Shown: piece after piece, positions 1-49,101 of the stretch
Position numbering within the stretch: position 1 is the stretch's first letter
How the letters are laid out: each line of letters begins with the position of its first letter
UHGV virus genome: UHGV-0209788
Reading direction: 5' to 3' (one strand)
Length of the DNA: 49,101 bases
Source: a virus
Position numbers and translations under genes: made by a program
The notes under the pieces: generated by a model
Told to the model about the DNA's origin: nothing
Seen by the model: the letters and a program-made list of their open reading frames with translations, nothing else
Databases searched by the model: none

Positions 1-756
1 ATGCAAGGCTGTGCTAATGATTTTGGCAAGCTGATCGGGAAAGTAGCTGTGCTACGCATGGCCTATGGCTGCCCCGACGCAGTGCCAGCGCTTTCTGAAT
101 GGAAGCGTCTCGGCGCTATGACGACCAAGGGTTTTGATTATTCGATGAACACAATTAATTCCGAGGCTGATGATTCCAAGGCGTTGGTTGAGAACCTGGT
201 CAATAACATGGACATTACAATTTCTGGTGAAGGCGAGGCACGCAAGAGGGACAAAAGTACAGAAATTGGCGCCTGGAGAATGGGCAAATACATCTTCGAT
301 GAATTGCAAGCCGGTCGACAGCCGACTCTGTGGGTTAGATTTGATTTTGCTGGCGAAGATGCTGGCACATACATCCAGGGCTACATGAACACCACCTCAT
401 GGTCTGGTGACTTCGGTACCAACGATATTTCCACCTTCTCCGGAGAGTGGAAGGTCTACGACGCTGACACTGTTGTGTTTGAGGTAGCTGATTCCATCGC
501 GGCCACTGGCGTTGAGGTTACCCCTGTAACTGCATCTCTTGTCGTTGGCGCAACCCAACAACTCAGCGGCGCGGTTCAACCAACCGATGCGACTAACAAA
601 GCGATCACCTGGACGACTTCGGCGCCATCCATCGCCACTGTCAGTTCAACCGGCCTGGTGACAGCAGTTGCCGAGGGCACCGCGACTATTACGGCTACCA
701 CTGCTGACGGTGATTTCACCGACACTTGTGCAGTTACCGTGACTGCCGAACCGTAA
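1..756 (+). CDS. Major tail tube protein (lambda V-like) with C-terminal Big_2 Ig-like domain
   Basis: The C-terminal 80 aa match the Big_2 pattern (TATITATTADGDFTDTCAVTV). The position follows U-like and Z-like genes at the window end and precedes the tape measure module. A GAGAGG RBS sits at the window end. Confidence 0.7.
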   Translation: MQGCANDFGKLIGKVAVLRMAYGCPDAVPALSEWKRLGAMTTKGFDYSMNTINSEADDSKALVENLVNNMDITISGEGEARKRDKSTEIGAWRMGKYIFDELQAGRQPTLWVRFDFAGEDAGTYIQGYMNTTSWSGDFGTNDISTFSGEWKVYDADTVVFEVADSIAATGVEVTPVTASLVVGATQQLSGAVQPTDATNKAITWTTSAPSIATVSSTGLVTAVAEGTATITATTADGDFTDTCAVTVTAEP

Positions 757-806
757 TCACTACAAAGGGCGGCGTGCTGCCCTTGATACTGGTTATGGAG
801 AACGAT

Positions 807-1547
807 ATGACACCCTTGAAAGAGATTGGCGAGTGCCTGATTGGTGCTGGCGAACGGGAATACTTCTTCCGGCCATCGTTCCGTAACATGACGCGGATCG
901 GCGAGCCAGAGCATATCGTCCGCACTTTCTATGCGCTGTTTAATGACGACGTGGCGAAAATGCTTGAGGCGGCCAGGGAAATTCACAGTGCTATACCTGA
1001 GCATCAGCGCAGATTTTACGCTTACTACTTCGGTGATATTTCCCTGCCGAGGTGGGCTCTGGATGCAGCAAGTTCAGCTGCTTTTGTGCGCGAGGCATTG
1101 CTCTCGGCTATTAACGTCATTCAGTCCTGCTGTGACGAGGACGTTTCTGAATTGACAGGCTGGCACGAGCCATCACGCACTGGAAGGCGAACGTTTGTAT
1201 GGCGCCGTGGCGCTCTCCCGCATGAGAACCTGATTCTGATAGCTCAGTCGCTGATCATGCATGGCGTTATCGGACGGGCCAAGGTTCGTAAGTTGCAGAA
1301 GCACGAAAGCAAGGAAACGACACCGGAGTTCCATGCAACTGAATACATCATGGCGGCAAGAAACCATTTCGGGATCAGCAGGGAAGAGGCTGAAAACCTT
1401 ACTATGACCGAATTTGCCATGATGCTTAACGCCAAATATCCTGACCAGAAAGGCTTCACCAGGGAAGAGTACGACGCGGTTATGGACGATGATGAACGCC
1501 GTTGGCAGGAAATGATGAAACGCGAAAATTTAAAAAAAGCTATATAG
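807..1547 (+). CDS. Putative tail assembly chaperone (G/GT position)
   Basis: Lies between the major tail protein and tape measure protein. Start at ATG 807 with a GGAGAA RBS. No frameshift site recognised and the family was not identified. Confidence 0.4.
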   Translation: MTPLKEIGECLIGAGEREYFFRPSFRNMTRIGEPEHIVRTFYALFNDDVAKMLEAAREIHSAIPEHQRRFYAYYFGDISLPRWALDAASSAAFVREALLSAINVIQSCCDEDVSELTGWHEPSRTGRRTFVWRRGALPHENLILIAQSLIMHGVIGRAKVRKLQKHESKETTPEFHATEYIMAARNHFGISREEAENLTMTEFAMMLNAKYPDQKGFTREEYDAVMDDDERRWQEMMKRENLKKAI

Positions 1548-1635
1548 CCATTTTTAGTAGGGGGGATTTGGAGTAGTTCTATGATCGTTTTCATCTCTAT
1601 CTGGTAGCATATTTAGAACTAATAGGAGATGTGAA

Positions 1636-1995
1636 ATGAAAAAAGTCTTTATCCTTGGATTAGGTTTATTATCTTTCTATGTCAGTGCCTCTGAATTTTC
1701 TGAGCAGGATTTAATCGAGTTAGGAAAAAAAGAAATCCGGACTGAAATCTCATTGCCAACATCTTTTTCACAGGAAAAATTTATTCCTGATACTCGTGAC
1801 AATCCATCTTCTCGAAGTGGAAATGTTTGCCTTAAAGTCTCTGGAAGAAAGAATGACGGAACTGCAATGGATCTAGCTGTCTACGGAGTGCACATAGCCA
1901 CAAAAGGTGAACAAGCTACTTTTGGTGAAATTTTTAAATTTATTGGCGAATCTGAAATGCAAAGTTCAGAAGCCAAAGAATCTTGCAAATTTTAA
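1636..1995 (+). CDS. Moron-encoded small secreted protein, unknown function
   Basis: AT-rich ORF with an N-terminal signal peptide (MKKVFILGLGLLSFYVSASE). It has its own terminator and is inserted between the tail chaperone and tape measure genes. Confidence 0.5.
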   Translation: MKKVFILGLGLLSFYVSASEFSEQDLIELGKKEIRTEISLPTSFSQEKFIPDTRDNPSSRSGNVCLKVSGRKNDGTAMDLAVYGVHIATKGEQATFGEIFKFIGESEMQSSEAKESCKF

Positions 1996-2045
1996 ATTCG
2001 CCATGATGTTATAATATATCAACATCATTGGATTTCATTAATTAA

Positions 2046-2067
2046 CCCGCTCCGGCGGGTTTTTTTA
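2046..2067 (+). terminator. Rho-independent terminator
   Basis: Hairpin CCCGC-tccg-GCGGG followed by a T8 run. Confidence 0.6.
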
Positions 2068-2083
2068 TGCCCGGAGAAAAGTG

Positions 2084-4588
2084 ATGTCTGAAAAAGCAGG
2101 CGAGATTTATTACGACATCGAGGCCGATGTTTCTGGCTTGCTCAAGGCGCAGGGAAAGGCCAATAAGTCGCTCGACTCCATCGGCAACTCGGCGACCAAT
2201 GCAGCCAAAAAGATGGATGAGTTGCAGACGAATATCAACCGCGTCGCCGGGGCAATTGCCGCCTCACTCGTTGTTGACTGGGGTAAGGCATTCCTCGTTG
2301 CTGCTGACAACATGAGCCAGCTCAACGCGCGTATAGAGAGGCTAACTGGTAGCGCAACAACAGCCTCGCAGACGATGCAGAATCTGATCCGTATCAGTTC
2401 GGCAACGGGTGGTTCGCTACAGGATACAGCGAAGCTGTGGGAGACTCTCAGCACTGCGTTGCGCGATACCGGAGCGACAAACGGCCAGATCATCCAGCTC
2501 ACCGAAACACTTCAGAAAATAGGTCGCATTGGCGGATCCTCGACAGAAGAAATGGCGAATGCTCTTCGTCAGTTCGGCCAGTCAATTTCATCCGGTACTG
2601 TCCGGGCTGAGGAGTTCAACTCCATCCTTGAGCAAATTCCTGAACTGGCGCGGCAGATCGCCGCCGGGATGGGCGTAAGTATCGGCGAACTGCGTCAACT
2701 GATGTTGGACGGGAAACTGACAGCAGAAGATGCGCTTAATGCCATCCAGAAACAAACCGGCTCAGTAAATGCAGAGTTCGAAAAACTTCCTCGCACTCTG
2801 GCTCAAGCCAATACCGCGCTGACAAACTCATTCCTGTCGATGATTGACTCTGTTAACCAGGCGACAGGCGCAAGCACAGGACTGGTTGCGGTTATCGACT
2901 CGATGACGGCTGCTCTCGACAGGCTGGTGGGGAAGGCAATCTCAGCGGATGCTCAGATATCGGATCTGAACAGCACCGCTGAAATGTTTACCCGCCGCGC
3001 GCGCACCTGGTCATGGCTTGGGCTTGATGGTTGGGAGGCGCAAAACAAAGCGCTGGCCGGGCTAAGCAATAAAGCCGCCATGCTGGTTGGCGACCTGGCC
3101 GCTGTTTCCAAAGCATCACAGACCGCGGCAAACACAAAACCGATCGAGATAAAGGCTGTTGCTGGTACAGGCAAAAAGAAAAAGACTCAGGCCGAAAAGG
3201 AAGCAGAAAAATATGCTAAGGCGCAGCAGACCGTTAACGAAAAGCTGGAAGAGCTTAGACAGAAGGCGCAACTTTCCGCAGGAAGCTTGGGTGAGTTGTC
3301 TCGTGCGCAAGCTGTTCTGAATGCTCAGCAGTCACTCGGTAGCGCTGCAACTCAAGCACAGATTAAAGAGGCTGGAGAATACGCCGCCAAAGCATGGGAT
3401 GCAGCAGCGGCAGCCAGAGGGGTAACTGAAGCACTTAAGGCAATCCCTTTGCAGGCGGAGAATAAATCCTACGCCGAATCCATGCAAAATCTGAAGGCCG
3501 CACTGAACGCTGGGAAAATAGATCTCAAGGAGTATAACGCTGCCACGGAGAAAATGGCGCTCGAGCACCAGAATAACCTCGCCAAGATTAACGCCCAGGC
3601 CACAGTCAATCCGGTAGCTTCTGCCCGAGCCGAAGTTGACCCGGTACAGCAACTGGTGAACGAAAATAACCAGAAGTTAGCCCTGATGCAGCAATATCAG
3701 CAGCAGGAACAGGCGATACTCCAGCAAAGTTACCAAAAAGGGAAAATAAATTACGATCAGTTCGTTGCTGCAAAGGCAGCTACCGATGCCCAGTACCTTG
3801 CCTTAAAGACTGCGCAGGAAAACCAGTTCAATGAGCAGATGACAGCCGCTCAGTGGCAATTGCTCAGTCAACAAGGTCTTGGTTATGAAATGCTGACAAG
3901 CGCGGTGGATGCGTTTTCAGGTAATGCATCTAATGCGTTAACCGGGCTGATCACCGGAACGATGTCAGCGCAGGATGCTATGCGTTCGCTCGGGAATACG
4001 ATGCTGAACAGCGTGGTAAATGCGCTAGTCCAGGTTGGGGTTGAGGCCCTCAAAAACTTCATTATAGGGCAGACATTGGGCGCAGCAGCTACTGCTGCTG
4101 GAGCATCTCAGGCTGCAATCTTGGCTACAGCTTGGGCTCCTGCCGCCGCCATGGCGAGCCTCGCTTCATTTGGGGCCAACTCAGTTCCTGCCATGACAGG
4201 AATTGCTTCAACGGTAGGCCTGGCACAGGGCCTTGCTTTAACCGGTATGCGTTACAATGGCGGCCCGGTGAATGCAGGAGGTCTTTATCAGGTCGGTGAG
4301 CGAGGGAAACCTGAGATTTACCAGGCCAGTACCGGTAAGCAGTACATGATACCGGGCGACAACGGCAAGGTGATCAGCAATAAGGATATGCAGGGTGGGG
4401 GAGGCATCAACGTTGTCTTAAATGTTCAGAACTATAACGGTTCATCAATAGATGCGCAGGCCAGTCCTGACGGCAATGGCGGCGTGACTGTGGATTTAAT
4501 CGTCGCTGACCTGAACAACGGCGGGCCAATCAGTAACGCCATAACCAGCAACATGAACGTTAAACGCACGCCAAGAGGGCAGGGCTGA
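2084..4588 (+). CDS. Tail tape measure protein
   Basis: 835-aa alpha-helical Ala/Gln-rich protein in the lambda H position. The C-terminus (GGPISNAITSNMNVKRTPRGQG) is lambda-H-like. Confidence 0.9.
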   Translation: MSEKAGEIYYDIEADVSGLLKAQGKANKSLDSIGNSATNAAKKMDELQTNINRVAGAIAASLVVDWGKAFLVAADNMSQLNARIERLTGSATTASQTMQNLIRISSATGGSLQDTAKLWETLSTALRDTGATNGQIIQLTETLQKIGRIGGSSTEEMANALRQFGQSISSGTVRAEEFNSILEQIPELARQIAAGMGVSIGELRQLMLDGKLTAEDALNAIQKQTGSVNAEFEKLPRTLAQANTALTNSFLSMIDSVNQATGASTGLVAVIDSMTAALDRLVGKAISADAQISDLNSTAEMFTRRARTWSWLGLDGWEAQNKALAGLSNKAAMLVGDLAAVSKASQTAANTKPIEIKAVAGTGKKKKTQAEKEAEKYAKAQQTVNEKLEELRQKAQLSAGSLGELSRAQAVLNAQQSLGSAATQAQIKEAGEYAAKAWDAAAAARGVTEALKAIPLQAENKSYAESMQNLKAALNAGKIDLKEYNAATEKMALEHQNNLAKINAQATVNPVASARAEVDPVQQLVNENNQKLALMQQYQQQEQAILQQSYQKGKINYDQFVAAKAATDAQYLALKTAQENQFNEQMTAAQWQLLSQQGLGYEMLTSAVDAFSGNASNALTGLITGTMSAQDAMRSLGNTMLNSVVNALVQVGVEALKNFIIGQTLGAAATAAGASQAAILATAWAPAAAMASLASFGANSVPAMTGIASTVGLAQGLALTGMRYNGGPVNAGGLYQVGERGKPEIYQASTGKQYMIPGDNGKVISNKDMQGGGGINVVLNVQNYNGSSIDAQASPDGNGGVTVDLIVADLNNGGPISNAITSNMNVKRTPRGQG

Positions 4589-5085
4589 TGCCAATTATCG
4601 ACTATCCCGACTGGCTGCCGCTGGCTCAGAAGGCCAGCAAAAACATGACTCTCGATACCGGGTTCCAGACCGATCAGCCAGCGGTCGGACCGGCTATCTT
4701 TGAGAATCAAACTGACGATCTGAAAGTGACCTGGTCACTGACGTGGATCTTCACTCTGGCTGAGGAACGAGCATTCCAGCAGTGGCTACGCAGCCCAAAC
4801 TATCTCAACCGGGGCCTGAACTGGTTCAGGATGAATATCAATCTGGGCGGCAGCGGCCTCCAGTTGCAGGAGCTTCACTTCACGCAGATGCCGGTGCAAA
4901 CCAGTATCGACGGCGGGGTGGTGACATGGACAGGAACCGTTATTGCCAACCATCTGTACAACGCTGACGACGAGTTTGACGACGTAATTGTTGAGCTGCC
5001 GCCGCCGTGGCCTTCAGTGCTTGATATCGTGGTGACTGGCTATCCGGACGGACGCGATCCGGAATCACTGCCGAGGGTGCCGTAA
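4588..5085 (+). CDS. Minor tail protein (distal tail assembly, M-like position)
   Basis: Translationally coupled (ATGA) to the tape measure protein. Assigned by synteny. Confidence 0.5.
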   Translation: MPIIDYPDWLPLAQKASKNMTLDTGFQTDQPAVGPAIFENQTDDLKVTWSLTWIFTLAEERAFQQWLRSPNYLNRGLNWFRMNINLGGSGLQLQELHFTQMPVQTSIDGGVVTWTGTVIANHLYNADDEFDDVIVELPPPWPSVLDIVVTGYPDGRDPESLPRVP

Positions 5086-5555
5086 TGCCGAGCTTCAGGG
5101 AGTATAAGCAGCAGCGCCCGACGCGCGGGCTGTACGACACCATCACGTTCCACCACCCCTCCTTTGGCTACGTCCGCCTAGTCGATAAGCAGTTCTTCCC
5201 GAAGACGCTTGGCGGACAGACATATACGCCAGCGCGTTTTGAAATCGAAGAAAGCCAGCAGAGTGGCACGCCGGTGATCGACGCGACGGTAAAGTTAGGG
5301 CGGCTTTCGTCGGACATCAAAGCGCTGATGAAGCAGTGGAAGGGAGCGGCTCGGCTAACAGCTATTACGGCCACGCGGCAGATATTCGACAGCGGCGATG
5401 TGTCGGTGCCGATTAAGTCGTGGCAGCTCTACGTCAAGACGGTGGACATCGACGCAGACTCCGCCTCGGTCACTCTGTCTGTCACCAACCCGCTGAACAA
5501 CAACATCGGAAGGCTCTATGACCCAACGGAATACACTGGCCTTCAGTACCTCTGA
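5085..5555 (+). CDS. Minor tail protein (L-like position)
   Basis: TAATG coupling. Assigned by synteny. Confidence 0.5.
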   Translation: MPSFREYKQQRPTRGLYDTITFHHPSFGYVRLVDKQFFPKTLGGQTYTPARFEIEESQQSGTPVIDATVKLGRLSSDIKALMKQWKGAARLTAITATRQIFDSGDVSVPIKSWQLYVKTVDIDADSASVTLSVTNPLNNNIGRLYDPTEYTGLQYL

Positions 5556-5934
5556 TTTTATCAGCAGGATGATCGGCGTGCCGTGGGCTAATAGGGCCTG
5601 TTCTTTCGAGAAAGTCGATTGCTGGGGTTTGGTGGTTCTGTATTACCGTCACGTACTCGGCATTGAGTTGCACCAGACGCCGGACTACGAAGCCGGGGCC
5701 GACTTCTTCACCTGCTATCAGGGCGACGTCGTTTTCTGGCGCAAGGTCGATAAACCGGTAGAGGGCGGGATATTCGTCGGGTACCGAGGCGCGCAACCGG
5801 CGCATGTTGGCCTGGTGCTGAACCGAAAAGCCATTCATGCGCGCGGGGAAAACGGAAGCGTGAAAGAGGATTCATTGCTGGTCATTCAGCGGGCATTCAC
5901 CAAAGTGGAGTACTTTTCGTATGGCGCTGGTTGA
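5518..5934 (+). CDS. Tail-associated NlpC/P60 family protein (K-like position)
   Basis: Contains a CWGLV catalytic-Cys motif and a downstream His typical of NlpC/P60. Position matches lambda K. Confidence 0.6.
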   Translation: MTQRNTLAFSTSDFISRMIGVPWANRACSFEKVDCWGLVVLYYRHVLGIELHQTPDYEAGADFFTCYQGDVVFWRKVDKPVEGGIFVGYRGAQPAHVGLVLNRKAIHARGENGSVKEDSLLVIQRAFTKVEYFSYGAG

Positions 5935-8398
5935 GATATCGAATTTTCCAGGAACGCCTAAGCTGCGTTGCAGGGTGCCAAACGGCACCCTTTTTTATGA
6001 CTGGCTGGCGGCCAATGACGCTACTTTCCACCGCGACCTGCTGATAGTCCGCAACGGCGTAAAGCTGGGTGACGAGGATGAACTGGCGTTTGAGCTGAGC
6101 GAGCTGGACCACGTCCAGATATTCGACCAGCCAAAGGGCATTGTCGGCGACATCCTGAGCCCTATATTCAAAGTAGTTGGCCAGGTGTTTTCGTTCCTGG
6201 CGCCGAAGCCCGCTATAGCAAACAACGGCGGTAATACCGTCGACTCGCCCAACAATAGCCTGACCGGTCAGACAAATACCGCTCGCGTTTACAAGGCAAA
6301 GCCGGACATTTACGGGCAGATTCGTTCGTTCCCGGATCTGATTCAGGAGTCGGTATTCGAATACGTGCACCAGACGTCCACCGACGGCGGCCTGAAGTGC
6401 GTTACAGAGTGGATGTGCATCGGAATCGGTAAATACGATTATGAGTCCGTGCGCTACTCAGAATCAAGCCTGGGCTCTCTGGCCGGTGCCGAATTCCAGT
6501 TCTTCCAGCCTGGCGAAGTAATCCCGCAGATCGTCGAGGGATACGGGTTCGATGACGTCGACGGGCAGGAGGTCCCCGGGCAGAACGAAGCCAGCGACTT
6601 CCCGATCGAAACAGCAACGGCAAACACGGTGGTCAGCGGAACGTATTCCGGCGGCCAGATAGCGATGAAAATCGTTAAGCAGGCTGAGTTCGACTATTTC
6701 ATGGGGCTGGTTCTGCCGCACGCTGTGACTTTCACCATCAACGTGACATACAGCACGGCCTCCGGCAACGTGACTACCGATGCGACATTCTCCGGTACGC
6801 TGATCTCCGCCGTTGAAACAAACGATGGCGCGGTTGTTAACCCGGTGCGCTGGTACACGTTTACGATGAACCAGCTGGAGGGGCCGCAGGACATCCCGGC
6901 GAACGCAACGATCAACACCACAAAGTTCATCCTGAACGATAACGAGGCGCTGGTGGTTGGGCCGTTCTTTTCCCCGGTCGAGTCTACGCAGCTGTGGCTT
7001 CATACCCAGTCCAGCCTGGGCGGCAAAAAGGAAACGAACTGGAAGGTGGTTATCTGGAAAATTGACGATGACTACAATCAGGTGCCGGGCACTCAGCAGA
7101 CGTTTACGTACCGGCAGACGACGCCGCACCAGTCTACCAGCGAAGTCTTCTACCGAACCGACAAAATCACTCCGACCGGCGGATTTGGAAAGTACGCGGT
7201 CAGCTTCCAGCGCACGGATAACTCCGGCGACGCGTCACTGCTCAAGGTCGAAGAAATCCATAGCATCAACATCAGGACAAACGTCGTTCACCCGACCGAC
7301 ACGCTGGTGCGCGTAAAAGTCCGGGCGACTGAGAACGCTCTTGGCAGCCGTGAGCGCAAATACAACGCGCTGGTGACGCGCCACACCATCACATACGACC
7401 TCGACACGCAAATGGTGGATTACACCCTGAGGCCGTCGCGCTCGTTCGCTGATGCGGTGGCGCATACCTGGCTGATTATGGGCGAGCAGCCGGTAAGCAG
7501 CATTGACCTGTACGGGCTGTACTCGATAGCCGAAAGCCTGCCGGATGAGCGCCTGGGTTACTTCGACTACACGTTCGACGACGAGAACGACTCACTGGGA
7601 GACCGCGTACAGGCGATCTGCAATGCTGCGTCGGTTGTGGCGTACTGGGACGACGGCGTGCTGACGTTTACCCGCGATCAGAAGGTTGACTACCCGGCGG
7701 CGGTATTCAACCGGGCCAACATGAAGACTGGCGAGTACAAAATGACGTACGAAGCTACTCTTCCAGGCGGTTATGACGGCGTGCAGGTGTCCTACGTCCA
7801 CCCGACCACGAACAATAAGACGTACATCAACTACCGCGTGCTGAACGGCGCCATAGTCGAGCAGGAAGCGGAAAACCCGAACAAGCTGGAGATAGTCGGC
7901 TTCCGTAACGAGTACCAGGCCCGAGAACGAGCTCTGCGAGAAACCAAGCGCCTGATTTACTCTCGGGTGAAGATGAACGCCAAAGTGTTTGAGGACGGCA
8001 TTATCCAGGTCGGTAGCGTCATTCAGATGCCCGACATCTACGACAGCAACCAGCAACAGGGTTACATCACCGGGCGCGCCGGTAATAACTTTGATACCAG
8101 CGAGCCGATCACGTTTACCGGTTCGATGTATGTGCTGGTGACCGACAGTCTGGGCAACCCGACGCTGCGCTATCCGGCCACGGCCCGAAGCGACACGAAG
8201 TATGGCTTCACTGCGGCAATACCCAACATACATCTCAACATATGGAACGGTGACACTGTGCAGCTACCGTCGCGCTATCTCATAGCGACGGTGGAGGAAC
8301 TGGACAGTCAGCTATGGACGGTCAACAGCATCAAACCGAACACCGATAACACGGTATCTCTGACCGTCGCAGAATACAGCGACGCCATCTACCAATAA
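5921..8398 (+). CDS. Tail tip / host specificity protein (J-like), possibly with a fused gpI-like N-terminal domain
   Basis: 825 aa and the last large tail gene before the fiber. Overlaps the previous gene. Confidence 0.6.
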   Translation: MALVEISNFPGTPKLRCRVPNGTLFYDWLAANDATFHRDLLIVRNGVKLGDEDELAFELSELDHVQIFDQPKGIVGDILSPIFKVVGQVFSFLAPKPAIANNGGNTVDSPNNSLTGQTNTARVYKAKPDIYGQIRSFPDLIQESVFEYVHQTSTDGGLKCVTEWMCIGIGKYDYESVRYSESSLGSLAGAEFQFFQPGEVIPQIVEGYGFDDVDGQEVPGQNEASDFPIETATANTVVSGTYSGGQIAMKIVKQAEFDYFMGLVLPHAVTFTINVTYSTASGNVTTDATFSGTLISAVETNDGAVVNPVRWYTFTMNQLEGPQDIPANATINTTKFILNDNEALVVGPFFSPVESTQLWLHTQSSLGGKKETNWKVVIWKIDDDYNQVPGTQQTFTYRQTTPHQSTSEVFYRTDKITPTGGFGKYAVSFQRTDNSGDASLLKVEEIHSINIRTNVVHPTDTLVRVKVRATENALGSRERKYNALVTRHTITYDLDTQMVDYTLRPSRSFADAVAHTWLIMGEQPVSSIDLYGLYSIAESLPDERLGYFDYTFDDENDSLGDRVQAICNAASVVAYWDDGVLTFTRDQKVDYPAAVFNRANMKTGEYKMTYEATLPGGYDGVQVSYVHPTTNNKTYINYRVLNGAIVEQEAENPNKLEIVGFRNEYQARERALRETKRLIYSRVKMNAKVFEDGIIQVGSVIQMPDIYDSNQQQGYITGRAGNNFDTSEPITFTGSMYVLVTDSLGNPTLRYPATARSDTKYGFTAAIPNIHLNIWNGDTVQLPSRYLIATVEELDSQLWTVNSIKPNTDNTVSLTVAEYSDAIYQ

Positions 8399-8421
8399 GA
8401 ACCGTCCCCGACTAACCCCAA

Positions 8422-8446
8422 CCCGGCCACCGTGCCGGGTTTTTTA
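8422..8446 (+). terminator. Rho-independent terminator
   Basis: Hairpin CCCGGC-caccgt-GCCGGG followed by a T7 run. Confidence 0.6.
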
Positions 8447-8456
8447 TGGAATAAAT

Positions 8457-10916
8457 ATGGCCACTACACCTACTAATCTGCCAGTACCGAGTGAATCCCC
8501 GCATGATCTGAAGTTTAACGCAGGCAAGATTGATGAATTTGTCACGTCTATGGGGTGGACCTATACCGATCGCTTCGGTAAGAAGCACTACACTATTGAA
8601 GGCATTAATTACCTTGCCCAGCAGGCAATGGCAGCGTTCGGCTATGTGATCCTCACTGGCAAAACATTTACCACTGGCGCAACGATAAACAACCCGAACG
8701 AAGTTCTGCTGAATACAGCTGATGGGGAATACTACAAATGGACCGGTTCATTTGCAGGTGGTCCTAAAGTAGTTCCCGAAAACTCAACTCCGGCGAGTAC
8801 TGGTGGAATTGGCCCTGGTGCGTGGATTGGCGTCGGTGATTCTAGTTTGAGAGCTGCTCTTGCTCAAAATAAAGGATCTTCACTAGTAGGTTACGGCGAT
8901 CGCACCGTAGAAGATAAACTTAATGAGCGGAAAAGCCCTTTCGATTTTGAAGCAATAGGCAATGGTGAAGATGATGACACATTAGCACTTCAAAAATTTA
9001 TAGACGAAACTGATGGTGATCTTGATCTTGCTGGTGGCACATTTCTAATAAGTAAGAATTATGCGCTAGCTATTCAATATCCAAATGAAGCCGACTTTTC
9101 TGACGGTACTTATAACTACAGCCCATGCCTTGCATTGGTTGGAAAGAAGGGTATCAAAATTCATAATGGAACATTGCTGGTTAAGACGCATGGCCTTGAT
9201 GCGTTAAGCCTCATAGCCTGTGAGCATGTTACTGTTGATTTAACTATCAAGGGCCCGGGAGTCTTCCCTGCAATTGATACTACAACTGGGTATGCAGAGA
9301 AAGGAGAAGCCAGATTCGGGTACGATTCTGCTCTAGTTCTTGCACCAAACAATGCCCTTGATACCAGCGCATATACTGGTGGCGCATACGCTGGTGTTAC
9401 AGGTCAATTCCCTAAATACAATGCAGACGGTAGCCAAGCTTCAGGTTGGCAGAACACGTGGGGCAAGTTCCTTGGCGGCAACATCGGTAGCTGGGCTTGC
9501 GGTGTGAAGGTTCAACGTGCATGCCGTGGTATTCTTATCAATGACTGTGACATCTCTGGGTTTAACTTTGGTGCGGTAGGTATTGGCATCCGTAACACAG
9601 CAGCAGCCTATGGTGCAAGTGATTACACCACAGATGCAGATGTACCTGATGGCGTGATGGTTATTAACACACGTATTCGCAAGTGCTACAGTGCAGGCAT
9701 CTACGTCCTCTCTGGGTATCGCCTGAACTACATGGCGAATAACATCGAAGACATCGGACATCCTGATGGGGATGATGTACTGAACGCAAGTTACGACCCA
9801 GGCTACGGTATCACACATGGTCGAAACCGAAGAATCCGTAATGTAACAATTACAGAGAATATGATTCGTAACTGCCGCCGCAAGTGTATTGACTTCCATG
9901 GTGGAGGCCAGGCTATCATCGCAAACAATCATTGCCTGGAGCATGGGGTTGTAGGTATCTACGCTAAGTGTGGACCCGGTTGGGCACCCAACTATGAACC
10001 ATATAACCTGATTGTCGCTGATAACTATGTCCGTTCCCGTGATGTACCTGCCAGTGAAACTACAGGCCTACTGATCGGTGCTAAGTATACACGATGCATT
10101 GATGTTGGTGGTGGTGGCGAAGCCACGCAAGCCACATACCCAGACCCTTTTGTCAAGATACACAATAATTACTGTGAACTCCGTGCATACGATGGGGTAG
10201 CAATAAGCACAGGTGCTGGTGACGACAACTATGCCGTTTTCCAGGATATTGATATCAGCCACAATAGTGTTGTAATGAAGTGCAACACAGTCAACAATAC
10301 GACTGAGGGCATAGCTGTGAATGCTGGAGCGGAGGCTAACAAAGTTTACAGAGGTCAGCGCATACGTTTGGTGGGAAACAGCGTTAAGCAACTGAACAAC
10401 CTGTCGCTTAACTATCGTGTAATTGGATATAAAATTTCTGGAATTCCCAAATCAATCATCGCTCATGGAAATATTGTGGATTTAAACACATTAAACCAGG
10501 CGGGGTTGCTATCATCATTTGTTTTGGATGGAAGGACATATATATCATTTTCTGGAAACCAGGCATTAAGCATTGGTTCTCGTAGCACAATGTCAGCCTC
10601 AGACATAATTTTCTACGACAATACAAGAATCTCTATTCCAGCAGGATCGGCGTCAACTTCAATTCCAGCCAGCTTATTTAGAGGGGTTTGGCAGGCAACC
10701 ATTGCAGGATCTGGAGATGCATTTGGAGCAAGGCAGGTACAACTAGCTAACACAGGCACTACTGGCACATCGACAGATGTTGTGAGGTCATCTACGACAG
10801 GTGTTATCGCTAACATTGCGGTCGGACCATCTGGTGTTGTTATTCCAGCGATAACAAATCAAACAGATGTAACCATCAGTCTTAAACCTCTGGTTCAATA
10901 TGACTCAGTGCTATAA
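8457..10916 (+). CDS. Tailspike / tail fiber with right-handed beta-helix (pectate-lyase-like) polysaccharide depolymerase domain
   Basis: Conserved N-terminal anchor region. The central region has parallel beta-helix repeat signatures (NNIEDIGHPDGDD, GITHGRNRRIRNVTITENMIRNC, GGGQAIIANNHC). Adjacent to the gtr cassette. Confidence 0.75.
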   Translation: MATTPTNLPVPSESPHDLKFNAGKIDEFVTSMGWTYTDRFGKKHYTIEGINYLAQQAMAAFGYVILTGKTFTTGATINNPNEVLLNTADGEYYKWTGSFAGGPKVVPENSTPASTGGIGPGAWIGVGDSSLRAALAQNKGSSLVGYGDRTVEDKLNERKSPFDFEAIGNGEDDDTLALQKFIDETDGDLDLAGGTFLISKNYALAIQYPNEADFSDGTYNYSPCLALVGKKGIKIHNGTLLVKTHGLDALSLIACEHVTVDLTIKGPGVFPAIDTTTGYAEKGEARFGYDSALVLAPNNALDTSAYTGGAYAGVTGQFPKYNADGSQASGWQNTWGKFLGGNIGSWACGVKVQRACRGILINDCDISGFNFGAVGIGIRNTAAAYGASDYTTDADVPDGVMVINTRIRKCYSAGIYVLSGYRLNYMANNIEDIGHPDGDDVLNASYDPGYGITHGRNRRIRNVTITENMIRNCRRKCIDFHGGGQAIIANNHCLEHGVVGIYAKCGPGWAPNYEPYNLIVADNYVRSRDVPASETTGLLIGAKYTRCIDVGGGGEATQATYPDPFVKIHNNYCELRAYDGVAISTGAGDDNYAVFQDIDISHNSVVMKCNTVNNTTEGIAVNAGAEANKVYRGQRIRLVGNSVKQLNNLSLNYRVIGYKISGIPKSIIAHGNIVDLNTLNQAGLLSSFVLDGRTYISFSGNQALSIGSRSTMSASDIIFYDNTRISIPAGSASTSIPASLFRGVWQATIAGSGDAFGARQVQLANTGTTGTSTDVVRSSTTGVIANIAVGPSGVVIPAITNQTDVTISLKPLVQYDSVL

Positions 10917-10919
10917 ATA

Positions 10920-10947
10920 ATAACGCCCCTCTAAGGGGCGTTATTTT
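10920..10947. terminator. Bidirectional terminator between tailspike and gtrC
   Basis: Hairpin AACGCCCCT-ctaa-GGGGCGTT flanked by T/A runs on both strands. Confidence 0.6.
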
Positions 10948-12403
10948 ACATTCTATTTATATATATTCTGTACCCATCTTTGTATTTAATTAATTTAATA
11001 AGGCTATTGTTTTTCATAATCTCTCCATCTCCTTTAAACCTTTCATCTTTTGGTATAGGTGATGATATGCCATACTGTTTCATAAGGCTATACTTGAACC
11101 TGTAGTTTGCAAAGGCAGAACCTACAAGATATTGCGATACCGGAATAGCATCGTATGTTCTCTTGACAGAATCTGGATAAGACGGGAAGCCAGATATTAC
11201 TATCTTATCACCTGTTTTATAACCACATTCAATTAGGTTGTAGGCAATATTCTGAGCGACCACTCTGTCTATACGCTGATATATTTTGAAAGCATTCGAT
11301 ACTCCATATGCTTGGCTAAAATTGAAAGTAATAATTACCACAATCAATGATTTTGACAAAGCACCTAATTTACTCATCATTTCTACACCCTTTAGTAGTG
11401 CACAAAATGATAATCCAGCGGCTATCATCACTCTAGGCTCTACTATAGGGCTTTTCAAAACCAGATAAGGAGCAAATCCGAGAACTATTATTGCTACAAA
11501 TGCAAGCACTGAAAATGCAGTTATTTTATTTCTTTCTATTGATGAAATTACCAACATAATAATTATCAATGTTAACAAAATAATACTAGGAGCAAATGCG
11601 GTAACCTTGTAAAGCATATTTATAAACAATGAGAAATTATTTACAAATATCTTTAATCCATCAACTGAAAGTGGAATTAACTCAGAGTGAGTGTCCGTGT
11701 ATCCGGATGTATAGGAATCTCCATCAAAAAACACCAGCATCATTACTTTATAAAGCAAGAACGAAAAGAAAAGAGATGAAAATACCTTTAAGATTAAGTT
11801 AATAACATCATTTTTATTTTCATTGCAGCACCTCATAAAGCACATTAATGCAAGATAAGATAAAACGAATGGTATAGATGCCTGGTATATTGATATTGAA
11901 ATAAACCCAATCGCCACCGAACTAATCCAGCGGACAATACTTCTCTCTGCGCTCATCCTTGCCTGTAAAATAGCCCCGAGACAGGATAATGACATTATTA
12001 AAGAGTCAAACCTGAAATAAATATTACCAATGAATAAAGTTGAAGTCAGAGGTAGTAACATGCATGCTGCTTTAGCAATTGGGGATTTCAGGCTTAGCTC
12101 AACAGAGATAAGATACCCGCAAAAGATCATCACAAAGGCGCATAATATAATGGTAAGCGGGAAAACATCATATAAAACACCATCCCCAAAGAAATTTAAA
12201 CCTCCGCCAAACATGCTAATCGCAGCCATTATGACAGAGGAAAGAGGCCTCCCGTTACCCTCCCAAGCAGTAACTCCGGTATCAGTCCTAAGCCAATCAT
12301 CTACAACATAGTTGTTATTAATGATAAATGGCAATATGTATACAAATGATAGAGCCAGCGATATTAAAAATATAGACTTATCATTTTTCATATTTCTTAT
12401 CAT
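10946..12403 (-). CDS. gtrC: Serotype-specific O-antigen glucosyltransferase (GtrC-type polytopic membrane protein)
   Basis: 485-aa multi-TM protein, very AT-rich, directly downstream of gtrB. Typical variable third gene of gtr cassettes. Confidence 0.7.
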
Positions 12404-13317
12404 TTTCGTCCCTTCAGCACATAACGAGGTCTGTTTTTCACTTCCACGTAAATCCTTCCGATATACTCACCAAGAACTCCAATCCCAATCAACTGTATGC
12501 CTCCAAGAAAAAGGATAGACACAAGCAATGATGGATAGCCGCGAACTGCATTACCAAAGGCGAGGGTATCTATAATCATCCATGCACCATACAAAAACGC
12601 AGCACCGGCAACTAACAGGCCGATGTACGTCCACATGCGAAGCGGGAAAGTAGAGAAGCTGGTAATCCCCTCTAGGGCAAGGTTCCACAGTTTCCAGCCA
12701 TTAAATTTCGTGCTCCCGGCCACTCGCTCGGCCCTGGTATACTCAACAACATCGGTTCGCCCGCCAACCCAGCTCAGCACACCCTTCATGAACAGATTGC
12801 GTTCTGGCATTAGCTTAATGTTTTCCACTACCTCGCGAGACATCAGACGGAAGTCGCCAACGTTTTCTTCGATCTTTGGATTGCTGATTTTGTTGTGCAG
12901 CTTATAGAACCACTCAGCGGTCTTTCGTTTCAGGCGCCCGTCCGTAGAGCGGTCTGATCGCTTAGCCAGAACCATATCGGCCCCAGCCTGCCATTTCTCT
13001 ATCAGGTGCGGAATGACTTCGATAGGGTCCTGCAAGTCAACGTCAATAGGGATAATTGCTTCACCGGTGGCGTGATCAAGACCAGCGAAAAGAGCTGGCT
13101 CTTTACCAAAGTTGCGAGTGAACGACAGTGGAACCACAAGCGGATCGGCAACAGCAAGCGCGTTGATAATTGATTCTGTAGCGTCTTTGCTGCCGTCATT
13201 GATGAAGACTATCTCTACTTCATGCTGCTGAAGCCCTTCAAATTCCCGAACCGTTTTATAAAAAATAGGTATCGCGTCTTCTTCGTTGAAGACGGGAACG
13301 ACCAGAGAAATTTTCAT
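12400..13317 (-). CDS. gtrB: Bactoprenol glucosyltransferase (GT2)
   Basis: [13 protein letters not shown]...[10 protein letters not shown]2 signature plus C-terminal TM helices. Near-identical to the recalled P22 GtrB. Confidence 0.9.
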
Positions 13318-13676
13318 TTCGCATCCCTAAAGACAATGAACTTTGAATAAATAAAACCGCACACCAGACTGATGGCGGAGAAAAGAATGAGAGTCACGAT
13401 CGGAGCCATGCCAGACTTATCAGCGCACCATCCAACAGCGGCGCTAAGCGTCCCCATAAAGCCAACGTAGAGCATGTAGCGCATGGTGGTAGTCGAGGAC
13501 TTAAACGTGAACCTGGCGTTTGCAAAGAAGCTGAAAGACACTGCCACGACAAACCCGGCAAAGTTGCCAAGCGCCTGTCCTGTATGAAATGCGTAGATGC
13601 AAACAGCGAACACGACCCAGTGGATGAGCGTATTGATAACACCTATAGATGTGTACTTGGCGAATAACTTTAACAT
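13314..13676 (-). CDS. gtrA: GtrA flippase family membrane protein
   Basis: 120 aa with 4 TM helices and the GtrA-like motif. First gene of the cassette. Confidence 0.85.
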
Positions 13677-13730
13677 TATAGAAATCAGTGAATTCGGAAA
13701 GGTCTGAAGTGTAGCACCACAAACGCTATT

Positions 13731-13747
13731 GATCGATACCGCCGATC
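13731..13747. promoter_or_regulatory. Pair of GATC (Dam) sites in direct repeats GATCGATA...GATCGATA in the gtr/umuD' divergent control region
   Basis: GATC at 13731 and 13744, 13 bp apart, upstream of gtrA. gtr operons of P22-like phages are known to be phase-variable via Dam/OxyR. Confidence 0.35.
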
Positions 13748-13752
13748 GATAA

Positions 13753-13772
13753 TACTGTATGCATATACAGTA
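13753..13772. promoter_or_regulatory. LexA (SOS) box
   Basis: TACTGTATGCATATACAGTA, a CTGT-N8-ACAG palindrome matching the consensus TACTGTATATATATACAGTA at 18/20. It lies 17 bp upstream of the umuD'-like start and overlaps its likely -10 region. Confidence 0.75.
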
Positions 13773-13788
13773 ACTATCGGAGGTGAGT

Positions 13789-14178
13789 ATGGGATTCCCG
13801 AGCCCCGCTGCTGATTACGTTGAATCGCGCCTGTCACTTGATGAGGCGCTTATCCAGAAACCAGCCGCTACGTACTACATGCGCGCGGGTGAGACTATCT
13901 ACCGCTGCGGCATCATGAAGGATGCGCTGTTGGTCATCGATTCGTCACTTAAGCCATGTGACGGCTCGCTGCTTATCTGTGACTGCAACGGTGAGTTTAA
14001 AGTAAAGAGGTATCGAACATATCCGCAGCCGCATCTTGAGAATGTGGCGAACGGGAGAAAGGAGAGGCTGCCTGGTAACGACGAGGGTATCAGCGGAGCG
14101 CTACCAATATTTGGAGTCATCACGTACATCATCAACGATGCGCGTTCTGGTGAGTTTGATGACTGCCCGGTGATGTGA
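13789..14178 (+). CDS. UmuD'-like protein (S24 peptidase fold, begins at the UmuD cleavage site)
   Basis: MGFPSPAADYVESR aligns with E. coli UmuD G25-FPSPAADYVEQR. The catalytic Lys is conserved (FKVKR) and the GDSM Ser aligns to Thr (GETI). GGAGG RBS present. Confidence 0.8.
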   Translation: MGFPSPAADYVESRLSLDEALIQKPAATYYMRAGETIYRCGIMKDALLVIDSSLKPCDGSLLICDCNGEFKVKRYRTYPQPHLENVANGRKERLPGNDEGISGALPIFGVITYIINDARSGEFDDCPVM

Positions 14179-14350
14179 TGAGGAAAAGGCATAGCTATGC
14201 CAGGGGCATGGCTGTGCACTCTCTGTGTCACAGATGTGTCATGCATGGATGAGTCGTAACGAAACGCAGAAGCATATAACGACACGTAATGACACAAGTC
14301 CGGTGCGAGCGCGGAAAAACTAATGACTTTACAGTGTGTTAAATGATACT

Positions 14351-14402
14351 CTACGTTCTTCTAAGCCGTAGGTCGTAGGTTCGAATCCTACAGGGCGTGC
14401 CA
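14351..14402 (+). other. attP core: 3' ~50 nt of a tRNA-Arg(UCU) gene (anticodon loop to CCA)
   Basis: CTTCTAAG anticodon loop, then GGTTCGAATCC T-loop, acceptor 3' strand and GCCA. Aligns with the argU 3' half. Sits immediately 3' of int. Confidence 0.75.
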
Positions 14403-14417
14403 TTTAAAAACAGGCGC

Positions 14418-15581
14418 TTACGCCAGTTTCAAGCCAGCCTGATTTTCTCCTTGTGTCGTATTTGTGTCATGGTTGCCAAAAATGGCATCAATTTTCCGTG
14501 CGTGTTCGCTTAAGTGGTTCGGTGCCAGGTGAGCGTATCGACGGACCATTTCGATGGACTCCCAGCCGCCCATTTCTTGCAGAACGGACAACGGCACGCC
14601 GGACTGAATTAACCAGCTCGCCCAGGTATGCCGGAGGTCGTGAAAACGGAAGTCCTCTATACCCGCTCTTTCCAGTCCAATGCGCCAGGCGACATTGTCA
14701 TCCACTCGCATTTTTCGGACAGCCGGAGTGACGGTTTTATCCGGACGCGTAGATGGCTTCGTATGAACGAATACCCACCTGGAACTTTTCCCGATCTGAT
14801 CCCTTAACACCCTGCATGCGGTATCATTCAGAGCTACGCCGATAGCCTTGCCCGCCTTCGCGTTCTCCGGATTTACCCATGCAACCTTTCTCTGCATATC
14901 GACCTGCTGCCACTCCAGGTCAATGATGTTGGAGCGGCGCAGGCCGGTTGCCAGTGCAAATATCACCACCGGCTTTATCGACTCCGGCATGCAGGCAATT
15001 AACCTTTCTGCCTCGTCCCTGGTCAGCCATCGGATGCGTTTGCTGATCGGCTTTTTGGTTTTTATAACCGGGGCCGTTTTAATCCAGCCCCAGTCATTTG
15101 CCGCAGCCTTGAACAGAGATCGCATGAACGAAAGGTGCTGGCTCTTTGTGGCCTGGCTTACCGGCTTCTCAACATACGGAGGCGGTTCCTTCCCCCGTCG
15201 TATAGCCGCGTCCCGGCGCGACTCCCAGACCTGAATATGCTTACGGTTGACCATCTTCGAAACAGCCTCATGAACCTGATCAGCCGTGATGGTTGAAATA
15301 TCCCGGCCGGAGAAATGCCGCAGGAAATATTCGATTTTGGTCTTATCGTCATCGAGTGACCGCTTATGCTCCTTCTCGCGGATCCACCTGATGCAACATT
15401 CCTCAAACGTCCTCGTCGGTAGTTCCCCAATTTTATCAACCCGCCACGCTTCAGCCTTCAGCTTGTCGTGCAGCTCCTGCGCTTGTTTCTTGTCCCCCGT
15501 ACCAAGAGATCGTCTAATTCTTTTCCCTGACGGCGTAACGAAATGACAGTGCCAGACGCCGCCTCTGAGGGTGATTGACAT
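14418..15581 (-). CDS. int: Tyrosine integrase
   Basis: 387 aa with the C-terminal R...HxLRHT...Y catalytic signature ([11 protein letters not shown]...RRYAHL). Adjacent to the tRNA-fragment att site. Confidence 0.95.
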
Positions 15582-15793
15582 AAAATTTCTCCTTTATGTT
15601 CACCCGCGCTCGCGGAAACAGGATCGCGCGGGTCATGTAAATACGCAATACAGGCAACGTCGGTTGTGCGGTATTTGTTCCCGATCTTCTTCCCGGCCAG
15701 CTGCCCCGAGTCGATAAGACGGTAGACAGTTCTCGGTGAGGTGATTAGTAGCTCGGCCGCCTGTCTGGCTGTCAGTGTTTTTGCCTCAACCAT
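15458..15793 (-). CDS. xis: Excisionase (AlpA/Xis-type HTH)
   Basis: [35 protein letters not shown]. Overlaps the int 5' end as in lambda and P22. Confidence 0.7.
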
Positions 15794-15903
15794 GCATTTC
15801 CTCCAGGCAAAAAAGAACCCGGCGCGGGGCCGGGCAAAAGGGATCACGAGGTGGCGCTTTCGCACCCAATAGCCAGCTCATAACTGGCTATCAGTTGCGT
15901 GAG

Positions 15904-16164
15904 TTAGATTTGCGATCGGTTATTCCGCTTCACCGCGAAGTTTCCGGTCAGCGCGCTGCTGATTGGGCCGCCGTTTTTCAGGTCTGAAACGATGATATCG
16001 ACGGTCAGCCCTTCGCTTGCCATTTCGTTATCAATTGGCTCATTGTCCTCTAGCGCGTCACGGAAAGACGCGGCGACAATCTTCCCACCCATAAACGACA
16101 TGCCAGCGCTAACAGGCGGCTCTTTACCGTCCTCATACTCAAATACGAACGTCATCTTTCCCAT
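15904..16164 (-). CDS. Small protein homologous to the C-terminal end of the tape measure protein
   Basis: LTVDIIVSDLKNGGPISSALTGNFAVKRNNRSQ compared with the tape measure C-terminus VTVDLIVADLNNGGPISNAITSNMNVKRTPRGQ. Strong RBS GAGGAGAAATT-ATG. Confidence 0.6.
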   Translation of the reverse strand: MGKMTFVFEYEDGKEPPVSAGMSFMGGKIVAASFRDALEDNEPIDNEMASEGLTVDIIVSDLKNGGPISSALTGNFAVKRNNRSQI

Positions 16165-16173
16165 AATTTCTCC

Positions 16174-16413
16174 TCATGCAGCACGCTGGGCGCGCAGCTT
16201 CTTCAGGTGATCTGCTGTTTCGATTTCTTCGGCGATCCGCTCGGCCTGTGCTTTGGTCAGCGGCTCGAAATCCTGATTAAAGCGGCCCATGCTGGCGATA
16301 CAGGTGCGACCGTTGCGGATGTAGTGGATTACTTCGTGGGTAGAGCGGAGGATTTTGCATGGCGCGCCGTGGGGATCGGCGTACCAGGTATTAGGCTGGA
16401 TTATCCTGAACAT
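16174..16413 (-). CDS. Hypothetical protein
   Basis: ATG 16413 has an AAGGTGG RBS. The ORF track start at 16422 is a GTG. Confidence 0.4.
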   Translation of the reverse strand: MFRIIQPNTWYADPHGAPCKILRSTHEVIHYIRNGRTCIASMGRFNQDFEPLTKAQAERIAEEIETADHLKKLRAQRAA

Positions 16414-16888
16414 TGGGACCACCTTTGACGAAGATCACCCAGTGGGTTTTGTCTGACTTGCCGGTGCGCTGCCAGATGATCGGCTTCTCGTCGGTAAGCG
16501 CCAGGATATTGCTTACCGGGATCTGCGTTTCGTTCCATTTGAAGATGAGCACACCGTGTGGCCACAACACCCTGAACGCTTCGGCGAAGCCTGCACGCAA
16601 ATCGTCGCGCCATGTTTCTTTGTTGAGCCGGCCGTACTTTTTCCCCATCCATGCATTATCACCGACACGCTCAAGGTGCGGCGGATCGAACACGACGACA
16701 GGGAAAGTGTTATCGCCAAAAGGGAGGGCGCGGAAATCGGCAATAAGGTCCGGGCTAATAACCAACTGGCGTCCGTCGCAAAGTTCATGCTGCTCGGCGC
16801 GGATATCACTGAACACGGCGCGCTCGTCCTGCTTGTCGAGCCAGAACATGCGCGACCCGCAGCACATGTCTAAAATTGCCTTTTGCAT
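16391..16888 (-). CDS. Orphan DNA methyltransferase (N6A/N4C class, DPPH motif)
   Basis: Motif I-like DMCCGSR and motif IV VVFDPPH. Confidence 0.65.
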   Translation of the reverse strand: MQKAILDMCCGSRMFWLDKQDERAVFSDIRAEQHELCDGRQLVISPDLIADFRALPFGDNTFPVVVFDPPHLERVGDNAWMGKKYGRLNKETWRDDLRAGFAEAFRVLWPHGVLIFKWNETQIPVSNILALTDEKPIIWQRTGKSDKTHWVIFVKGGPNVQDNPA

Positions 16889-17106
16889 TACAATCCCCTC
16901 TGCTTATTCTTCAACTCAATGACGCCCTGGCACTCCGCGCACGTCTGGCAGCCTGGAACGGCAGCGCGCCGCGGCTCCGGGATATCCTCTCCGCATTCCA
17001 CACAATGCTCAGCTGATACGGCGTTGCGGTTTAACCGGTGAGCGGAAAGGGCAGCGTTACGCTGAAGCTCTTCAATCTCTGCTGCGGTGTCGATGATGTC
17101 AGCCAT
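16888..17106 (-). CDS. TraR/DksA family C4 zinc finger protein
   Basis: CVECGEDIP...CQTCAEC motif. Start at ATG 17106 (MADIID) with an AGGAG RBS. Confidence 0.7.
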   Translation of the reverse strand: MADIIDTAAEIEELQRNAALSAHRLNRNAVSAEHCVECGEDIPEPRRAAVPGCQTCAECQGVIELKNKQRGL

Positions 17107-17284
17107 TTCGTGCTCTCCTGCGTTTCTTGGCGGCTCGACGCGCCGCTGCAATGCCAGTCTTCCCGCCGCTAACCGGGTAACTATGTCCGGTACATAGAGA
17201 AGGGGGAATTTCTGCGATGCTGCACGGTTTAATCGAAGCCAGAGTGCCGGCCATGACAGCTAATGCTATGGATGTTCGTTTCAT
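17099..17284 (-). CDS. Small secreted/basic protein, unknown
   Basis: Signal-peptide-like N-terminus, GGAG RBS, and its own upstream terminator. Size and basic C-terminus make it uncertain. Confidence 0.3.
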   Translation of the reverse strand: MKRTSIALAVMAGTLASIKPCSIAEIPPSLCTGHSYPVSGGKTGIAAARRAAKKRRRARNG

Positions 17285-17335
17285 GGGTGCTCCCGGAACT
17301 GTCGGTTAATTCGGTTGAAGGTGAACGCCAGCAAT

Positions 17336-17356
17336 AAAAAAGGAGCCTTAAGCTCC
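17336..17356 (-). terminator. Rho-independent terminator (leftward transcripts)
   Basis: Hairpin GGAGC-cttaa-GCTCC with a T-run on the minus strand. Confidence 0.45.
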
Positions 17357-17372
17357 TGGGTGATTAGTGCCT

Positions 17373-17564
17373 TCATGCTGCACCGCCTTCATTCTTCTCG
17401 GCTTCGACCGCCATCTGCTCAAGCCGTCGCGATAACTCGGCGGCCAGAGTCTGGAACTCTTCCTCGGTCGCCACCGGGATCGGCACAAAGCGAATCCCGA
17501 TGTGCGCCAGGGGGTTGGCGATGTCGAGGCTTTTCCTCAAATCAACGGGTGCGGCTCGGTTCAT
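17373..17564 (-). CDS. Hypothetical protein
   Basis: 63-aa ORF, ATGA-coupled to the upstream gene. Confidence 0.35.
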   Translation of the reverse strand: MNRAAPVDLRKSLDIANPLAHIGIRFVPIPVATEEEFQTLAAELSRRLEQMAVEAEKNEGGAA

Positions 17565-17932
17565 GCGGCGCGTTCCTCTTCCTGGAAGATAATTTCCATT
17601 TCAAGCTTCTCGGCCAACGCATTCTCCGCTCGGGCACCAGCGGAGTGCTCCCAGCCTTCAAGCATGTAGATAGCATCAGCACAGCGAAGCATAGACAGGC
17701 AGATGTCCATGTACTCGGCCTGGGTTAATCCATCTGGTAGACGGGCGGGATTCAGAACAATATGACCTTTCGACCAGAGATGAAAATGCGCATGGTTAAA
17801 AGCGGCGCGGTTAAAATTAGGTAGGCCGCTCATGGCCCGGCAATATAAACTTTCACGATTCCACTCCGAAGCGGCGATTAAGCCGCCCTGTGTATACGAC
17901 GAACTCCAGGAGGCTAACTCCCAGAGCTTCAA
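17561..17932 (-). CDS. DUF4406-like protein (nucleoside deoxyribosyltransferase-like fold family)
   Basis: MSGLPNFN...NPA...CDAIYMLEGWEHSAGARAE motifs. The ORF begins with TTG at 17932 and the first ATG is at 17833, so the true start is uncertain. Confidence 0.45.
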   Translation of the reverse strand: MKLWELASWSSSYTQGGLIAASEWNRESLYCRAMSGLPNFNRAAFNHAHFHLWSKGHIVLNPARLPDGLTQAEYMDICLSMLRCADAIYMLEGWEHSAGARAENALAEKLEMEIIFQEEERAA

Positions 17933-18071
17933 TTTTCTTGTGATGCTTGTTGATGATGGGAGGCACCGTTTCGTTCCAGTTTGGCTTTGGCTTCTTGCGC
18001 ATGGCCTGCTGGATTTCCTCGGTGCAGCGGCGGCAGGCTGCGCGAATGGCGTTTTCTGATTCTGGTCTCAT
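17853..18071 (-). CDS. Hypothetical protein
   Basis: 72-aa ORF. Confidence 0.3.
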   Translation of the reverse strand: MRPESENAIRAACRRCTEEIQQAMRKKPKPNWNETVPPIINKHHKKIEALGVSLLEFVVYTGRLNRRFGVES

Positions 18072-18664
18072 GCGGCCTCCGTTTTCACAACATCGATGGC
18101 GCAGCCGGGTAGCAATTTTCTGGCTGCTAACTCGTTTTCATGTGGAAAGTTAAGTCGCGCATATGCGCCGAATAGCTCTCGAGCAGATTCATCGTAAGCA
18201 TGAGCAGCCTCTTCAGCCGAACGGTAGTATCCAAGGTGGCGGCGCTCACGGCCTATTGTGATATTTGCACGGTATGGTTTTGATAAGTTTTTAGACCGAG
18301 ATACGCCTTTATATCCCGTTAAATTCGCTCTGCTTAACTCTCGGTTGTGCTGGTTCTGATTTAGCGTAGCCAGACGCAAATTGGACCATCGGTTATTCGT
18401 ACCGTCATTATCAACATGATCGATGTGATACTTTGGCCATTCACCTGTCACCATCAGCCAAATGAGGCGATGCGCGCGATAGAGGCGGCCAATCCTAACT
18501 TTGACGTAAAGCTTTCTACCGTTCCCACAAACCGAGCCAGCAACACTACCTTTCTGGACTTTTTTGCGACAAGTCTTCCAGGTCAGCAGCCCTGTTGTGG
18601 GGTCATATTCCAGAAGCTCTCTAACCATTTCGGCAGTTAATTCAGGGCAGTTTCTACTCGGCAT
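18068..18664 (-). CDS. HNH endonuclease with AP2 DNA-binding domain
   Basis: HIDHVDNDGTNNRWSNLRLATLNQNQHN HNH motif plus AP2-like YKGVSR...YRANI...EEAAHAYD. Start at ATG 18664 with a GGGAG RBS. Confidence 0.75.
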   Translation of the reverse strand: MPSRNCPELTAEMVRELLEYDPTTGLLTWKTCRKKVQKGSVAGSVCGNGRKLYVKVRIGRLYRAHRLIWLMVTGEWPKYHIDHVDNDGTNNRWSNLRLATLNQNQHNRELSRANLTGYKGVSRSKNLSKPYRANITIGRERRHLGYYRSAEEAAHAYDESARELFGAYARLNFPHENELAARKLLPGCAIDVVKTEAA

Positions 18665-19295
18665 TTTCATATCTCCCAGGAACAAGCTTCACATCGCCAT
18701 CAACTTCATTCCCCCAAGCATCCCAGCCCGGCGCCGCGCTGCGGCTGAATAACTCAATGCGTGGCACATCACCGTAAAGCAGTTCCAGACGGTGGCGCAC
18801 TTCCCACGGCTTTTCGCTGTGCGCGCCGAGCGGGCTGTAGACCACCTGCTTAATCCCGGCATGCTTTCGCTCCAGCCCGGCGCCTCTGGTAGCAATCAGC
18901 AGATCTTCGGTATTTGCCCGGGTGTGGTTTCCTCCGTTCATGCGCGTCTCGGCGTTAAGCAGATCGAGGAAGTCGTAAAAGTCGGTGACTTCACCCTCGG
19001 CCAGCGCCTTGTTGATACGCAGTTCGGCATTCTGATTCAACTTCACCCAGGTAAATCCCTTCATCGTGCGGACGGTAAAGCCCCAGGCCTCAGCCAGTTC
19101 GATGGCCTCCTGGTTATGCGTGCCGGTGTACCACATCGCCAGCACCGCGTTTTCAGCGGCAAGCTCCCATACCGGCAGGCGCTTGATGTCGATGAGCTTC
19201 ATGGTGGAGTAGTGGTCGGCGGCGGCCCCGTTACTGATGGTATTGCCGTAAGACCAAGGCGGATCGACATACAGAAGTGAGTATTTCGCTGTCAT
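18654..19295 (-). CDS. MT-A70 family DNA N6-adenine methyltransferase
   Basis: YVDPPWSY motif IV. Overlaps the HNH gene start by 11 nt. Confidence 0.8.
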   Translation of the reverse strand: MTAKYSLLYVDPPWSYGNTISNGAAADHYSTMKLIDIKRLPVWELAAENAVLAMWYTGTHNQEAIELAEAWGFTVRTMKGFTWVKLNQNAELRINKALAEGEVTDFYDFLDLLNAETRMNGGNHTRANTEDLLIATRGAGLERKHAGIKQVVYSPLGAHSEKPWEVRHRLELLYGDVPRIELFSRSAAPGWDAWGNEVDGDVKLVPGRYENAE

Positions 19296-19444
19296 GCCGC
19301 CTCCTGCCTTTCCCGATATTCCTCAGCGAGCCGCTGCGCCTTTAATGGATTGCTGACCACTTCACCCCATGGCATTAGCCAGCCGTTACCAATGAAGGGA
19401 AGGCACAGTGTGCCAACCCTGATGTCGTCGTGAGAGTGAGTCAT
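19292..19444 (-). CDS. Small hypothetical protein (50 aa)
   Basis: ATGA-coupled at both ends and fills the gap between flanking genes. Confidence 0.3.
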   Translation of the reverse strand: MTHSHDDIRVGTLCLPFIGNGWLMPWGEVVSNPLKAQRLAEEYRERQEAA

Positions 19445-19875
19445 AGGATGGACTCCATTTCGTCGATGTAGAGGCCCTGAGCAATCAGGCGGCTACGGCG
19501 GGCGGCACGTTCAATGCATTCCTGCCGTCTACCTTCCTGAGATTGCTCAATGGCGCGCCGGGTGAACAGCCGCGATTTGCCCTGTGGTGTAATGACCTTT
19601 GGCTTCGTGACCAGGTCGAATGTCCGGTCGCAGATGCCGTCCTCGTTGATCCATTTTTCCGACTCAACTATCTGCGCTATCTGTCCGGAGCCGCGGGTAA
19701 TGCCGTTGGCGACCCGGTTAAACTCAATGAGCGATACGCCAAACTTCTCAGCGATTTCGCTGCCGGTGACCGGGCGGCCGCGCGTCTGAATCATCCATAT
19801 CACTCGTTCACGGAGGCCGGAGAATTGCCCGGTTCGCCCGGGACGGCGATAGAAGGGCGTGCGTTTCATTTCCAC
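19441..19875 (-). CDS. Hypothetical DNA-binding protein
   Basis: Basic N-terminus plus an HTH-like stretch ([19 protein letters not shown]). Confidence 0.4.
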
Positions 19876-20546
19876 TGCTCCCCGAACGTGAAGCCGATCT
19901 CCGCCAGCGCCTCGTCCATCTTCTCGATGAACTCCGGCACCATTTCATTGAAATCGGTCATGTATTTCGGATCCCGCTCAACGACGACGTGGTGAATACC
20001 TTCGCGTTTCATGCGCGGGTCGTAGTTGGCAAAGAACCAGGCGTCTTTCCCGGTCACCCACATGCTGTACTGCACCTGGGCCATGTACGCAGACTTGATG
20101 GCTTCGAAACCGCCAAGGCGGAATTTCATGAAGTCGCGGGAGGTGAACGGGCATTTCAATTCGAGGCCGAAATCGTTACTACAAAGGCCGTCAGGGGAGC
20201 ACGCAGTGCGCATGCTCTCGTCACGGAACAGGATCGGAGACTCCGTGACTTTCACGTCAGTGGTGAACTCGAAAAGGGTGCGTGCGTCTTCCTCGTACTG
20301 TTTGCCCCAAGCCAGCGCCTTGGCGTTAACCTCTGGCGCTACCCCGGTGCAAACCTCAGCGAGTAGGGTGTGAAAGTAGGACATTTTCATGTCTGTCCAC
20401 TTCTTTCCCGATCTTGGCTTGGCAATGACGTTGTGCACTTCTGAGGCAGTAATAACGCCGAGCCTGAGTTTATGCCACGCCTCATCCCCCTGTTGGATAG
20501 TGGTTACGTCAAAACCGGTGCGGGCAAGGATAATTTCTGGTGTCAT
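19866..20546 (-). CDS. exo: Lambda-type 5'-3' exonuclease
   Basis: Near-identical over its length to the recalled lambda Exo ([33 protein letters not shown]...). Confidence 0.95.
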
Positions 20547-21388
20547 GCTGCCGCCTTAGCTTTTTTCTGAAGGAAGTTGAACCCTTTCTGCGCCTCTTCT
20601 TCAGTGAGGTCTGACGCCTCAAGAATTGGCCGTTTGAAGATATCGCTGCACACCGGGAGGAAGTCTTGCTCCCAGTCTTTATCCAGGGTCGTTAAGAGAT
20701 CGGTTATCGCCTGAAGCGTTTCTTCGCTTGCTGCTGGTGGAAGTGATTCTGTTGTGCTGCGCGGCGTGACGTCACGGATATCAACATCCAGTGATTTTCC
20801 TTCCATTTCTTCGGCGGTAGGCTGCTGTCCAATCTCAGGCCATGCCTTACGCAACGCCTGAGCTTCCGCGCATTTCGCCAGCTGTCCGTATGGGCGCTTT
20901 TTCCACATCGCATTCGGCGCCGTTGTTTCGCGGCCGCCGGTGGCATAGTTTTCAATCCAGTATTCTTTGGCGCTGAACTCGACGATCTCGCCGCTGGGCA
21001 TGCGCTTGAAAACGGTGTATTTGCACCACTGAGGGAAGGTCACCTCGACACCAGTAAGCGTCTGAGTTACATCGGGCCCGAACTCAGGCTCCCGTGCCCC
21101 GGCATAATCGCCAGAGCGGTCTGCCTGAATGCGGTAAAGCCCGATTCCTGGCATGACCACGTCGCGCCAGTCACCTTTACCTGTTTTCGAGTCTTTGACG
21201 TACATCGGAACGAGGTGGACAGGTTTGAGCAACGGATCCAGCTGGCGGGCGCGGCAGTAGTCAAGCGCCATCATTACCGATTCGTCTTTGGCGCCAGGGT
21301 AGATGCTGTTCTTCAGCGCGCTCCAGGTGGAGACGTCGACGCCTATCTCCTGAAGCGACGTCGCTGTGATTGTTAATTCGTTTGCCAT
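20543..21388 (-). CDS. ssDNA annealing protein, RecT/Red-beta family
   Basis: RecT-like N-terminus. The C-terminal ~55 aa match the lambda Bet C-terminus ([19 protein letters not shown]...FLQKKA), which is the Exo-interaction region. Confidence 0.8.
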
Positions 21389-21406
21389 CGTTAATCCCCT
21401 CGAAAA

Positions 21407-21691
21407 TTAAAACGGGCAGCCGGTACGGTGTTCCCAGTCGTATTCCGCTTGGGCGTAAGCAACTGCCGAAATGAAATCGTTGTAGGCCTCGCCAGCTTTA
21501 TCGCTGCGAAGTCCTTCGTATGGGCTGGAGTCAATCGGGACCAAGAAGTGGAAGAGGCCAGACGGCTCTTTTGGCATCATGTCGATGATTTGCTGTGCCC
21601 GGTCGTCGATCCACTTCTCCTTTTCGTCGGTAAGCTGCCGTTCAACCCAGCGCCGTTCTTCGATGCGGTCGTAAGTGAGGTATGCGTTCAT
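21407..21691 (-). CDS. gam: Gam-like RecBCD inhibitor
   Basis: The N-terminus MNAYLTYDRIEERRW matches lambda GamS MNAYYIQDRLEAQSW. The rest is divergent. Confidence 0.6.
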   Translation of the reverse strand: MNAYLTYDRIEERRWVERQLTDEKEKWIDDRAQQIIDMMPKEPSGLFHFLVPIDSSPYEGLRSDKAGEAYNDFISAVAYAQAEYDWEHRTGCPF

Positions 21692-21763
21692 GGCTGAACT
21701 CCTGAAATTTGGATGTGCAGATGCCGCCCGCAGAAAGCCAGGCCGATCGGTTGAATTGGGTGG

Positions 21764-21973
21764 TTAGTGCTGGATAGGATTGCCGTGACCGTCCAGAAGG
21801 ACGTCAATCACGCAGTCACTGAGGCGGATGATTTCTGCGTCGGTGTGCAGGTACACCCATTTGCGCTCCTGAATGACCGCTGAGACGCGATAAGTTCGGC
21901 CTTCATGCATTGCCATCATGCCGGGCGTGACGCACTGGCGAATGAGCGGGGTGGTGCCGTAGTGGTTGATCAT
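21764..21973 (-). CDS. Hypothetical protein
   Basis: 69-aa ORF in the kil/cIII position. Confidence 0.3.
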   Translation of the reverse strand: MINHYGTTPLIRQCVTPGMMAMHEGRTYRVSAVIQERKWVYLHTDAEIIRLSDCVIDVLLDGHGNPIQH

Positions 21974-22124
21974 ACCTTCACCTCTACCTGTTCCAGGAGA
22001 CCAGCGATATGCATCTGCCAGCGGTTAAGCACCAGTTTTTCACGCGGTGCCGATACCGACGTCAGCTGCCACTCGTTATCGTTGAGTTTTTTTGCGGTGT
22101 ACTGCTTGCCGTTGTGGGTGACTG

Positions 22125-22298
22125 TCATGATGCCTCCCGGCTATTTGATTCGGAGTCCTGACGGAATGCTTCACGTAAGAACTCTTTACTAAATTCCATC
22201 TCCGGAGCCTGAACGAACGCGATATACGCTTCTTCCTGGCAGTTTGTGCAATATCCGGATCGGATTGCGCATCCGCAATTTTCACAGTGTTTGGACAT
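22125..22298 (-). CDS. Small C4 zinc-finger protein
   Basis: MSKHCENCGCAIRSGYCTNCQEE. GCGGAG RBS before ATG 22298. The longer ORF to 22382 lacks an RBS. Confidence 0.4.
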   Translation of the reverse strand: MSKHCENCGCAIRSGYCTNCQEEAYIAFVQAPEMEFSKEFLREAFRQDSESNSREAS

Positions 22299-22421
22299 AA
22301 TCATCTCCGCGCTTAAGGCCGCGCCGCCGAACGTTAACAAGACTTCTGCGCTAATAGGCGGTGGATGGCCGCCGGTTGTCATAAATGGGCAGACTCGAAA
22401 ATCTGCCTATGTATGGCCGAT

Positions 22422-22441
22422 AAAAAACCCGCCGGAGCGGG
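22422..22441 (-). terminator. Rho-independent terminator in the leftward operon (tL-like, presumably N-antiterminated)
   Basis: Hairpin CCCGC-tccg-GCGGG with a T6 run on the minus strand. Confidence 0.55.
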
Positions 22442-22659
22442 TTAGTCATCATCATCGTCATCAAGGTTTATGGTTTTAACCCAAACGCCTCTCGTGTTTC
22501 GCGCACACCAGTCATCGGCTTCATGCCATGAAGCTAAACGTTAAGTTTTCGTCGAATTCATCCTTGGCTATCTCTACGCCTTCAGCGTCATCGACATTCA
22601 AAAGCACAATCAGTCTCGGCATCGCCTTACCCTCTGTCGTTACCCGCTAAAAGACCGCG

Positions 22660-23016
22660 TTAAGCAGCTTTGGCTGCAAACTCTCTAATCCCACCATGCC
22701 CTGCTATTAGCCGCTCTACGAGTTCTCGAGGAACATATGGATAAACGGTGTCGACTGGCTGACTCTCATCCTCGGCATACGCGAGGATTGATTTGTCGAC
22801 TTCACTTGGGAAGCCAAGCTCGAAGCTGTCGTATCCGGCCACATCCTCGATGTCCTCACGAGGCTGGCAATAAGCTGAGTTGTTCGCCTGAATGCTGATG
22901 CTATATCCATCAGCGCATACTATGCGGCGGTTAAAGAAACGGAACCCTTCCCACTTTCGTCCTTCGTTCATCCACTCATTGAAAGTCTTCATACCCTCAC
23001 CCCTTTGTTTATTCAC
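22660..23016 (-). CDS. Hypothetical protein
   Basis: 118-aa ORF downstream of N. Confidence 0.35.
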   Translation of the reverse strand: MNKQRGEGMKTFNEWMNEGRKWEGFRFFNRRIVCADGYSISIQANNSAYCQPREDIEDVAGYDSFELGFPSEVDKSILAYAEDESQPVDTVYPYVPRELVERLIAGHGGIREFAAKAA

Positions 23017-23189
23017 CGCAGGCCACTCGACCCGCTCGATTCGTTCTGTGCGTAATGCCGACGCCGTGCATCGCGTATCTTCTCCAGCTCGCAGTTCTTA
23101 GCTGACTGGTGATACTTGCTGATGTGGCAGACCGGTGTGCGTGGATCGAAGTGTCTGCCGCATACCGGGCAATTGATGCTGTTCTTCAT
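23013..23189 (-). CDS. Small zinc-ribbon protein
   Basis: MKNSINCPVCGRHFDPRTPVCH. Start at ATG 23189. Confidence 0.35.
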   Translation of the reverse strand: MKNSINCPVCGRHFDPRTPVCHISKYHQSAKNCELEKIRDARRRHYAQNESSGSSGLR

Positions 23190-23197
23190 GTGCCACC

Positions 23198-23560
23198 TCA
23201 ACGAGCTGTGATTGATTTGCTCTTGCGGTGACCGGCCGCATATATGGCCACATCTGGCAAGCACATCCCGCCTTCCAGCGGCTTATTCCAGAACTCGTTG
23301 CTATAGAGGATTGTTGCCCGCTCAATTTGCAGCTTGTATTCCCTGAGATTCCAGAATGCGTCCTGAGCCATAAACTTGAGAGGTTTTGCATCATCGATGC
23401 GCTTCGGTGTTTCGTGAGTGCCTTTGGCCTGAATCTGCGCACGACTGAGAGTAGGGCGGTGCATCTTCTCAGCGCTCACCGCAACTGCGCTCTGTAACGC
23501 TGCACGACGCTCACGGCGACGGCCTGATGCTGACCCATTGAATGCTGTTCTGCGTGTCAT
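23198..23560 (-). CDS. N: Antitermination protein N (P22 gp24-like)
   Basis: Arginine-rich motif GRRRERRAALQ, compared with lambda N TRRRERRAEKQ. C-terminus LPDVAIYAAGHRKSKSITAR is P22-N-like. Strong AGGAGG RBS. First gene after pL. Confidence 0.8.
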   Translation of the reverse strand: MTRRTAFNGSASGRRRERRAALQSAVAVSAEKMHRPTLSRAQIQAKGTHETPKRIDDAKPLKFMAQDAFWNLREYKLQIERATILYSNEFWNKPLEGGMCLPDVAIYAAGHRKSKSITAR

Positions 23561-23767
23561 GGTGACCTCCTGATGAACTTTGGTGGTGTGGGCGGTAACC
23601 AGCCGCACAAGTCAGGGCTTCTTCACGTTTACCCATTCTTGCTTGCCACACCCCAAAACATTCCAGTTAGTGCCGGGATATTTATCCGCGCCCGGCGCGC
23701 GCTCCCTTGCTTTCCACAGTCAAAGGAATGCCGTAGACTGATGAATCCACAGTCAAAAGGAGGTTTT

Positions 23768-23950
23768 ATGTCAGATATTGCTAATCCTAAAACACACCCT
23801 GAGCTTGCAGCCGCTCAATTGGTAATTGAGTTAGTGCGCGCTGAACGTGTTCCCATTCATCATGACAATGTGAATGGTCTATTGAAGATTTATGACCAGG
23901 CATTACAGCACTTTAAAACTGACCATTTTGAAGATGGCAGTGATAGGTAG
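23768..23950 (+). CDS. Small hypothetical protein (60 aa)
   Basis: Strong AAAGGAGG RBS. Convergent with the pL operon. Confidence 0.45.
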   Translation: MSDIANPKTHPELAAAQLVIELVRAERVPIHHDNVNGLLKIYDQALQHFKTDHFEDGSDR

Positions 23951-24115
23951 TTAATTGTCGTATAGTTTAAAAAACGCCTCCCGGACGGTTTGAGCAATTG
24001 CTTTTGCTTTTTCCGTCCTGTTTTTCTCATCAATAAAGACCTCATCATTAAGCCTCTTAGCCAGAAGCTCTGCAGCTATTGACTGCACCTGTTCAGGTAA
24101 TTCGTAAAACTTCAT
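23951..24115 (-). CDS. Small hypothetical protein (54 aa), first ORF of the pL transcript
   Basis: Its stop codon abuts the stop of the convergent plus-strand gene. Confidence 0.3.
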   Translation of the reverse strand: MKFYELPEQVQSIAAELLAKRLNDEVFIDEKNRTEKAKAIAQTVREAFFKLYDN

Positions 24116-24398
24116 AAGCGCCTCTCTTTTTGTTTACCGTCAGCCCCTCGTAAAGAGCTGCTGGTAAAGCTTCCCGAATGTTCGGGAACTGAGCAGCAAA
24201 CCATTCCGGTGCGGAGTCCTCTTCGTGTGCTATACCCGCCACGCGTTACACACCTGCCTCAATCCCATTGGGCGCCATTTCAATTTGCCAGGAGCGCTCC
24301 GGGTGATTTGCTGCTTGACTGAATTCTTAATGAGCAGGCGACTTGCTGTCCGCCGCTGGCTAACTTCGCTCAGCTGTCGATGTTTCGTTTCGATGAGT

Positions 24399-24467
24399 GG
24401 ATAATCACATATTGTGTTTTATTGGTCAACACGAATTGTGATTAATGATGACAACAAAGCGTGTTGT
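24399..24467 (-). promoter_or_regulatory. pL promoter with OL operators
   Basis: Minus strand has -35 TTGACC (24429..24424), a 17-nt spacer, and -10 GATTAT (24406..24401). Operator near-palindromes tCACATATTGTGt (24405-24417), aCACGAATTGTGa (24429-24441) and ACAACAaagcgTGTTGT (24451-24467) share the half-site of the OR sites. Confidence 0.6.
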
Positions 24468-24539
24468 TGCTGATTTGAAAGGGAATTTATTTTTTTAAAT
24501 ACCAGTGCTACGCTTAAAAAAACAGCAGGAGGGATGTGC

Positions 24540-24737
24540 ATGGTTCTGGATGAAGAGCGTATAAGCATGAAAATTCAGGCGATGGGGCGGGCGGTCATGG
24601 AGTTGTCACTGGCTGATTTACCCATGACCCAGCAAAACATCATCGACAAGCTGAAGCAGTACCGGAAGGAAACAGGAAACGTGATAGGGAAGGGAGCTAA
24701 CAGGGATGCTGCGGAGTTGGTGAGGAAGGGGCAATAA
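24540..24737 (+). CDS. Small hypothetical protein
   Basis: AGGAGGG RBS spaced 7 nt from ATG 24540. Rightward gene between OL and the cargo gene. Confidence 0.45.
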   Translation: MVLDEERISMKIQAMGRAVMELSLADLPMTQQNIIDKLKQYRKETGNVIGKGANRDAAELVRKGQ

Positions 24738-24757
24738 AAAAGCCCGCACGGGCGGGC
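24736..24757 (-). terminator. Rho-independent terminator (second of tandem pair for leftward cI-side transcripts)
   Basis: Hairpin GCCCGC-acgg-GCGGGC with a T6 run on the minus strand. Confidence 0.55.
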
Positions 24758-24841
24758 AGGTAGTGTTGCGATAGTTATTGTTATCAGCTTCAGGCTGGAT
24801 AGTTATCGGCAGAATGGGGGATAGCTTTATGGGTGGGCAAT

Positions 24842-24864
24842 AAAAACCCGGCGCAGTGGCCGGG
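24842..24864 (-). terminator. Rho-independent terminator after the cargo gene
   Basis: Hairpin CCCGGC-gcagtg-GCCGGG with a T5 run on the minus strand, immediately after the stop at 24873. Confidence 0.6.
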
Positions 24865-24872
24865 TTGCGCCT

Positions 24873-25820
24873 TTATTTGAAGACTCTCTCAAGAGCGCTT
24901 TCATATTGTTCTTTTGTTTCGCACATGGATGCCATGCCGATAATTTTGCCAATGTGTCTACGTAGTGCTTTCACGCCCACATCAGAAAGGAACATATGGA
25001 TTTTGTCACCTCTCTTACCGTTTTCCTCGCGATTTTCCTTGGCGATATCGAGAATCTTGCCTTCGCTCTTTGCTAATGTTTCGTAGATATGCCTCTCAGT
25101 AAACCAGCGGAAATTTCCTGGATGTCCGCCTTTTTCTGGTTTTTTCAGTTCGTATAGTCGGTACCATTCATAGTAAAGCTCATCAGGGAATTCTTTTTCC
25201 CAAGCACGAGCTTCTTCTCGAACGTACATTTTGAAAGCTTCGATTACCGCCTGCGCCGCAGGCTCATAACCAGAAACGGCATATGCAACGCCGCGAATAC
25301 CAGATTTAGCAGAAGCATTCATAAGTCTTTGTGCGGCTTCTGCTGCTGCAATTCTATTAGCTGGCAAAACCCCTTTTTCTTTCGCCTTGACTAGGAGCTT
25401 TGCTATGTCTATTACTACACCGATGTCAAATCCATGCGCAATTGTCGAATTATTGGATCGCGCCTCTAATTGAAATTTAAGGGGTTTTTCTAATTTATCC
25501 TCTAAATCTGGATCGCGCATCTCGCTCATGAATGGAGCCGACATTAGTCTGTCTATATCGCGAGCAAGAGAGCCTATCTGGAGAAGTTGAGCTAATCCGG
25601 TCTTGGTTACAACTGGTGTTTTCAACTCATCGTTTAAAACATAACACTCGGCATCAATCCCAAACTGCTCTTTGAAATTTCCCATGTGAGTGGCTTTATA
25701 ACCCCAGCGGGCAATAGCTCCGCTCTTGGCTTGATCACTTCTTTGTTTTGCAGTGAGGGATTTAGCTCTAGCAACCCCGCCTTTTGCTTTTCCAGTTGGT
25801 TCTTTTTTATTTTCTGACAT
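24873..25820 (-). CDS. Unknown-function cargo protein in the cI-pL (rexAB-equivalent) slot
   Basis: 315 aa from ATG 25820. AT-rich, with its own promoter, and isolated by terminators on both sides. Basic N-terminus ...GGVARAKSLTAKQRSDQAKSGAIARWG. No catalytic motif recognised. Confidence 0.6.
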   Translation of the reverse strand: MSENKKEPTGKAKGGVARAKSLTAKQRSDQAKSGAIARWGYKATHMGNFKEQFGIDAECYVLNDELKTPVVTKTGLAQLLQIGSLARDIDRLMSAPFMSEMRDPDLEDKLEKPLKFQLEARSNNSTIAHGFDIGVVIDIAKLLVKAKEKGVLPANRIAAAEAAQRLMNASAKSGIRGVAYAVSGYEPAAQAVIEAFKMYVREEARAWEKEFPDELYYEWYRLYELKKPEKGGHPGNFRWFTERHIYETLAKSEGKILDIAKENREENGKRGDKIHMFLSDVGVKALRRHIGKIIGMASMCETKEQYESALERVFK

Positions 25821-25852
25821 TGTAAGCACTCTTGCTGTGAAATGTGCTTGCA

Positions 25853-25881
25853 TCATAATCACTGTGTAACCATACAAGCAA
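25853..25881 (-). promoter_or_regulatory. Sigma70-like promoter for the cargo gene
   Basis: Minus strand: -35 TTGCTT, 17-nt spacer, -10 TTATGA. An A/T-rich tract lies upstream. ATG about 26 nt downstream. Confidence 0.5.
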
Positions 25882-25918
25882 GAAATATTTTTATTTTTAT
25901 GCTTGCATTATTGCAGGC

Positions 25919-25944
25919 AAAAAAAAGGCCGCATCTCTGCGACC
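25919..25944 (-). terminator. Rho-independent terminator downstream of cI
   Basis: Hairpin GGTCGCA-gaga-TGCGGCC with a T8 run on the minus strand. Confidence 0.55.
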
Positions 25945-25958
25945 CATCAAGCAACCAT

Positions 25959-26600
25959 TCAAACCAGCCGCATCTTCGTCTCTACAGCAACACCGATAAT
26001 TCGACAGTTACCATTCACCGCTACCAATGGCCACTGTGGATTTAAACCCTTCAGGTACTTCTGCGCACCGTCGATCACTAACTTCTTAAATGTTGCCTCG
26101 TTCGAATCGGATAGCTTTGCTATTACCAGACTGCCGTTGATTGCCTCGCGCCCAGTATCGAAGAGGACAAAGGTTCCTTCTGGGATGCTAAGACCCACCG
26201 GTGCTGTCATTGAGTCACCATCAACCTGCAGCCAGAACGCCTCCCCCTGAATGTGAGCATCTGATTCAAGCCAAAGGTCGATATCTTTAAGGGTGTACGG
26301 CTCAACAGCTTCGCACCATGCTCCTGCCTGCACCTTGCTTATAACTGGGTATTTATCACCTGGCTTGTAAGGGCCTTTGTAGTCATCGCCAAAAAGCAGC
26401 TCGGCAGGCGCAACCCCCAGCGCCTTAGCTATTACAGTTGCATCATCAACGCTAACGCTCCTGGTGCCTGATTCGTAATTCCCTATGCGTGACTGCGAGG
26501 CCCACCCGCAAAGCTCTGCGAGAGCCTTTTGTGACAGCCCTTTATCTTCGCGAAGTCGCTTAATGCGGCCCGCTATATCTTCGATTCTATTCATTCTCAT
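25959..26600 (-). CDS. cI: CI-type prophage repressor (HTH_XRE plus S24 LexA-like peptidase)
   Basis: N-terminal HTH (LSQKALAELCGWASQSRIGNYESG). C-terminal S24 domain with GDSM serine and conserved Lys (ATFKKL). The start codon is essentially leaderless relative to the OR region, as for lambda pRM. Confidence 0.9.
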   Translation of the reverse strand: MRMNRIEDIAGRIKRLREDKGLSQKALAELCGWASQSRIGNYESGTRSVSVDDATVIAKALGVAPAELLFGDDYKGPYKPGDKYPVISKVQAGAWCEAVEPYTLKDIDLWLESDAHIQGEAFWLQVDGDSMTAPVGLSIPEGTFVLFDTGREAINGSLVIAKLSDSNEATFKKLVIDGAQKYLKGLNPQWPLVAVNGNCRIIGVAVETKMRLV

Positions 26601-26606
26601 TTTGTA

Positions 26607-26671
26607 TCACGCGCCGTGTTAAAAAGCTTTACACGAATTGTGTTGATTAATAATCACGAATTGTGTTTAAT
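26607..26671. promoter_or_regulatory. OR operator cluster with pR (and divergent pRM)
   Basis: Three near-palindromic sites: tCACGCGCCGTGt (26607-26619), aCACGAATTGTGt (26631-26643), tCACGAATTGTGt (26654-26666). pR has -35 TTGATT (26643-26648), a 17-nt spacer containing site 3, and -10 TTTAAT (26666-26671). Confidence 0.7.
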
Positions 26672-26703
26672 GATGCTGGGTGACCATTCTTGAAAGGATC
26701 AGC

Positions 26704-26919
26704 ATGAACAATATCGCCAACGAACGTAAGAAGCTTGGCATCACTCAATCAGAGTTAGCAGGTTCGTGCGGCTGGAACCAGTCCCGCCTTGCTAACTATG
26801 AAGCTGGCATACGAGCACCAGACCTGGATTCGTGCCGCCGCCTGGTTGACGCGATGAATAAGCTGGGGAGCAATACATCTCTCGATGCGTTGTTCCCACC
26901 AAAAAATAATGCCGCCTGA
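26704..26919 (+). CDS. cro: Cro-like HTH_XRE repressor
   Basis: ERKKLGITQSELAGSCGWNQSRLANYEAG HTH. AAGGA RBS. Divergent from cI across OR. Confidence 0.8.
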   Translation: MNNIANERKKLGITQSELAGSCGWNQSRLANYEAGIRAPDLDSCRRLVDAMNKLGSNTSLDALFPPKNNAA

Positions 26920-26949
26920 TTGGCGGCCCTAACCACGAAAGGGAAAGCA

Positions 26950-27495
26950 ATGCATTCACTTGCGTATCAACAAGGTAACAAATTTTCGCCAACGGCGATG
27001 ATTTACCAGAATCGCCGGGAGCCTGATTCCTCGGTGTTAAATATCGATGGGATCCGTGCAGCTGTTCGCGCCTGGGCAGCTGATTGCCGCAGTCGTGAAT
27101 TTGTCGCAGCGCTGATTGTTGAGGAGTGGCGAGCCACTGGCGGCACCGGTCTGGATATCCCCGCCGACTCGCACCGCCAGATGCAGAAGGTGTTCCGCTG
27201 GATTGATGGCGACACCGAATACGCCGCCAACAACATTCGCCAGCTGGCCCCGGCAATCATGGCCGTCCTGCCGCTGGAGTATCGAAACCGCCTGGCGCCA
27301 CAGAACGACACGATGTCGCTGATCGCATCCGCAATGAAAGAGTGTGCCGAAGCAAAGCAGGCCGTGCTGCTGGACGCTCCAGAGCATCAGAAGCTGAAAG
27401 AGGTAAGCGAGGGCATAGCGTCGCTGTTCCGCCTCATGCCGGAGCAGGTAGGGCCGTTGATGACTATGGTCACTTCGATGCTGGGGGTTATGTGA
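26950..27495 (+). CDS. CII-like regulator (YdaT/CP76-like by position and size)
   Basis: Immediately follows cro. About 180 aa. Start at ATG 26950, since the track ORF begins with TTG. Family assignment by synteny only. Confidence 0.45.
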   Translation: MHSLAYQQGNKFSPTAMIYQNRREPDSSVLNIDGIRAAVRAWAADCRSREFVAALIVEEWRATGGTGLDIPADSHRQMQKVFRWIDGDTEYAANNIRQLAPAIMAVLPLEYRNRLAPQNDTMSLIASAMKECAEAKQAVLLDAPEHQKLKEVSEGIASLFRLMPEQVGPLMTMVTSMLGVM

Positions 27496-27580
27496 GAACT
27501 ACAGAAATGGCGAAAGCCGCTCTGCGCGAACAGAACCGACTTTCTGGTGGAATTAATTGGATCAATTCACAGAGGCAATT

Positions 27581-28273
27581 ATGCATCTCGAGCCATTAAC
27601 AAAGCAAGTCGGCGTATTGAAGACTATGGATGTTCCAGCCGACTTCAGAATGGAAGGGTGGGTATACGTGTTAAGCAATCCATGTATGCCTGGCATCTAC
27701 AAAATTGGAATGACCACAACAAGCCCGGAAGTTCGAGCGCGAGAACTTTCATCAGCTACTGGTGTTCCTGCTCCATTCAAGGTTGAAGCGGCTTTCTACA
27801 GCCATTCTCCGCTCGAAGCTGAAAAAGAGATTCATGATGCTTTGTCGGAGTGGAGAGTAAACGAGTCTCGCGAATTTTTTCAGCTTGATTTGAAAGAAAT
27901 TATTCATGCGTGCTCTTGCAGCTGTGAATGCCAGGTCGGTGAAAAAGCTGAATATATAGCTATTTACCACGACTTCATCATTTTTGAGAGCCTCAGCAAA
28001 ATCAATATACCTGAACTTTTTAATGAGATTGGGATTAGCGTCTTCGGCGACAAGCTTGCAGCTGCTGAGCGATTAATTCGAATCGGTGCGGAAACTATTT
28101 TCAATATCCGCAGAACAAGCGGCGTTGTTATCGCTGTGCACGATTCAAATGCGTATGCGATCGAACCGGCTGATGAACAGGCGCTAAAAGAAGCCATGAA
28201 TGAATATCAGGCTTATAGAGAAGAGCTTGATAGACGTGGAATTTACGGCCCAGAACAACCAGTGGAGTTTTAA
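27581..28273 (+). CDS. T5orf172 (GIY-YIG-like) domain protein
   Basis: EGWVYVLSNPCMPGIYKIGMTTTSPEVRARELSSATGVPAPFKVEAAF...EAEKEIHDALSEWRVNESREFF matches the T5orf172 pattern. Somewhat AT-rich insertion between the cII-like and replication genes. C-terminal ~110 aa unassigned. Confidence 0.7.
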   Translation: MHLEPLTKQVGVLKTMDVPADFRMEGWVYVLSNPCMPGIYKIGMTTTSPEVRARELSSATGVPAPFKVEAAFYSHSPLEAEKEIHDALSEWRVNESREFFQLDLKEIIHACSCSCECQVGEKAEYIAIYHDFIIFESLSKINIPELFNEIGISVFGDKLAAAERLIRIGAETIFNIRRTSGVVIAVHDSNAYAIEPADEQALKEAMNEYQAYREELDRRGIYGPEQPVEF

Positions 28274-29137
28274 ATGGCCAGATCGCGAAATATCAAACCC
28301 GGCTTTTTCACGAACGACGAGCTTGCAGAATGTCAGCCGCTGGCGCGCATTCTCTTCGCTGGTCTGTGGACTATCGCCGATAAAGAGGGTCGCTTGGATG
28401 ACCGCCCTAAGAAAATTAAAGCCATGGTGCTGCCTTTTGATGATGTCGATTGTGACGCTTTGTTGCAGCAGCTGCATCAGCACAAATTCATCCATCGTTA
28501 CCAGGTAAAAGGCGATTCCTACATTCAGGTTTCTAACTGGAAAAAGCACCAGAACCCGCACTGCAAAGAAGCGGAAAGTGAGATACCAGAACCGTATCAG
28601 AACCAAAATGGCACCGAACAAGAACAGTGCAATTCAGATGCAAAAGAGGAAAAGGAAGAAGAGGGAAAGCCTCAAGTAATTGAAAATAATGAAGCACAAG
28701 AAAAGCACGGTGTTAGTAAGGTGCAAGAACAGGTTAAGAACAGTTTAAATCCTGCTGATTCCCTTAACCTGATTCCTGATTCCCCTATCCCTGATCCGGA
28801 TTCCTTGGTTAACACCCAAGCCGCTGACGCGTCTTGCGAAGAGGCCAATGCAGATATTCATGAAATATCGAGTCGGTACGCATTCGAGGGCCAGATCGTA
28901 CGGCTGAACCACAAGGACTACCAGGCATGGTTAAGCCTGTACCCGCTGATAGACCTGAATTACGAGCTTCAGAAGCTGGATATCGAGTTCACTCATGAGA
29001 AGCCAAAAAATTGGTTTATCACTGCCAGCCAGAAGCTGAGTTATCAGAACAAGCAAGCGGCAGTGCGCGGCAAACCAGCCGCTAAGACGGATCTGGACTT
29101 CAACAACACTGACTGGGCCTATGAGGTGATGCGATGA
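28274..29137 (+). CDS. Replication initiation protein (lambda O functional position; YdaU/DUF1376-like N-terminus)
   Basis: MARSRNIKPGFFTNDELAECQPLARILFAGLWTIADKEGRLDD N-terminal motif. Followed by a translationally coupled P-like gene. Contains an internal repeat tract. Confidence 0.6.
   Translation: MARSRNIKPGFFTNDELAECQPLARILFAGLWTIADKEGRLDDRPKKIKAMVLPFDDVDCDALLQQLHQHKFIHRYQVKGDSYIQVSNWKKHQNPHCKEAESEIPEPYQNQNGTEQEQCNSDAKEEKEEEGKPQVIENNEAQEKHGVSKVQEQVKNSLNPADSLNLIPDSPIPDPDSLVNTQAADASCEEANADIHEISSRYAFEGQIVRLNHKDYQAWLSLYPLIDLNYELQKLDIEFTHEKPKNWFITASQKLSYQNKQAAVRGKPAAKTDLDFNNTDWAYEVMR
28754..28806 (+). repeat. Iteron-like direct repeats (CTGATYCC x4-5, about 10-bp period) inside the initiator gene; candidate ori
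   Basis: gctgattccc / cctgattcc / tgattcccc / ccctgatcc / ggattcc. Lambda ori lies within O. Confidence 0.4.
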
Positions 29138-29823
29138 AATCTCTTGCAGAGCAGATGCTTAACCACGACCGCGAGCAGATGAGCCGCATGGCCCATAACC
29201 TGCCAGAGCAGTACCAGGAGCGCGCGCCGGTCGAGCAGGTGGCGCAGGTATTCAACAAGCTGTTCAACGAGCTGCGCGCCGCGTTCCCGGCCAGCATGGC
29301 GAACTTCCGCACCCAGGACGACCTGAACGAATTCCGTCGTCAGTGGCTGCTGGCGTTCCAGGAGAACGGGATCCACTCAATGGCTCAGGTCGATGCCGGC
29401 ATGCGCATTGCCCGCCGTCAGGAGCGTCCTTTCCTGCCGTCGCCTGGCCAGTTCGTCGCCTGGTGCAAACAGAGTGGCGGCGCGCTGGGAATCACCATTG
29501 ACCAGGTGATCGCCGAATACTGGGACTGGCGTAACCGTTCGTTCGAATTTACCTCCAGTGAGCAATTCCCCTGGTCGCAGCCGGTCATGTACCACATCTG
29601 CGTCGAACTACGTCACCGCAGCGCAGAGCGCCAGTTAACGCATGGGGAGCTGGCACGCGAGGCCGGTGATCTGCTGGACATGTGGGAGAAGCGCGTCACC
29701 GAGGGTAAGCCAGTGCCGCCAGTGCGCCGGGCAATTGCAGCACCTGCTGCTGAGCATGGGCCTACGCCGATCCAGTTACTCCAGGCGAATTACAACCGCA
29801 ACAAGTCGAACGGGATGGTGTGA
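29134..29823 (+). CDS. P: Lambda P-like replicative helicase loader
   Basis: Collinear similarity to the recalled lambda P sequence (MK..A.QM.N.DREQM.R.A.N.PEQY...RPFLPSPGQFVAWC). Confidence 0.9.
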   Translation: MKSLAEQMLNHDREQMSRMAHNLPEQYQERAPVEQVAQVFNKLFNELRAAFPASMANFRTQDDLNEFRRQWLLAFQENGIHSMAQVDAGMRIARRQERPFLPSPGQFVAWCKQSGGALGITIDQVIAEYWDWRNRSFEFTSSEQFPWSQPVMYHICVELRHRSAERQLTHGELAREAGDLLDMWEKRVTEGKPVPPVRRAIAAPAAEHGPTPIQLLQANYNRNKSNGMV

Positions 29824-29824
29824 G

Positions 29825-30397
29825 ATGGACAGCTTAAAACAACGCATCGTTGATTACGTGGCCGCTAACCAGCCTGTTAAGCGCGCTGACCTCATCGTGG
29901 TGATTGGCATCAGTGGTAAGGGTCTCGATCGGGAAATCGCTGCACTGCGCGGCCTGGGGATGATTTTCAGCATGGCTGGCTTTGGCTACTTCACCAGTGA
30001 AGCTGACTATCAGGAGTGGCGAAAAGGTGCTGGTGCTCTCCACCTGAAGAACCGGGCGTTGAATGGCGCATTCAGCAGTGCTGCCGCACGCAGAGTGAGT
30101 GATGAGAGTTATCCGGCGCGGATCGCATCTGTACTGAGTGATGGCAGCAAACTGGGAGCAACTCAAATTGCTGAGGCCATGGGTACCAGTTACCGGAGCA
30201 TCTCCAGCGTTATTTCGGTGATGGTCAACTCTGGCGAACTGAAGTTTGAAGGGCCGAAAGGCCACCGTGTTTATTCGTTGGCACAGGCAAAAAAGAAAGC
30301 AGGTCGCCGTGCTGAGTCGGTGAACGTGATCTGCCAGGAGTGCCGGAACAGTCCGGCGATGAAGCGAATTTTAAGCGTATATGGGGTGAGAGCATGA
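29825..30397 (+). CDS. Hypothetical protein (possible winged-helix repeats)
   Basis: Start ATG 29825 directly after the P stop. The track ORF extension upstream overlaps P. Confidence 0.45.
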   Translation: MDSLKQRIVDYVAANQPVKRADLIVVIGISGKGLDREIAALRGLGMIFSMAGFGYFTSEADYQEWRKGAGALHLKNRALNGAFSSAAARRVSDESYPARIASVLSDGSKLGATQIAEAMGTSYRSISSVISVMVNSGELKFEGPKGHRVYSLAQAKKKAGRRAESVNVICQECRNSPAMKRILSVYGVRA

Positions 30398-30861
30398 AAC
30401 CGAGTTATGAAGAACTGGAGCGCTACGGTCGCCAGGCAGATATCACAATCGAGAATCTGCAGATGCAGGTTGAGAAGTTGGCTGCGGAGAATGCGGGGCT
30501 GAAGGCAGCCTTGCGCCCATCAGATATCCCGAGTGAGTGGACGGACGCATTTGGCGACACTGCAGTAATTGAGCATGACTCAACAGGAGACAATCAGGGG
30601 CATTCAGTCTCATGGTCATGGGTTGGGAATCAGGAAGAGGTTATCAAATCCGTTCTGCTTGCTGTCGATAAAGGCATCGAAACCCCGGCGACAGACGCTT
30701 TCCTGGCTGAAGTGCGGGCTCAGGAGTCTAAGCGAGTATACGAAAGCATTTTGGACAACCCAGCTGTAACTGATATGGAGTCGCTCGTTGATTGGCTTGA
30801 ACAAAACGCCAATGACTCATCGGCGTTCGCCGCCCAGCTTCGCAAAGGAGTGCAGTCATGA
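30394..30861 (+). CDS. Hypothetical coiled-coil protein
   Basis: ATGA-coupled. Predicted coiled coil. Confidence 0.4.
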   Translation: MKPSYEELERYGRQADITIENLQMQVEKLAAENAGLKAALRPSDIPSEWTDAFGDTAVIEHDSTGDNQGHSVSWSWVGNQEEVIKSVLLAVDKGIETPATDAFLAEVRAQESKRVYESILDNPAVTDMESLVDWLEQNANDSSAFAAQLRKGVQS

Positions 30862-31094
30862 GCATCCGTACTGAACATGGATTTGGACCTTCAACTGTAG
30901 AAGTTGAATGGCTTGATGATTGCCCTAAGTGCCACAACGGCAAAGCCAAGGTAACTGGCTGGTCTGTTACCTCAGATTCTTTGTGGTCGGGTGATGAAGC
31001 CGCCTGCTCCAAATGCGGACACAAAGGTGAAATCGATGCTGATGGAGAAAATGCCTGGGTGCAATGGGATGAAGTAAGGGAGGCCGCCCAATGA
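30858..31094 (+). CDS. Small zinc-ribbon protein
   Basis: CPKCHN...CSKCGH motifs. Confidence 0.45.
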   Translation: MSIRTEHGFGPSTVEVEWLDDCPKCHNGKAKVTGWSVTSDSLWSGDEAACSKCGHKGEIDADGENAWVQWDEVREAAQ

Positions 31095-31564
31095 GCAACA
31101 TCGACAAACGCGCATTGCGCGAGGCGGCGGAGAAGGCTACGCCTGGTCGCATCGGAGACAGAATTGATGGCAGTGGCAGTATTAAATATCAGTGCCTCGG
31201 TAACGACGGCTCTTTGGTTCTGCAAACCGACCATAAAAATATGGAGTATGGATTCATTGGTGGAAACAGTGATGCTGATGAGTTGTTCTTCAGGTTGTGT
31301 GACCCCGCCACAGTGCTGGCGCTGCTGGATGAGCTGGAAGCCGCAGAGGAACGCGTGACTGAGCTATCTCAGAAGGCTGATATCTACGACATGTTGCGAC
31401 AAGACTATGGGCTTCAGGGCTCACTGGTTGATTTTGTTGATTGGCAGGCAAAACGGATTGCTGAGTATCAGGAGCTTATCAGTGGATTGGTCGGTGTCTC
31501 ATCTTCCATTCTGCGCGAGGTTGAGCGCATAAATAACGCCGCCGCAGCCGGTAAAGGAGTGTGA
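31091..31564 (+). CDS. Ead/Ea22-like protein
   Basis: MSNIDKRALREAAEKATPG N-terminus is typical of ead/Ea22-like nin-region proteins (recalled). Confidence 0.45.
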   Translation: MSNIDKRALREAAEKATPGRIGDRIDGSGSIKYQCLGNDGSLVLQTDHKNMEYGFIGGNSDADELFFRLCDPATVLALLDELEAAEERVTELSQKADIYDMLRQDYGLQGSLVDFVDWQAKRIAEYQELISGLVGVSSSILREVERINNAAAAGKGV

Positions 31565-31566
31565 AC

Positions 31567-31695
31567 ATGTTTAGTTCAGGTGATTTTAATACGGCAATTA
31601 TCGTTTTCGCACTCGTCTGCGCTGTAGCGGGTTGGTGCGTTATTGAATTCTTACTCTGGCTGTTTTCTTTCATTCACATTTCATTTGGCGGCTAA
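31567..31695 (+). CDS. Small hydrophobic protein (42 aa, single TM)
   Basis: MFSSGDFNTAIIVFALVCAVAGWCVIEFLLWLF. Tightly packed between neighbouring genes. Confidence 0.3.
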   Translation: MFSSGDFNTAIIVFALVCAVAGWCVIEFLLWLFSFIHISFGG

Positions 31696-31698
31696 CCC

Positions 31699-32556
31699 AT
31701 GAGCACTATTACCAAAGAGCAGGCAAAAGACCTCCGCAATGCATTCCAGTGCTGGCAGCAGGACTATGACCCGGCAGAAGACAAAGAGCAGTACGACATG
31801 TTCGGGCTCGGTATGGTGGCCATGGATGCACTGCTGGCATCGCTCGAAGCGGAGGCTGTCGGCTACATCGACGCTGAATATGCCGAGTTCCTCAGGTCAG
31901 GGCATATCGAATCATGCTCTGTGTATGCCGAGGCTGGAGAAGGATGCACTGCTGTGTTCTCCGCTCCTCTAGCGCCGGCCTCTATCCATGATGAAGACCT
32001 GCTTCACATGGCTGCTTCTGCGATAGAAGACCTGCTCAGCAACAAAGACAGGACTGGTGCTGGGGTATGGGCTGACATTCCTGGCAAGTTACGCCGCGCC
32101 GCCATGCTTCAGGGTGCCGAAAACGCCGAGTCGCCCACCACCATGCAGACCGCGCCAGCACTGGATTATTCGCCAAAAATTTCCGAGTCGCCCAGCGGCA
32201 ACTCTCCGGGGATTCCGGATGGTCTGCGCTTGGCGCTCAGCAACGCTGGAATAGCGGCTCCGGAGTCAGATGAAATGCTGGCGGCAACCAGTGAGAAGTA
32301 CATTCAGGAACTGGTTACCTGGGTAAAAGACAGAAAGCCTTTCAGGTCAGCAGTGATTCCAGATGGTTGGGTAGCGGTGCCGGTTGAGCCGACAGAAGAC
32401 ATGATCGTCAATGGGTTCGAATCAGAGCCTGATGAGAGCTTTAGCGACGAGAGAGAATGGGAAGCGTACGACGCTATGAGCGGGTGCCAGCAGGCAGCGC
32501 ACCGGGCGAAACTCTGCTGGGCAGCGATGATAGCGGCAGCGCAAAAAGCTCTATAA
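31699..32556 (+). CDS. Hypothetical protein
   Basis: 285-aa ORF in the ea region with an acidic middle. Confidence 0.4.
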   Translation: MSTITKEQAKDLRNAFQCWQQDYDPAEDKEQYDMFGLGMVAMDALLASLEAEAVGYIDAEYAEFLRSGHIESCSVYAEAGEGCTAVFSAPLAPASIHDEDLLHMAASAIEDLLSNKDRTGAGVWADIPGKLRRAAMLQGAENAESPTTMQTAPALDYSPKISESPSGNSPGIPDGLRLALSNAGIAAPESDEMLAATSEKYIQELVTWVKDRKPFRSAVIPDGWVAVPVEPTEDMIVNGFESEPDESFSDEREWEAYDAMSGCQQAAHRAKLCWAAMIAAAQKAL

Positions 32557-32635
32557 CTTGCGTTAAAATAATTACATTGCTAACGCTAATACCCTGATGG
32601 ATATTATCTTCAGGGTATTCTCGTGGGGTATGAAC

Positions 32636-33145
32636 ATGATATGGAAATTGGATGTAATTGACTGGAATGTGATAGCTGCGATCGCTTCTGCAATTGGGGC
32701 GTTTGCCTCAGCTTGGGCGGCGTTTAATAGCAAAACCATCTCGAAAAAAGCACTTCAATTACAACAAAGAACTTTTCTCTATGAAGCGTTAAGGGCTTGC
32801 GCAGACAGGGCAAATTCATCGGCAAAAGGTAAGAGTGGATCGGAATGGAGCGTTAATGACGCTGCTGATATCATCAGATGCTTAGTTAGGGCGATGGAGA
32901 TTATCCAGCAAGATACCCAGCAGAAAGAAAGCAATAAGGCATTGATGCTTAAACAGTACTTTGTAAATCTGCTGATCATGGAGTTATATGAAGAAGTGCA
33001 CAACGGTGATGCTGCTGATTCTGTATTTAAAACCATGGAGCCTGCGAGGGTCATTGATAATTTATGGAGTCAATGGGATGCTGCTGTCGCGTTCTTTGAT
33101 ATTTGGAACTATCCAGTTGCGACTGATGAAGATTTGGCAGACTAA
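32636..33145 (+). CDS. Moron-encoded membrane-anchored protein, unknown function
   Basis: AT-rich. N-terminal TM helix (VIAAIASAIGAFASAWAAF) followed by a soluble domain of about 140 aa. Own terminator. Start at ATG 32636, 7 nt after GGGG. Confidence 0.5.
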   Translation: MIWKLDVIDWNVIAAIASAIGAFASAWAAFNSKTISKKALQLQQRTFLYEALRACADRANSSAKGKSGSEWSVNDAADIIRCLVRAMEIIQQDTQQKESNKALMLKQYFVNLLIMELYEEVHNGDAADSVFKTMEPARVIDNLWSQWDAAVAFFDIWNYPVATDEDLAD

Positions 33146-33187
33146 GTCATACCTTTAGTGATCCATTCGCCGCAGTCTGCCAACAAA

Positions 33188-33210
33188 AGGCCTCTCCGGA
33201 GGCCTTTTTC
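33188..33210 (+). terminator. Rho-independent terminator
   Basis: Hairpin AGGCCTC-tccg-GAGGCCT followed by a T5 run. Confidence 0.65.
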
Positions 33211-33397
33211 TCGCGTTGATTTTGTTGAATCAACCGTCCATACTATCTGTGCTGACGGCCTGAACAACCGTTAGCGACTTCTGCGCATTTAAGGGGACTT
33301 AAATGCGACCACAATCTGAACTAATCACCTTGTCACAGATGCAGAAATGCACCTGCGATTTTCTGCATTCTGCGTTTTGCCTCTGCGGAGGTGGCGT

Positions 33398-33847
33398 ATG
33401 AAGCAGCAATACCACCTCATTAACGAAATCGTTAAGCAGAACGCCATCAACTACATCCGTGAGTTGCCCGTAGACGCCAAACGCCCGCTGGTTCTCGATA
33501 TCAAGGAGATGACCCGCACGCTGGATCAGAACCGAAAAATGTGGCCGCTACTGAAAGACCTCTCTGACCAGGTAACCTGGTTCGGCAATAAGTACGACTC
33601 TGACGACTGGAAAGACCTGATCACTGCGATGGTCGCCAAGGCCAAAAAACAAGAGCAGAGAATGGCGCCCGGACTGGACGGCGGCATTGTGATGTTCGGA
33701 CAACGTACAAGCAAAATGACCGTTCGGCAGATGGTTGAAGTCATTGAGGCTATCTACTGGTTCGGTACACAGCAGGGTGTTAAGTTCAGCGAGAAATCCC
33801 GCCTCGAAATCGAATGGGCCAAGCAGTGGGGTGAATCCCATGCGTAA
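33398..33847 (+). CDS. ninB: NinB recombination protein
   Basis: LDQNRKMWPLLKDLS...QRTSKMTV...GVKFSE resembles lambda NinB (SLDQNRKLWACLGDVS...). GGAGGTG RBS. Confidence 0.85.
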   Translation: MKQQYHLINEIVKQNAINYIRELPVDAKRPLVLDIKEMTRTLDQNRKMWPLLKDLSDQVTWFGNKYDSDDWKDLITAMVAKAKKQEQRMAPGLDGGIVMFGQRTSKMTVRQMVEVIEAIYWFGTQQGVKFSEKSRLEIEWAKQWGESHA

Positions 33848-34487
33848 GCCATCCCGCCGTAAGTGCAAAGTATGCGGTGAATACTTCGTGCCGAAGTTCC
33901 ATGATATTCGGATCCGCTGGTGCTGCCCGGAACACGGCGCAATCCTCGCAATGGAAGAACGCGAAAAGGAGAAGGTGAAAGCCGCCGCTAAGCGAATCAA
34001 GGAGCAGAAAGAGGTAGAGAAGGCCGGGCGCAAACGCCGCAAGGCCAAGCGCGAGTCACTCAAATCTAAATCTCAGTGGGATAAAGAGGCTCAATCAGCT
34101 TTCAATCGCTACATCAGGATCCGCGATGAAGGTAAGCCATGTGTCAGCTGCGGCAATCCACTTATTGGCAAAAGCAATTACCTAACTGGAAGCGCCATTG
34201 ACGCCAGCCATTACCGTTCGCGTGGTGCGGCCTCACATCTGAAATTCAACACATTCAACGTACATAGTGCCTGCACACGCTGTAATCGCCAGTTGAGCGG
34301 CAATGCTGTCGAGTATCGCATCCGTCTTATCGACCGCATTGGCCTGGAACGAGTTGAGCGTCTTGAGTCTAACAACGAGCCGCGCCGGTTCGATATCCCA
34401 TATCTGAAGCGCATCAAATCCATATTCACCCGCAAAGCCCGGTCGCTGGAGAAGCGCCGCGCACGTCAACAGGAGCACGCAGCATGA
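33840..34487 (+). CDS. ninG: NinG (Rap) recombination protein
   Basis: Collinear with lambda NinG, including the Cys clusters (CKVCGEYF...WCCPEHG, CVSCGNP, CTRCNR) and the basic tail. Confidence 0.85.
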   Translation: MRKPSRRKCKVCGEYFVPKFHDIRIRWCCPEHGAILAMEEREKEKVKAAAKRIKEQKEVEKAGRKRRKAKRESLKSKSQWDKEAQSAFNRYIRIRDEGKPCVSCGNPLIGKSNYLTGSAIDASHYRSRGAASHLKFNTFNVHSACTRCNRQLSGNAVEYRIRLIDRIGLERVERLESNNEPRRFDIPYLKRIKSIFTRKARSLEKRRARQQEHAA

Positions 34488-34708
34488 GCAAAATACAGTA
34501 CCCAATGACTACCGCTGCTGTCTTTGATGACGTGGTGTATCCGATCCATCTTGATGGAGCTCACCAGATAGAGCGCGAGGTATCCGGCGCAATCAATTGG
34601 TTTTGTCGCTGGAACAATGAGGAAAAAGCTGTAGTGAAAGCGCACGTCCATTTCAGTTGCTGGGGCCTTTACCTGACGTACGAACAGCTAATGGCGGAGG
34701 CAGCATGA
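34484..34708 (+). CDS. Hypothetical nin-region protein
   Basis: ATGA-coupled 74-aa ORF. Confidence 0.4.
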   Translation: MSKIQYPMTTAAVFDDVVYPIHLDGAHQIEREVSGAINWFCRWNNEEKAVVKAHVHFSCWGLYLTYEQLMAEAA

Positions 34709-34821
34709 ACCACGCCGACTTCCTCCGGTACCAGGCAGAAAGCGTTAAGCGCGCCAGCATGCTACCAGTAGCAAAGCACAGCCAGACCAAAACCAACCAG
34801 CCTCAGAAGGAAGCCGCGTAA
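34705..34821 (+). CDS. Small hypothetical protein (38 aa)
   Basis: ATGA-coupled at both ends. Fills the gap before Q. Confidence 0.25.
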   Translation: MNHADFLRYQAESVKRASMLPVAKHSQTKTNQPQKEAA

Positions 34822-35444
34822 TGAGAAAGCTCACACCAATTTACACCATGGTTAACTTTGTCGATGACGCCCATTTCCGGCGTGTCTGGAAGCATCCTAA
34901 GAAGACCATCACAACCAAGCAACGAGCCTGGGTGCAGTACATGATGTCAGTGTGGGGCAGAATTAATCGCGGCGATGACTCACCAGCTGGCGCTGTTAAC
35001 GTTATTGGCCGCCTGATGATCCGGACTCAATGGAATCCTGATATGGGTGGACACATCGAGAGAATGGTCAACTGGCTTTATAGCGACGAGGGTGGGGCGC
35101 TGAGAGGTGAGGAACTCTATAAGAAAGCTCGCGAACTGGTCATCCCTCAATCCTCTACCAGCAACATCATCGCTCTCGCCAAAGAATCAGATGATGCAGC
35201 GTTCGTTGAAAAGGTGATGGTCAAGTTATTCCACCGTGAAAGCCCAGTCCGCGATTACGCCATTAAACGATACTGCGAACGCAACTGCACGCAAGATATA
35301 GCCAGGAAGATGCACCTGATCACCGGATTAGATATCCAGGCTTGCCGCCGCCGGGTTGTCTGGTGTGAAAAAGTATTCGAAGCAGAATTTTTCTATGCAA
35401 TGAAGCGCGAAATGGAGAATGAGATTTCTATAATTGCTGATTAA
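34821..35444 (+). CDS. Q: Late antiterminator Q
   Basis: Last gene before the pR'-like promoter. 207 aa. Not lambda-Q-like in sequence, so assigned by position. Confidence 0.55.
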   Translation: MRKLTPIYTMVNFVDDAHFRRVWKHPKKTITTKQRAWVQYMMSVWGRINRGDDSPAGAVNVIGRLMIRTQWNPDMGGHIERMVNWLYSDEGGALRGEELYKKARELVIPQSSTSNIIALAKESDDAAFVEKVMVKLFHRESPVRDYAIKRYCERNCTQDIARKMHLITGLDIQACRRRVVWCEKVFEAEFFYAMKREMENEISIIAD

Positions 35445-35467
35445 ATGAAAAATATTTCTCAAATAAC

Positions 35468-35495
35468 TTGATTTGGCGAAATAGAAGTGTATATT
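35468..35495 (+). promoter_or_regulatory. Late promoter pR' (qut region)
   Basis: -35 TTGATT, 16-nt spacer, -10 TATATT. Directly downstream of Q. Confidence 0.5.
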
Positions 35496-35766
35496 TTCAG
35501 GTATGCTCGGACGTCAAAGGCGAAAGAGCGGAGTGGTGAGATAACAGAGGCGGTGCTCACCATTGATACCGCCTAGTTGGTAACTTCGACGGTTCGTCTG
35601 GAACTCCAACCATCGCATGCTGAGAGGTCTGCTGACACTACGGAAAGACGTGTAGGCTAGCTGAGATAAGCCGTTATGAGGACTTGGGATGCGTCAAGTC
35701 GGAGGCTCAGCCATAGAACCGCATATAAACATCAAGCCACTGGTTAACGCCGGTGGCTTTTTATTT
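35496..35766 (+). ncRNA. Late leader RNA (lambda 6S-RNA analogue, about 270 nt) with predicted stable structures
   Basis: No ORF longer than 13 codons between pR' and tR'. Interleaved stems GGTGAG/CTCACC and GGCGGT/ACCGCC (35535-35573) suggest a pseudoknot. Confidence 0.4.
35735..35766 (+). terminator. tR' terminator
   Basis: Hairpin AGCCAC...GTGGCT followed by TTTTTATTT. Confidence 0.55.
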
Positions 35767-35840
35767 GCCTGTAGCTCAGAGGAAAGAGCAACCGCCTTCT
35801 AAGCGGTTGGTAGCTGGTTCGAATCCAGCCAGGCGAGCCA
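35765..35840 (+). tRNA. tRNA-Arg (anticodon UCU)
   Basis: 76-nt cloverleaf. Acceptor TTGCCTG/CAGGCGA with one G-U pair, D-arm GCTC-AGAGGAAA-GAGC, anticodon arm ACCGC-CTTCTAA-GCGGT, T-arm GCTGG-TTCGAAT-CCAGC, discriminator G, CCA. Resembles argU. U1 is unusual. Confidence 0.8.
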
Positions 35841-36154
35841 TCAGCAAAACAAGTCGTCATCTCGGCGGCTTTATCTTGCATCAGGTGCATAACTGAATTC
35901 GCGAATACGTTATGCCGTCCGCTCCACGAAACGGAGTGCACAACAGGAAAGAGCATTTGTAGGGTTCGACTCCCTGCCGTGGGGTTGCGCCACATGATGC
36001 GAGTCATGAGTGCTCTGTCCGTTGTGGTGAATGTCCTGATGGCGTCGTAAAGCGATAGCCGTGAATGCCGGATAGCAGCGCCGGCCACCACAAACCAAAC
36101 CCACTACCTGGGACCCTTCGGCCAGAGAGCCGACACTGCCTTACCCTCACATTG

Positions 36155-36178
36155 CCAGCCTGTCGCTGGCTTTTTTAT
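36155..36178 (+). terminator. Rho-independent terminator upstream of the lysis cassette
   Basis: Hairpin GCCAGC-ctgtc-GCTGGC followed by a T6 run. Confidence 0.5.
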
Positions 36179-36260
36179 TTTCAGGCTCCGGGAACCATCA
36201 TCGACACGCCTACTTGTTAAATCGTCCCGAGGGCCTGAACCAACTACACACGGAATAAAT

Positions 36261-36662
36261 ATGTCTGAGACCTTCACTATCGTAGGCGTTGGTCTTACAT
36301 CGTCATCAGTCGGTGTAACCTTTGCCACGCTGTTTCCGGAGGCGACTCCAGCAGTGATGCTCGGATCACTCGCCGGAACGGCGCTATACGTTCTGACCTC
36401 AGATCCCCATCAACTCTGGAAGCAGGCTATCTTTGCGCTGATATCGTTTATCAGTGGCGTGTTCTTCTCCGTTCCCATGGCGAAAATCATGGCCGGAATC
36501 ATCAACACGCCGTTAAGCCTGATGAAGCCACCGGCCAGCATTGAGGTATCGCCAGCTGTCGGTGCAATTGTCACTGCTTCCATTTCCGTGGCAGTCCTGC
36601 TGCGTATTCTCCGCAAATCCAAAAGCGGGAAGATGCCAGGGCTGGGGGAGGAAGATAAATGA
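36261..36662 (+). CDS. Putative holin / lysis membrane protein
   Basis: Multiple TM helices. First gene of the lysis cluster. Confidence 0.5.
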   Translation: MSETFTIVGVGLTSSSVGVTFATLFPEATPAVMLGSLAGTALYVLTSDPHQLWKQAIFALISFISGVFFSVPMAKIMAGIINTPLSLMKPPASIEVSPAVGAIVTASISVAVLLRILRKSKSGKMPGLGEEDK

Positions 36663-36934
36663 CATGGCAGCTTCTTCTGATGGATGCAAACGCCATAGTT
36701 TGCCTGTTAATCATGGTCAGGCTGATGTTTTTCCGAAAAGAGGGAAAGCGTCATCGCCTGAGTGTCGCGGTGCTGGCCTATCTGGTCATCCTTGCCGCCG
36801 GATTCAACGCCTTCAACATTCTGCTCGGCCACTACGTACAGGTTAACCTCGGCGATCTGCTGCTTAACTCCGTCATCTGCATGGCGGTGTGGCTGGCACG
36901 CGGGAACCTGGCGAAGGTCGTCATTACGGAATAG
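36659..36934 (+). CDS. Putative holin (3 TM)
   Basis: 91 aa with three hydrophobic helices and a charged C-terminus. ATGA-coupled. Confidence 0.55.
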   Translation: MTWQLLLMDANAIVCLLIMVRLMFFRKEGKRHRLSVAVLAYLVILAAGFNAFNILLGHYVQVNLGDLLLNSVICMAVWLARGNLAKVVITE

Positions 36935-36936
36935 CC

Positions 36937-37479
36937 ATGACCAAAGACGATATCTTTAACACTATCCTCGGCAAAGAGGGCGGTTATGTTGATCACCCGA
37001 ATGATAAGGGCGGACCAACGAACTGGGGAATTACTCAGGCAACTGCACGCGCGCATGGTTATACCGGTGATATGCGAAACCTTACACGTGAGCAGGCTCT
37101 GGCGATCCTTGAGTCTGATTACTGGTATGGCCCGCGCTTTGACCAGGTGGCAGAAGTATCCCCTTCCATTGCCGCCGAACTTTGCGATACCGGTGTGAAC
37201 ATGGGGCCATCGGTGCAGGTTAAATGGTTCCAGCGCTGGCTGAACGTTTTCAATAACCAGCAGCAGTTCTATCCGGATCTGATCGCCGACGGCCAGATCG
37301 GCCCGCGTAGCATCAGCGCGCTGAAGTCCTTCCTGGCGAAACGAGGCGGAGAAGGGGAAATCGTATTGCTTCGCGCACTGAACTGTAGCCAGGGCCAGCG
37401 TTATCTTGAGCTGGCAGAACAGCGACCGGCTAACGAGTCATTCGTTTATGGCTGGATGCGCGAGCGGGTGAGCCTATGA
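36937..37479 (+). CDS. Endolysin, glycoside hydrolase family 108 with C-terminal peptidoglycan-binding domain
   Basis: TKDDIFNTILGKEGGYVDHPNDKGGPTNWGIT is the GH108 N-terminal signature, followed by a PG_binding_3-like C-terminus. Confidence 0.85.
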   Translation: MTKDDIFNTILGKEGGYVDHPNDKGGPTNWGITQATARAHGYTGDMRNLTREQALAILESDYWYGPRFDQVAEVSPSIAAELCDTGVNMGPSVQVKWFQRWLNVFNNQQQFYPDLIADGQIGPRSISALKSFLAKRGGEGEIVLLRALNCSQGQRYLELAEQRPANESFVYGWMRERVSL

Positions 37480-37754
37480 CGACACTTAAATCTGTACTGG
37501 CGGCAATCGGGGTTGCGATCCTGATGGTGCTTGGTGCCTTTGGTCTGGGCCGTTTTCGCGGGCGTGAAGATGCTGAAGAAAAAGCCGACCAGCAGCGCAC
37601 AGAAGAAAAGGCCGCAGCCATTGAGTCAGTAGCCGAACGCCGTGTAGAAGCAACGAAAGAGGCCAGCAATGTACAGCAGAATGTTAACCGCATGCCTGAT
37701 GACGATGTTGATCGCGAGCTGCGTGACACGTGGAAGCGTCCCGGTGGTGGTTGA
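37476..37754 (+). CDS. i-spanin (Rz-like)
   Basis: N-terminal TM followed by a charged coiled coil. ATGA-coupled to the endolysin. Confidence 0.7.
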   Translation: MTTLKSVLAAIGVAILMVLGAFGLGRFRGREDAEEKADQQRTEEKAAAIESVAERRVEATKEASNVQQNVNRMPDDDVDRELRDTWKRPGGG

Positions 37755-37887
37755 TACAGCCTGTGACTGGGTAAAGCCAATCTACCTTACTGATCACGAC
37801 ATTGATGTTCTTGACCGCCAGACGAAACGCGACATCCTGGCGCATAACAAAGCGTGGCAGGCAAACTGCCAGAAAACAAAAGAATAG
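37669..37887 (+). CDS. o-spanin (Rz1-like lipoprotein), partly embedded in the +1 frame of Rz
   Basis: Lipobox LIASC and a Pro/Cys-containing periplasmic domain. Overlaps the Rz 3' end. Exact start uncertain (37669, 37681 or 37699). Confidence 0.65.
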   Translation: MYSRMLTACLMTMLIASCVTRGSVPVVVDTACDWVKPIYLTDHDIDVLDRQTKRDILAHNKAWQANCQKTKE

Positions 37888-37986
37888 GGGGCAAAGTGAC
37901 GAAAACCAACCAGTGCAGTGAAGGTTTCGACAATCCATCCAGGTTCCGTGAGGAATGGGATAAGCAGACCCAGGGGAAATAGCACA

Positions 37987-38196
37987 ATGGGTACTTTAAT
38001 CAAGGGCTGGAAAGTAATGCTCCTCACTAAGGATGGTCACGATTCTGGAAAGGCACCTGAGCAGGTCGGCTGGCAAAGCACCAATGAGCCAGACATTCGC
38101 GATGGGGTGCTGATTATTAAAAATGGACTGGACACCCACGGCGTACCGCTCAACATCATTCACGGCTTCAGCATCGAAGCTGTAAAAGCTGAATGA
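37987..38196 (+). CDS. Hypothetical protein
   Basis: 69 aa from ATG 37987. Confidence 0.35.
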   Translation: MGTLIKGWKVMLLTKDGHDSGKAPEQVGWQSTNEPDIRDGVLIIKNGLDTHGVPLNIIHGFSIEAVKAE

Positions 38197-38342
38197 CATT
38201 ACAGAAGCTCTTCACTGAGGGGCTTCGATAATGATCTGTGTAACCCCGCAAGGATGGTGATCACATCTTGCTGACGGGTAAGCCGTAAGTGGCTAAGCAC
38301 TTCTGAGAAGCAGGGCAACAGCTGCGACACGTGGAGAACGAA

Positions 38343-38546
38343 ATGGCTACCGTTTACAGAATCACAATCACCAAAAAATCCAAAGAGTCTTTTACGGGGC
38401 TCATGACCCGCAGCCAGCCTGAGATCGTCAATGGCTATGTCGCTCTGGCAATGGATGACGGCAAATGGCGCTACTTCAGCCAGGACAGCATTGATGACTT
38501 CCTGTTTGAGCCTGTAGAGCAGCCAGCAGAACAAACGACGGAGTAA
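38343..38546 (+). CDS. Hypothetical protein
   Basis: GTGGAG RBS. 67 aa. Confidence 0.4.
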   Translation: MATVYRITITKKSKESFTGLMTRSQPEIVNGYVALAMDDGKWRYFSQDSIDDFLFEPVEQPAEQTTE

Positions 38547-38549
38547 TCC

Positions 38550-39188
38550 ATGGCTAACGATGACGAACGCAGGCCATATCCGCCAGTTAACTTCATCGAC
38601 TCCGAGAGCTGGCAGCCATACACCCGGCTCATTCCCGCAAATGAAGTGCATGAGTGGGTAAGCCGCCAAATCCTCAGCGATTCCGGCAGCATCCATAACC
38701 CCGACCATGTGCACCTGTTAGAGGCTGACCTCTGCTTTATGTGGGCGTCTGACTCGTTCGCGAAGAAAGGACGGTATGTCCTTGGGCAGGCCGAACAGGT
38801 AATGCTCCGCGCCGGTGGTTGGCAGAAAGCCAGAATGGAACAGCAGATGCATGAATGGTTCGGGCGAATCCCGAAGTTCATCATCACGCTGGCGGCTGAT
38901 TACTGCTCACAATGCAATGACCTCGAATTCTGTGCACTGGTAGAGCATGAGCTTTACCACATCGCACAGGCCACGGATGATTTCGGCGCGCCAAAGTTCA
39001 AAAAAGAGACCGGGCAGCCAGTGCTCACACTGCGCGGCCATGATGTCGAAGAATTCACTGGTGTCGTACGTCGATACGGTGCCAGCAAAGAAGTACAGGA
39101 GCTCGTTGATGCGGCCAATGCGCCAGCAGAAGTGGCTCACATCGATATAGCCAGGTCATGCGGGACGTGTATGTTGAAGCTGGCATAG
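38550..39188 (+). CDS. Putative phage metallopeptidase (HExxH)
   Basis: VEHELYHIAQ zinc-metalloprotease motif. Located just upstream of terminase. Confidence 0.55.
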   Translation: MANDDERRPYPPVNFIDSESWQPYTRLIPANEVHEWVSRQILSDSGSIHNPDHVHLLEADLCFMWASDSFAKKGRYVLGQAEQVMLRAGGWQKARMEQQMHEWFGRIPKFIITLAADYCSQCNDLEFCALVEHELYHIAQATDDFGAPKFKKETGQPVLTLRGHDVEEFTGVVRRYGASKEVQELVDAANAPAEVAHIDIARSCGTCMLKLA

Positions 39189-39218
39189 ACTTTATTAGGA
39201 TTGTCATGGAGGTAACCG

Positions 39219-39677
39219 ATGGCAGCATTATCGACAGAGGTTAAAGCCTTCATCGTTCAATCGCTCGCCTGCTACGAGCCGCCAGTAAAAGTCATTGAGC
39301 TTGTAAAGGCTGAATACGGCATCGATGTCTCACGGCAGCAGGTGTCGCAATATACGCCAGGCAACGCAATGGCGGCCAAGTTGAGCCAGAAGTGGATCGA
39401 CCTGTTCAATACCACCCGTAAACGATTCCAGAATGAGATCGCCGACATACCGATCGCAAATAAAGCGTACCGGTTGCGTGTTCTCGACAGAATGGCGACC
39501 AATGCTGAAAAGATGAAGAACTACGGCATGACCTCTCAACTTATCGAGCAGGCCGCCAAAGAAATGGGCGATGCTTACTCTAATCGCCAGAAAGTCGAGC
39601 ATACAAGCCCTGATGGCAGCATGACGCCGCAGCCAACAATCATCCAGCTACTGCCTGTTGAGCCAAAGCATGAGTAA
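39219..39677 (+). CDS. Terminase small subunit (by position)
   Basis: 152 aa. GGAGG RBS. Immediately upstream of and overlapping the large terminase gene. Confidence 0.5.
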   Translation: MAALSTEVKAFIVQSLACYEPPVKVIELVKAEYGIDVSRQQVSQYTPGNAMAAKLSQKWIDLFNTTRKRFQNEIADIPIANKAYRLRVLDRMATNAEKMKNYGMTSQLIEQAAKEMGDAYSNRQKVEHTSPDGSMTPQPTIIQLLPVEPKHE

Positions 39678-40923
39678 CGCCGTTCAATTGCCGATCCCCG
39701 CGAAGCTTGCGCCACTGTTCACCGCGGTGAATAAGCGTTACCGGTGCTCGCACGGTGGACGTGGCAGCGCCAAGACGCGCACATTTGCCCTGATGACTGC
39801 CGTAAAGGCGTATCAGTCGATGATGAACGGTGAAAGCGGCGTGGTGCTCTGCGCGCGTGAATTCATGAACTCTCTGGAAGAATCGAGCATGCAGGAGGTG
39901 AAACAGGCGATCCTGTCTGTCCCCTGGCTGGCTTCCAACTTTGATATCGGCGAGAAGTACATCCGCACCATCGACAAGAGTGTTAACTACGTGTTCTGTG
40001 GTCTGCGGCATAACCTCGACAGCATCAAGTCGAAAGCGCGCATCCTGCTGTGCTGGGTCGACGAGGCCGAATCAGTCAGCGAAATAGCCTGGCAGAAGCT
40101 GAGCCCTACCGTTCGTGAGGAAGGTTCAGAGATTTGGGTGACGTGGAACCCGGAGCGCGACGGTAGTGCCACGGATAAGCGTTTCCGTAAAGAAGCTGGT
40201 GACGACTGCATCACCGTTGAAATGAACTACACGGATAACCCGTGGTTCCCAGACGTGCTGGAAGGTGAGCGACAGAACGATCAGCGCCGCCTAGACCCGG
40301 CAACTTACGCATGGGTGTGGGAAGGTGCCTATCTCGAAAACTCCGATAAACAGGTGCTGTCCGGGAAATACCGGATCGCTGAGTTCTCGGAAAACCTCTG
40401 GAAAGAAGCTGAGCGCCTGTTCTTCGGTGCTGACTTCGGTTTCGCCAAAGACCCTAACACGCTGGTGCGTTCGTTCATCCTGCATAACCGGCTGTACATC
40501 GAATACGAGGCGTACGGTCAGCAAACTGAGCTCGATCACATGCCGGAGTTGTACGACACGATTCCAGGCGCGCGAGACTGGCCCATCAAGGCCGACTCTG
40601 CGCGCCCTGAGACAATCAGCTATCTCAAGCGGCAGGGCTTCAACATCTCAGCTGCCGAGAAGTGGCAGGGAAGCGTTGAGGACGGGATCGCCCATCTTCG
40701 CGGCTTCGACGAAATCATTATCCATCCTCGCTGCAAGAACGTGGCGCGCGAGGCCCGTATGTGGTCGTATAAAACTGACCGCATCACCGGCGAGGTGTTA
40801 CCGAAGCTCGCCGATGGCTATGAGCACTGCTGGGACGGTATCCGCTACAGCCTCGACGGTCACATTAAGCGCAAGGGCAAGATGGCAGGGATGATGATTC
40901 CAAAGCGCCTGCAAGGGCGTTAA
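39670..40923 (+). CDS. Terminase large subunit
   Basis: Walker A-like GGRGSAKT, ATPase and RNaseH-like nuclease motifs (CWVDEAE...). About 418 aa. Start at ATG 39670, since the track ORF begins with TTG at 39658. Confidence 0.9.
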   Translation: MSNAVQLPIPAKLAPLFTAVNKRYRCSHGGRGSAKTRTFALMTAVKAYQSMMNGESGVVLCAREFMNSLEESSMQEVKQAILSVPWLASNFDIGEKYIRTIDKSVNYVFCGLRHNLDSIKSKARILLCWVDEAESVSEIAWQKLSPTVREEGSEIWVTWNPERDGSATDKRFRKEAGDDCITVEMNYTDNPWFPDVLEGERQNDQRRLDPATYAWVWEGAYLENSDKQVLSGKYRIAEFSENLWKEAERLFFGADFGFAKDPNTLVRSFILHNRLYIEYEAYGQQTELDHMPELYDTIPGARDWPIKADSARPETISYLKRQGFNISAAEKWQGSVEDGIAHLRGFDEIIIHPRCKNVAREARMWSYKTDRITGEVLPKLADGYEHCWDGIRYSLDGHIKRKGKMAGMMIPKRLQGR

Positions 40924-41016
40924 ACTGAGTAATAGGTGGCTAGGGTAGCTCCCGAAGAGCGGCATCGTCACCGCCTGCCACTCCTACATTGACGAGCAAC
41001 TAAGACGAGGTTGTGT

Positions 41017-41220
41017 ATGAGCAAAGCAAAGATTAACAATACTGTTCGCATCTCATTCACCGTGATTGATGAAAATGGTGAAGAAACTTTAAATCGCGAT
41101 TACTTTCTGCCGTTTGAGAAAATTAAGCAGGCGAGTTTCCCTGTTCTTCCTGACGTTGCGCAGACTGAGGCGCAAAAGTTTCACGAAGCTGCTGTGATGA
41201 TGGACTGCTTTGGAAAGTAG
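41017..41220 (+). CDS. Small hypothetical protein
   Basis: GAGG RBS. Lies between terminase and portal. Confidence 0.35.
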   Translation: MSKAKINNTVRISFTVIDENGEETLNRDYFLPFEKIKQASFPVLPDVAQTEAQKFHEAAVMMDCFGK

Positions 41221-41229
41221 GAGCTTCAC

Positions 41230-41385
41230 ATGAAAGTATGGGTTGTAATCTCAGGCACTCCGTACGAATCGTCGGAAGCTATCGAAGGTGTCTACTCCTC
41301 TGAAGAAAAAGCAGAAGAAAAGCTTTCAACGCTCAAGAATGACTCTCTCAACTACGCATACATGGAAGAGTGTGAGGTCGAATAA
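41230..41385 (+). CDS. Small acidic hypothetical protein (51 aa)
   Basis: TAGGAG RBS. Confidence 0.35.
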   Translation: MKVWVVISGTPYESSEAIEGVYSSEEKAEEKLSTLKNDSLNYAYMEECEVE

Positions 41386-41402
41386 CAAAACCAAACAAAG
41401 AT

Positions 41403-41428
41403 AGGTCGCCTCGGCGGCCTTTTTTATT
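41403..41428 (+). terminator. Rho-independent terminator (member of a repeated family)
   Basis: AGGTCGCC-tcg-GCGGCCT followed by TTTTTTATTGCC. Confidence 0.6.
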
Positions 41429-41455
41429 GCCATAAATCCAAGTAAAGGATGCAAC

Positions 41456-41632
41456 ATGACCTTAATAGCGTCGCTCGTTGCGCTTCTTATAGTGGCGTTT
41501 GTGATTGTGATGAGCTGGACAGGTCATGCTGCTCCTATTCCTCCCAGGCGCAAGCCTAAACCTTTGAGCGGATATCAGCCAACACGAACAGCCAAATCAG
41601 GAAAAGTATTGCCGCCACCTAAAAATCGCTAA
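41456..41632 (+). CDS. Small single-TM protein with basic Pro-rich tail (58 aa)
   Basis: MTLIASLVALLIVAFVIVMSW. AAGGA RBS. Directly upstream of portal. Confidence 0.35.
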   Translation: MTLIASLVALLIVAFVIVMSWTGHAAPIPPRRKPKPLSGYQPTRTAKSGKVLPPPKNR

Positions 41633-41642
41633 CGGACAAACC

Positions 41643-42965
41643 ATGACTGACAAATTAACTCTCGCCGTCAACCATGCGTTGAACGATGCGCGGATGGCTC
41701 GCGCCCGTATGGGGGTGATGGCGCCTACAATGGGGCTGGACAATAAGCGCCATTCAGCATGGTGCGAGTATGGCTTCCCTGAGCAGGTCACCTACGAAAA
41801 CCTCTACGCCCTGTACCGTCGCGGTGGTATCGCTCACGGTGCCGTTGAGAAGCTGGTGGGCAAATGCTGGCAGACTAACCCGGAAATCATCGAGGGTGAC
41901 GATGCCGACGAGAGCGAAAACGAAACCGCCTGGGAAAACAAGTCAAAGCAGGTATTCAACAACCGGTTCTGGCGCTCATTTGCCGAGGCGGATCGCCGTC
42001 GCCTTGTCGGTCGTTATGCAGGAATCCTTCTGCACATCCGCGACGAAAAAGACTGGAGCCTTCCGGTTACCAAAGGGCGAGGTCTTCAGAAAATATCTGT
42101 GGCGTGGGCCGGATCGCTCACGGTGAGCGAGTGGGACACTGGCCTGAACTCGAATACGTACGGTCAGCCGAAAATGTGGCAGTACGCCGAACGCTTGCCG
42201 AATGGCTCAAGCCGCCGCGTTAATATCCATCCCGACCGCGTTTTCATCCTTGGTGATTACTCAGACGATGCTATTGGCTTCCTTGAGCCAGCTTATAACG
42301 CCTTTGTGAGCCTGGAGAAGGTAGAGGGCGGGTCTGGTGAGTCATTCCTGAAGAACGCCGCTCGCCAGTTAGCACTTAGTTTCGACAAGGAAATCGACTT
42401 TGGCAGCATTGCATCTATGTACGGCGTTAAAGTAGATGAGTTGCAGGATAAATTTAATGACGCTGCTCGCGAGATGAATCGCGGAAATGATGTGCTGCTT
42501 TCTCTCCAGGGGGCCAGCGTAACCTCCCTCGTTTCTCCGGTTTCTGATCCGTCTCCAACCTATAACGTAAACCTGCAAACGGCTGCCGCCGGTGTTGATA
42601 TCCCGACGCGCATTCTGGTTGGTAATCAGCAGGCCGAGCGCTCCAGCACCGAAGACCAGAAATACTTTAATGCTCGTTGTCAGTCGCGACGCGTAGACCT
42701 CTCTTTCGAAATAGAGGACTTCTGCGACAAGCTTATCGATCTACAAATCGTAGACTCAGTCAGCCAGAAGGCTGTTATCTGGGATGACCTTAACGAACAG
42801 ACCGGTACTGAGAAGCTCACTAACGCCAAGACCATGGGAGAAATTAACCAGACCATGCAGGGCAGCGGTGATGAACCAGCGTTCAGCCGTGAAGAGATTC
42901 GTACAGCTGCGGGTTATGACAATGACGACGAAGAGCCGTTAGGAGAAGAGGATGGCGACGAATAA
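41643..42965 (+). CDS. Portal protein
   Basis: 440 aa. Follows terminase and precedes the MuF-like gene. Acidic C-terminus. Confidence 0.7.
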   Translation: MTDKLTLAVNHALNDARMARARMGVMAPTMGLDNKRHSAWCEYGFPEQVTYENLYALYRRGGIAHGAVEKLVGKCWQTNPEIIEGDDADESENETAWENKSKQVFNNRFWRSFAEADRRRLVGRYAGILLHIRDEKDWSLPVTKGRGLQKISVAWAGSLTVSEWDTGLNSNTYGQPKMWQYAERLPNGSSRRVNIHPDRVFILGDYSDDAIGFLEPAYNAFVSLEKVEGGSGESFLKNAARQLALSFDKEIDFGSIASMYGVKVDELQDKFNDAAREMNRGNDVLLSLQGASVTSLVSPVSDPSPTYNVNLQTAAAGVDIPTRILVGNQQAERSSTEDQKYFNARCQSRRVDLSFEIEDFCDKLIDLQIVDSVSQKAVIWDDLNEQTGTEKLTNAKTMGEINQTMQGSGDEPAFSREEIRTAAGYDNDDEEPLGEEDGDE

Positions 42966-43878
42966 GACGAAGCCACCAATTCTACCGCGTAACTATCAGG
43001 ATCCGACCGGAGCCGATGCGCTGGAACGACGGGCAATGAAAGACTTCGCCAGGCGGATGAATAAGATTGGCAAGGCGTACAAATCAGCACTCGACAAAAT
43101 ACCTTCCTCCCTCGCAGTAAACGCCAGATACGAATACCAGCTAAACCCAACGCTACTCTCCATCATACTGAACGATGCCAGTTACCTGGTTGATCAGGTG
43201 CTGCTTGAAGGTGGCGATTACGACCTGTGGTTTTACGAGTACATCGATCTGGCGTCGGAGAAAGGGACCGGGCAGTCGTTCTACAACCTCAGCCAGCAGT
43301 CGCCGGTGTACGCCGCTGGTCGTGAGTCGCTGGCGTCCATCCTCGCAAGCGACCCGTACCAGCAACGAATGGCGCTGGTGCATGCGCGTGTATTTGAGGA
43401 AATGAAGGGGCTGACGGCTGACGTTAAGCGCGACATGGCGCGTGTGCTGACTGATGGCGTGGGCCGTGGTCTCAATCCGCTGGACATTGCCCGCAACCTG
43501 ACAGACCAGACCGGCATCGAGAAGCGCCGGGCAAACCGTATAGCACGAACTGAAGTGACTACCGCGCTGCGCCGGGCTAAGTGGGATGAAGACCAGGAGG
43601 CGAATGACCTTTACGGCCTTAAAACGCTTCTGGTTCACATCTCGGCTCTGTCACCGACAACCCGACATACCCACGCAGTGCGCCATGCCCACCTCTACAC
43701 CAACGAAGAGGTGCGTGCCTGGTACAGCAAAGATGGCAACTCCATCAACTGCAAATGCAGCCAGCAGTCAGTTCTGGTCGATGACGACGGCAAACCTCAG
43801 TTCCCGGACACCATTACCAAACTCAAACAGGAATATAAATCGATGCAGGCGCGCGGTTACGCCTGGGCGGAGAAATAA
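42952..43878 (+). CDS. Head morphogenesis protein (Mu F / SPP1 gp7-like)
   Basis: Position and size match. Overlaps the portal 3' end. Confidence 0.65.
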   Translation: MATNKTKPPILPRNYQDPTGADALERRAMKDFARRMNKIGKAYKSALDKIPSSLAVNARYEYQLNPTLLSIILNDASYLVDQVLLEGGDYDLWFYEYIDLASEKGTGQSFYNLSQQSPVYAAGRESLASILASDPYQQRMALVHARVFEEMKGLTADVKRDMARVLTDGVGRGLNPLDIARNLTDQTGIEKRRANRIARTEVTTALRRAKWDEDQEANDLYGLKTLLVHISALSPTTRHTHAVRHAHLYTNEEVRAWYSKDGNSINCKCSQQSVLVDDDGKPQFPDTITKLKQEYKSMQARGYAWAEK

Positions 43879-43881
43879 CCT

Positions 43882-45204
43882 ATGAAATTCCAGGTAAACC
43901 ACGAAGCAAAGCGTCCAATCCCGGCACCGCAAAATGGTGAGCATATTCAGGTCAACATCACCACGAAGGTGAACAGCCAGTCTATCCGGCGCGAAACACA
44001 TAACGGTCGTGAGCATCTGGTGCTGCCGAGCTATACGCTGCCGGCGAACGTCGTCATGAATGGCGGGCTGTACACAGAAGATGAAATCAACGCCCACTAT
44101 CAGGGGCTGGAAGGCACGCTCGCGCCGCTGGGTCATCCACAGGTTAACGGTCAGTTCGTGTCGGCCTTCTCTCCTGAAGGTCTTAACGTCGGCTACGTAG
44201 GCGCGTGGAACCGTAACGTTAAGAAGTCCGGCAATCGTATCTACGTAGAAAAATGGGTGGATGTGGCTCGAGCTGAAGAGTCGGAAGGCGGGCGAGAACT
44301 ACTTGAGCGCGTCGCAGCTATTGAGCGTGGCGATGACGTTCCGCCCATTCATACCAGTGTCGCCGCTTTCCTCGACCAGCTTGAGCCTAACGAACAACAG
44401 AGAGCTACGGGCGCCGAGTGGGTGGCGAAGATTCACAGCATGGACCATGACGCCATTCTGCTGCATGAGGTTGGCGCGGCGACACCAGAGCAGGGCGTTG
44501 GCCTGATGGTCAACGCAGACCTCGCGCAGCCTCTGAGGGCTAATTCAGGCGCGTTGGTGGGTGAATCCTACCGTGAGCGTGAACAGCGTCTTGACCGCGC
44601 AGCCAAAGCGAAGTTTGCGGCAGGCGCGGATGAATACGCATGGGTTGCTGATTTCACTGACTCGCAAGCTGTAATCATCCGCAACGGCGGCAGCGCTGAG
44701 GTGTTTGGCTACAAGTCTGAGGGCGGCGTAATCACCTTCGACGATACCGGCACCGCAGTAGCGCGCCAGGAGTCGTGGGTCGCAGTCGTCGCTAACAAAT
44801 TCAAAGCTCTATTCACACCGCAGGAACAGCCTGCACCAAACCACAAAACGGAGGGCGACATGCCTTTAACCAAAGAAGAACTGGAACAAATCGGCAGCAT
44901 GATCGGCCAGGCTGTTGCGACCAATACTGAAGCGGCTATTAAGCCTCTTGCGGAAAAGGTTGATGCGCTACAGGCCAACCAGAAGCAACTCGCTGACACC
45001 CTGACCGCCAATTCACGCGCTGAAGAGAAAGCCAAGCGTGATGCGGTTGCTAAGGTCCATGGTGACATTGTGGCCAACGCGCTTTCTGGCGATGCCCTGG
45101 ACGCAATGTTCAAGTCGCTGGGCGAAGCTGCTCCGCTGGGCACCAACAATGCTCAGCAGCACAAAGAAACCGGCGCACCTGCCGCAGACGAACACTTCAA
45201 GTAA
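43882..45204 (+). CDS. Scaffolding-like protein (possibly protease-scaffold fusion)
   Basis: 440 aa with a C-terminal Ala/Lys-rich coiled coil. Lies between the MuF-like and capsid genes. Confidence 0.5.
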   Translation: MKFQVNHEAKRPIPAPQNGEHIQVNITTKVNSQSIRRETHNGREHLVLPSYTLPANVVMNGGLYTEDEINAHYQGLEGTLAPLGHPQVNGQFVSAFSPEGLNVGYVGAWNRNVKKSGNRIYVEKWVDVARAEESEGGRELLERVAAIERGDDVPPIHTSVAAFLDQLEPNEQQRATGAEWVAKIHSMDHDAILLHEVGAATPEQGVGLMVNADLAQPLRANSGALVGESYREREQRLDRAAKAKFAAGADEYAWVADFTDSQAVIIRNGGSAEVFGYKSEGGVITFDDTGTAVARQESWVAVVANKFKALFTPQEQPAPNHKTEGDMPLTKEELEQIGSMIGQAVATNTEAAIKPLAEKVDALQANQKQLADTLTANSRAEEKAKRDAVAKVHGDIVANALSGDALDAMFKSLGEAAPLGTNNAQQHKETGAPAADEHFK

Positions 45205-45216
45205 GGAGCCGGAATA

Positions 45217-45666
45217 ATGCCACGTTATCGTCGCGTTAATATCGACGGTCAGTCTCTGTACAAGACCGAAACTCGCACTACGGCCGCAGCGCTACTTCCG
45301 GGTACCGCCGCAACCATCAACTCATCAGATAAATTCGCTCAGGCCACTGCGCTAACCGGCCGCCTGTACATCATCGATGTCGGTTATCACCAGGGCCTGA
45401 CAATCACCGAAGAAATCCCTGCCGGGGATTCGGCAGTAGGTAACTACGTCGAAGAAGGTCGTGAGCTGGCGCTGCGCTGCCTGCCTGGTGCGTATAAAAA
45501 AGACAGCCCGATCAAGCTGGGCGCTGCCGGTCAGTTTACCCTGGCAACCGATGACACTGATTCAGTGATCGGATACAGCCAGGATGAATACACCATCGCG
45601 GCCAGCACCACCGACTTCATCCGCGTGCGCATGCGTGTTGGCACTGCCGCCGCTGCTGGCGCGTAA
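45217..45666 (+). CDS. Head structural protein (decoration/accessory)
   Basis: Sits immediately before the major capsid gene. Confidence 0.4.
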   Translation: MPRYRRVNIDGQSLYKTETRTTAAALLPGTAATINSSDKFAQATALTGRLYIIDVGYHQGLTITEEIPAGDSAVGNYVEEGRELALRCLPGAYKKDSPIKLGAAGQFTLATDDTDSVIGYSQDEYTIAASTTDFIRVRMRVGTAAAAGA

Positions 45667-45683
45667 CAAAAGGACAAAAACAT

Positions 45684-46760
45684 ATGTACTTCTCAAAAGA
45701 GACGCTGGCGACTAACTCCCGCCTTGGCGGGCACTGGAGTGAGCTGTGGGCAAACCGCAACATGTGGAACCTACAGAACGATTCCATCATTGCAGCTAAC
45801 CGCGCGATGATGACTGCTGACATGCTGGCCTGTAACGCAGTGGGCGGTTTCTCCCGTGACTTCTGGGCTGAGATTGACAACCAGGTGCTGCAACTGCGGG
45901 ATCAGGAAGTTGGCATGGAAATCGTGAACGACCTGATCGGCGTTCAGACGGTGCTGCCGGTCGGTAAAACCGCCAAGCTGTATAACGTGGTTGGCGACAT
46001 CGCCGATGACGTGTCAGTAAGCATCGATGGTCAGGCGCCGTTCTCCTTCGACCACACTGACTACGCGAGCGACGGCGACCCGATTCCGGTGTTCACTGCT
46101 GGTTACGGTGTTAACTGGCGTCATGCTGCTGGCCTTAACTCTGTAGGCATTGATCTGGTGCTGGACTCGCAGATGGCTAAGATGCGTAAGTTCAACCAGA
46201 AGCGCGTCAACTACTACCTGAATGGCGATTCAAAAATTCAGGTTCAGTCCTACCCGGCGCAGGGCATTAAGAACCACCGAAACACCAAGAAGATTAACCT
46301 CGGTTCCGGTGCTGGTGGCGCGAATATCGACCTTACTACTGCCGACATGACCGCGCTCTTTGCGTTCTTCGGTAAAGGCGCATTCGGTACTACCGCCCGC
46401 ACGAACAAAGTCGCCGCATACGATGTAATGTGGGTTTCCCCGGAAATCTGGGCAAACCTGGCGCAGCCGTACGTGGTGAATGGCGTTGTAAGCGGCACTG
46501 TATTGCAGGCGGTTCTGCCGTTCGCGCCGGTGAAAGAAATCCGAATGAGTTTCGCGCTGACCGGTAACGAGTTTATCGCGTACGTTCGTCGTCGTGACGT
46601 GATCTCTCCACTGGTGGGTATGGCTGTCGGCGTTGTTCCACTGCCGCGCCCACTGCCTAACGTTAACTACAACTTCCAGATTATGTCGGCTGAAGGTCTG
46701 CAAATCACCGCAGACGATCAGGGCCTGTCCGGCGTTGTCTACGGCGCTAACCTGGAGTAA
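45684..46760 (+). CDS. Major capsid protein
   Basis: 358 aa at the capsid position. Followed by head completion genes. Confidence 0.7.
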   Translation: MYFSKETLATNSRLGGHWSELWANRNMWNLQNDSIIAANRAMMTADMLACNAVGGFSRDFWAEIDNQVLQLRDQEVGMEIVNDLIGVQTVLPVGKTAKLYNVVGDIADDVSVSIDGQAPFSFDHTDYASDGDPIPVFTAGYGVNWRHAAGLNSVGIDLVLDSQMAKMRKFNQKRVNYYLNGDSKIQVQSYPAQGIKNHRNTKKINLGSGAGGANIDLTTADMTALFAFFGKGAFGTTARTNKVAAYDVMWVSPEIWANLAQPYVVNGVVSGTVLQAVLPFAPVKEIRMSFALTGNEFIAYVRRRDVISPLVGMAVGVVPLPRPLPNVNYNFQIMSAEGLQITADDQGLSGVVYGANLE

Positions 46761-46769
46761 GGAAACAGC

Positions 46770-47063
46770 ATGGCTAAATACGAAGTTGTCCGCCCATGGT
46801 TCGGCGTGAAGGTTGGCGACGTGGTGGAGTTGAAAGAGCTTCACCCGGCGTTGAAGTCTAACGTCAGGCTGATGAAAGGCGAGGTTGGTGGTGAGCTGAA
46901 ACCTGCGACACCTGATGCCGGTACCGGTGAGAAATCTCGCAAAGAGATTATTCAGGACCGCCTGACCCAGCTGGGTATTGAGTTCAAAGGCACCATGGGC
47001 GCTGAAAAGCTCAGTGAGCTGTTGCCAGATGGCGAACTCGAAAAGCTTTTCCCTGCTGAATAA
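46770..47063 (+). CDS. Hypothetical head protein
   Basis: 97-aa ORF followed by a terminator. Confidence 0.4.
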   Translation: MAKYEVVRPWFGVKVGDVVELKELHPALKSNVRLMKGEVGGELKPATPDAGTGEKSRKEIIQDRLTQLGIEFKGTMGAEKLSELLPDGELEKLFPAE

Positions 47064-47066
47064 CAG

Positions 47067-47088
47067 CCGCCGCTAAGGCGGTTTTTTT
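47067..47088 (+). terminator. Rho-independent terminator (followed by a second hairpin at 47092-47106)
   Basis: CCGCC-gctaa-GGCGG followed by a T7 run, then CCCCGC-tccg-GCGGGG. Confidence 0.55.
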
Positions 47089-47125
47089 ATGCCCCGCTCC
47101 GGCGGGGTATTTCACGGAGTCGATA

Positions 47126-47527
47126 ATGGTAACTCTCGAACAGGCGAAGGAGTATCTGGAGAGCCAGGGAATTACCATTCCCGATTTTGTTCTTCAGGCT
47201 CTCGTCGACCAGGCCAACAGTATTCAGGAGTGTCTCGATGCACATTATCCTGCATCGACCTCCCTGTTGATTCAGCTCTATCTGCTGTCGCTTATGGGGC
47301 TCGGGCAGGGGGATAAATACATCTCCAGCCAGACGGCTCCAAGCGGGGCGTCGCGCTCTTTCCGGTACCAGTCGTTCACCGACCGCTGGAAAGCATCAGT
47401 GAACCTGTTGCGGGGGCTGGATAAGTACGGTTGTGCAACCTCCCTTATTCCTGCCGACCCTACCGCCACCCCGTCATTCGCTGGTATCTGGATCGGTAAG
47501 GGCGGCTGTATGTGCGGGGATAAGTGA
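47126..47527 (+). CDS. Head-tail connector (gp6-like)
   Basis: N-terminal LEQAKEYL... motif typical of DNA-packaging/connector proteins. Confidence 0.45.
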   Translation: MVTLEQAKEYLESQGITIPDFVLQALVDQANSIQECLDAHYPASTSLLIQLYLLSLMGLGQGDKYISSQTAPSGASRSFRYQSFTDRWKASVNLLRGLDKYGCATSLIPADPTATPSFAGIWIGKGGCMCGDK

Positions 47528-47700
47528 TGACGTACAAATCAGTTAAGCACGGGCTGCCGCGCTCGTTCACTCGCGTCTGGGTGATGACCGACACCGGGCG
47601 GGAGACTACCGGCTACGTGAAATCGGACGGCGAGTGGTTCATCAACTGCCCGCGCATCCGGGCGACTGGCGCGAAGGTGCTGCGCTGGAAGGAGGGCTGA
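47527..47700 (+). CDS. Small hypothetical protein (57 aa)
   Basis: ATGA-coupled at both ends. Confidence 0.3.
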   Translation: MTYKSVKHGLPRSFTRVWVMTDTGRETTGYVKSDGEWFINCPRIRATGAKVLRWKEG

Positions 47701-48050
47701 TGTCATCGGTAGCGAACTGGAGCTATACCGCCACGGCGACCATCTGGCGAAAGCTGGAAGGCAATGACGAATGCGGCGATCCGCTGGGCTATGCGGAACC
47801 TGAGCAAATCCTCTGCGATTACGAGGGCGGACTCAGCAAGAAGTTAGCCAGCCTTGGCGCTGAAATCGTCGTGAAGAATACCGTCTGGACGGAGTTTGCG
47901 CTGGCGGCCGCGGGGGATTACCTGCTGATTGGCGTATCGACCGAAGCTGACCCGGTTGTCGCCGGTGCCGACGAGGTGAGGCAAGTTATTCGCTATGCCG
48001 ACACATTCGAGCGGCTGGCGGATGATTATGCGATACTGACAGGCATCTAA
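47700..48050 (+). CDS. Head closure / head-tail adaptor protein
   Basis: Assigned by position. Confidence 0.4.
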   Translation: MSSVANWSYTATATIWRKLEGNDECGDPLGYAEPEQILCDYEGGLSKKLASLGAEIVVKNTVWTEFALAAAGDYLLIGVSTEADPVVAGADEVRQVIRYADTFERLADDYAILTGI

Positions 48051-48063
48051 CTACGGAGGCTTT

Positions 48064-48252
48064 ATGGATATCGATTCGCTCACAATGTCTATCTCAGTGC
48101 TGGCGGTGGCTATTTCTGTTTACGCCGCTGCGCCGGTTCCTGAGAAGAAGTCCAAACAGATTAAGCGCACGCCTCCCGATCAGCTTCCACCCGAGGTTAG
48201 AAAGCTCATTGAGAACGTTGATGAGCTTGAGCGGATAGCAAAAAGTCTCTGA
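48064..48252 (+). CDS. Small hypothetical protein
   Basis: 62 aa followed by a terminator. Confidence 0.3.
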   Translation: MDIDSLTMSISVLAVAISVYAAAPVPEKKSKQIKRTPPDQLPPEVRKLIENVDELERIAKSL

Positions 48253-48255
48253 ATA

Positions 48256-48278
48256 GGTCGCTCCGGCGGCCTTTTTTA
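48256..48278 (+). terminator. Rho-independent terminator (repeat family member)
   Basis: GGTCGC-tccg-GCGGCC followed by TTTTTTATTGCC. A near-identical 28-mer occurs at 41403. Confidence 0.6.
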
Positions 48279-48294
48279 TTGCCTGGAGAAAACC

Positions 48295-48663
48295 ATGGGC
48301 ATCAAAGTGCGCGGCGTTAAGCAGTCGAAGGCCGGGCTAAATCGCATCATTAATGACGTGAAAGGGCGCAAGGTTGTCCGGGCGCTACAGTCAGCAATGA
48401 TAATCGGCAGCTCCCAGGCCGCGCTTTACACGCCGATCGACACCTCGACGCTGTTGAATAGCCAGTATCGGGAGTTGATAAACAACGGCGTTCGGCTGAC
48501 AGGTCGTGTCGGATACACGGCGAACTACGCTGTTTTCGTACACGATCCGAACGTGCCTCAAACCTTCCGCCGCGCCACAGCGCAGAAAGAGTTCCTCACT
48601 AAAGGCTTTGAAGACACCCGCAGCCAGATTGATGCCGTAATGCGCAAGGAGCTTTCAGTATGA
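48295..48663 (+). CDS. HK97 gp10-like head-tail joining protein (Z-like position)
   Basis: Family-like motifs (LRALQSA...ALYTPIDTSTL...YAVFVH). Confidence 0.5.
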   Translation: MGIKVRGVKQSKAGLNRIINDVKGRKVVRALQSAMIIGSSQAALYTPIDTSTLLNSQYRELINNGVRLTGRVGYTANYAVFVHDPNVPQTFRRATAQKEFLTKGFEDTRSQIDAVMRKELSV

Positions 48664-49043
48664 CGCCAGAAATGTATGAGCGCGTGCGCAATTTCTTTGT
48701 TGATGCTGGGCTTACTACTGGTTTCATCGTTCAGATGCTGGCTTGGAATGATACAAAGAAGTTAACCGATGCATTTATCGTATTCCGACCTAACGGTGGC
48801 ACGGATATTCTTAACGATATTGGCTCGGATTTCTATGTGCTGGTAGACGTCATTTCCGCAAAGGATAAGCGTCGTGCAGCAGCGGAAAAAGCCAAGGAGT
48901 TAATCGAATACGCCACCCAAAATGATGTTAGCGATGAGTGCCTTGGGTTAATTCAAAACCGAGGAGGTTTTCCATCGCCCATCACGACCGAAGAGGGCCG
49001 CCTGGTCTTCCGACTCCAGTTCATGTGCGTTTACGGCGAATAA
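48660..49043 (+). CDS. Tail terminator (U-like position)
   Basis: Last gene before the wrap to the major tail protein at position 1. Confidence 0.45.
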   Translation: MTPEMYERVRNFFVDAGLTTGFIVQMLAWNDTKKLTDAFIVFRPNGGTDILNDIGSDFYVLVDVISAKDKRRAAAEKAKELIEYATQNDVSDECLGLIQNRGGFPSPITTEEGRLVFRLQFMCVYGE

Positions 49044-49062
49044 ACCCATCACCAACCCATCA

Positions 49063-49088
49063 GGCTGCCATCCGGCGGCCTTTTTTAT
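49063..49088 (+). terminator. Rho-independent terminator (repeat family member)
   Basis: GCTGCC-atcc-GGCGGC followed by TTTTTTATTT. Confidence 0.55.
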
Positions 49089-49101
49089 TTGAGAGGTACA
49101 C

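Follow-up and report, generated by a model that had tools for sequence, protein, structure and literature searches.

By its sequence, the gene at 13789-14178 on the plus strand of the window, the whole stretch of 49,101 nucleotides of viral DNA that was analysed, is humD, a member of the established, named and widespread family NF051876, whose founding member is HumD of phage P1. We put at about 80% the probability that it encodes a phage-borne, "born-cleaved" homologue of UmuD′ that is SOS-controlled and acts with host UmuC in a Pol V-like polymerase. The window itself reads as a temperate, integrating lambdoid phage of Enterobacter that carries a putatively LexA-repressed copy of humD. The gene and the features that frame it are as follows.

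13779-13783, plus strand: Shine-Dalgarno sequence GGAGG, 5 nt 5′ of the ATG and invariant in the alignment with lysogen loci.
13789-14178, plus strand: humD coding sequence, 129 aa, with the S24-peptidase fold and without N-terminal arm or cleavage site.
14188-14201, no strand assigned: GC-rich hairpin GGCATAGCTATGCC directly 3′ of the humD stop codon, with a T-run on the minus strand only; a candidate terminator.

The automated list of open reading frames starts this gene at the GTG at 13783, which overlaps the ribosome-binding site. Because of this overlap, and because 112 of 120 homologue clusters begin MGFPSP, the ATG at 13789 was taken as the start of humD. The GGAGG that had been proposed as its ribosome-binding site does lie ahead of this ATG. 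N-terminal methionine is generally excised when the second residue is Gly; by this rule Met1 is removed, and the mature N-terminus of HumD should be GFPSPAADYVE, as in UmuD′.

The protein matched the NCBIfam equivalog model NF051876 ("HumD family translesion DNA polymerase") over its full length (215.8 bits, the cut-off being 120; E = 1.4e-64), its residues 1-129 covering all 129 profile positions. The Pfam search found only PF00717 (Peptidase_S24; 27.5 bits), the PHROG match was 811 ("UmuD-like protein"), and PADLOC gave no defence-system match for humD. In a phmmer search of the PDB, the best matches were UmuD′ (1umu_A; E = 2.7e-18) and UmuD (8gmt_B), and residue 2 of the query was placed on Gly25 of UmuD. 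hhalign with UmuD returned a probability of 99.7 in the same register. The profile searches thus uphold the relation to UmuD, as well as the alignment from Gly25 that the earlier note had read from the letters. The first 12 N-terminal residues exposed in UmuD′ are almost identical in the window protein. The full-length profile match and the Gly25-equivalent start, together with the upstream LexA box and the lack of umuC described below, place the protein in the HumD family. The pre-cleaved UmuD′ homologue of the earlier note is no novelty, as this family is already named and widespread.

Two other identities were considered and rejected. The score against UmuD proper (NF007621/PRK10276) was 87.2 bits, below the cut-off of 110, and the arm, the cleavage site and umuC are missing. 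The name "LexA family transcriptional regulator", which databases give to near-identical proteins, does not suit a protein of 129 aa that has the S24 domain alone and no DNA-binding domain; the lexA model TIGR00498 scored 19.8 bits against a cut-off of 110.95 and covered the C-terminal domain only. An AF2 monomer model made with a 35-sequence family alignment had a mean pLDDT of 49 and a pTM of 0.41.

The window protein resembles HumD of P1/P7 in length (129 aa), in identity (63% over all 129 residues), in its start MGFPSPAADYVESR and in lacking the N-terminal arm and the cleavage site. P1 HumD also shares the tail SGEFDDCPV-M/I, a LexA box 16-19 nt upstream of the ATG, the absence of an adjoining umuC and membership of NF051876. 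The two differ in that P1 HumD has Ser (ADSH) where the window protein has Thr (GETI). They differ also in setting, since P1 humD belongs to a plasmid prophage, where it diverges from lxr and lies upstream of phd-doc, whereas humD of the window lies between gtrABC and attP. In tblastn searches of phage records, N15 gp26, phiKO2 gp23, HK639 and HK140 were 61-67% identical to the window protein. These phages and the Enterobacter phages vB_Ecl_MII_001/003 encode HumD-type proteins of 126-129 aa that, like the one in the window, have Thr for the nucleophile and end in the acidic tail, and their genes likewise have a LexA box. vB_Ecl_MII_001/003 are the closest in layout, with 97% identity and the same gtrA-humD-attP-int order, and humD also adjoins attP and int in HK639 and HK140. 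In contrast to the window, phiKO2 (L005 1181-1884) and HK140 (L002 1910-2890) have a dinI homologue that is divergent from humD or nearby, across or near the shared LexA box, and HK639 has Met in place of the catalytic Lys that the window protein keeps as Lys73. UmuD of E. coli and Enterobacter and MucA/RumA share with the window protein the S24 fold, 35-40% identity, the same post-cleavage residues and LexA operators of similar quality. Unlike it, UmuD has 24 extra N-terminal residues, a Cys/Ala-Gly cleavage site, a G-D/E-S-M...K dyad and a downstream umuC, and has no acidic tail.

P1 HumD has been described as an already activated, shorter version of UmuD (PMC7092418), and P1 humD is LexA-regulated (PMC9603915). 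The title of McLenigan et al. (1999) calls HumD a functional homologue of UmuD′-like proteins that facilitates SOS mutagenesis. The central reading of the earlier note, a UmuD′-form protein that is SOS-controlled, lacks its own umuC and likely works via host UmuC, agrees by analogy with this literature on P1. The case is weakened by the window protein being only 63% identical to the tested P1 HumD and having Thr where P1 has Ser.

The region upstream of humD, the 112-bp intergenic region between gtrA and humD, contains the following features.

13729-13734, plus strand: candidate −35 element TTGATC for humD, read by eye from the letters.
13731-13747, no strand assigned: GATC-N9-GATC pair (Dam sites, with GATC at 13731 and 13744), directly upstream of the LexA box and between the divergent gtrA and humD.
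13751-13756, plus strand: possible −10 partner AATACT (16-nt spacer), overlapping the LexA box.
13753-13758, plus strand: possible −10 partner TACTGT (18-nt spacer), also overlapping the LexA box.
13753-13772, no strand assigned: LexA operator (SOS box) TACTGTATGCATATACAGTA, predicted from a sequence match, with like-placed sites annotated in phiKO2 and P1.

The predicted operator, a CTG-N10-CAG palindrome, departs from the 20-mer LexA consensus at two central positions. No other site in the window has 3 or fewer mismatches, no such site arose in any of 100 shuffled sequences, and the next best of the 22 CTG-N10-CAG sites in the window has 7 mismatches. The near-consensus LexA box claimed earlier is therefore well founded. 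Its position close upstream of the gene also holds, while the distance of 17 bp that had been given is off by one at most, with 16 nt between the box and the ATG. The LexA binding site annotated in the phiKO2 record is identical in sequence to the box of the window, and in the P1 record a site labelled "LexA binding site in the regulatory region of lxr and humD" ends 19 nt before the humD ATG. The umuDC operators of E. coli and E. hormaechei TACTGTATATAAAAACAGTA are of a quality similar to that of the window box. A consensus promoter scan of 13600-14450 gave no sigma-70 site at threshold.

The upstream regions of 80 related IMG/VR loci, 72 of them distinct, were then searched for the box over 600 nt, with up to 4 mismatches allowed. 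It was present in 71 of the 72, and lay within 50 nt of the ATG in 42 of these 71. In 29 of the 72 regions a small ORF separates it from humD, as is the case in HK140. At these HK140-type loci, the ORF between operator and humD encodes ca. 79 aa and overlaps the humD start codon; the window has no such ORF. In one Enterobacter lysogen with a P22-like prophage (L012 7970-8000), the operator is degraded, reading CTG...AAG for CTG...CAG, and the HumD protein is identical; this allele may have escaped LexA control.

The two GATC sites of the Dam-site pair TTGATCGATACCGCCGATCGATAA are 13 bp apart. The pair occurs at a fixed position in 16 of the 80 related loci and at another offset in a 17th, the bases between the two sites vary, and the pair is also kept in lysogens with different neighbouring cargo. 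This pattern suggests methylation-dependent control of gtr and/or humD.

Searching the whole 49-kb window with E. coli UmuC by tblastn gave a best E-value of 2.4, so that the earlier remark that no umuC follows the gene can be extended to the entire window. Genes that adjoin humD in other phages (dinI, P1 lxr and HK140 gp27) were also looked for in the window and were not found. umuDC is present on Enterobacter chromosomes, and the UmuC encoded there shares 83-85% identity with that of E. coli. The single E. hormaechei UmuD that was inspected combines a Cys/Gly cleavage site with GDSM and the Lys, its gene has a LexA box of its own, and the protein is 40% identical to the phage HumD. The chromosome of E. 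hormaechei B56 has three umuC copies (L121, L125 and L142), with 84-85% identity to E. coli UmuC in each case, so that HumD could find several alternative partners in such a lysogen.

The surroundings of humD, and the phage repressor, were assigned as follows.

13314-13676, minus strand: gtrA, the upstream neighbour of humD.
14224-14405, no strand assigned: attP region, with repeats and a tRNA-Arg fragment.
14224-14296, no strand assigned: three TGTGTCA(C/T) repeats (at 14224, at 14235 and, inverted, at 14289), probably candidate arm sites for the integrase.
about 14358-14405, no strand assigned: tRNA-Arg 3′ fragment, a 48-nt match to tRNA-Arg genes, probably the attP core.
14418-15581, minus strand: int, beyond the attP core.
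25959-26600, minus strand: CI-type repressor, HTH_3 and Peptidase_S24.

The homology with lysogens ends just past the tRNA-Arg fragment. The position just inside attP and beside the gtr cassette, as noted earlier from the sequence, was thus confirmed, humD lying between gtrA and the core, with int following. In the lysogens examined, humD is the last prophage gene before host DNA, and beside it lies LPS-modification cargo of one type or another: gtrABC, an acyltransferase or a Polysacc_synt gene. A complete phage tRNA-Arg gene (anticodon tct) was found at 35765-35840, separate from the attP fragment. Near CI, ORFs match P63C (24873-25877), YdaT_toxin (26920-27495) and T5orf172 (27557-28273).

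To judge whether humD is maintained, its alleles were compared. dN/dS against the window allele was 0.02-0.15 across relatives (27 comparisons with unsaturated synonymous sites), indicating strong purifying selection. Lysogen alleles that differ by 19-28 nucleotides encode an identical HumD protein; because the look-up that retrieved them required an exact protein match and was thus conditioned on identity, dN/dS was added as the unconditioned test. Across the HumD family, 38 columns are invariant. Purifying selection argues that humD is functional. The exact 129-aa protein is present in 248 blocks of the assembly collection, 516 clusters were counted at 90% identity, and clinical genomes of Enterobacter, Citrobacter and E. 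coli very commonly contain the humD cassette. N15, phiKO2, HK639, HK140 and hundreds of prophages carry relatives, which are usually placed last and adjoin attP. In Salmonella phage BTP1 (L007 2001-2390), humD has become a pseudogene, interrupted by an in-frame stop near codon 29 and, further on, by a frameshift. The LexA box and the GATC pair are retained there, and the record annotates an antisense "hypothetical protein" over it. Since humD is dispensable for lytic growth of P1 (CRISPRi; PMC10695390) and has decayed in BTP1, the benefit of HumD appears to be conditional.

The two positions that correspond to the catalytic dyad of UmuD were located by phmmer, a small MAFFT alignment and hhalign.

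13894-13896, plus strand: codon of Thr36, aligned with the UmuD nucleophile Ser60.
14005-14007, plus strand: codon of Lys73, aligned with the UmuD general base Lys97.

All three alignments agree with the Ser-to-Thr change and the conserved Lys that had been described. In one large MAFFT run the one-residue gap fell elsewhere and Thr came to lie under Asp59; the register of Thr36 on Ser60 is supported because P1 HumD keeps Asp-Ser ("DS") at the same place. The change is, however, not special to this phage, a point that the earlier note missed: Thr is the majority state of the family, and P1 has Ser. Among 121 close family sequences, the nucleophile position holds Thr in 92, Ser in 25, Ala in 3 and Ile in 1, and the general-base position holds Lys in 113, Met in 5 and Arg in 3. 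Of 44 distant short (born-cleaved) relatives of 35-50% identity, only 21 retain the Lys, and the residue in place of the nucleophile varies (Ala, Gln, Asn, His, Asp, Gly and others); these nucleophile counts were read from two residues before a shifted gap, many representatives being metagenomic fragments, and are approximate. In contrast, of 79 full-length UmuD relatives from the same search, 58 have the Ser of G[DE]SM and 64 the Lys, and these relatives keep an Ala/Cys-Gly cleavage site.

The dyad thus relaxes in the short forms only. Because a born-cleaved protein needs no self-cleavage, its Ser/Lys dyad would be under relaxed constraint, hence the Thr at the nucleophile position, and Thr36 is best read as the relaxation of an unneeded self-cleavage site and not as a new catalytic feature. 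On the simplest reading, the dyad serves self-cleavage only and drifts in proteins that are synthesised in the pre-cleaved form. Such a reading agrees with the classical work of Nohmi et al. (1988; cited in PMC7092418), which identified cleavage as the step that activates the protein. Classing the protein as an active S24 peptidase of the self-cleaving LexA/UmuD/CI clan was rejected, as it has G-E-T-I and not G-x-S-M: Thr36 stands in for the Ser, and one residue is deleted. Lys73 is present. In the CI-type repressor of the phage, GDSM and FKKL are intact, so that the phage encodes two S24 proteins, CI with a canonical dyad and HumD with a relaxed one.

Full-length UmuD relatives end a few residues past the last strand. 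The HumD clade has a C-terminal extension, ...INDARSGEFDDCPVM, which the earlier note had missed.

14143-14175, plus strand: acidic C-terminal tail RSGEFDDCPVM, aa 119-129, conserved and specific to the HumD clade; UmuD lacks it.

Few parts of the protein are as conserved as this tail. Glu122, Phe123 and Asp124 are invariant, Asp125, Cys126 and Pro127 are conserved at 90% or more, and 75 of 120 clusters end in GEFDDCPVM. C-termini of the distant short relatives include ...EFDDTPF, ...FHDNLPF and ...DEFDEIPCI, and no other ORF of the window has an EFDDCPVM-like C-terminus. SSB ends in the tip motif DDDIPF (PMC5872125), and the HumD tail SGEFDDCPVM-COOH resembles this tip, DFDDDIPF-COOH. It is conceivable, if doubtful, that the tail mimics the SSB tip and was gained as the N-terminal arm of UmuD was lost, giving HumD a function beyond that of UmuD′. 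If so, the tail could dock on readers of the SSB tail (the chi subunit of the clamp loader, RecQ, ExoI or PriA); alternatively, it could alter dimer pairing with host UmuD. LexA-controlled phage humD is already known, whereas the SSB-like tail appears to be unremarked in the literature searched, in which the C-terminal tail of HumD is not mentioned.

By analogy with P1, we propose the following course of events. In an undamaged lysogen, host LexA would sit on the operator and keep humD off. After DNA damage, RecA would be activated and LexA would cleave itself, and the same signal should inactivate the CI-type repressor of the phage, because the latter has an HTH domain and an intact S24 domain. 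humD would then be transcribed, and its product would start at the very residue that RecA-mediated cleavage exposes in UmuD. HumD would dimerise and join UmuC of the Enterobacter host and RecA-ATP to form a Pol V-like translesion polymerase, skipping the slow RecA-dependent processing of UmuD.

The model of a UmuD′ mimic leaves the conserved, clade-specific tail unexplained, so that HumD may do something more or different. As a modulator and not a polymerase subunit, it would bind uncleaved UmuD (as a heterodimer), RecA filaments, the beta clamp, Pol III alpha or, via the acidic tail, SSB-interacting proteins; the UmuD2C replication checkpoint would be lifted or RecA activity tuned for phage replication, and mutagenesis would be a side effect. 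Besides the SSB-like tail, this is favoured by the position of humD beside a dinI homologue in HK140 and phiKO2, the DinI product being a modulator of RecA. P1 HumD, moreover, is reportedly poorly expressed and is said to have complemented well only from a high-copy plasmid. However, the window has no dinI, the near-identity of the 12 N-terminal residues to those of UmuD′ argues for the same partners, and the title of McLenigan et al. (1999) has P1 HumD working as a UmuD′ homologue in SOS mutagenesis. A modulator is unlikely on balance. Titration of host UmuC and interference with checkpoints, which the earlier note had offered as alternatives, gained no support from the analysis, nor did anything speak against them.

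An active protease, in which a Thr36-Lys73 dyad cleaves host UmuD, LexA or phage CI, for example, in trans, is far less probable. Ser or Thr is kept in 117 and Lys in 113 of the 121 close family members, and UmuD-like proteins are said, from work of the Woodgate laboratory, to be able to cleave intermolecularly. Yet the motif itself has been lost (G-D/E-S-M has become G-E-T-I, A-D-S-H or G-A-T-H, with a one-residue deletion), distant short relatives have diverse residues at the nucleophile and often lack the Lys, and HK639 has Met for Lys. To our knowledge, Thr is not used as the nucleophile in the characterised Ser-Lys dyad proteases of the S24 (LexA/UmuD/CI) clan. That humD is non-functional cargo, a decaying remnant beside attP, can be given hardly any credence. 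The BTP1 pseudogene, the lysogen allele with CAG changed to AAG in its LexA box and the non-essentiality of humD in P1 would fit such decay; against it stand the low dN/dS, the identical proteins from divergent alleles, the 38 invariant columns and the intact ORF, ribosome-binding site and operator of the window. We thus retain the reading of HumD as a born-cleaved UmuD′ homologue that would act with host UmuC.

As a discovery this carries little weight, being an Enterobacter lambdoid phage with a standard SOS-controlled humD cassette by attP. Two patterns across the family are of note, namely the decay of the dyad in born-cleaved forms only and the gain of a conserved acidic tail. For the host, skipping UmuD processing may let humD lysogens arrive earlier at mutagenic bypass of the Pol V type once their DNA is damaged, as on exposure to fluoroquinolones.

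What the first reader, a model, noticed from the sequence alone, without database searches (positions are those of the whole stretch)
15904..16164. Early-operon small protein that mimics the C-terminal end of the phage's own tape measure protein
The 86-aa product (strong RBS GAGGAGAAATT-ATG) ends ...LTVDIIVSDLKNGGPISSALTGNFAVKRNNRSQI. This is clearly homologous to the last ~35 residues of the tape measure protein in the same genome (VTVDLIVADLNNGGPISNAITSNMNVKRTPRGQG), and the preceding ~40 residues show weaker similarity. The tape measure C-terminus is the part that enters the host envelope to form the DNA conduit and contacts inner-membrane factors. A free-standing copy expressed from the pL operon in a cell could compete with incoming tape measure proteins for that contact. 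That would be a superinfection-exclusion mechanism acting at DNA injection. Alternatively it is a relic of illegitimate recombination, but the intact start, the RBS and the clean ORF argue for selection.
Basis: seen in the sequence. Interest (0 to 1): 0.65.

Follow-up and report, generated by a model that had tools for sequence, protein, structure and literature searches.

The report
Early phage protein carrying tape-measure plug
A small early gene of this temperate Enterobacter-type phage ends in a conserved copy of the short helical segment that anchors the tape measure protein inside the tail tip; its function is untested, but it may jam tail assembly in rival phages.

Summary
The core observation is real. 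The 86-aa ORF (15904-16164, minus strand) ends in 34 residues that are 65% identical to the C-terminus of the window's tape measure protein (TMP) (E 2e-12; z 16 against shuffles). The claimed weaker similarity of the preceding ~40 residues is not supported. Those residues are a separate 40-aa module, found in many small early phage proteins with other tails.

The copied piece matches the only ordered part of the homologous TMP in Shigella phage Sf11 (PDB 9OCC). That part is a helical C-terminus embedded in the tail-tip hub. AlphaFold predicts the same hairpin, and its only PDB fold hit is 9occ_M.

The tail is under purifying selection (pN/pS 0.29). It occurs in three versions that parallel TMP subtypes, one made by recombination with a TMP locus.

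The ORF is not tied to the phage's own TMP. Two of five phages carrying it have lambda-type TMP ends and tips, and one decayed prophage has no tail genes.

The protein is soluble, acidic and lacks its own promoter. This argues against exclusion at the membrane.

My favoured reading (about 0.3) is a cytoplasmic plug mimic that interferes with tail-tip assembly. Function is untested.

The parts
15904..16164 (-). 86-aa chimeric small early ORF (stop codon included)
   Evidence: Homologues at 86-99% identity (P0001-P0011) plus more diverged chimeric forms. 17 IMG/VR loci carry it.
16045..16164 (-). Codons 1-40: conserved N-terminal module (MGKMTFVFEYEDGKEPPVSAGMSFMGGKIVAASFRDALE), shared with 59-61-aa, ~80-aa, DUF551-like-fused and CxxC-tailed relatives
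   Evidence: phrog_3876 and phrog_6925 hits. Alignments. pN/pS 0.12. No Pfam, NCBIfam or PADLOC hit.
16012..16044 (-). Codons 41-51: acidic linker and fusion junction. Residues 44-51 may be the start of the TMP-derived piece.
   Evidence: AF2 pLDDT about 51 here. Gapped alignment to TMP ...DAQA.S.DGNGG. The junction differs in the 82-aa form.
15907..16011 (-). Codons 52-86: TMP-C-terminus-like tail, predicted as a helix-turn-helix (helices 55-64 and 67-76)
   Evidence: BLASTP E 2e-12. Shuffle z 16. AF2. Foldseek finds only 9occ_M, prob 0.94, TM 0.74. pN/pS 0.29.
16170..16175 (-). Ribosome-binding site GAGGAG, overlapping the TGA stop (16174-16176) of the upstream DUF4222 gene
   Evidence: Read from the sequence.
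15808..15835 (-). Intrinsic-terminator-like hairpin GCCCGGCCCCGCGCCGGGT plus a T-run, between the ORF stop and the xis start
   Evidence: No sigma-70-like promoter anywhere in 15400-17400.
16174..16422 (-). Upstream DUF4222 gene; a DUF4222 gene is the upstream neighbour in the related prophages whose gene tables were read
   Evidence: Pfam PF13973, E 3.9e-16. Same neighbour in L003-L008 and in the E. coli remnant L010.
15458..15793 (-). Excisionase-like HTH_17 gene (start inferred at ATG 15793)
   Evidence: Pfam HTH_17. A 111-aa ORF (not annotated in the record) lies at the same place in HK639.
14418..15581 (-). Tyrosine integrase
   Evidence: Near-identical integrase in HK639 and ENT1.
2081..4588 (+). 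Tape measure protein, 835 aa
   Evidence: Pfam TMP_3, E 1.8e-57. phrog_1107 and phrog_1538. Residues 700-829 align to Sf11 gp18 646-776, E 5e-35.
4481..4585 (+). TMP codons 801-835: the segment homologous to the ORF tail. It corresponds to Sf11 gp18 residues 749-780, the only TMP residues ordered in the virion, embedded in the tail tip.
   Evidence: PMC12724387, Table 1 and text.
4588..5085 (+). Distal tail protein (N-terminal domain only, 165 aa), homologue of Sf11 gp17
   Evidence: 9occ_C, E 3.5e-62.
5085..5555 (+). Baseplate hub protein 1, homologue of Sf11 gp16; candidate partner of the TMP C-terminus
   Evidence: 9occ_F, E 1.2e-45. phrog_396.
5921..8398 (+). Baseplate hub protein 2, homologue of Sf11 gp14; candidate partner of the TMP C-terminus
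   Evidence: 9occ_E, E 9e-251. phrog_469.

Best explanation
The ORF encodes a soluble, acidic, two-module cytoplasmic protein. It is made from the leftward early operon after infection or induction.

Module 1 (residues 1-40) is a conserved small domain of unknown activity. Related phages attach it to many different C-terminal pieces. Module 2 (residues ~44-86) is a captured copy of the C-terminal helical hairpin of Sf11/chi-type tape measure proteins. In the virion, three copies of that hairpin sit embedded in the tail-tip hub.

I infer that the tail keeps the one binding activity known for this segment: docking into the hub formed by the BH1P and BH2P proteins. If so, the free protein would occupy newly made hubs in the cytoplasm and compete with the TMP trimer, which must dock there to start tail-tube assembly. 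The expected result is fewer or no tails for phages with this hub type. That would be tail-assembly interference by a dominant-negative plug mimic, aimed mainly at co-resident or co-infecting rival phages.

Shown: homology, fold prediction, selection, repeated exchange with TMP genes, cytoplasmic character, operon position, and presence in phages whose own tail is of another type.

Inferred: hub binding, competition with TMP, and any effect on rival or own tails.
For: 1. The tail corresponds exactly to the TMP segment resolved in the Sf11 tail tip. Only gp18 residues 749-780 are modelled, described as an alpha-helical C-terminus embedded in the tip, three copies per virion (PMC12724387). ORF residues 51-81 align to gp18 747-777. 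The AF2 model of the tail has only 9occ_M as a PDB fold hit.
2. The window's tip proteins are clear homologues of the Sf11 hub proteins (E 9e-251, 1e-45, 3.5e-62). The known partner of this segment therefore exists in this phage lineage.
3. The tail is conserved as protein. Among 86-aa alleles pN/pS is 0.29. Against the closest TMP alleles pS is about 0.45-0.5 (equal to the TMP-TMP median of 0.52) while pN is only 0.15-0.2. The capture is therefore old and the motif has been kept.
4. TMP-like tails arose or were renewed several times.
   - The 82-aa form has a different junction, a synonymously saturated tail, and an N-module dS of only 0.35. Its tail is closer to TMPs (44.7 bits) than to the 86-aa tails (40.4 bits).
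   - P0012 is 100% identical to an 86-aa allele over nt 1-195. It then switches to an A2-type TMP end plus about 58 nt of TMP downstream flank.
5. The protein is cytoplasmic (no signal peptide or TM segment, pI 4.5). That is the compartment where hubs assemble.
6. Two phages with the ORF have lambda-type TMP ends and M/L-type tip genes. There a type-A mimic could harm only other phages.
7. Tail-assembly interference by small prophage- and satellite-encoded proteins is an established strategy: the Tai systems (PMC11364771).
Against: - No binding or phenotype data exist. No complex model could be computed with the tools available.
- Three of the five phages (including the window) have a type-A TMP and hub themselves, so the product should poison their own tails. 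Timing, dosage or allele specificity would have to protect them.
- The only hint of such protection is that the two phages with an A1 TMP carry the allele changed at two TMP-invariant positions (SDLKNGGP). That is a single allele, so a single event.
- The N-module carries many unrelated tails in relatives. The tail may therefore be an interchangeable structural appendage.
- Once homology with TMP genes exists, in-frame recombinants can arise without selection.
- There is no sequence relationship to Tai proteins, and the gene is not at the loci where Tai genes are found.
- If the gene is expressed only early in the lytic cycle, it cannot protect a lysogen population the way Tai does.
Confidence: 0.3

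Rival explanations
1. Exapted structural appendage. The TMP-derived hairpin was recruited only as a convenient small helical or oligomerising unit for the N-terminal module, which does the real (unknown) job. It has no functional connection with tape measure proteins, hubs or DNA entry.
For: The N-module is the more strongly conserved part (pN/pS 0.12 against 0.29). In relatives it is joined to at least five other kinds of C-terminal piece: short acidic helices, ~80-aa helical tails, a DUF551-like domain and a CxxC tail. The ORF occurs in phages with lambda-type tails and in a remnant with no tail genes. TMP C-termini sit as three copies in a C3 tip, so the segment might self-associate.
Against: The tail has been exchanged with TMP genes at least twice more and still keeps the TMP motif after synonymous saturation. 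The positions kept are those conserved across TMP alleles: T-V-D-x-I-V-x-D-L-x-x-G-G-P-x-S...N...K-R. None of the other tail types matches any other phage protein, so the TMP-like tail is a special case and not the rule.
Confidence: 0.25
2. One reading: superinfection exclusion at DNA entry. The free tail competes with the C-terminus of incoming tape measure proteins for an envelope or inner-membrane contact and blocks injection.
For: The TMP C-terminus lies at the very tip of the tail. From general knowledge of siphophage ejection it should leave first. Exclusion proteins that act through the TMP are known: HK97 gp15, and Ltp of TP-J34 (cited in PMC11364771; hit list). Presence of the ORF in phages with another TMP type would fit a weapon against others.
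Against: There is no signal peptide, lipobox or membrane segment, and the protein is acidic and soluble. It could therefore meet an incoming TMP only if that end reaches the cytoplasm. No promoter-like site lies upstream and the gene sits in the early lytic operon, so expression in a lysogen is not expected. No host contact is documented for this segment. The phage already carries gtr O-antigen conversion genes for exclusion at the surface.
Confidence: 0.08
3. Decoy for a host factor or defence sensor that recognises the TMP C-terminus. The early protein soaks up the sensor (or a protease or chaperone) before the late TMP is made.
For: Early expression before late structural genes. Bacterial STAND sensors that detect TMPs exist: Avs18 (PMC13581612). 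The modular N-domain-plus-peptide design would suit a decoy family.
Against: The one characterised TMP sensor binds a central ~130-residue helical segment, not the C-terminus. A decoy would be useless to the two carrier phages whose own TMP lacks this end. There is no PADLOC or other family hit.
Confidence: 0.1
4. Non-functional by-product. An illegitimate recombination event fused a TMP 3' end to a small early gene, and the tail is carried along neutrally.
For: Phage early regions are mosaics and the ORF is a cassette with junctions just outside it. Recombination with TMP loci demonstrably occurs.
Against: Sixteen of 17 IMG/VR copies are full length, and the seventeenth stops three codons early. 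pN/pS of the tail is 0.29. Synonymous divergence from every sampled TMP is as large as among TMPs, yet the motif is retained. The ORF stays intact in an E. coli remnant whose flanking int and DUF4222 genes are frameshifted.
Confidence: 0.07

Closest known systems
C-terminal hub-embedded segment of Sf11/chi-type tape measure proteins (Shigella phage Sf11 gp18 residues 749-780, PDB 9OCC chain M)
   Same: Sequence homology of ORF residues 51-85. Same predicted helical hairpin (Foldseek prob 0.94, TM 0.74, rmsd 2.5 A). Same conserved motif T-V-D-x-I-V-x-D-L-x-N-G-G-P-I-S.
   Different: It is free-standing on an 86-aa early protein, not the end of a 780-980-aa TMP. It lacks the TMP_3 domain, is encoded on the opposite strand about 11 kb from the tail genes, and its extreme end differs (KRNNRSQI against KRTPRGQG).
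Tai (tail assembly inhibition) systems of prophages, PICIs and P4-like satellites (He et al. 2024, PMC11364771)
   Same: Proteins encoded by mobile genetic elements. They stop rival phages from making tails and act in the cytoplasm on a tail-tip component. Some carrier phages own the very target and need self-protection. This is the functional analogy I propose.
   Different: [quoted passage not shown] They are not described as copies of a phage structural segment. They are expressed in the prophage state and usually sit upstream of the packaging genes. No homology to them was shown here, and no phenotype is known for this ORF.
Exclusion proteins acting on DNA entry or the TMP (HK97 gp15, Ltp of TP-J34, lactococcal Sie2009, P22 SieA)
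   Different: From general knowledge and the cited papers, those are membrane or surface proteins made in the lysogen. This ORF is soluble and acidic, has no promoter of its own, and lies in an early lytic operon.
Small early proteins of PHROG 3876 / 6925 (59-61-aa, ~80-aa and DUF551-like-fused forms; function unknown)
   Same: Residues 1-40 are a bona fide member of this module family (E 1.6e-11 and 8e-9). In the prophages whose neighbourhood was examined, the gene occupies the same slot, after the DUF4222 gene and before xis.
   Different: The usual short acidic tail is replaced by a TMP-derived hairpin. Only a minority carry it: 17 of 56 IMG/VR loci.

Membership tests
Tape measure protein (Sf11/chi-type) | Homology to the C-terminal hub-embedded segment | tested here: met
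   E 2e-12 to the window's own TMP. Aligns to Sf11 gp18 747-777. Fold hit 9occ_M.
Tape measure protein (Sf11/chi-type) | Long helical body with a TMP_3 domain, encoded between the tail chaperone and distal tail protein genes | tested here: not met
   86 aa, no Pfam hit. Located in the early-left operon next to xis/int, on the opposite strand. It is a fragment copy, not a TMP.
PHROG 3876 / 6925 small early proteins | Conserved N-terminal ~40-residue module MGKMTFVFEYEDGKEP...GGKIVAA.FRD | tested here: met
   PHROG hits over residues 1-40 and 3-60. 100-bit-range HMM scores with relatives. Alignment A2.
PHROG 3876 / 6925 small early proteins | Position: distal early-left operon, downstream of a DUF4222 gene and upstream of xis/int | tested here: met
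   Window; L003-L008 and L010. Some module relatives with other C-domains lie elsewhere.
Tai tail-assembly-inhibition systems | Sequence homology to Tai proteins | not tested
   No Tai sequences were available to the tools. PADLOC v2.0.0 (2023, predates Tai) gives no hit.
Tai tail-assembly-inhibition systems | Expression blocks tail formation and yields tailless capsids | not testable with these tools
   Needs induction assays and electron microscopy.
Tai tail-assembly-inhibition systems | [quoted passage not shown] | tested here: not met
   The gene lies in the early-left operon with no promoter-like site in 15400-17400. The promoter scan is consensus-based only.
Superinfection exclusion proteins acting at DNA entry | Membrane or envelope localisation (TM segment, signal peptide or lipobox) | tested here: not met
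   Maximum 19-residue Kyte-Doolittle hydropathy 0.89, pI 4.5, acidic N-terminus.
Superinfection exclusion proteins acting at DNA entry | Expression from the repressed prophage | tested here: inconclusive
   No sigma-70-like promoter found; the ORF is coupled to upstream early genes and followed by a terminator. No expression data.
Superinfection exclusion proteins acting at DNA entry | Reduces plating or DNA entry of target phages without blocking adsorption | not testable with these tools
   Needs plating-efficiency and potassium-efflux assays.
Decoy of the TMP-sensing STAND receptor Avs18 | Contains the central ~130-residue helical TMP segment that is necessary and sufficient for sensing | tested here: not met
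   The ORF matches only the last ~35-43 TMP residues. The sensed segment is central (PMC13581612).

The most novel reading that the evidence does not exclude
A family of soluble early phage proteins has repeatedly captured the hub-plug peptide of tape measure proteins. It uses the peptide as a warhead that occupies the tail-tip hub of rival prophages and stops their tail assembly. The warhead is refreshed by recombination with TMP genes. Carrier phages escape either by having a different tip type or by allele-specific changes in the mimic. This would be molecular mimicry of a virion assembly interface used for phage-against-phage competition.
Probability: 0.25. Interest if true: 0.8.

Novelty: new variant of a known kind. 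Interest (0 to 1): 0.58.

Why it matters
If the tail really docks into the hub, this would be the first case I know of where a phage keeps a free copy of a tape-measure assembly interface as a competitive inhibitor. It would add mimicry of a structural protein to the known ways mobile elements sabotage each other's tails (Tai). It would also supply a 35-residue peptide that could be engineered to block assembly of a defined tail-tip class.

It would give a direct handle on an open question: how the TMP C-terminus is recognised by the tip complex when tail assembly starts.

Even if the function turns out to be unrelated, the locus is a clean natural example of domain capture and repeated gene conversion between a late structural gene and an early accessory gene. 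It shows that TMP end modules (A1, A2, B) travel with the tip type.

Tried and rejected
1. Similarity of the N-terminal half to the TMP: not significant. An HMM run that seemed to link the N-module to TMPs was an artefact of TMP fragments in alignment A3. The clean HMM hits no TMP.
2. Search of 1.84 billion representative proteins with the 43-aa tail: only a TMP fragment and a WD40 false positive. No other small-protein family with this tail was seen. Sensitivity is limited by 50% clustering and query length.
3. Word-index search with the TMP C-terminus returned only short TMP fragments. It was useful for defining end modules A and B but gave no full-length proteins.
4. No phage record in INPHARED carries the chimeric ORF. 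ENT1 and HK639 have other genes in the slot.
5. E. coli complete genomes: one copy, in a decayed prophage without tail genes.
6. GTDB species representatives: one distant N-module hit only.
I then walked along IMG/VR contigs and reached the TMP in four carrier phages. The TMP of the prophages with the 82-aa form was not reached.
8. Other tail types of the family (59, 61 and 80 aa) were tested as possible mimics of other phage proteins: no significant hit. The best was E 0.06, to a TMP coiled-coil region, judged compositional.
9. Avs18-decoy idea: the sensed TMP segment is central, not C-terminal.
10. Recent transfer from the resident TMP: rejected. pS to any sampled TMP is about 0.45-0.5.
11. 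The chi structure paper (PMC11246221) is not held. Contact details of the TMP end inside the hub could therefore not be read.

Full report
**What is at the coordinates**

The window is laid out like a lambdoid vegetative map. Tail genes come first: the TMP at 2081..4588, tip genes to 8398 and a tail spike to 10916. Then come gtrC/gtrB on the minus strand and the integrase at 14418..15581. The leftward early operon follows on the minus strand.

The ORF of the finding is on the minus strand at 15904..16164 (86 aa, ATG). Its GAGGAG ribosome-binding site overlaps the stop codon of the upstream DUF4222 gene (16174..16422). Downstream lie a palindrome and a strong terminator-like hairpin (15835-15817 plus a T-run), and then the excisionase-like gene. 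No sigma-70-like promoter is found anywhere in 15400-17400. So 'early-operon small protein' fits the layout. The gene looks like the last cistron of the early-left transcript before xis/int.

**Check of the observation**

ORF residues 52-85 align without gaps to TMP residues 801-834: 22/34 identical, E 2e-12.
- It is the only significant match of the ORF in the six-frame window.
- It scores 114 against 33.9 +/- 4.9 for shuffles.
- At DNA level, 73 of 117 aligned bases are identical.

This fails (p 0.06-0.12). Residues 1-40 match PHROG 3876 and 6925, small phage proteins of unknown function.

**What the two halves are**

A protein search found 108 relatives. All share MGKMTFVFEYEDGKEPPVSAGM.FMGGKIVAA.FRDALE and then diverge:
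- Most are 59-61 aa with a short acidic tail.
- Some are ~80 aa with another helical tail.
- A minority carry a TMP-like tail of 86, 84 or 82 aa.

Further relatives join the same module to a DUF551-like domain or a CxxC tail. The ORF is therefore a chimera: a promiscuous 40-aa N-module, an acidic linker, and a TMP-derived tail.

The TMP end has a solved relative. Window TMP residues 700-829 align to Shigella phage Sf11 gp18 (PDB 9OCC chain M) at E 5e-35. In that cryo-EM study only gp18 residues 749-780 are ordered. The authors describe an alpha-helical C-terminus embedded in the tail tip, three copies per virion (PMC12724387). ORF residues 51-81 align to gp18 747-777.

AlphaFold2 gives mean pLDDT 72:
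- an N-module with little regular secondary structure;
- a low-confidence linker;
- two helices, 55-64 and 67-76.

Its only Foldseek hit in the PDB is 9occ_M (prob 0.94, TM 0.74, rmsd 2.5 A). The window's tip proteins are homologues of the Sf11 distal tail protein and the two hub proteins (E 3.5e-62, 1.2e-45, 9e-251). The copied piece is thus the TMP segment that is embedded in the tail tip.

**Is the tail maintained?**

IMG/VR holds 17 loci with the 86-aa form. Sixteen are full length and one ends three codons early. There are also 37 loci with short forms.
- Among 86-aa alleles, pN/pS is 0.12 for the N-module and 0.29 for the tail.
- The commonest tail (GLTVDIIVADLNNGGPISSALTGNFSVKRNARSQ) is 76.5% identical to a TMP allele.
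- Nucleotide identity to any sampled TMP is only 0.74-0.77. pS is about 0.45-0.5, the same as between TMP alleles (median 0.52). pN is 0.15-0.2, against 0.05 among TMPs.

The capture is therefore old. The motif has been kept under relaxed but real constraint.

**Repeated traffic with TMP genes**

The 82-aa form has an N-module only modestly diverged from the 86-aa form (dS 0.35). Its linker is unrelated and its tail is synonymously saturated. That tail is closer to TMP ends (44.7 bits) than to the 86-aa tails (40.4 bits).

P0012 (84 aa) is 100% identical to one 86-aa allele for nt 1-195. It then switches, just after the conserved AACAACGGCGGCCC core, to an end of the A2 TMP subtype (…GGPASQAIATNHQAPRKARA). 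The similarity to a TMP locus continues about 58 nt past the stop codon.

Either selection favours TMP-like ends, or the shared ~100 bp simply permits in-frame gene conversion. Both readings are possible.

**Link to the phage's own TMP**

TMP ends are modular. After the conserved …QYMIPGDNGKVISNKDM they finish as type A1, A2 or B.

| Phage or locus carrying the ORF | Own TMP end | Tip type |
|---|---|---|
| Window | A1 | Sf11-type |
| 3300022879_000173 (ORF identical to the window's) | A1 | Sf11-type distal tail protein |
| 3300027606_000092 | A2 | Sf11-type |
| 3300045988_057844 | B (…RPNGMLEKSR) | lambda M/L-like genes |
| 2751185932_000007 | B (…RPNGMLEKSR) | not read beyond the TMP end |
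| E. coli FLI21 prophage remnant | no tail genes | none |

In the FLI21 remnant the ORF is intact. Conversely, phages whose TMP end is 97-99% identical to the window's lack the ORF. At least six phages with the short form have A1 TMPs. The ORF is therefore not a companion of a particular resident TMP.

**Mechanism**

The protein is acidic and soluble and has no export signal. The only partner known for the copied segment is the hub, which assembles in the cytoplasm. My best-supported inference is that the tail docks into Sf11/chi-type hubs and competes with the TMP. This would resemble Tai-like tail-assembly interference (PMC11364771), achieved by a dominant-negative mimic and useful mainly against rival phages.

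The main difficulty is self-poisoning in the three carriers with type-A tails. The two A1 carriers share an allele altered at two TMP-invariant positions (SDLKNGGP). That is suggestive, but it is a single event.

Rivals:
- an exapted structural or oligomerising appendage with no TMP-related role (nearly as likely);
- a decoy for a host sensor, but Avs18 reads a central TMP segment and not the end (PMC13581612);
- a neutral relic, disfavoured by the selection data.

**Comparison and novelty**

The tail belongs to the TMP C-terminal segment family by homology, but the protein is not a TMP. The N-module places it in PHROG 3876/6925. It is not shown to be a Tai or Sie protein. My literature searches found no description of a free-standing TMP-end copy in an early gene. 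I rate it a new variant of a known kind, namely phage-encoded interference with rival virion function. Function is unproven.

**Verdict**

The homology is real and statistically robust. The structural interpretation is sharpened: the copied piece is the hub-embedded segment of the TMP. The evolutionary signal shows the tail is maintained. Interest is moderate to high because a concrete, testable mimicry hypothesis follows.

Noticed in passing
window 4178-4588; L588 16338-19268; L503 15028-17964; L632 16981-19371: Tape measure proteins of these phages end in interchangeable modules after the conserved ...QYMIPGDNGKVISNKDM motif. The modules are A1 (..NVKRTPRGQG), A2 (..NHQAPRKARS) and B (..RPNGMLEKSR, lambda-H-like). 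In the loci examined, A goes with Sf11/chi-type tip genes and B with lambda M/L-like tip genes, although the tail tube and chaperone genes upstream are nearly the same.
   Followed up: partly
L001 2977-3318 (Enterobacter phage ENT1); L293, L374, L469, L484: The 40-aa N-terminal module of the ORF is also found fused to a DUF551-like domain (113-115 aa) and to a CxxC...C tail (~85 aa), sometimes elsewhere in the early region. It behaves as a promiscuous N-terminal module of unknown function.
   Followed up: partly
window 15904-16164 versus L016-L025 alleles: The window's allele has SDLKNGGP where TMPs and most ORF alleles have ADLNNGGP. This allele was found in the two carrier phages whose own TMP is type A1. 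The canonical allele sits in carriers with A2 or B TMPs. Only one allele lineage is involved, so this is a hint and not a test.
   Followed up: partly
L010 (E. coli FLI21, NZ_CP139808.1 4594759-4595019): An 86-aa copy (93% nucleotide identity) is intact in a ~12-kb decayed prophage. The remnant holds gtr genes, an IS5 and bet/exo. Its integrase and DUF4222 genes are frameshifted and it has no tail genes.
   Followed up: partly
L583 252-575 (protein P0012): This 84-aa allele has its last 19 codons, plus ~58 nt of 3' flank, replaced by sequence homologous to the 3' end and downstream flank of an A2-type TMP gene (L157, L215). The crossover is at the conserved AACAACGGCGGCCC core.
   Followed up: yes
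window 15869-15891: Perfect 8-bp palindrome ATAGCCAG-N7-CTGGCTAT immediately 3' of the ORF stop and upstream of the terminator at 15835-15817. Possible RNA processing or protein-binding site.
   Followed up: no
window 10946-13317 (minus strand): GtrC-like and GtrB-like O-antigen conversion genes lie between the tail spike gene and the integrase. This is a surface-level exclusion or seroconversion cassette.
   Followed up: no
window 16391-16888 and 18068-18685 (minus strand): The early-left operon contains a DNA methyltransferase-like ORF that matches only positions 51-203 of its 229-position PHROG profile, so it may be N-terminally truncated. It also contains an HNH endonuclease gene.
   Followed up: no
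protein P0015 (144 aa): In some genomes the DUF4222 gene and the chimeric ORF are fused into a single 144-aa reading frame.
   Followed up: no
window as a whole: The window starts inside the tail genes and ends in head/connector genes, with the integrase in the middle. It looks like a circularly permuted or vegetative phage genome rather than an integrated prophage. No record in the INPHARED phage collection holds the chimeric ORF.
   Followed up: partly

Follow-up and report, generated by a model that had tools for sequence, protein, structure and literature searches.

What does a single AT-rich gene do between cI and pL of a lambdoid prophage, and what controls it? In lambda and 933W this slot holds rexAB and stk, respectively, which are expressed in the lysogen and exclude other phages. 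The window, by which we mean the whole 49,101-nucleotide stretch of virus genome UHGV-0209788 that was analysed, carries in the same place one gene of the P63C family, set among the following features:

25959-26600, minus strand: cI repressor (HTH_3 and Peptidase_S24 domains), context of the P63C gene
24873..25820, minus strand: coding sequence of the 315-aa P63C-family protein (list of open reading frames, PF10546, phrog_2384)
24534-24737, plus strand: convergent 67-aa ORF with a PHROG match (phrog_3975), context
24430-24440: copy of the OL operator word CACGAATTGTG, with a two-mismatch copy at 24406-24416
24429-24401, minus strand: pL-like promoter (TTGACC, 17 nt, GATTAT) within the pL/OL region 24401..24440

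With cI on one side and the OL copies and pL-like promoter on the other, the gene lies in the cI-pL slot, as an earlier note on this DNA had proposed in calling the position rexAB-equivalent. The 315-aa minus-strand frame which that note had picked out is real. Its ATG at 25820 is backed by the homologue alignment, and the identical protein occurs in 764 blocks of the collection and, annotated as 'MULTISPECIES: P63C domain-containing protein [Enterobacter]', on 338 contigs. There is also a longer frame of 334 aa with a TTG start. The gene has a GC content of 43.6%, against 50.9% for cI, 54.7% for N and 51.9% for the window, and falls at the 5th percentile among 948-nt windows. The AT-richness reported relative to cI and N therefore stands, but N does not adjoin the gene as had been supposed: it lies at 23198-23608, and pL/OL, the 67-aa plus-strand ORF and two small ORFs come between. 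We considered the 67-aa ORF as a partner of the P63C gene and rejected it, as it accompanies other cargo or occurs without P63C in phi80, HK639, ENT1 and E. coli L6-21, and its product lacks the hairpin motif described below.

Where does the unit begin and end? The region contains 13 terminator-like sites where 4.3 are expected, and three of them frame the gene:

25945-25926, minus strand: terminator T0 after cI, hairpin GGGTCGCAGAGATGCGGCCT and a U run to about 25918 (dG -16.4 kcal/mol)
24866-24845, minus strand: terminator T1, directly after the P63C stop codon (dG -17.8 kcal/mol)
24757-24742, minus strand: terminator T2, GCCCGCCCGTGCGGGC and a U run (dG -14.9 kcal/mol, z -3.25)

The terminator claimed after cI and the two claimed in tandem 3' of the gene were all recovered, and they belong to different units. 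T0 is the upstream boundary of a cassette and T1, which is bidirectional and also reads as a terminator on the plus strand, its downstream boundary; T2 abuts the 3' end of the plus-strand 67-aa ORF and is part of the phage backbone, outside the cassette. By blastn, the block 25912..24835 is shared as a unit with Cronobacter and the block 25944..24836 with Yersinia, and homology to both cassettes stops at 24835/24836. The corresponding cI genes of Cronobacter and Yersinia (L021, L022) match the window cI only in the last 26-38 nt; the T0 hairpin also stands 5' of P63C genes in Yersinia, Rahnella, Mixta and Salmonella phage ST104, and at least four different cI types are followed by the unaltered terminator-promoter-gene-terminator unit. 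In related prophages the stretch from the cI stop codon to T1 is filled by other cargo: in E. coli L6-21 the place is taken by phrog_6603 and DUF6932, with the same 27 nt at T1 standing behind them, and in phage ENT1 by about 0.75 kb of unrelated DNA, the flanks being shared and the P63C gene absent in both. The unit moves as a cassette. Its low GC content and the exchange of cargo at the same place in E. coli L6-21 and ENT1 bear out the suspicion that it was horizontally acquired, and its integrity behind at least four cI genes, together with a promoter conserved across phyla, agrees with the view that it is transcribed separately from cI. The cassette has a predicted promoter of its own, its own terminator and a deviant GC content, lies between two backbone genes and is absent from close relatives, like the morons known from HK97/HK022 comparisons as promoter-gene-terminator insertions in lambdoid phages. 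It differs from these in its extra front terminator, in a conserved multi-site putative operator and in being shared with IS1-family transposons across phyla.

The space between T0 and the start codon is densely occupied:

25899..25908, minus strand: box 1, ATGCAAGCAT, with an exact TGCAAGCA at 25900-25907
25876..25885, minus strand: box 2, ATTCTTGCTT, matching ATGCTTGCAT at 8/10 positions and containing the -35 TTGCTT (25876-25881)
25857-25852, minus strand: -10 hexamer TATGAT after an 18-nt spacer from the -35 (5/6 match, homologue alignment)
25844..25853, minus strand: box 3, ATGCAAGCAC, with an exact TGCAAGCA at 25845-25852
25829-25833, minus strand: Shine-Dalgarno-like AAGAG, 5' of box 4 within 25821..25833
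25821-25829, minus strand: box 4, GTGCTTACA, one mismatch, ending at the start codon (alignment, consensus)

Of the promoter that had been proposed here, the -35 TTGCTT at 25881-25876 holds, although it agrees with the consensus at only 3/6 positions, so that the promoter was not listed by a consensus scan; the proposed -10, TTATGA after 17 nt, gives way to the better TATGAT one base off, with its 18-nt spacer, and homologous cassettes have TATAAT or TAnnAT as their -10. The comparison with these cassettes speaks strongly for the promoter. As judged from sequence conservation, this promoter is embedded in a four-box element that is new here. The boxes (ATGC-AA/TT-GCAT) lie about 85, 63, 31 and 8 nt 5' of the start codon, where they overlap three elements, namely -35, +1 region and ribosome-binding site: in the family consensus box 2 also serves as the -35 (TTGCAT), box 3 abuts the -10 and spans the transcription start expected at roughly 25844-25846, and the consensus box 4, (G/A)TGCTTGCA, is followed directly by the TG of ATG. 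In the 260 nt before P63C genes, GCAAGCA/TGCTTGC heptamers reach a density of 10.7 per kb, compared with 0.18 per kb in the rest of those loci; at least two are present in 61 of 80 loci, from many phyla, and all four are exact in 36. Box order is fixed and spacings are narrow (21-24, 32-33 and 22-24 nt), while pairwise identity in the spacer from box 2 to box 3 is 0.28, equal to random, with the boxes and the TAnnAT -10 conserved around it. The boxes are kept in P22-like immI copies (54-60% amino acid identity), in ST104 orf23 (30%), and in Burkholderia, Stenotrophomonas and a Gordonia phage (28%), and the motif shows no enrichment elsewhere in the window. With repeated palindromic sites lying over the gene's own promoter and conserved together with the gene, the likeliest reading is that the four boxes form a putative self-operator for self-repression.

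Could the boxes act instead as an RNA leader structure, with boxes 3 and 4 pairing and the ribosome-binding site hidden, or as the site of a host factor? Boxes 3/4 and 1/2 are inverted repeats with the potential for 7-8-bp hairpins, and box 4 falls between the Shine-Dalgarno sequence and ATG. Yet transcription is expected to start inside or after box 3, which would leave the leader without most of the 5' arm; the leader of the window folds like its shuffles (z -0.07), Rfam gives no match, the actual sequence, beyond complementarity, is kept in all four boxes across phyla, and the flanking pair lacks covariation, a C in box 3 being followed in box 4 by G in six loci and by A in six. An RNA element is thus unlikely. 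For a host factor, a single specificity from Actinobacteria to Acidobacteria would be unlikely too, and the boxes vanish together with an N-terminal motif of the protein, so we give this alternative as a whole a low probability.

The protein itself, which the earlier note had been unable to assign, contains a catalogued domain and a second feature of interest near its N-terminus:

25704..25793, minus strand: codons 10-39, basic two-helix hairpin GKAKGGVARAKSLTAKQRSDQAKSGAIARW (AF2 helices 11-21 and 24-39)
24966..25232, minus strand: codons 197-285, P63C domain (Pfam), within an all-helical C-terminal region (about residues 150-315)

The Pfam P63C model (PF10546) scores 49.2 bits against a cutoff of 26.1 over residues 197-285 and is matched by 52/52 aligned homologues, and phrog_2384 aligns residues 7-314 with profile positions 4-322 of 338 (E 2.7e-81). 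The family, of about 2,800 clusters at 50% identity, is catalogued but uncharacterised. PF10546 is named after p63 of Myxococcus phage Mx8; the model spans residues 197-285 only and carries no function, whereas the layout of the whole protein, with a basic hairpin, an alpha/beta domain and a helical domain in about 315 aa, the four-box promoter and the transposon carriage are not in the literature or database descriptions that we found. The literature on the P63C domain/PF10546, on ISMhu11 or IS1-family passengers and on lambdoid defence hotspots gives no function for the family, and the protein has no relative in NCBIfam or in PDB sequence and fold searches and no component match in PADLOC-DB v2 at E<=1. 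Structure prediction with Foldseek, the check that had been suggested, gave Mx8 p63 as the best structural match among viral models; the PDB fold search yielded no relative. A PD-(D/E)xK or tyrosine-recombinase-like reading was rejected, as the ExK and DxxK positions are unconserved and fold support is absent. The product is a soluble single-gene protein of 35 kDa and pI 9.2, and its highest 19-residue Kyte-Doolittle mean, 1.53, indicates that it has no transmembrane segment. In its C-terminal two thirds the homologue alignment has 63 near-invariant columns, and many of these residues are polar, within the P63C domain too. Invariant residues include K172, Y180, K197, E203, R205, E208, E210, R221, H275, R287, Y306 and E307.

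The N-terminus is basic, as had been noted (pI 10.7 over the first 40 residues), and we propose the hairpin of codons 10-39 as a candidate DNA-binding module. Hairpin and boxes occur together: all five homologues without the N-terminal motif (5/5) are without boxes (61/14/0/5, Fisher p 5e-4), and a clade from Acidobacteria combines a variant N-terminus with variant boxes. ST104 orf23 retains the boxes and a hairpin about 70% identical, the remaining protein being about 30% identical. Since phage cassettes contain the P63C gene only and the boxes vanish with the N-terminal motif, the box binder would be encoded in cis.

A different use of DNA binding would be that of a Bro/Ant/KilA-type developmental regulator, antirepressor-like, acting on its own or a neighbour's lysis-lysogeny switch. 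Below Mx8 p63, the viral Foldseek list consists of Bro-N, antirepressor, 'repressor domain' and KilA proteins, residues 41-80 form a beta-beta-beta-helix ending in ...GLAQLL.IG that by eye looks like Bro-N/KilA-N, and some copies of the gene lie in immI beside mnt-arc-ant. These Foldseek matches are weak, however (E 0.04-1, TM-scores 0.1-0.3), and a Pfam search of the 52 members brings up no Bro-N, KilA-N or ANT domain even at E<=10. The gene also has its own promoter and boxes and lies outside the Mnt/Arc and cI operators, and a constitutive antirepressor beside cI would destabilise lysogeny, yet the identical protein is found on 338 Enterobacter contigs. We consider such a role very improbable.

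How does the same cassette reach distant phyla? Among distant homologues, about 40% travel as cargo in IS1-family transposons. In 31/80 loci the P63C gene lies inside or beside an IS1-family element, with a divergent IS1-family transposase about 135 nt upstream and the four boxes in between. Taking terminal inverted repeats GGTAGTGnnTCAG..., an IS1-type transposase and an 8-bp target duplication as the signs of IS1 cargo, we found complete elements of 2.2-3.8 kb, with inverted repeats GGTAGTGnnTCAGTTTGAAAT and 8-bp target duplications, in at least 16 environmental genomes (16-19 distant homologues). Around the window gene at 24873-25820 no IS1 terminal repeats were found, which rules out this copy as cargo of an IS1-family transposon. 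The transposon context provides no specific pointer to defence.

It does raise the question of whether P63C is a housekeeping regulator of mobile elements that sets the level of the IS1-family transposase through the boxes, as InsA does in IS1, with the phage copies hitch-hiking or co-opted and without effect on other phages. InsA has about 90 aa, and its binding sites are the terminal repeats of IS1. In IS1-family loci the boxes stand between the P63C gene and the transposase gene, but they are internal and unlike the terminal repeats (GGTAGTG...), and the protein has 315 aa. The divergent transposase in 31/80 loci and the 16 loci with complete elements speak for such a regulator, as does the finding of boxes only at the P63C promoter, which leaves no other visible regulon through such sites. 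Against it, 315 residues with 63 near-invariant columns are more than a repressor needs, the full-length gene is strongly conserved in phage cassettes without a transposase, and its positions by bstA, by sieA and behind cI are non-random. This makes a purely regulatory role rather unlikely.

The transposons also carry a second small gene. In 22/80 loci a convergent ORF of about 80 aa, which often overlaps the P63C stop codon by a few bases, has a C-terminus matching the P63C N-terminus; an HMM built from these small IS-borne ORFs alone matches the window hairpin (codons 10-39) at E 3.6e-7, and the PHROG profile also shows the hairpin motif common to small ORFs and P63C proteins. Might P63C then be a harmful protein in an addiction or toxin-like module, held down by tight self-repression and, on the transposons, also by the small convergent protein, which would work like an antitoxin, as co-repressor or competitor? 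The shared hairpin would fit, and the putative operator over the -35, the +1 region and the ribosome-binding site is like that of many toxin-antitoxin promoters. Neither the window nor any prophage locus, however, contains a hairpin-motif ORF other than P63C, which would make the phage cassette a lone toxin; a convergent arrangement is unusual for toxin-antitoxin pairs, and no toxin family is matched. We hold this possibility to be improbable.

In four different prophages of Cronobacter type the cassette comes immediately after bstA, and in Leminorella a BstA homologue lies a few kb upstream of the P63C gene. The gene adjoins sieA in the immI region of Salmonella P22-like prophages, sits in the repressor-integrase module of the actinophage Petra of Gordonia and adjoins the integrase in Burkholderia phage DC1. 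From these locations, a defence or exclusion role is plausible. Which known system would it resemble? It shares the slot between cI and OL/pL with rexAB and stk. Lambda rexAB comprises two genes, for a sensor and a membrane channel, that are transcribed together with cI, whereas P63C is one soluble protein encoded behind a terminator; exclusion of the RexAB type was rejected, the cassette having a single gene, no membrane protein and a terminator that cuts it off from cI. Stk of 933W is a Ser/Thr kinase, and P63C lacks a kinase or other enzyme signature. A closer parallel is BstA of BTP1, a single protein whose gene comes immediately after cI, ends in a Rho-independent terminator and presumably uses the cI promoter (PMC8585504). 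Both are single soluble proteins of about 250-310 aa (P63C 315), encoded after the prophage repressor in lambdoid or P22-like prophages, with a putative DNA-binding N-terminal part and a C-terminal part of unassigned chemistry; the P63C gene differs in that it comes after a terminator and has a conserved promoter and boxes to itself. The likeness is not one of descent that sequence comparison can detect: BLASTP gives E 1.4, hhalign of the 52- and 30-sequence alignments a probability of 0.3%, and Pfam finds neither the KilA-N nor the BstA_C domain, so that membership of the BstA family was rejected.

The explanation that we prefer, tentatively and at somewhat less than even confidence, is an autonomous accessory cassette, or moron, with a self-repressing P63C protein whose C-terminal activity serves in mobile-element conflict. 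The cassette would have entered a lambdoid prophage of Enterobacter type at the cI-pL slot, its sigma70 promoter having four near-palindromic ATGC(AA/TT)GCAT boxes built in that cover the -35, the start of transcription and the ribosome-binding site. With its basic N-terminal helical hairpin, and perhaps also the neighbouring alpha/beta domain, the protein would bind these boxes and so repress its own synthesis, which would give a low steady level in the lysogen, independent of pRM. The highly conserved helical C-terminal part, including the P63C domain, would carry the real activity, in a BstA-like layout of DNA-binding N-terminus and effector C-terminus; by position, this activity most likely serves mobile-element conflict, against other phages or elements, by exclusion or abortive infection.

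A bolder and more doubtful extension is that full-length P63C proteins are an unrecognised and very widespread class of sequence-specific DNA-binding effectors, carried by temperate phages and IS1-family elements with a portable self-operator of four ATGC-WW-GCAT boxes and working as a single-gene anti-phage or anti-mobile-element system. If so, the 2.2-3.8-kb IS1 elements, with their small paralogous hairpin protein, would be minimal transposons that spread a defence or conflict gene between phyla.

The cI-pL slot has been a repeated source of exclusion systems, among them rexAB, stk and bstA, and the present analysis turns an unknown ORF in that slot into testable claims about a 10-bp box, a defined promoter and an N-terminal module. 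Tractable homologues exist in cultured phages, including ST104 orf23, SPN9CC, vB_EcoP-611R6 and gp34 of Gordonia phage Petra. The transposon-borne version, in which the P63C cassette crosses phyla on an IS1-type vehicle, bears on how accessory and possibly defensive genes spread. Should the defence reading fail, the cassette would still offer a portable candidate repressor-operator pair, apparently conserved from Actinobacteria to Proteobacteria. The P63C gene is, in either case, a widespread accessory of mobile elements, and one that may have an anti-phage function.

The P63C gene, a confirmed open reading frame (24873..25820, minus strand, 315 aa), occupies the cI-pL slot, held in lambda by rexAB, because cI and OR lie to its right and OL with a pL-like promoter to its left. 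The earlier note had placed it there, and this placement stands; N, which that note had described as flanking the gene, is not adjacent, and pL/OL, a 67-aa ORF and two small leftward ORFs lie between them.

Landmarks around the P63C gene
26632-26642 and 26655-26665: OR, two exact copies of CACGAATTGTG, beyond cI and followed by cro
25959-26600: cI repressor, HTH_3 and Peptidase_S24, right of the P63C gene
25945-25926, minus strand: T0, terminator after cI, hairpin with U run, -16.4 kcal/mol
24866-24845, minus strand: T1, terminator after the P63C stop, hairpin with U run, -17.8 kcal/mol, a terminator on the plus strand too
24757-24742, minus strand: T2, second downstream terminator, hairpin with U run, -14.9 kcal/mol
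24534-24737, plus strand: 67-aa ORF, phrog_3975, between pL/OL and the cassette, convergent with the P63C gene
24430-24440 (the CACGAATTGTG word) and 24406-24416 (two mismatches): OL operator copies, left of the P63C gene
24429-24401: pL-like promoter (TTGACC, 17 nt, GATTAT), overlapped by the operator word
23198-23608: N, Pfam N_peptide

The 67-aa ORF has 82-93% DNA identity in phi80, HK639 and ENT1, and its transcription may end at the bidirectional terminator 24845-24871.

All three terminators that the earlier note had drawn around the gene were recovered on the minus strand as hairpins with U runs. The coding sequence is, as that note held, more AT-rich than cI and N (43.6% GC versus 50.9% and 54.7%; window, 51.9%), and lies at the 5th percentile among equal-sized windows. 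The proposed sigma70 promoter needed correction: its -35 TTGCTT (25881-25876) is in place, but the best -10 is TATGAT (25857-25852), one base from the proposed TTATGA, with an 18-nt spacer, and the -35 matches consensus at only 3/6 positions, which is why a simple promoter scan is silent on it. Judged from the window alone, the case for this promoter is moderate; conservation in homologues makes it convincing.

The window has further low-GC regions. GC falls lowest, to 32.5%, in an island at 10946-12403 (minus strand), directly after an 819-aa tailspike-like gene (8457-10916); its product, a 485-aa multi-pass membrane protein bearing a GtrII glucosyltransferase domain, probably modifies the O-antigen for lysogenic conversion. 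GC is also below average (~42-47%) in the region of the plus-strand genes at 27557-28273 and 26920-27495, where a T5orf172/MUG113-domain protein is encoded ahead of the replication genes and next to a YdaT-like gene that takes the cII position. A second low-GC stretch (~42%) lies near the left end at 900-1700.

How mobile is the unit? The identical protein is encoded directly behind cI in six long contigs with at least four cI types (236, 213, 239 and 229 aa) and differing replication modules, and in two of the six, DNA homology to the window does not begin until 26-38 nt ahead of the cI stop codon. Cronobacter-type prophages carry a 78%-identical copy behind bstA (order cI, KilA-N/BstA_C, P63C), where the homologous DNA is exactly 25912..24835, from promoter through first terminator; in Yersinia the block is 25944..24836, upstream terminator included, and the copies in Rahnella, Mixta and Salmonella phage ST104 have the same hairpin in front of them. 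At the same position E. coli L6-21 has a phrog_6603 protein and a DUF6932 protein between the cI stop and the same 27-nt terminator, and phage ENT1 has ~0.75 kb of unrelated DNA. Since close relatives hold other cargo, the slot is a cargo hotspot, and the mobile unit comprises terminator, promoter, gene and terminator. These comparisons show that the cassette is insulated, holds one gene behind a conserved promoter and moves horizontally, which bears out the earlier view of acquired cargo; the flanking terminators and a promoter conserved across phyla likewise argue that the gene would be transcribed independently, as had been proposed.

Two neighbouring arrangements deserve mention. In four Cronobacter-type loci (L006-L009; 4111-4872 and 5001-5945), bstA (KilA-N plus BstA_C, 253 aa) and the P63C cassette stand in tandem with identical spacing behind four different cI/cro/replication backgrounds, and appear to travel together. 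The E. coli L6-21 pair (L001 3282-4690; 310-aa phrog_6603 and 159-aa DUF6932 proteins), in the cI-terminator slot of an otherwise homologous prophage, is a candidate for another accessory or defence pair.

The earlier note could not assign the protein, yet it belongs to a family that is already catalogued, if uncharacterised: residues 197-285 match Pfam P63C (PF10546; 49.2 bits, cutoff 26.1) and the protein as a whole matches phrog_2384 (E 3e-81), two families listed as of unknown function. The exact protein is annotated 'MULTISPECIES: P63C domain-containing protein [Enterobacter]' and occurs on 338 contigs, and a profile search of 1.84 billion representatives returned 2,788 relatives at E<=1e-3, mostly full-length (310-350 aa). 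An alignment of 81 sequences drawn from many phyla has 63 columns with an identity of 95% or more, and many of these are polar positions in the C-terminal two thirds. The protein is soluble, lacks a transmembrane segment and has a pI of 9.2, rising to 10.7 over the first 40 residues, in keeping with the basic N-terminus noted earlier. Its AlphaFold model (pLDDT 79.8, pTM 0.68) has three parts.

Residues 11-39: basic two-helix hairpin
Residues 41-150: alpha/beta region
Residues 154-314: all-helical region

Neither PADLOC nor NCBIfam matched the protein, PDB sequence and profile searches gave no meaningful match, and Foldseek found none in the PDB at E<=1e-3; among viral models its best match was Mx8 p63, followed only by weak matches to Bro-N, antirepressor and KilA proteins.

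Upstream of enteric P63C genes, alignment revealed four copies of a 10-bp near-palindrome, ATGC(AA/TT)GCAT, which also stand before the copies in immI, although protein identity is only 54-60% there.

Boxes in the window
25899-25908: box 1
25876-25885: box 2, 8 of 10 positions
25844-25853: box 3
25821-29: box 4, one mismatch

We took a census of 80 loci, drawn from contigs at one genome per species and spread over Proteobacteria, Acidobacteriota, Myxococcota, Abditibacteriota, Firmicutes and others (40-47% protein identity). In the 260 nt preceding the gene, the heptamers GCAAGCA/TGCTTGC occur at 10.7 per kb, against 0.18 per kb in the remainder of these loci; 61 loci have at least two and 36 all four exactly, and no other cluster was found elsewhere in these loci or in the window. 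Order and orientation are fixed (AA, TT, AA, TT at about -85, -63, -31 and -8 from the start codon), with spacings of 21-24, 32-33 and 22-24 nt. The -35 (TTGCAT) is part of box 2, a TAnnAT -10 adjoins box 3, and box 4 sits between Shine-Dalgarno and ATG; pairwise identity in the box 2-3 spacer is random (0.28), against 0.57/0.80/-/-/0.62/0.86 in the -10 columns. The boxes also precede ST104 orf23, the P63C genes of Burkholderia phage Bups phi1 and a Stenotrophomonas prophage, and gp34 of Gordonia phage Petra, a protein only 28% identical. We found no description of these boxes in the searchable literature, and the conserved four-box promoter/operator appears to be new.

What reads the boxes? 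An RNA structure is disfavoured: transcription is expected to begin within box 3 or beyond it, shuffled sequences fold just as well as the leader, the conserved feature is box sequence and not pairing (the flanking pair shows no covariation), and Rfam has no match. A protein is the better candidate, most simply P63C itself, because the phage cassettes encode no other. All five homologues without the N-terminal hairpin also lack boxes (counts 61/14/0/5; Fisher p 5e-4, not corrected for phylogeny). ST104 orf23 (L002 3360-3520) keeps the boxes and, at ~70% identity, the hairpin, and the remainder of its protein is ~30% identical. In promoter, boxes, upstream terminator and hairpin it is nearly identical to the window, a pattern that suggests either a recombination junction within the gene or very uneven constraint along it. 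Its annotated start (3447) is placed ahead of the conserved box 4/ATG; the homologous start is at 3483. In an Acidobacteria clade whose N-terminus is distinct and longer, the boxes differ too (TACTTGCYCGGGCA ... GCAAGTA), so that operator and DNA-binding module look as if they co-vary; a third variant, GCTTGACA / ATGCTAAGCAT, occurs in two further loci (L049, L069) and phage DC1. In that clade (L044, L050, L051, L057, L066, L072, L074, L077, L090, L098) an inverted repeat, TATACTTGCYCGGGCA ... CTCGGGCAAGTATA, surrounds a TTGACT -35, and the N-terminus reads …SEAAKxLSxLGAxKGGEARA…ARAAIQARWEKAGK. At the level of sequence, these comparisons show that the palindromic element, with its several sites, co-varies with the P63C N-terminus. 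A protein bound over the -35, the +1 region and the RBS would be expected to repress the gene, and we infer with fair confidence that P63C binds its own boxes and represses itself. Such negative autoregulation would give the lysogen a buffered P63C level independent of pRM.

The gene also travels outside phages. In 31 of the 80 loci an IS1-family transposase gene (Pfam DDE_Tnp_IS1; NCBIfam IS1 match below cutoff) lies divergently ~135 nt upstream; both terminal inverted repeats (GGTAGTGnnTCAGTTTGAAAT) are present in 19 loci, 2.2-3.8 kb apart, with perfect 8-bp target-site duplications in 16. These elements come from Acidobacteriota, Alpha-, Beta-, Gamma- and Deltaproteobacteria, Abditibacteriota and others. 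Beside a single-ORF IS1-like transposase they carry a P63C gene of full length, preceded by its four-box promoter, and an ORF of ~80 aa convergent with it is often present as well.

P63C transposons: L029 5005-7521; L039 5036-7560; L033 777-3534; L047 3561-6255; L093 4553-7281; others
Convergent ~80-aa ORF, minus strand: L029 6972-7211; L039 6980-7231; L042 6969-7208

The searchable literature yielded no description of such a transposon, and this carriage appears to be new. It supports a rival reading in which P63C regulates its own transposable element. The convergent ORF, found 3' of the gene in 22 of 80 loci and often overlapping its stop codon by a few bases, ends in …AAVALGRLGGLKGGKARAxKLTxEERSEIAKKAAKARWKK, homologous to the P63C N-terminal hairpin; this small paralogue supports a further rival, a toxin-antitoxin-like module. 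It is absent from all phage copies, and the window has neither this ORF nor the GGTAGTGnnTCAGTTTGAAAT repeats.

Phage P63C genes always occupy lysogeny-associated accessory positions.

Window and ST104: behind cI
Cronobacter-type prophages: behind cI-bstA
Leminorella: a few kb downstream of a BstA homologue, beside an Ant homologue
P22-like prophages and phage vB_EcoP-611R6: between gp16/sieA and mnt-arc-ant
Gordonia phage Petra: in the repressor-integrase module
Burkholderia phage DC1: next to integrase

P63C shares layout and location with BstA but not homology, and we rejected family membership. In the window the gene is a lysogen-slot moron, and the slot downstream of cI has precedent as a hotspot (PMC8585504). 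This precedent and the company the gene keeps (the cI slot, bstA, sieA, the actinophage lysogeny module) hint that the conserved C-terminal part would act in mobile-element conflict, by exclusion or abortive infection. We consider it possible, and put it forward tentatively, that P63C forms a new conflict system of a single gene, carried on minimal transposons as well.
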